Shown in pieces: positions 1 to 20,000 of a DNA stretch of 20,000 bases; the stretch's first letter is position 1; each line of letters starts with the position of its first letter. This DNA is from an uncultured virus (IMG/VR IMGVR_UViG_3300040807_003058) (taxonomy: Duplodnaviria; Heunggongvirae; Uroviricota; Caudoviricetes): the IMG/VR virus record IMGVR_UViG_3300040807_003058; one strand, written 5' to 3'. The notes under the pieces were generated by a model that ran no database searches, had not been told where the DNA came from, and saw nothing but the letters and a program-made list of their open reading frames with translations. The position numbers were made by a program, and so were the translations under genes.

Positions 1-2
1 CC

Positions 3-1475
3 CGCGTGCAGAACAGGTGCACCCACACCTCCGCCACGACCTCCGAAGAGGTGCTGACGTTCGAGACGCAGGTAGGCCTACTGCGGTCTACCGTGGTGAC
101 TGACCCAGACGGGGCGGTAGTAGGGGGAAGCTCGTCGGACGTATCCCGAGCAGTGCTGAATGTGCAGAGCGAGGGCCACGTGCACGCCGCAGCAGATTCC
201 GAGTACGGGCAATACTACCGCTGCGCATTTACCGCTGGGTACGGGGATACTCTTCTCTCCGCTCCGCTGGTGGCCATCTCCTCCGGAGGAGTGGTCTGTG
301 CTCCGGCTACGTACCCCCCAACCGCCTACAAGAACGCCGTCGACCTGGTGCCGGCGTCGATCGGCAGGCCGGCCTCGGGGGCGCCGCGGAACTCCGTGAG
401 CAGGAAGGCCGCGTTCCTGGGAGCAGGGGCCACATACTACTGTATGGCCGAGGTGGTAACGTCCTCCGACACACTAGGGGCCTGTCGTCAATTCCCTGGC
501 ACACGCCTACTGACGGCATGGGCCGGCCGAGTGGTCCGCATTGGTATCGGCACGACTGCCGACACCAATGCTAGGGTATGGGCGGCGCAGGCGGAGGTGG
601 TCGATGTAGAGGTGTTGTCTGGGGGATCCTGGGTGCCTCTTGGGGCCGCGGCCGTGAATTACGGGACCTACGGGCCTGGAGGGTGGCCGGTAGAAGCCAC
701 CGCAGGTACGAAAGCGACATACCCCGCAGCAGCCCTAAGGCTGGTTCTGTTTCCCAGCGACCACCTGGCCACTACCTGGCCAGTAGCGCCCACAAACACT
801 CTGCTGGGCCACGCCTGGTACGAAGGCGACATCTGCGTGGTACCTCCAGGCACGTACGTACACGCTCGAGGAGGGGCTATGCCTCCTGGGAGCGTAGGCG
901 GGCCCGGTAACGGTGTGTCCAACACCGGCGGGTGGGGTTTCGTCCGATCGGTGGACCTACCGCCGCAGGTAACGGCTGCCGGTAAGCGAACGCTGGCGCT
1001 GGAGTTCAGGGTGATGGCGGATGTGTCCGACGTTGTCGGCACGTACCTGCTGCTGACCACTCGGTACCACCGAATCCGCTATACCGCCGACACGGGGCAG
1101 TGGGCGCTGGACATCCGCTCCCCCGATACCTGGCAGTGGTCGCTGGACGTGGTAACGAACACGCTGCCTGTCTCTGCGGATGGTCGACACCGGATGACGA
1201 TCACTCGAGACCCCGCGGTCGGTACCCTCGGCCTGAAAATGGAGACGTTCTCCGTAGGCTGGTCTACCGATTGGGATTCTTCTGTTTCTGTGGCGTCCGT
1301 ATCGCCGCAACTGGTAGGTTGGCAGCCGAGGAACCGTCCCGTCCGTCTGGGCAACCGTCCTCGACAACTGTCCCAGTTGACCTCAGCCATTGGCAACTTC
1401 CTGGAAGACAGCAACGGCATTCGCTATGGGTCGATGCCTCTAGCGATTCTCAGCGTGGACCACAGCTACGAGTAA
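3..1475 (+). CDS. 5'-truncated or GTG-started beta-rich virion structural / adhesin-like protein (possible carbohydrate-binding or LamG-like domains)
   Basis: The frame is open from the window edge (ORF track starts at GTG 6). The protein is rich in Thr/Val/Gly/Trp with beta-strand patterns (TLALEFRV, HRIRY, WALDIR, HRMTITRD). It stops 3 nt before the next gene. Function is inferred from composition only. Confidence 0.45.
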   Translation, partial: RVQNRCTHTSATTSEEVLTFETQVGLLRSTVVTDPDGAVVGGSSSDVSRAVLNVQSEGHVHAAADSEYGQYYRCAFTAGYGDTLLSAPLVAISSGGVVCAPATYPPTAYKNAVDLVPASIGRPASGAPRNSVSRKAAFLGAGATYYCMAEVVTSSDTLGACRQFPGTRLLTAWAGRVVRIGIGTTADTNARVWAAQAEVVDVEVLSGGSWVPLGAAAVNYGTYGPGGWPVEATAGTKATYPAAALRLVLFPSDHLATTWPVAPTNTLLGHAWYEGDICVVPPGTYVHARGGAMPPGSVGGPGNGVSNTGGWGFVRSVDLPPQVTAAGKRTLALEFRVMADVSDVVGTYLLLTTRYHRIRYTADTGQWALDIRSPDTWQWSLDVVTNTLPVSADGRHRMTITRDPAVGTLGLKMETFSVGWSTDWDSSVSVASVSPQLVGWQPRNRPVRLGNRPRQLSQLTSAIGNFLEDSNGIRYGSMPLAILSVDHSYE

Positions 1476-1478
1476 GGC

Positions 1479-3692
1479 ATGGACAACCCCTTCCTGACAC
1501 GGCGTACCCGACCGAAGACTTCTGGCACCCGTGCGCACGTCGGCGAGACTGCATCGTCGTGGGCACAGCGCTGCTACGCGGAGCTGGTGCGTCAGCAGCC
1601 GTGGGTAGCCAAGTACTCAGTCAGGAAGTCGATCTACGCAGAGGACCAGTCGGCCGGCTATGCGGTGGGGTACTTCCACATCGGGCCGAAGGTCATCCCG
1701 GCGCACGTAGCGGACATCAACGACGTCAACGTCATCACCGTCCCGATCATCATCGAGGACTTCAAGGCGTACCCGTTCGACGTCTTCTACTTCAACGGGT
1801 CGTTGTTCCCTCTTCGGGAGACCCGGGCTACGTCGATCCTCGATCTACCGGACATCTTCGATCAGCCGGTTGAGCGGAACCTGTCGGAGCTTCTCCGTCG
1901 AAACTACTACAACTCCGGTCGCCGTGGCGGTTCGGAGTACGGACTGCTTCAGGGCGTGAAGTACTCCTCGGTGAAGGACTCGACGCTGCGTGTAGCGACG
2001 GACTGCATCAAGCAGGCGAACGCCGCCGTAGAGGGCCTCCGCAAGGTGTCCAACGCCGTACTGGCAGACAACGAAGAAGGTCTGCAGAGTCTGCGGGATG
2101 CCGACCCGCTGTTCGCCGCGATGCTCGAAGACCAGCTGCATGGGCTGCAGAAGAGATCGTCGGACGACGCGGAAGAGGCGGATGAGCTACAGCTCGTAGC
2201 AGAGCACCTCGAGCAGTCCGCGGCGGTGTACGCCCTAGAGTTCAGGAAGACCTCCAGCTCTTTGGATGTGCGCCCCCACTGGGCATCGTCCCCGACAGCC
2301 GGAGCACGAGAGCCAGGTGAGTGGGAGCCCACCAGCCTATGGGAAGTCCAGAAGGTAAGCCAGGTACTGGCAGATCAGGTACTGGCTGACGGTGCCGCGA
2401 TCTACGCCGTTGCTGAGGGGAGCTCGGCGTTCCCCGAGGCGGTACGTGCGCACGCAGAGCGTGATGTACACCTACAGGACCACGCTGCAGAGGCCCAGGC
2501 ACAGTCTGACGAGCTATTCCGGAAGCTGTCGATGACGGTCGAAGGGGCCTCCGTCCGTAAGGTGGAGTTCGTGAACAAGGCCGGCATCCCCGGGCTGCCA
2601 GACGACGGCAGCGCCTGGCTGATCTACAACTGCACGGGTACGAAGTCGTACGACCTCGCTGGACTCCTGCTGGAGAGTGGCGAGGCCCTGCTCCTCGGAG
2701 AGGGGTACTACCCCGGAGACCTGGCGAGGGCCATGGCGCTGGTTCCGTCAGACGAGAAGTCCGCTGCACCGAAGGTCACGTCTGCGAAGTGGGCGACGCG
2801 TGGGGGCCTTGCGCCTGCTCGAGCTGCTATGTGGGCCACCGAGGACGTTGTGCGGGTACTACCGCTCAGCGGAGACGACATCACCATCAACGGCGAGAAG
2901 GCCTACGGGGTCGGAGAGTCGTGCTACCGATGGCAGATGGCGATCCCGGCGGACATCAAGCGGGCGATGACCGACGTAGCGGACTCGGCGAACGTGTACA
3001 TCCCCCGCGATGCTGATGTCGTCGACGTATCCGCTGTAGAGGCCATCCGCATCCCGTACGAGGATGTGGGATCCGTGCAGATGTCGAAGAGCTCCTCGGC
3101 ATTGCCCGACACGCTGCGGCATGTGTCCGATCTCGGGTGGAGTGTGGCCGGCCAGCCGTGGACGGACAAGACCTCCGCCGTACTGGAGCTGGTGTATCGA
3201 GGGTCGGACGTACCATCGGCCGAGCAGCTGTGCGACGCTGCAGAGGAAGACGGCCTCGTCCGTATCCCCGGCGACGTCAGCAAGTGGTCGTCTGTGGCTG
3301 CGGCCGAGGCCGTGGCCGAGGTGATGGAGCGCTATGCCGATGTTCAGCGCGTGGCTGACGACGTCGTCAGCGGCGTAGACACTTCGAGCATGGCGGAGGC
3401 GGCGATGACGATGTACGAGAGCCTTCCGCCGTCGGCGAAGCAGTCGTCGGTGCTCCGAGAGAGCGTGAACAGCGTACTGTCGCTGGGGTTCCTCAATCGC
3501 AGGACGCTCATGAAGTTCGTGAAGCAGGTCGATAATCTGGAGGAGATGCAGTCCGCTCTGTGCGGGCTACTACTGGCCTCTCGTCTCGGCCTGAAGGAGA
3601 TCCCGCAGGAGGCGGCAGAGGCGGCCATTGACGCAATGGAGCCCATCCTGACCGGCCTCAAGAGCGTGGAGCACAGTCTCAGGGTGATGTGA
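1479..3692 (+). CDS. 737-aa hypothetical protein, probable head/virion protein carrying many K-x-S/A motifs
   Basis: Long ORF with strong GC3 codon bias and a TGATG overlap with the next gene. It has globular-looking N-terminal (GYAVG..VPIIIEDFKAYPFDVF) and helical C-terminal (VLSLGFLN..LCGLLLASRLGL) regions. By hand count, 17 of 29 Lys are in K-x-[S/A]. Confidence 0.7.
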   Translation: MDNPFLTRRTRPKTSGTRAHVGETASSWAQRCYAELVRQQPWVAKYSVRKSIYAEDQSAGYAVGYFHIGPKVIPAHVADINDVNVITVPIIIEDFKAYPFDVFYFNGSLFPLRETRATSILDLPDIFDQPVERNLSELLRRNYYNSGRRGGSEYGLLQGVKYSSVKDSTLRVATDCIKQANAAVEGLRKVSNAVLADNEEGLQSLRDADPLFAAMLEDQLHGLQKRSSDDAEEADELQLVAEHLEQSAAVYALEFRKTSSSLDVRPHWASSPTAGAREPGEWEPTSLWEVQKVSQVLADQVLADGAAIYAVAEGSSAFPEAVRAHAERDVHLQDHAAEAQAQSDELFRKLSMTVEGASVRKVEFVNKAGIPGLPDDGSAWLIYNCTGTKSYDLAGLLLESGEALLLGEGYYPGDLARAMALVPSDEKSAAPKVTSAKWATRGGLAPARAAMWATEDVVRVLPLSGDDITINGEKAYGVGESCYRWQMAIPADIKRAMTDVADSANVYIPRDADVVDVSAVEAIRIPYEDVGSVQMSKSSSALPDTLRHVSDLGWSVAGQPWTDKTSAVLELVYRGSDVPSAEQLCDAAEEDGLVRIPGDVSKWSSVAAAEAVAEVMERYADVQRVADDVVSGVDTSSMAEAAMTMYESLPPSAKQSSVLRESVNSVLSLGFLNRRTLMKFVKQVDNLEEMQSALCGLLLASRLGLKEIPQEAAEAAIDAMEPILTGLKSVEHSLRVM

Positions 3693-4813
3693 TGGCTAGC
3701 AGGGGGCAGAAGTTTCCGTTCGAGCGCTACGCTCGCTTGAGGTACTTCCACGGGCGGGGGGTAGACGACATCGTGCAGGAGGTAACCTCCGGCCTGGGGC
3801 TGTACTCCGGGCCTTTGCGCGATCTCGATGGGCACTACCGAAGTGCACTCCCTGGTACTCCGCGCAGGATTGCGCTGGTGTCGGGCGCGACGTCGAAGCC
3901 GGCGCTGAACCGGATTGACGTGCTGGTAATGGGTGACGCGGCAGCGGCCGGGATGGACGCGGCGGAGTACGTCGACCACTTCGGGCTGGGCGCATACGAC
4001 CCCAGCACGAAGTCCGGGGAGAACAAGATCAGCATGGCGGTGCTGCTCTGGCGGAACGTAGAGGCTCGCCGGCTTATCTGTGGGCTGCTGCTGACGGATG
4101 CCACGACCAAGGAGATTCGGGAGGCGGTGAAGAAGTTCCTGCCGGGTAAGACCCCGGGCTCCCTGCGTACGTCGGACATCACCGCGTTCCGGGAGCTGTT
4201 CTGGGACTTCACCGGATGGTCCCCCGGGGCGGTGCTGAACTACCTGAAGATGGTCCCCGGGGCCCTGCCGGCCACCTCCGCCCTACGACACGGGCGTGAG
4301 GGCCTGCTGTTCCGCCTTGGCCTGGCGAAGACCGGCATCGAGTCGATGGAGATGTACTCCCGCATTCGGGACATCGCGTTCCTTCAGCTGGACACGCTGC
4401 GTACGTCTCCCGAGAAGTTCTCGCCCGCTGAGTTCTCCTCCGCCTTTGCCGTATTCAAGGCGGCCGACGCCGAGGTGCGGAACCTGGCGGAGGCGCTGGA
4501 CGAGGACTTCGGGGCGGAAGTGCAGCGTATCAAGATGCAGGAGATCAAGGACTTCGAGAACCTCGACGACGTGCTGTATCAGGCACACATCCACAGTGAT
4601 CGTGGACTGGTGCAGGAAGCCGTGGCTCGGGGGATCATCACCAACGAGGAGGGAGATGATCTCCTCGTCCAGGTAGACAACGGCATGTTGCTGGAAGAAG
4701 ATGAACGCGTACGTCTGCGCATCGAAGTCTACGGCTCCGTCAGTTCAGCTGAAGAAGGCGAAGACACGCCAGACGCCACCGCACTGAACACCGAGCTACG
4801 GAAAGCACAGTAG
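3692..4813 (+). CDS. 373-aa hypothetical protein, possible terminase small subunit / DNA-binding helical protein
   Basis: The ATG overlaps the upstream TGA (TGATG). GC3-biased, helical, with an acidic C-terminus. The TerS suggestion rests only on position upstream of TerL and is weak. Confidence 0.55.
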   Translation: MASRGQKFPFERYARLRYFHGRGVDDIVQEVTSGLGLYSGPLRDLDGHYRSALPGTPRRIALVSGATSKPALNRIDVLVMGDAAAAGMDAAEYVDHFGLGAYDPSTKSGENKISMAVLLWRNVEARRLICGLLLTDATTKEIREAVKKFLPGKTPGSLRTSDITAFRELFWDFTGWSPGAVLNYLKMVPGALPATSALRHGREGLLFRLGLAKTGIESMEMYSRIRDIAFLQLDTLRTSPEKFSPAEFSSAFAVFKAADAEVRNLAEALDEDFGAEVQRIKMQEIKDFENLDDVLYQAHIHSDRGLVQEAVARGIITNEEGDDLLVQVDNGMLLEEDERVRLRIEVYGSVSSAEEGEDTPDATALNTELRKAQ

Positions 4814-4839
4814 TGCTCCCACAACACCGCGAGGACAAG

Positions 4840-5253
4840 ATGAGCATCGCAAAGGTATCACTCTCCCGTCGGGCACGACTCCTCCTCGGGGCCCTCGGGG
4901 CCGGAGGAGCCACTGCAGGTACATATGGTGCAGCACAGGCAGGGGCCCTCGGCGAAGCAGCACAAGGTGTTGCAGGCGAGGTTCCAAGGGTCCTGGCGGA
5001 CTACGCCGCCATGATGGGGATGGGCGGTGCGGTGGGCAAGGGCGGCGGAGGCCCCCTCGGGAAGGGGATCCCAGAGAGTTGGGTTCCGGACTGGGCCACT
5101 GACGTAAATGCCGCCAAGGGCTTGGCTGCCGACATCCGAGGGGCCAGGGTCGACGGCGCGTATGACCGAGGGTACAACAAGTACAAGGAGATCACAGCGC
5201 CACGTATTCCTAGCGGTATCCCGAGTGGACTTCTGCACCAGCCGGTGGGCTGA
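4840..5253 (+). CDS. 137-aa Gly/Ala-rich small protein with KVS-LSRR-hydrophobic leader
   Basis: GAGGA RBS at 4831-4835 precedes ATG 4840. N-terminus is MSIAKVSLSRRARLLLGALGAGG. TGATG overlap with the next gene. Confidence 0.7.
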   Translation: MSIAKVSLSRRARLLLGALGAGGATAGTYGAAQAGALGEAAQGVAGEVPRVLADYAAMMGMGGAVGKGGGGPLGKGIPESWVPDWATDVNAAKGLAADIRGARVDGAYDRGYNKYKEITAPRIPSGIPSGLLHQPVG

Positions 5254-5645
5254 TGCTGTACAAGGTGGCCATATCCCGCAGGGGTCGTAACGGCCTGCTG
5301 CTAGCTGGAGCCGCTGCTGCCAGCGCAGCGGCTGCTTGGCCAGCACTGCAAGGGCACCTAACTGGTCTACGGGGAGAATTACCCACTCTGGTTCCCCTGA
5401 GGTACGTGGGAGAATCCCGGTCCTCTGGGGCCAGGGATAACGCATACAACCTACGCCACTCCTTGGATGCTGACCCCAGGAGAAGAGGTCTCGGCGGCCC
5501 CGGGTACTCCACCATGGGGTGGGACGCGTGGAGGGAGGGTGTTGGCTACCTGGAAGGACGTCTAGCCCAGGCAGACATGGAAAATGTCCGCGGCGGGGCG
5601 TACCAAGACCCTCTATTCGACCTGACCCCCGGTGGCCGGAGGTGA
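5253..5645 (+). CDS. 130-aa small protein with KVA-ISRR-hydrophobic leader
   Basis: The ATG overlaps the upstream TGA. N-terminus is MLYKVAISRRGRNGLLLAGAAAASAAAAWP. Confidence 0.7.
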   Translation: MLYKVAISRRGRNGLLLAGAAAASAAAAWPALQGHLTGLRGELPTLVPLRYVGESRSSGARDNAYNLRHSLDADPRRRGLGGPGYSTMGWDAWREGVGYLEGRLAQADMENVRGGAYQDPLFDLTPGGRR

Positions 5646-5647
5646 CC

Positions 5648-6013
5648 GTGCAGCGCCTTAGTAAAGTATCCATGTCCCGGCGTCTACGCCGCATGCTGGC
5701 AGTGGGCGGCGTTGGGGGTGCGGGGGTTGCTGCGGCCTACTCCTCTGCCCTACCAGGTGGTCTACAGGAGGCGATGCACAACGCAGCGGGGTCCGCTGGG
5801 TTCGCGGTGGCGCCGCCAGGGTACACAGGTATGCGCAGCTTCGATGGGGAGAACCGTCGGGCCATAATAGAAACCGTAAACGCCAACCCAGAGAGGTGGC
5901 TGGACACCCCCGCAAAGAGACGCAGGTGGGAGCAGTCAGGTAACGCTGGACCGGTAACCGCCGCCCGCGCCCGTGCGCAGCAGCTGCAGTCCGTGCCATC
6001 CTGGTTCCTGTAG
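5648..6013 (+). CDS. 121-aa small protein with KVS-MSRR-hydrophobic leader
   Basis: GGAGG at 5638-5642 then GTG 5648 (the ORF track's 5519 start is overextended). N-terminus is MQRLSKVSMSRRLRRMLAVGGVGGAGVAAAY. Confidence 0.7.
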   Translation: MQRLSKVSMSRRLRRMLAVGGVGGAGVAAAYSSALPGGLQEAMHNAAGSAGFAVAPPGYTGMRSFDGENRRAIIETVNANPERWLDTPAKRRRWEQSGNAGPVTAARARAQQLQSVPSWFL

Positions 6014-6016
6014 CAC

Positions 6017-6044
6017 TTGCCTTCTCACAGAGCTCCGGTATCCT
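6017..6044 (+). promoter_or_regulatory. putative host sigma70-type promoter
   Basis: TTGCCT (6017-6022), a 16-nt spacer, then TATCCT (6039-6044), in the 60-bp intergenic gap upstream of the AGGAGG RBS of the 6074 gene. Confidence 0.5.
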
Positions 6045-6073
6045 GCCGACGCATCTCAGCGTAGGAGGTCAGG

Positions 6074-6658
6074 ATGCCGGAGTCTCTGTTCGTAAACACC
6101 AGCGGCAAGCAGCTGGATCAGGTCCATGCCGCAGCCACCCTGTTCGAGTCCTTCCGCAAGGACTTCGAGGATCTCGGACAGAACCACAACGGTCGGGTCA
6201 TCCAGGCGGACGACAAGGACCTGTACGTCATCGACCTGCCGAACTGCACGGCATCCGTCTGGATGGAGCAGAACAAGGACATCATGGTCCACATCTGCCC
6301 GCCGGGGATTCGGGCTGCCTTCGCCCCCATGAGCGAACGAGGTCCCCAGGAGTTCCATGAGGAGCTCCGCCGCATCGGCAACCAGCTCGGCCTGCTGGTG
6401 GGACGGGTGACGCAGGAGCAGAAGGTCTGCAAGGCCTTGCTGGAGTTCTACAGCCACTACCAGCAGGATGCTCTGCTGGCCGCCAATCCCCGGTACAAGA
6501 TGCGGGCGATTGCCCACGACTACGACCGTAAGGGCATGGATCTCTTCCAGATCCGCCTCGTCAGGCTGTACAGTCGCGGGGGGTGGGATGACCGAGTGAA
6601 GGACCTCGTCATCACCTTCGACCGGCTCATCGGAAAGCAGATACCGGACCTGGAATGA
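6074..6658 (+). CDS. 194-aa hypothetical protein
   Basis: Strong AGGAGGT RBS, GC3-biased codons and normal globular composition. No motif recognised. Confidence 0.8.
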   Translation: MPESLFVNTSGKQLDQVHAAATLFESFRKDFEDLGQNHNGRVIQADDKDLYVIDLPNCTASVWMEQNKDIMVHICPPGIRAAFAPMSERGPQEFHEELRRIGNQLGLLVGRVTQEQKVCKALLEFYSHYQQDALLAANPRYKMRAIAHDYDRKGMDLFQIRLVRLYSRGGWDDRVKDLVITFDRLIGKQIPDLE

Positions 6659-6825
6659 GCTCGACATCCATGAAGAAGGTTCCTGCGGGAGCTGCCCTTG
6701 AGCAGCACCTGAATAAGCGCCGAACGGTCGAGAAGCGTCTATGGCGCCCGCACGACATCGCCGCTCGCCGTAGGGCCCGGAAGCTAAAAGAAGCCGCCGT
6801 GGTGGCGGCCTCAAGCTCGAGCTAG
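6655..6825 (+). CDS. 56-aa basic hypothetical protein (not in ORF track)
   Basis: ATGA overlap with the upstream stop. Sequence MSSTSMKKVPAGAALEQHLNKRRTVEKRLWRPHDIAARRRARKLKEAAVVAASSSS. Its TAG shares CTAG (6822-6825) with the convergent gene's stop. Confidence 0.5.
   Translation: MSSTSMKKVPAGAALEQHLNKRRTVEKRLWRPHDIAARRRARKLKEAAVVAASSSS
6786..6811 (-). terminator. putative intrinsic terminator for the 6822-7427 gene
   Basis: The minus strand reads GCCGCC-ACCAC-GGCGGC followed by TTCTTTT, just downstream of the minus-strand stop at 6822. Confidence 0.55.
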
Positions 6826-7427
6826 ACGAACACGGAGTTGTCCCGGAGAAAAGCTCCGTGCTCTCCGCGATCTCCGTTCTCGACGATATCGATGATCACG
6901 TCGTACATCGTTTTCTGGCCCAAGGGGCAGGCCGCACAGGACGACAGCCCAACGCAGCCGTACGCGGCGTTGAGCTCGGACGTCAGTGCCGGCAGGGTGT
7001 CCGACTCCTCGAACGTGCGGATGGCGGTGATGAGCTGCTGCCCCTTACTGCATGGCGTAGCGAGTGGGCGCGTAGGGCCCTCCTTGGAGAAGGTCTCCAC
7101 CACCGTCCGTAGGTGCGTGTCCAACGCATCTACAGGGATGAGCTGCCGGAAGGACTCCATGAACAGCTCCTGCCCTACGTTGCAGGACAGGCAGGTGCCA
7201 CGTGCCACGCAGTCGTTACCTCGCTGGATTCGGGCGAGCTCCGCCCAGTCCTCGTCGGGCAGGTCAGACAGTAGCTGTAGTATCTCCTCTCGAGAGGAAC
7301 AGTTCTCGATGCCGATGACTCCCTCCAGGAACGAAGTGACGGACTTACCGACGCCGCAGCCCGGAATGAACCTCCGGACGGGCCCATCGTCTGCTGCGAG
7401 TTCGATTAGCTGCTTGATCTCCCACAT
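6822..7427 (-). CDS. 201-aa protein with duplicated Cys cluster (C...CVx4Cx2Cx2GQ), putative Fe-S or Zn binding
   Basis: GAGGAGG RBS upstream of the ATG at 7427 (MWEIKQ...). Two repeats: GPVRRFIPGC..CVARGTCLSCNVGQ and GPTRPLATPC..CVGLSSCAACPLGQ. Confidence 0.75.
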   Translation of the reverse strand: MWEIKQLIELAADDGPVRRFIPGCGVGKSVTSFLEGVIGIENCSSREEILQLLSDLPDEDWAELARIQRGNDCVARGTCLSCNVGQELFMESFRQLIPVDALDTHLRTVVETFSKEGPTRPLATPCSKGQQLITAIRTFEESDTLPALTSELNAAYGCVGLSSCAACPLGQKTMYDVIIDIVENGDRGEHGAFLRDNSVFV

Positions 7428-7461
7428 TGCGTATTCCCTCCTCTGGTCGTATGCTGGGCGG

Positions 7462-7483
7462 GTGCTCCGTAGCCTTATGTACC
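7462..7483 (-). promoter_or_regulatory. 22-bp motif copy 1 (minus strand GGTACATAAGGCTACGGAGCAC), putative phage promoter/operator
   Basis: 17/22 identical to 11143-11164. Both copies lie 34 nt upstream of the ATG of a minus-strand gene. Confidence 0.6.
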
Positions 7484-7497
7484 GGTAAATACAGAAA

Positions 7498-10400
7498 ATG
7501 CTGAAGACGTCGGACATCCCCAGCACGGAACAGGACACCAAGCTCTATGACTCTCTGCGGGCGGCAGAGGTACAGGAGCTGGCGATGATTCAGGCGGAGT
7601 CCTGGCAGGTGGAGGACGGCACACCGACGGGTATGTCGGAGCAGCAGACGCTATCGCAGTTCGTTCCCTACCGGTTCCGGTTCGACCAGGGGCGCGACAA
7701 CGTCATCACGTTCAAGACCCGGCCGTGGTTGCCAGCCATCTACGACAGCGAGTACACGCTGCACCGACAGGAAGACGGAGGAAACCGGGGATACCGCCGG
7801 CGTACGCTGCTCATGGCGTCGCGACAGGTGGAGAAGACCATCCACGAAGATACTCTGGTGCTTCTCGAGAGTGGGGACGCTGTCCGCATCTCCGAGGTGC
7901 ATGTGGGGCAACGTGTCGTGGGGTTGGTGGAGGCGGGGGACTCTGAGCTTCGGCCAGGGGAGATCTCGTGGAAGTCAAAGAGATATGTAAAGCCCTGCGT
8001 CCGCATTCGCACCCGACAGGGGCACGAGGTTGTGGCCGGTCTTGAGCACCCGTTCCGTAGGTACGGGGAGTGGGTACACGCCGAGCGTATTTCGGTAGGG
8101 GACAGGGTTGCGGTGGTCCGTAGGGCCGGCGACTTCGGGACCCTTCCTGTTCCTCTCGAGCGGGTATCGTTCGCAGCGTACATGTTGGGGGACGGGTACT
8201 GCAGCGAGCAGCACGGAATTTCGTTCACCCAGGCGGAGGGTCAGGCGCTAGATGAGTTCAAGAGCATCGCCGCCCGCCGTGGGTGGAGGTATCGGGACGA
8301 GCTGCGAGGCAACGGCACCCACGCCGTACGGCTGAGCCTTGCCGTAGACTCCGAGCCTCTCGGGTGGCTCAGGGAGGATGGCATCCTGAACCAAACGTCC
8401 TTCACCAAGGACGTACCATCATGGGTGTGGGGCCTACCGAAGCAAGGGGCAGCCCTATTCCTAAACCGGCTGTGGGCTACCGACGGCCACGTCTCTCTCC
8501 GGGGGAGCCGCTACAGCATCGAATACTGCTCCGTGTCCGAGAGCCTCATCCGCAGTGTGCAGAGGTTGCTGTGGAAGTTCGGGGTACCCTCACGCATCCG
8601 GGAGAACACCCCGACCCTGTACAAGGGGACGGACAAGGTTGCGTACATCCTACGTGTAGAGACTTCGGATGGGGCGCGCAGGTTCCTGGAAGACATCGGC
8701 GCTCTCGGCAAGTCTGAGGGTATTCCTGTGCCGGAGGGGGGCAGGAGGTCGAACCGTGACGTAACTCCGGAGGGGCTCCGTAACGACGTCGAGGCTCTGT
8801 GCAAAACGGCTTCCTTCCAAGGCGGGAACAAGGCCACCGCTGAATTCTACTCCCCCTACGAGGTCGGGCTCGCACGGACCCCTGCGTACAGGCTGACTTG
8901 GGAGAAGTACGGCAGGTACGTCGACTACTTCAAAGACAATGAGGGGCTGTACGACCCGGCTCAGGTAGAGAAGCTCAGCGCCCACATAAACTCGGACGTC
9001 TTCTGGGACGAGGTGGTGGAGGTGACACCAGTTGGTGACCATCCCTGTTACGACATCACCGTGGAGGACGTGCACTCCTTCGTGGGTAACGGGTTCGTGA
9101 CACACAACTCTACCTCCCTCGGCAACAAGATCATCGGGTACGCCTCGCTGATCCCCAACATGACCTGCCTGTACGTCACCTCGGCCGACCTGAACCTGGC
9201 GGAGTTCTCTGACGAGCGTATCGACAACGTCATCCGCCTCAGCCCTTACCTGAAGCCGTACATCGGTAATTTGAAGGCGTTCAACACCTACCTGAAGCGC
9301 TTCGGCAAGAACAACAGCAAGGTCGTCCTACGGTCTGCCAACCTCACGGCCGATCGTAGCCGTGGTATCGCTGCGGACCTAGTCAGCTTCGACGAGATTC
9401 AGGACCTCGCGATGGGTAACATCGACGTCATTCGTGCTACGACCAACAACTCCCCGCTGGAGTACGGTCCGATGACGCTGATGTCCGGAACGCCGAAGAC
9501 GTTCGACAACCCCATCGAGCGCATCTGGTCGAAGAACTCCACGCAGAACAAATGGTTGATGCGGTGCGGCCACTGCCGCCACGAGAACCCCCCTCACCCA
9601 GAGCAGATCGGGCCTCGAGGGCTCATCTGCGCGAAGTGCGGGTACCCGCTGAACCCGTTCGAGGGCCGCTGGGTACGGCATGGCTCGGCCGACGCGGCCT
9701 ATGAAGGGTATCACCTGTCCCGTGCGCTGATGGCGTACACGTGGATCGGCAACCCCGACATGTTCACCACGAAGTGGAACGACCTCCTGCGGGACATCAA
9801 CGACCCCAACTCCACGGAGGGGTCGGTCAAGAACGAGATCTTCGGCCTGTCGCACGACGACGGAGCCAAGCCCATCACAGAACGGCAGGTGCGCGCGCTC
9901 AGTCACGACGGACTGACGATGTCCAGGATCATGCCGGATACCGTCAGGAACGACCCACACTACCCGAAGTTCATGGGCATCGACTGGGCGGAAGGTAACA
10001 GCGGCGCGTACACCGTGGTGACGCTGGGGTTCATGAACGACGACAAGTTCCAGGTGACCTACATGCACCGGTACATGGGTCGTGAGGCAGCGTCGGACTA
10101 CGTCAAGCGAGACCTACTGGAGCTGTTCCACGACAACAACATCCACGTCGCCTTCTGCGATGCCGGCGGCGCCTGGGGCATGATCGACTACCTGTGGGAC
10201 AACATCGACGACGGCCGAAAGAGGGTGCTACCGGTGCAGTACGCCCCGAGTCAGTCGATGCCGATTGCGTTCGACACGAAGTCCATGAAGATCACGATCC
10301 ACCGTACTCGGTGGATGGCGAAGCTGTTCAACCTGATGAAGCGCAGGAAGTTCATCTTCCCCAGATGGGAGGAGTTCGGGGGAACCCCCTCGCCCAACGG

Positions 10401-10566
10401 TGGGTTCTCGCAGGACATTCTGACGATCTTCTCGGAGTTCACGCCCCGAACGGGTAAGAAAACGTACAACCACACCGAGGCGGATGACGCTTTCCACTCC
10501 CTACTCTACGCGAACCTCGCGAAGATGTGGGTGTACGAGGAGCTGCACGAGATGTCCCACACCTAG
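7498..10566 (+). CDS. terL: terminase large subunit (lambda GpA-like) containing an intein
   Basis: After intein removal: Walker A SRQVEK|ST, Walker B DLVSFDEIQD, coupling motif MSGTPKT, Zn ribbon CGHC..CAKC, and RNase H-like nuclease motifs FMGIDWAEG, FCDAG, DDAFHSLLY. An alternative start exists at ATG 7585 with an AGGAG RBS. Confidence 0.92.
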   Translation: MLKTSDIPSTEQDTKLYDSLRAAEVQELAMIQAESWQVEDGTPTGMSEQQTLSQFVPYRFRFDQGRDNVITFKTRPWLPAIYDSEYTLHRQEDGGNRGYRRRTLLMASRQVEKTIHEDTLVLLESGDAVRISEVHVGQRVVGLVEAGDSELRPGEISWKSKRYVKPCVRIRTRQGHEVVAGLEHPFRRYGEWVHAERISVGDRVAVVRRAGDFGTLPVPLERVSFAAYMLGDGYCSEQHGISFTQAEGQALDEFKSIAARRGWRYRDELRGNGTHAVRLSLAVDSEPLGWLREDGILNQTSFTKDVPSWVWGLPKQGAALFLNRLWATDGHVSLRGSRYSIEYCSVSESLIRSVQRLLWKFGVPSRIRENTPTLYKGTDKVAYILRVETSDGARRFLEDIGALGKSEGIPVPEGGRRSNRDVTPEGLRNDVEALCKTASFQGGNKATAEFYSPYEVGLARTPAYRLTWEKYGRYVDYFKDNEGLYDPAQVEKLSAHINSDVFWDEVVEVTPVGDHPCYDITVEDVHSFVGNGFVTHNSTSLGNKIIGYASLIPNMTCLYVTSADLNLAEFSDERIDNVIRLSPYLKPYIGNLKAFNTYLKRFGKNNSKVVLRSANLTADRSRGIAADLVSFDEIQDLAMGNIDVIRATTNNSPLEYGPMTLMSGTPKTFDNPIERIWSKNSTQNKWLMRCGHCRHENPPHPEQIGPRGLICAKCGYPLNPFEGRWVRHGSADAAYEGYHLSRALMAYTWIGNPDMFTTKWNDLLRDINDPNSTEGSVKNEIFGLSHDDGAKPITERQVRALSHDGLTMSRIMPDTVRNDPHYPKFMGIDWAEGNSGAYTVVTLGFMNDDKFQVTYMHRYMGREAASDYVKRDLLELFHDNNIHVAFCDAGGAWGMIDYLWDNIDDGRKRVLPVQYAPSQSMPIAFDTKSMKITIHRTRWMAKLFNLMKRRKFIFPRWEEFGGTPSPNGGFSQDILTIFSEFTPRTGKKTYNHTEADDAFHSLLYANLAKMWVYEELHEMSHT
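7837..9108 (+). mobile_element. 424-aa intein with LAGLIDADG homing endonuclease, inserted in terminase Walker A
   Basis: Block A TIHEDTLVLLESG; block B VVAGLEHPF; LAGLIDADG blocks YMLGDGY and FLNRLWATDGHV; block H SLIRSVQRLLWKFGV; block F CYDITVEDVHSF; block G NGFVTHN/S. Codon usage is visibly less GC3-biased than the exteins. Confidence 0.93.
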
Positions 10567-11108
10567 TGGACGTGGTGCTCGGCCGGCTCGGCATCCTCGT
10601 CGGCGATTCCCGCGAGGATCTTGTGCACGTTGGACGTCATCTCCATGGAGTGCGTCGCGGCCTTCACCACCTTGTTCAGTGCGAAAGAGTTCCGCAGTCC
10701 GATTGCGGACCCGATGACGCCGAAGGCCAGGCCGACTGCGGCCAGGACCTTCGTCTGCGCCAGCTGCCCTGCGGTCTGTGCGTGGGTGACTTTCGTCGTG
10801 TCGAGTACCATCTGGACTCCTTCGGTCAGCGCATCGTCCATACTCATGCCCAGCTCGAGCAGGGCCTGCGTGTTTTCGACGAGGGTGTCGGTGTTGATGC
10901 CGGCGGACTTCATCTGTGCGATGAGCTCCGCCCGCTGGTTGGTGGAGGAATTGTGGCAGGTGTTGATGTACCTCCACAAATACTTTCCGTCCTCCGACAG
11001 CCCCTCCGGCGGAGCCGCCATCTGCTGGGCCTGGCCTTCCGAAGTGTCGGTCGCCTGCCGGAGCTTCGCCGTGAGTAGGTCTGCCAGGGGGCTCTTGGAT
11101 TCTTTCAT
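10563..11108 (-). CDS. 181-aa hypothetical membrane-anchored protein
   Basis: GGAGGA RBS. One hydrophobic helix (VLAAVGLAFGVIGSAIGL). Its stop shares CTAG (10563-10566) with the terL stop. Confidence 0.75.
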   Translation of the reverse strand: MKESKSPLADLLTAKLRQATDTSEGQAQQMAAPPEGLSEDGKYLWRYINTCHNSSTNQRAELIAQMKSAGINTDTLVENTQALLELGMSMDDALTEGVQMVLDTTKVTHAQTAGQLAQTKVLAAVGLAFGVIGSAIGLRNSFALNKVVKAATHSMEMTSNVHKILAGIADEDAEPAEHHVH

Positions 11109-11142
11109 GTCATCCTCCAGGGGGGTTCTTGGCGCGCTACGT

Positions 11143-11164
11143 GTGCGCCATAGACTTATGCCCC
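11143..11164 (-). promoter_or_regulatory. 22-bp motif copy 2 (minus strand GGGGCATAAGTCTATGGCGCAC), putative phage promoter/operator
   Basis: 17/22 identical to 7462-7483, with the same 34-nt distance to the downstream ATG (11108). Confidence 0.6.
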
Positions 11165-11165
11165 T

Positions 11166-12062
11166 CTACTTCCGTTTTTTCGCGGAAAGGATTCGACGGA
11201 CTCGTCTGTCGGTGTCGGTGTATCCGACGGGCAGGTAGTTCACGGTGCGTGGCCGGCTCTTATCCATGGAGGCGCAGACGAATGCGATTGAATCCAGACT
11301 GCGGCTGGCGTTTCTGGCAGCCCGTAGCCGCTTGTTGGCTGATGTGCCGTTGGTGTAGGCGCCAGGCACGTCGGCGGATGTGGCCTCTGCGGCCCGTGCA
11401 GCCAACGCCAGGAACACGTACGTCGGTACGTCCCGCTTCCAGCCGAAGGGTTTGACGTCGAGGTCCATGCACGACCTCATCGTCTCCGCATCTACCGACG
11501 GAGCTACCCGCAGAAAGGCGTCAGCAGCCTCGAGGTCCCCCGGACGGTCGACTACGTCCTCCGCCAACTTCATCAACGACCGTGCTTCGGAGTTGCTGAG
11601 CCGCCCGATTCGACGACGAAGGCTGAGATTCTCCGCCAGGAACGCCACCTGCTGCTCGAGGTCCGCCAGCCGTGCAGCAGAGTCTAGCGCGAAGTCGGTA
11701 GGGGCAGCGGCTTCCGGTTCCGAGAGCTCCTGGTACTCCGGAGGGGCCATGTCGAACATGTCTCCCGCCTTGTGCAGCGCCTCGGTGATGGCAAATCCGT
11801 CGGAGTCGGTACCTTCCAGGTACGGCAAGCGTGGGGGAGGATTGCCATGCCGGCCGTACTCTACAGCTCGTTCCACATCCCCCCGGAAAACCATGATGCG
11901 GTTCCCGTTCTTCTTAGCCCGCACCCGAGCCTTGGTCACCCACAGCCTGATGGTCTCTCGGTTCTTGCCGATGAGATAGGCCGCTTCCTTCAGCGAGACC
12001 CACGCAGGGAATCCTCTGATTTCCTCGATGCTCTTGCTTTGCATATCACCCTGTCGTCTCAT
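11166..12062 (-). CDS. DNA-binding protein with N-terminal excisionase/MerR-like (HTH_17-type) winged helix-turn-helix
   Basis: WVSLKEAAYLIGKNRETIRLWVTKARVRAKKNGNRIMVFRGDVE, followed by a short coiled coil (RLADLEQQVAFL) and a helical domain. Alternative start at 12044. Confidence 0.8.
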   Translation of the reverse strand: MRRQGDMQSKSIEEIRGFPAWVSLKEAAYLIGKNRETIRLWVTKARVRAKKNGNRIMVFRGDVERAVEYGRHGNPPPRLPYLEGTDSDGFAITEALHKAGDMFDMAPPEYQELSEPEAAAPTDFALDSAARLADLEQQVAFLAENLSLRRRIGRLSNSEARSLMKLAEDVVDRPGDLEAADAFLRVAPSVDAETMRSCMDLDVKPFGWKRDVPTYVFLALAARAAEATSADVPGAYTNGTSANKRLRAARNASRSLDSIAFVCASMDKSRPRTVNYLPVGYTDTDRRVRRILSAKKRK

Positions 12063-12103
12063 ACAGTGTCGTGTAGTCGTCTGGGGTTACCACAGGAGCC
12101 CTC

Positions 12104-12994
12104 ATGCAGGAGATCGCAGAGCTGGCCTCCAAGGCCGTGGAGAAGGTGTCTTCCGGAGAGTTCTCCGGTATCTCTGACGCCGTGGCGGACATGGCCTCCT
12201 CGCAGGCGTGGCCCTTCGAGAAGGTAGCCCGTGTGTGCCAGGCTGCCAACAACGCTCTTCTGCGAGAGAAGAAGTCGGGGTCCCAGCCGTTCTGGTCGAT
12301 CCGGTTCGAGACTGCAAAGCCCGGTAGCCTAGCGGAAACCGCGCGTAGTACTGTAATGAAGAAGGTGTCTACCGCTGCCTTCTCCAAGGTGTCCTCCGCG
12401 AGCGAAGGAAGGAACATGACGTTGTCGCTATCCACGCCACCGAAGTACGAGTCCGAGCCTGAAGGGCATGGGATCGAATTCTACTTCCCCCAGCCGGCGG
12501 CGGAGAAGACCTCGTCCTCCGCGGAAGAAGCCTCGGCCGATCTACGGGACGCGGTGGCGGACGCGCAGGATCTACTGCGTCATGCGCAGTCGGAGCTACC
12601 GGCAGCGGAGTTCATGCGCGAGCAGAGCGCCGCCACACTGCAGATCCACCTACAGCGGGTGGGCGAGAAAACCTCGTCCTACGTAGCGCTGTCTGCGCTG
12701 GTACAGGCCGCGGATGAGTTCTCCGGTAAGTGGCCGGATGCGCGGTCGTACGCCGAGGCAGCAGTTGCGCAGTACGTCGAGGCCAACGACATCCAGCCCG
12801 ACGCGGTGTTGTTGGGGGCCGAGAAGATCTCGGCAGCTGGGGGTACCCGGTCGGTGTTGGACATGCAGAGCCCGATGGTTCGCGCCAGCCTGACGTACTT
12901 CAAGTCCTGCGACCGGCATGACTCGCTGAACACGCTATGCGCCGACCTGCGTGCCCAGATCGGGAGTGCTCAGGCCGAGTCGATGGAGGGGTGA
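12104..12994 (+). CDS. 296-aa hypothetical head-morphogenesis protein rich in K-x-S/A motifs
   Basis: AGGAG RBS; first gene of the head operon. Contains EKVSS, EKVAR, KKVST, SKVSS, EKTSS (twice) and EKISA. Confidence 0.75.
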   Translation: MQEIAELASKAVEKVSSGEFSGISDAVADMASSQAWPFEKVARVCQAANNALLREKKSGSQPFWSIRFETAKPGSLAETARSTVMKKVSTAAFSKVSSASEGRNMTLSLSTPPKYESEPEGHGIEFYFPQPAAEKTSSSAEEASADLRDAVADAQDLLRHAQSELPAAEFMREQSAATLQIHLQRVGEKTSSYVALSALVQAADEFSGKWPDARSYAEAAVAQYVEANDIQPDAVLLGAEKISAAGGTRSVLDMQSPMVRASLTYFKSCDRHDSLNTLCADLRAQIGSAQAESMEG

Positions 12995-14094
12995 TGGACC
13001 CCACGAAGCGAGAGAAGTACGTCCCGGAGGACGTCACCACGTCGATGAACGTCGGCCTCGCTGGGCAGGGTCTGCTCGCAGCCGGCCTGTTCGCCCGAGG
13101 TCTACCGTGGCTCGTGCCTTCGGCAGCTGCGCCGATCATGGCAGACAAGCTCAACCCCAAGTCCATCAAGCAGCAGGCGAAGATGGACTCGAACTACCTA
13201 CGATACTCCCGAGCGAGGGATTCCATGGAACGGCCGTACTCCTTCAAGCAGTCGGACACCCGGAACGCGGAGGAGACCGTACGTGTACTCCAGAAGCTGA
13301 CGGAGCTGATGAACAGCAACTACGTCGCTTCCGTACCTGGCGGGGAGAAGACCTCGTCCGGCGTGCAGAAGATCTCCTCTCCGCTGGAGAAGGCGAGCGT
13401 GCGGCTCAACCCCGCGCAGATTCAGCAGGCCCTGGCGATCGAGGAGGCGAACAAGGCCCTCCGCTCCCAGAAGGGTGGAGGTGCCGTGGCCGATGCGCTG
13501 AAGTACAGGCCGCAGTGGCTTGGCGGCCCGTCGACCACCGAACGCACGATGATGCGTGCCGGGGACTTCCTGAAGGGCCTCCTTGGCCGCGAGGAGATCG
13601 TGACCAACCAGTTCGGCAACGTCATCGGCTCTAACCGCCGGTTCCTTGGCGGGCCGCTGGGCATGGCGGTGAAGCTGCCGGCGGCGCTGCTCGCGCTTCA
13701 CGGACTGAACAAGGCGTTCGTCGCTCGAGAGAAGTCGAAGCAGCAGGGCCGTGAGGGCAAGAACTTCAAGGCGGCCTTCGGCGTCGTGACCAACAACGAC
13801 ATGTTCCTCAACTCCGATGCGGGCCGGGCCTACCAGGACTACCCCGAGGAGTTTACCCGGGCTGCGCAGGAAGGGTTCCACATCCTCAACAAGTACGCCC
13901 CGAGTGTGGCCGCCGATCCGAAGCTGGCTGCGGAGTACCTCAGCCGTCTCGCGCGAGACGTGCACATGGAAGCCACCGGCGAGGAGTACCTCAATACCGT
14001 CCAGGATGCCCTCAAGCTCGAGGAGCAGATGCAGCGGGTTGAACCAGACCTCATCCGCAGCGCAGGCACCCTGGCCGGCCGAGTCATCGACTAA
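12994..14094 (+). CDS. 366-aa hypothetical virion/head protein with two hydrophobic segments
   Basis: The ATG overlaps the upstream TGA, with GGAGG RBS (the track's 12937 start is overextended). Contains a cluster EKTSS/QKISS/EKASV and a C-terminal NKYAPSVAADPKLAAEYL. Confidence 0.75.
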   Translation: MDPTKREKYVPEDVTTSMNVGLAGQGLLAAGLFARGLPWLVPSAAAPIMADKLNPKSIKQQAKMDSNYLRYSRARDSMERPYSFKQSDTRNAEETVRVLQKLTELMNSNYVASVPGGEKTSSGVQKISSPLEKASVRLNPAQIQQALAIEEANKALRSQKGGGAVADALKYRPQWLGGPSTTERTMMRAGDFLKGLLGREEIVTNQFGNVIGSNRRFLGGPLGMAVKLPAALLALHGLNKAFVAREKSKQQGREGKNFKAAFGVVTNNDMFLNSDAGRAYQDYPEEFTRAAQEGFHILNKYAPSVAADPKLAAEYLSRLARDVHMEATGEEYLNTVQDALKLEEQMQRVEPDLIRSAGTLAGRVID

Positions 14095-14096
14095 CC

Positions 14097-15776
14097 ATGT
14101 ACAAGTACATCAAGACATCACACTCCACCGCACACGGTGTACGTACTCCAGAGACCGACGGGGCAACCGTCGGTCTGGAGAAGATGTCTGCCGACCGAGA
14201 GTCCCAGCTTCAGCAGCTGCTGGAGCAGGGCGGGGTCGACCCACGGATTATCGAGCACATCCGCGAGGCCGACCTGGACATGGACAAGAACACCTACGTG
14301 CTGGTGGTGCCTCTGGGTGCCTCTGAGTCGTGGGGACCGACGGTCAACGGTGACTCTTTCGAGCGGCGGTACCTCAAGCCCAGCAGGGACGACTGGGGCC
14401 ACAAGACGTTCGAGCTGTTCTCCCGCGCATACACCCACCACGCGAATAAGGACCGCGACAAGGGCTTCGGGTGCATCCCGAAGGCCGTCTACAACGACGG
14501 CATGGACAGGGTAGAAGCTCTGTGGGAGCTGTGGGACGACAAGGCCCGTGAAGTAGGAGCAGGGTTCGTCATCGACAAGCTGAAGGACGGCAAGAACGTC
14601 GATATCAGCATGGGCGCCCGAGTTCCGTTCGATGTGTGTAGCATCTGCCATAACAAGGCGAAGTCCCCCGCAGAGTACTGCGAGCACGTACGTACTCCCG
14701 GGTTCGGGTTCATCTACCCCGACACGTACAAGCAGGTGATGGTCCACAACCCGGACCCCCTGTTCCACGACCTCTCGGCTGTAATCATCCCCGCTGCGCC
14801 CGAGGCGTTGGTGGGCGGCAGGGTAGACCCGGTGCTGTTGGCTCTGATGCGTATGGTCAAGTCCGCCGGAGAAGCCAACGCCAAGTTGGTGATGTCCGCC
14901 GCTGCGATGGGCGAGGCGATGTACGGCTCCGACGAGGGGGGAGTGTTCAAGGCCGCCTCCGTCGGTAAGTCAGCGGCTGTGCTGAAGCTCAGCGACATCA
15001 TCAAGCACGCCCCGGTGCTGAGCTCTACGGTCATTGAGCCGACGCAGCGTACGGAGAAGGTCTTCTCTCCCGATGATCTGAGGAAGATGGGCAGCGGGTA
15101 CGGGCAACTCCCTGGATTCCTGTCCACCCTCGGGGCGCTGGGCATCGTCCTACGTCCCCGTGAATTCTCGACGGCTGTCGGACATTCCGGGGGCTGTGAC
15201 TTCTCGTCTGTGCGGATGGACCCCCGTAAAGTCAAGCAGGGCTTTGACTCCCCGGCAGAGGGGGACCTGGTACACCCCGGCGGGGTAGACCCGATGATCC
15301 TGGCTCTGGCCAAGAGCGGGCTGGGGGAACGGAGTGTGTTCCTGCCGCACCTGGCGAACCGGGTGAAGTCCACCGTCATCGACGGCAGCCGGGCTGAGGC
15401 GAAGGATCCGTACGGTCCCAGCTCGACGGGTGAGCTCACCGACAACATCTCCATGCTGTACGGCACATACATCCGGCAGCTGGCGACGAGGTTGTCCAGC
15501 ATCCTCGAGCATGTGTTCACCACATACCCGAACCTACAGCTCGAGTTGCTTGGGGATGCAGACCCCGCAGTACGGGCGCTAGTGGCCCTGGGAGGACCCG
15601 CCCCGTCGGAGACGGAGAAGGTGGCCAACCTCGCTGCGCAGGTGGTTCTACCCCCGGCTTACATCCTGTCAATGGCTGGACAAGCAGCCGACGAGCGTGC
15701 ATTGCTTGAGGCGACGAACTCCATGGGAGGATCGCCGAGCACGGCCTACTTCCTCGGCGGCACAACACGGAGCTGA
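14097..15776 (+). CDS. putative prohead (capsid maturation) serine protease with Cys/His metal-binding insert
   Basis: Motifs NGDSF, YTHHANKD (candidate catalytic His), DISMGARV (candidate catalytic Ser), CSIC..YCEH and FHDLSAVIIPA match the order expected for HK97/assemblin-fold prohead proteases. It lies upstream of scaffold-like and capsid genes. Confidence 0.72.
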   Translation: MYKYIKTSHSTAHGVRTPETDGATVGLEKMSADRESQLQQLLEQGGVDPRIIEHIREADLDMDKNTYVLVVPLGASESWGPTVNGDSFERRYLKPSRDDWGHKTFELFSRAYTHHANKDRDKGFGCIPKAVYNDGMDRVEALWELWDDKAREVGAGFVIDKLKDGKNVDISMGARVPFDVCSICHNKAKSPAEYCEHVRTPGFGFIYPDTYKQVMVHNPDPLFHDLSAVIIPAAPEALVGGRVDPVLLALMRMVKSAGEANAKLVMSAAAMGEAMYGSDEGGVFKAASVGKSAAVLKLSDIIKHAPVLSSTVIEPTQRTEKVFSPDDLRKMGSGYGQLPGFLSTLGALGIVLRPREFSTAVGHSGGCDFSSVRMDPRKVKQGFDSPAEGDLVHPGGVDPMILALAKSGLGERSVFLPHLANRVKSTVIDGSRAEAKDPYGPSSTGELTDNISMLYGTYIRQLATRLSSILEHVFTTYPNLQLELLGDADPAVRALVALGGPAPSETEKVANLAAQVVLPPAYILSMAGQAADERALLEATNSMGGSPSTAYFLGGTTRS

Positions 15777-15777
15777 G

Positions 15778-16116
15778 ATGCCGACACTTCAGGAAATCGT
15801 AAAGCGTTCCAAGAGCGCGGTATCCCCCGAGGGGATGGACAAGACCTCCGGGTCAGAACTCACTCGGGAGAAGGTCTCCGCCGCCATCGGAGAAGCCTAC
15901 GACCGTGGAGCCTCCGACGAGCGTGAGCGTGCGGATTCAACTCGAGCTCGTCTTGCCCACTTCGAGGGGCAGGTCATGGCTCATGCGCTGGCGGCGAAGC
16001 TGATGCATGCCAAGGTCAGCATGGCGAACAACAAGTGCTGGGACTGTGGGACACGTGCCTATGACCCAGAAGATTCTCATCGTCGGTGCGCTGTGTGCGC
16101 CGCCAACCACCAGTAA
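15778..16116 (+). CDS. 112-aa protein with C-terminal Zn ribbon (CWDC..CAVC)
   Basis: ATG 1 nt after the protease stop (the track's 15697 start is overextended). Contains DKTSG, EKVSA and AKVSM motifs. Confidence 0.7.
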   Translation: MPTLQEIVKRSKSAVSPEGMDKTSGSELTREKVSAAIGEAYDRGASDERERADSTRARLAHFEGQVMAHALAAKLMHAKVSMANNKCWDCGTRAYDPEDSHRRCAVCAANHQ

Positions 16117-16127
16117 CAGGTGACATC

Positions 16128-17708
16128 ATGACAACGATCCAGGACCGTCTGGCTGAGGCGCTGAACAAGGTACAGGCGCAGAGGCGAGCTCTCTCGGAAG
16201 AGACCAAGGTCGAGAAGGCGTCGTCGGCGAAGACCGAAGACATCAACATCGGCATGGTCAAGGTCTCGGCCAAGCGGGCGATCAACGACGCACGTCTTCT
16301 CCGCAGCCTCGGGCACTTCGGTGTGGAGAAGGTTGCGATGGAAGAGCAGGACATCTTCGAACACACCCTCCACTCGAGTGGTGCGGGCACCATCGAGTCG
16401 CCGGCTGACATCAGCTCGGCGACGGAAGTCACGCAACCCGCCCCGGGCGGCGAGAACGAGCTGAAAATCGTCGAGCACAAGAAGGTGGACGCCGTCACCG
16501 GCCCTGGTCTCGACCAGGGCAACATGGAGACGCTCCGCAGTGCCCCGCTCACCGAAGGCGGCCAAGGTCCACTGCAGACGATGGATCTCGGTGATGCGTC
16601 CCCCGGGGACCACAACCAGGATGATGTCCTCTCGCAGCCGAAGACCTCGCAGGCCAAGCTCGAGGCGATCCTCAACGGTGCAGAGTACCTCGGTACCGCC
16701 GAAGAGGCTCAGGCCATCCGCACGGCTACGGGTATCGACTCGGCCGACGCTGCGGTGGAGTTCTTCAAGCGTTCGGCAGCCCACTGGGGCATGACGAACG
16801 CGGAGTTCCTCAACCTGGTTGAAATCGGCTCGGCTGAGAAGACGCAGCTTCTGGAAAAGGTGGCGATGATGGTCGAAGGCTCGACCATGGACGACATCTC
16901 CGTGGCGAAGGACGTTACCGAGCAGATCGTGAAGGCCAAGCAGGAGCTCCCCACGGGCTCGGAAGTGGCTGAGATCGCCAACGTCGGTCCGAAGGCGGCC
17001 AACGTCGCCATCAAGCAGGTGGCTGACCTCGTCGCTGCCGTGAACGGTACGGTGATGGCCCCGGGCCAGGCCGCTGCTGCTGCGATGGACCCGATGGCGA
17101 TGGGCGCTGCTCCGCCTCCGATGGGCGCTGCCCCGGGCGGTGAGATGGCTCCGCCCCCGCCGGTCCCGTCCCCCGAGCCGATGCCGGCCGCCCCGGCACC
17201 CCCGCCGGCCGCCCCGGCCGCAGCTGCTCCCGCCCCGGCCGCAGCTGCTCCCGCCCCCCCGCCGGAAGAGGGTATGGAAGTAGCCGCTTCGGCGAAGCTG
17301 ACGACCAAGTCGGCGCTGGAAGACTTCCTGAAGTCCTCGGCTGATGCGGACCTCACCAGCCTCGAGGAGCCGCTCAACGGCACACCCGGACCGGGTGAGG
17401 AGACGCAGGAAGCCGGTGACGGCATCGACGCTCCCATCGTCTCGGCCCGTACGGACGAGCTGACGGAGACCGATAGCACGACCGCCACCACGCAGGCCAT
17501 CCTCGACTCGGATGATGACTCGCTCGACACCGCCGCAGAAGAAGTGGCCGAAGCCGGTGACAACTCGGCTGCCAGCTACTCTGCACGCGGCAACGACGAT
17601 GTCGTCGACGGAGAGGGGGCTGACGTGAAGAGCGAGGGAGTCGAGGCCGACGCTGAGAAGCGCTCGAACGCTACGCAGGAACTACTCGCAACCCTGTTCT
17701 CCCGCTAA
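16128..17708 (+). CDS. 526-aa acidic, low-complexity scaffold/core-like head protein
   Basis: AGGTGA RBS then ATG 16128 (MTTIQDRL). Asp/Glu/Ala-rich with a Pro/Ala linker and many K-x-S/A motifs. It sits between the protease and capsid genes. Confidence 0.65.
   Translation: MTTIQDRLAEALNKVQAQRRALSEETKVEKASSAKTEDINIGMVKVSAKRAINDARLLRSLGHFGVEKVAMEEQDIFEHTLHSSGAGTIESPADISSATEVTQPAPGGENELKIVEHKKVDAVTGPGLDQGNMETLRSAPLTEGGQGPLQTMDLGDASPGDHNQDDVLSQPKTSQAKLEAILNGAEYLGTAEEAQAIRTATGIDSADAAVEFFKRSAAHWGMTNAEFLNLVEIGSAEKTQLLEKVAMMVEGSTMDDISVAKDVTEQIVKAKQELPTGSEVAEIANVGPKAANVAIKQVADLVAAVNGTVMAPGQAAAAAMDPMAMGAAPPPMGAAPGGEMAPPPPVPSPEPMPAAPAPPPAAPAAAAPAPAAAAPAPPPEEGMEVAASAKLTTKSALEDFLKSSADADLTSLEEPLNGTPGPGEETQEAGDGIDAPIVSARTDELTETDSTTATTQAILDSDDDSLDTAAEEVAEAGDNSAASYSARGNDDVVDGEGADVKSEGVEADAEKRSNATQELLATLFSR
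17211..17257 (+). repeat. 21-bp perfect tandem repeat (about 2.2 copies) encoding APAAAAP
   Basis: GCCCCGGCCGCAGCTGCTCCC at 17211-17231 and 17232-17252, then GCCCC. Confidence 0.85.
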
Positions 17709-17726
17709 GCGGGAAGGAGAAGCACG

Positions 17727-18161
17727 ATGGGAAACATCGGTAAGCGGCTCTACGCCCGCACACAGAAGACGAAGAACGCGAACGACTTCATGGTTCGCGT
17801 TGCCGACGAGCACGAGAAGCTCGCACGCACCAACCTCGAACTCGCCGAGAAGGTCTCGAGCCTTCAGGCGGAGAAAGACCGACTCCAGCGCCGGGAGGAC
17901 CTCCGACGCGTCGCCAAGCAGGGCGTACGGCTGGGCGTTCTCAAGCCCTCGTCGGTCGATTCGTGGGTCGATTCGAAGGAAGGCACCGACAAGTCGCCGG
18001 AGTACTACCTCGACGTGATGAAGGCAAACGCTTCCAGCACGCCGTTCGAGAGTGGTACCAACAAGACGTCGGGTGCTGCGGCTGCCCCTCTCCGGACGGA
18101 GCCCGCACCCTCGATCTCGCCCTCGACGGCGGCATTCCTCAAGAACCTCTCCGCTGACTAA
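17727..18161 (+). CDS. 144-aa coiled-coil protein, scaffold-like
   Basis: AAGGAGA RBS; heptad pattern EKLARTNLELAEKVSSLQAEKDRL; short C-terminal amphipathic helix; two genes upstream of the capsid gene. Confidence 0.7.
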   Translation: MGNIGKRLYARTQKTKNANDFMVRVADEHEKLARTNLELAEKVSSLQAEKDRLQRREDLRRVAKQGVRLGVLKPSSVDSWVDSKEGTDKSPEYYLDVMKANASSTPFESGTNKTSGAAAAPLRTEPAPSISPSTAAFLKNLSAD

Positions 18162-18200
18162 GTCGGCGAACCCCAGTCACCCTGAACGAGGGACATCATC

Positions 18201-18872
18201 ATGACTGTTTACGCATCTCCGGGCTCGGCCAGCAAGAACTCGGATACATTCCGCCTCCTGGGCCCCAAGCGTCCGGACCCCGTCGCATGGCGCGTCGAAG
18301 ACCAGACGCTTGTGACTCCCGGCGGCACGACGCACTTCCTCGACGGCGAGTTCGCCTGGATCGATCCGGCGAGCCACGTTGCGGGTACGTCGTACCAGAC
18401 CGAGCGCATCAGCCGACCGACGAACGGTGAGCTGATGCCGGCACACGCCTTCACCGGTACGCCCGCTACCGGCGCGGCGGCCAACGCGGCGCTGTACCAG
18501 GTCACCTGGCGGCCGGGTGAGACGGACGTCCAGCTCTCGCGCAAGGTTCCGGTCCTCATCGAGGAGGGCTACGAGTTCCTGTACCGCATCATCGACTACG
18601 ACCGCATCGCGGAGTACACCGTCGGTACGGCCTGCATCGTCGACGCGATCGACCTCTCGGCGGCTGCCTCGCCTCCGGCTGACCTGGCGGCTGTGACGCA
18701 CACTGCAGCTGTCGGACTTCGTCCCCCGAACAACGTTGCGGGCGGTGGCCCGGGTTCGGAAGACGAGGAGCAGAACGGATACCACTTCGCGGCTGTTGTC
18801 GTGCGTGGCCCCGATGCCAACGGCTGGGTACGGTTCCGGCGTCAGTCCGGCTTCCGCGCGCCGATCTCGTAA
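18201..18872 (+). CDS. 223-aa putative head decoration / capsid-stabilising protein
   Basis: GAGGGA RBS; highly biased codons like the capsid gene; beta-rich; immediately upstream of the major capsid gene. Function comes from synteny. Confidence 0.55.
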   Translation: MTVYASPGSASKNSDTFRLLGPKRPDPVAWRVEDQTLVTPGGTTHFLDGEFAWIDPASHVAGTSYQTERISRPTNGELMPAHAFTGTPATGAAANAALYQVTWRPGETDVQLSRKVPVLIEEGYEFLYRIIDYDRIAEYTVGTACIVDAIDLSAAASPPADLAAVTHTAAVGLRPPNNVAGGGPGSEDEEQNGYHFAAVVVRGPDANGWVRFRRQSGFRAPIS

Positions 18873-18915
18873 CCATTCCCTTCGGCACTAGCCGGAGCTG
18901 ATTCAGGAGAATCCC

Positions 18916-20000
18916 ATGAGTAACTTCGCAGAAATGCTGCAGGGCGTGCCGGAAGGGTCCCCCGAGTTCGAGAAGATCTCGAAGCAGATCAACAAGGCGT
19001 GGTTCAACGACGCCAAGACCTCGGCTGGCCGTGACAAGCTCTCGGGCCTGCACGAGAGCCAGTTCGCTTCGTATCTTCGCGAGCACTCGGCGATGGCGAA
19101 GATCCTCGTCCCGCAGGACATCGATCCTTCGGAGTGCGAGGTCGGCGTCGACACCGACAGCCTCTACGTCCGCCTGCACTTCACGCCGGAGACCAACGCG
19201 TACCTCGGCTCGTTCGGTGCGGGTCCGCCGGAGCGTCGTGAGGTCTTCATCGACCGCATCTTCGCGTCGTTCATGATGCTCACCACGCCGACGTACGTGT
19301 TCAACGAGTACCGCATGATGGCGTACCCGTTCCCCGTGCCGAAGCAGGTCGAGGACTCGATCGGCATGGACATGCACGAAGCGCGTGACTTCATCGAGTT
19401 CCGCTCGCTGGAGGAGACCATCCAGGCCGGTGCGGCGACGTACAACAACGTCCTCAAGGGCGAGAACGTCGCGACCCCCCTCACCGGTGCCACCGACCGC
19501 GTGGACTTCCACCAGGACGACCTCGTCCGGATGATGAAGTACTTCGCCGGCAAGCGCGACCGCATGGAGAAGGTCCTCATCCCCGAGACGGACTTCCTCA
19601 CCATCCTCACGTTCGACGCGTCGATCTTCGGTGACACGCTTCGCGGCGAGGTCGTGACGAACGGCTACAAGCTCTCGCAGTGGATGGGCATGGAGCTCAT
19701 CCGTACGATCAAGATCGACAACGACAACGGTGATGTCTTCCGCGAAGGCAACATCTACGGCTTCGCCGACCCGGAGAAGATCGGTCGTTCGTACAACCTG
19801 CAGGGCCTCAAGATGAACCTGGAGCGCAAGCGCCAGTTCCTCGAGATGGACGCGCGCATGGCGTGCGGCCACATCTGGGCCGTCGGCAAGCGTGTCTGCA
19901 AGCTCGAGCTGTACGACACCGGCCTCACCCCGACCGGCGGTGCGATCCCCGGCGTAACGACCGGCGACTCGGACCTCTTCTGGGACGACGTCGAGCTCGT
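18916..20000 (+). CDS. major capsid protein (HK97-fold), 3'-truncated by window edge; not in ORF track
   Basis: AGGAGA RBS at 18905-18910, ATG 18916, open to the window end: MSNFAEMLQG..YLREHSAMAKILVPQ..MDMHEARDFIEF..ELIRTIKID..GNIYGFADPEKIG... It has the most extreme C/G-ending codon bias in the window and the canonical position after protease/scaffold/decoration genes. Confidence 0.82.
   Translation, partial: MSNFAEMLQGVPEGSPEFEKISKQINKAWFNDAKTSAGRDKLSGLHESQFASYLREHSAMAKILVPQDIDPSECEVGVDTDSLYVRLHFTPETNAYLGSFGAGPPERREVFIDRIFASFMMLTTPTYVFNEYRMMAYPFPVPKQVEDSIGMDMHEARDFIEFRSLEETIQAGAATYNNVLKGENVATPLTGATDRVDFHQDDLVRMMKYFAGKRDRMEKVLIPETDFLTILTFDASIFGDTLRGEVVTNGYKLSQWMGMELIRTIKIDNDNGDVFREGNIYGFADPEKIGRSYNLQGLKMNLERKRQFLEMDARMACGHIWAVGKRVCKLELYDTGLTPTGGAIPGVTTGDSDLFWDDVEL

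Follow-up and report, generated by a model that had tools for sequence, protein, structure and literature searches.

Three Small Coupled Genes in a Phage Head Module Probably Encode Internal Head Proteins with a Shared Lys-x-Ser/Ala Tag

Three small genes that lie in tandem in an uncultured virus of the Caudoviricetes (IMG/VR record IMGVR_UViG_3300040807_003058), designated here ORFs A, B, and C, probably encode optional internal head proteins that are trimmed by the prohead protease at a K-V-S/A site, with an arginine patch and a Gly/Ala helix that would serve in packing and, probably, in binding the host membrane following ejection. The 20,000-nucleotide stretch of DNA that was analyzed (the window) is a phage head module, and the KV[S/A] of A, B, and C is one case of a module-wide K-x-S/A motif that is concentrated in head proteins. 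Their short tag is the same as that of the head-building proteins, which makes it probable that they travel inside the particle as trimmed cargo. Cleavage, the position of the cut, packaging, ejection, and membrane association are steps that we infer.

The Cassette and Its Shared Leader

The three genes (Table 1) are tightly coupled, as originally predicted: A and B overlap by 1 nt, only 2 nt separate B from C, and Shine-Dalgarno-like sequences precede both A (GAGGA) and C. Public gene calls include the same lengths for all three and, for A, also a longer (146 aa) and a shorter (80 aa) form. Neither a sigma-70 promoter nor a plus-strand terminator was found around the cassette. The predicted bias toward A/T-ending codons is likewise borne out, with a GC3 of 0.66 in the cassette relative to 0.81 in 12 other window genes and 0.78 expected from amino-acid content.

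The window sequence occurs in estuary sequencing runs. The three genes are represented in contigs from two metatranscriptomes of estuary origin (stretches left uncovered are uninformative); these contigs are not counted as expression because DNA carry-over is possible. Two DNA runs, which may be the source of the window itself, show no differences from it, and no deletion or allele of the cassette was seen in the sequencing runs examined. Clusters of C-to-T changes on the plus strand, near contig ends at 3132-3157, 5888-5921, 6014-6047, and 8055-8064, are present in both RNA runs and absent in two DNA runs; being confined to low-depth single contigs, they are probably a library or deamination artefact.

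Table 1. Coordinates of the cassette, its component parts, and the head genes discussed in the text.
Feature	Position	Strand	Remarks
Left flank gene	3689..4813	+	374 aa; G001 homologue (29%) directly abuts the right-flank homologue
ORF A	4840..5253	+	137 aa, net charge +4; MSIA-KVS-LSRRAR, Gly/Ala helix, unique body
Shared motif of A, KVSLSRRAR	4852..4878	+	K-x-S is a putative prohead-protease site
Gly/Ala-rich uncharged segment of A	4879..4935	+	Best 19-residue Kyte-Doolittle mean 1.1
ORF B	5253..5645	+	130 aa, net charge +5; MLY-KVA-ISRRGR, Ala-rich helix, unique body; TGATG coupling to A
Shared motif of B, KVAISRRGR	5262..5288	+	
Ala-rich uncharged segment of B	5292..5348	+	Best 19-residue Kyte-Doolittle mean 1.53
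ORF C	5648..6013	+	GTG start, GGAGGT upstream; 121 aa, net charge +9; MQRLS-KVS-MSRRLR, Gly/Ala helix, unique body
Shared motif of C, KVSMSRRLR	5663..5689	+	
Gly/Ala-rich uncharged segment of C	5696..5752	+	Best 19-residue Kyte-Doolittle mean 1.37
Right flank gene	6074..6658	+	194 aa; 0/10 Lys in K-x-S/A; weak (23%, E 4e-4) positional homologue in G001
Putative prohead (capsid maturation) protease, assemblin/T4 gp21 fold	14097..15776	+	AF2 model, VIA matches; candidate enzyme for K-x-S/A sites
Probable scaffold/core protein	16086..17708	+	From position and composition only; 11/25 Lys in K-x-S/A
Major capsid protein, runs off window end	18916..20000	+	N-terminal KIS/KTS/KLS; K41-x-S43 invariant

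The common KV[S/A]-[LIM]-SRR-x-R leader of the three tandem genes is real, with ORFs and N-termini as first described. Across all six reading frames, the window has exactly three matches to KV[SA][LIM]SRR, none of them more than six codons from a start. In the nine shared leader residues, the amino acids have been conserved despite divergence at synonymous positions, a sign of selection at the peptide level.

The bodies had been described as unrelated. This holds in that they are mostly unalignable beyond the Gly/Ala helix, where none of the three pairs scores above shuffled sequences (404-1142 of 2000). It holds less well for A and C. Downstream of the motif, these two keep a single register (global alignment, 10 of 2000 shuffles; local alignment, 107 of 2000). 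They also have in common an in-frame match of 12 of 13 nt, encoding PESW and PERW, that lies at a similar offset in each (8 of 1000 codon shuffles) and was noticed post hoc. Given this register and match, the two are possibly paralogs of great age, and a tandem duplication long ago, followed by rapid divergence of the bodies, is plausible.

Homologue searches returned very little. PHROGs, Pfam, and NCBIfam scans of A, B, and C gave nothing apart from sub-threshold composition matches to Jun and microcin B17; a search of 5.8 billion clusters, with 8,000 candidates scored, recovered only the three themselves; a search of 1.84 billion representatives yielded none beyond the three and two evidently unrelated repeat proteins; and the ESM Atlas offered 0.81-level leads only, for A. 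The suggested scan of relatives with a leader profile yielded no further members: a leader HMM run against 7,065 related-locus ORFs found nothing below E 0.17. Likewise, a relaxed leader pattern had no match in 942,375 residues of related-locus ORFs, and a degenerate DNA pattern of the leader had none in IMG/VR.

A Lys-x-Ser/Ala Motif across the Head Proteins

The head module includes a putative prohead protease, modeled by AF2 with a pLDDT of 92.4 for its domain from 25 sequences (a single-sequence fold reached a pLDDT of 34). In VIA, the model matches the varicella-zoster virus (VZV) protease/assemblin (Z 10.9, rmsd 3.1, 117 aligned) and T4 gp21 (Z 10.3, rmsd 3.0, 132 aligned), with unrelated rows at Z 6.0 or less. 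Foldseek gave no match at E<=0.001, its top ranks being herpes proteases and gp21, and a PDB sequence search with the protease gave nothing. One His and one Ser are invariant in 25/25 aligned sequences and would, judging from this conservation, be the catalytic residues. Among cultured phages, the protease is closest to gp222 of Salmonella phage Arash and to proteins of three Vibrio phages (33-35% to Arash/D181). The domain also bears a conserved CxxC...C..H insert, possibly zinc-binding, and a long C-terminal extension rich in K-x-S/A.

The capsid protein has an HK97-fold family match below the curated cut-off, and no relative of it was found in GTDB genomes. Window gene 18201 is a probable decoration protein by position; in related loci (L008, at 1560-3073, and L009), two tandem homologues of it precede the capsid gene. 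Other observations on the module concern its left half. The terminase large subunit (7498-10566) carries a LAGLIDADG intein (approximately residues 122-537), and the terminase of a relative, G001, is without it. On the minus strand, a 298-aa ORF with an N-terminal HTH_17/MerR-like helix-turn-helix (weak matches) lies between the terminase and head genes at 11166-12062, and a Cys-rich 239-aa ORF without a family match lies at 6822-7541, in a position conserved in G001 (E 1.5e-8).

The short motif is abundant here. K-x-S takes in 54 of the 282 lysines in all 20 window ORFs, relative to 21.1 expected (p 2e-10), and 45/161 lysines in eight head-type genes versus 7/112 in nine others, a division of the genes that was drawn post hoc, after the motif counts had been seen. 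The enrichment is specific to lysine, given that the control R-x-[SA] occurs at 34 of 175 against 35.7 expected. Near the capsid N-terminus, K-x-S (K41/S43) is invariant in 12/12 aligned proteins, one partial match of 13 having been left out of the alignment. The occurrence of a short motif across scaffold-type proteins and at a capsid N-terminus, beside an enzyme of the gp21 fold, is the same pattern as that of the A-X-E motif in SPN3US and of the T4 system. The phage's own prohead protease most likely recognizes and cuts at K-x-S/A, and the logic of protease-processed cargo after the manner of the T4 internal proteins (IPs), put forward in the original prediction, gains support from the concentration of the motif in head proteins alongside this enzyme. 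No paper describing a K-x-S/A motif was found in the literature searched, which takes in few subscription papers, and "glycine zipper" was likewise absent from the papers listed.

The sites of A, B, and C are themselves somewhat atypical. At head sites, the residue after K-x-S/A is S, A, or G in 33 of 66 cases and L, I, or M in only seven; A, B, and C have L/I/M. The commonest residue at -1 is E (19/66), which is absent at the sites of A, B, and C, so that these may be poor substrates, with cleavage possibly inefficient or absent. The stub preceding the lysine is also very short, at 3-5 residues versus 8-13 in most leaders of G001, and this, together with the rarity of L/I/M after the motif, counts against trimming.

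The Cassette and the Motif in Relatives

The single syntenic relative found, G001, is a 99-kb sequence that is 55% complete. Its homologues of the two flank genes overlap by 4 nt with nothing between them, and the cassette is therefore optional at this site. The predicted variability of the cassette is supported by this inference, and rests on one relative that is 55% complete. The same genome carries the motif elsewhere: in two other blocks, by a gene tiling chosen by hand, K-x-S/A occurs no more than 18 residues from the start in 18 of 22 genes versus 0/7 minus-strand control genes. Most of the tagged genes encode small, low-GC3, Gly/Ala-rich proteins; two encode enzymes. One is a fused beta-beta' RNA polymerase whose sequence starts MKVA and whose Arash homologues are gp206/gp216 (E 2e-120, 5e-37); the other is a SNF2-type helicase with gp217 as its homologue (E 9e-101). 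The mReC, or multi-subunit RNAP-encoding Caudovirales (PMC7481178), are marked by a beta/beta' RNA polymerase together with their grouping in marker trees; of these two marks, the polymerase is seen here, in G001. The blocks (28411-35015 and 43331-52887; L019, L020) flank the 2,755-aa polymerase and include the leader-tagged helicase, and the leader of their low-GC3, Gly/Ala-rich genes takes the form M..x(L)RxY..K[LVMI]S.

Cultured relatives provide a view of the virion. Arash gp206, gp216, and gp217 are, according to Table 2 of PMC10585845, among the most detected virion proteins, with 3516, 1210, and 1148 spectra, respectively. Arash gp213, gp221, and gp224 combine K-x-A, a basic patch, and Gly/Ala segments, and are listed in the same table as virion proteins with coverage of 93-100%, in which there is no sign of removed leaders; the table is permissive, with many probable contaminants. 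The available text of that article describes no motif or processing, and the word "protease" occurs in it 0 times. The K-x-A form also extends to the scaffold-position and neighboring head-cluster proteins of Arash and D181. BLAST of the window's 737-aa, 374-aa, 12104, 12994, and scaffold genes gave no link to Arash genes. The gene at 12994-14094, which lies just before the protease and encodes a 366-aa protein with Gly/Ala segments and seven K-x-S/A sites, occupies the same position as Arash gp221, though a BLAST link is absent.

Taken more widely, a profile of the protease found 88 IMG/VR stretches. In 39 of 80 fetched loci, 119 of 1,183 plus-strand ORFs (60-450 aa) have a Gly/Ala segment. 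K-x-[AS] stands ahead of the segment in 108/119 of these versus 7/31 on the minus strand; the 39 loci are mutually related, and K-x-[AS] before a segment is frequent by chance in Lys/Ala-rich proteins. The unit of basic patch plus Gly/Ala segment is found in the middle or last third of the protein in 136 of the 180 segments of this class.

Alternative Readings of the Leader

The alternative that fares best, although it is unlikely, is that A, B, and C are late membrane proteins that never enter the virion, with a Sec signal or signal anchor and a role in lysis timing, superinfection exclusion, or receptor masking, and with KV[S/A] merely inherited from an ancestor gene. The N-terminal order of n-region then h-region, the A-x-A motifs that follow the hydrophobic segment in all three, the residue after the motif that is atypical for head sites, and the ability of common ancestry to account for the shared leader would all suit such proteins. 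The segments are, however, weakly hydrophobic (1.1-1.5), the mid-protein or last-third position of the basic and Gly/Ala unit in most segments of the class does not suit a signal, and Arash proteins of the same architecture are listed in virions (PMC10585845, Table 2).

Another reading, which is improbable, has the three packaged as basic filler of the core or as helpers of assembly, in the manner of T4 IPIII/gp67, with no action on the host at all. Their net charges of +4, +5, and +9 are as expected of such proteins; T4 IPs are reported to be basic, and IPIII mutants to have head assembly defects (PMC9026906). Against this stand the low GC3, the lack of homologues among the 1.84 billion representatives, and the absence from G001, which together suggest a fast turnover that fits host conflict better than a core role.

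The original prediction also held that cleavage would unmask a segment mimicking a twin-arginine (Tat) signal. In its fullest form, the maturation protease would act as a switch, whereby removal of the stub at KVS/KVA exposes a non-canonical S-R-R-x-R as a functional or decoy signal, and the proteins delivered by the virion are directed to the Tat translocase of the host, or block it, early in infection. This is very unlikely to be correct. As in Tat signal peptides, S-R-R is followed by an uncharged stretch of low to moderate hydrophobicity (PMC1182353); the stretch is at least 13 residues long and lies within the first 35 residues, in keeping with a published rule (PMC8047123); S-R-R is kept in A, B, and C despite synonymous change; and variant Tat peptides are reported to exist (PMC1182353). 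In contrast to Tat peptides, x-F-L-K is missing, as the prediction had itself stated, and each of A, B, and C has Arg in place of the Phe. The TatP expression RR.[FGAVML][LITMVF], which reportedly covers 103 of 105 TatP training peptides (PMC1182353), matches 0/3, and the Tat models PF10518 and TIGR01409 (Pfam, NCBIfam) gave no match at E<=10 to full-length or trimmed forms, with HMMER filters that drop most weak matches.

The relatives point the same way. Among 18 tagged G001 genes, none has S/T-R-R after the motif. RR precedes the Gly/Ala segment in 25 of the 180 segments of the class; none of the 22 outside the window has it before residue 61, and several are at C-termini. Four of the 22 match the TatP expression, by position-blind chance. 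In addition, loci of higher GC have a larger share of Arg in the basic patch (Spearman 0.63, 35 loci that are related to each other). The simplest reading is that SRR-x-R is a GC-rich phage's version of the generic basic patch before the helix, present in three neighbors by descent. A small probability is retained for the Tat reading on account of the conserved Ser and the exact spacing within the leader. Among the papers listed in a literature search on phage-encoded twin-arginine signals, none apparently treats this subject, judging from titles and the beginnings of abstracts.

Finally, despite the low GC3 and lack of homologues, decaying or spurious ORFs can hardly explain a motif kept at the protein level with diverged synonymous sites, in coupled ORFs with Shine-Dalgarno-like sites and with two DNA runs (possibly the window's source) identical to the window.

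Comparison with Known Phage Systems

The reading of A, B, and C as trimmed internal head proteins has its clearest precedent in T4, where IPI-III are reported to carry a capsid targeting sequence (CTS) that is cut by the prohead protease gp21 (PMC9026906). In both phages, the prohead protease is of the gp21 fold, and the proteins in question are small, basic, poorly conserved accessory proteins with a common N-terminal tag and unrelated bodies. A gp21/assemblin-fold protease, a tag motif common to head-assembly proteins, and small, basic, variable products are all found here, as in the T4-type CTS-tagged class. The T4 system differs in its Glu-ended site, versus K-x-S/A, and in a CTS of 10-19 residues, versus a stub of 3-5; likewise, the part shared by A, B, and C runs past the putative cut into the Arg patch and Gly/Ala helix. 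There is no sequence relationship to the T4 IPs and no PHROG/Pfam match, and the combination that marks IPI-III proper, namely a 10-19 residue CTS, a Glu cut, and IP homology, is not seen in A, B, or C. By analogy, then, the three would work like the T4 CTS/IP system without being members of it.

A second precedent comes from the SPN3US/phiKZ-like phages, in which ejection proteins are reported to be cut by gp245 at A-X-E and approximately 80% of head proteins to be uncleaved (PMC10052503). As proposed here, a three-residue motif is repeated through head proteins and propeptides of a large myophage with internal cargo, although the motif and lineage are different and the shortest propeptides are 20-24 residues. 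Closer to hand, Arash and D181 have a homologous protease, and Arash also a homologous capsid protein. An architecture comparable to that of A, B, and C, with K-x-A followed by a basic patch and a Gly/Ala segment, is present in Arash gp213/gp221/gp224 and in 0276/0279/0286 of Vibrio phage D181; these phages differ in a motif of K-x-A, versus mostly K-x-S in the window, and in lacking sequence homology to A, B, and C.

Proposed Mechanism and Significance

On the preferred reading, A, B, and C would be accessory proteins inside the head of a large myophage, one that is Arash-like and carries an RNA polymerase, and would be made late together with the head genes. Each would open with a stub of 3-5 residues, then K-V-S/A as the head-protein mark of the lineage, and would co-assemble into the prohead, to be trimmed during maturation by the prohead protease. 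The mature N-terminus would then consist of the Arg patch and, after it, the Gly/Ala helix with its weak hydrophobicity. Many small proteins of the clade have this unit, and patch and helix together would probably drive packing into the core against the DNA. Following ejection, the same unit would probably associate with the host inner membrane, carrying with it the fast-evolving body of 70-90 residues.

The principle of such processing is already known from T4 and SPN3US, and the A/B/C triplet is one small, orphan instance of it. The cultured relatives Arash and D181 make the central claim directly testable. If it is true, then in a widespread large-phage lineage, represented by the 88 IMG/VR stretches, a changing virion cargo is processed by means of a three-residue Lys-x-Ser/Ala code. 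This cargo would range from RNA polymerase to small Gly/Ala-helix proteins, and the motif would allow the contents of the virion to be predicted from sequence and candidates for early-acting proteins to be singled out.
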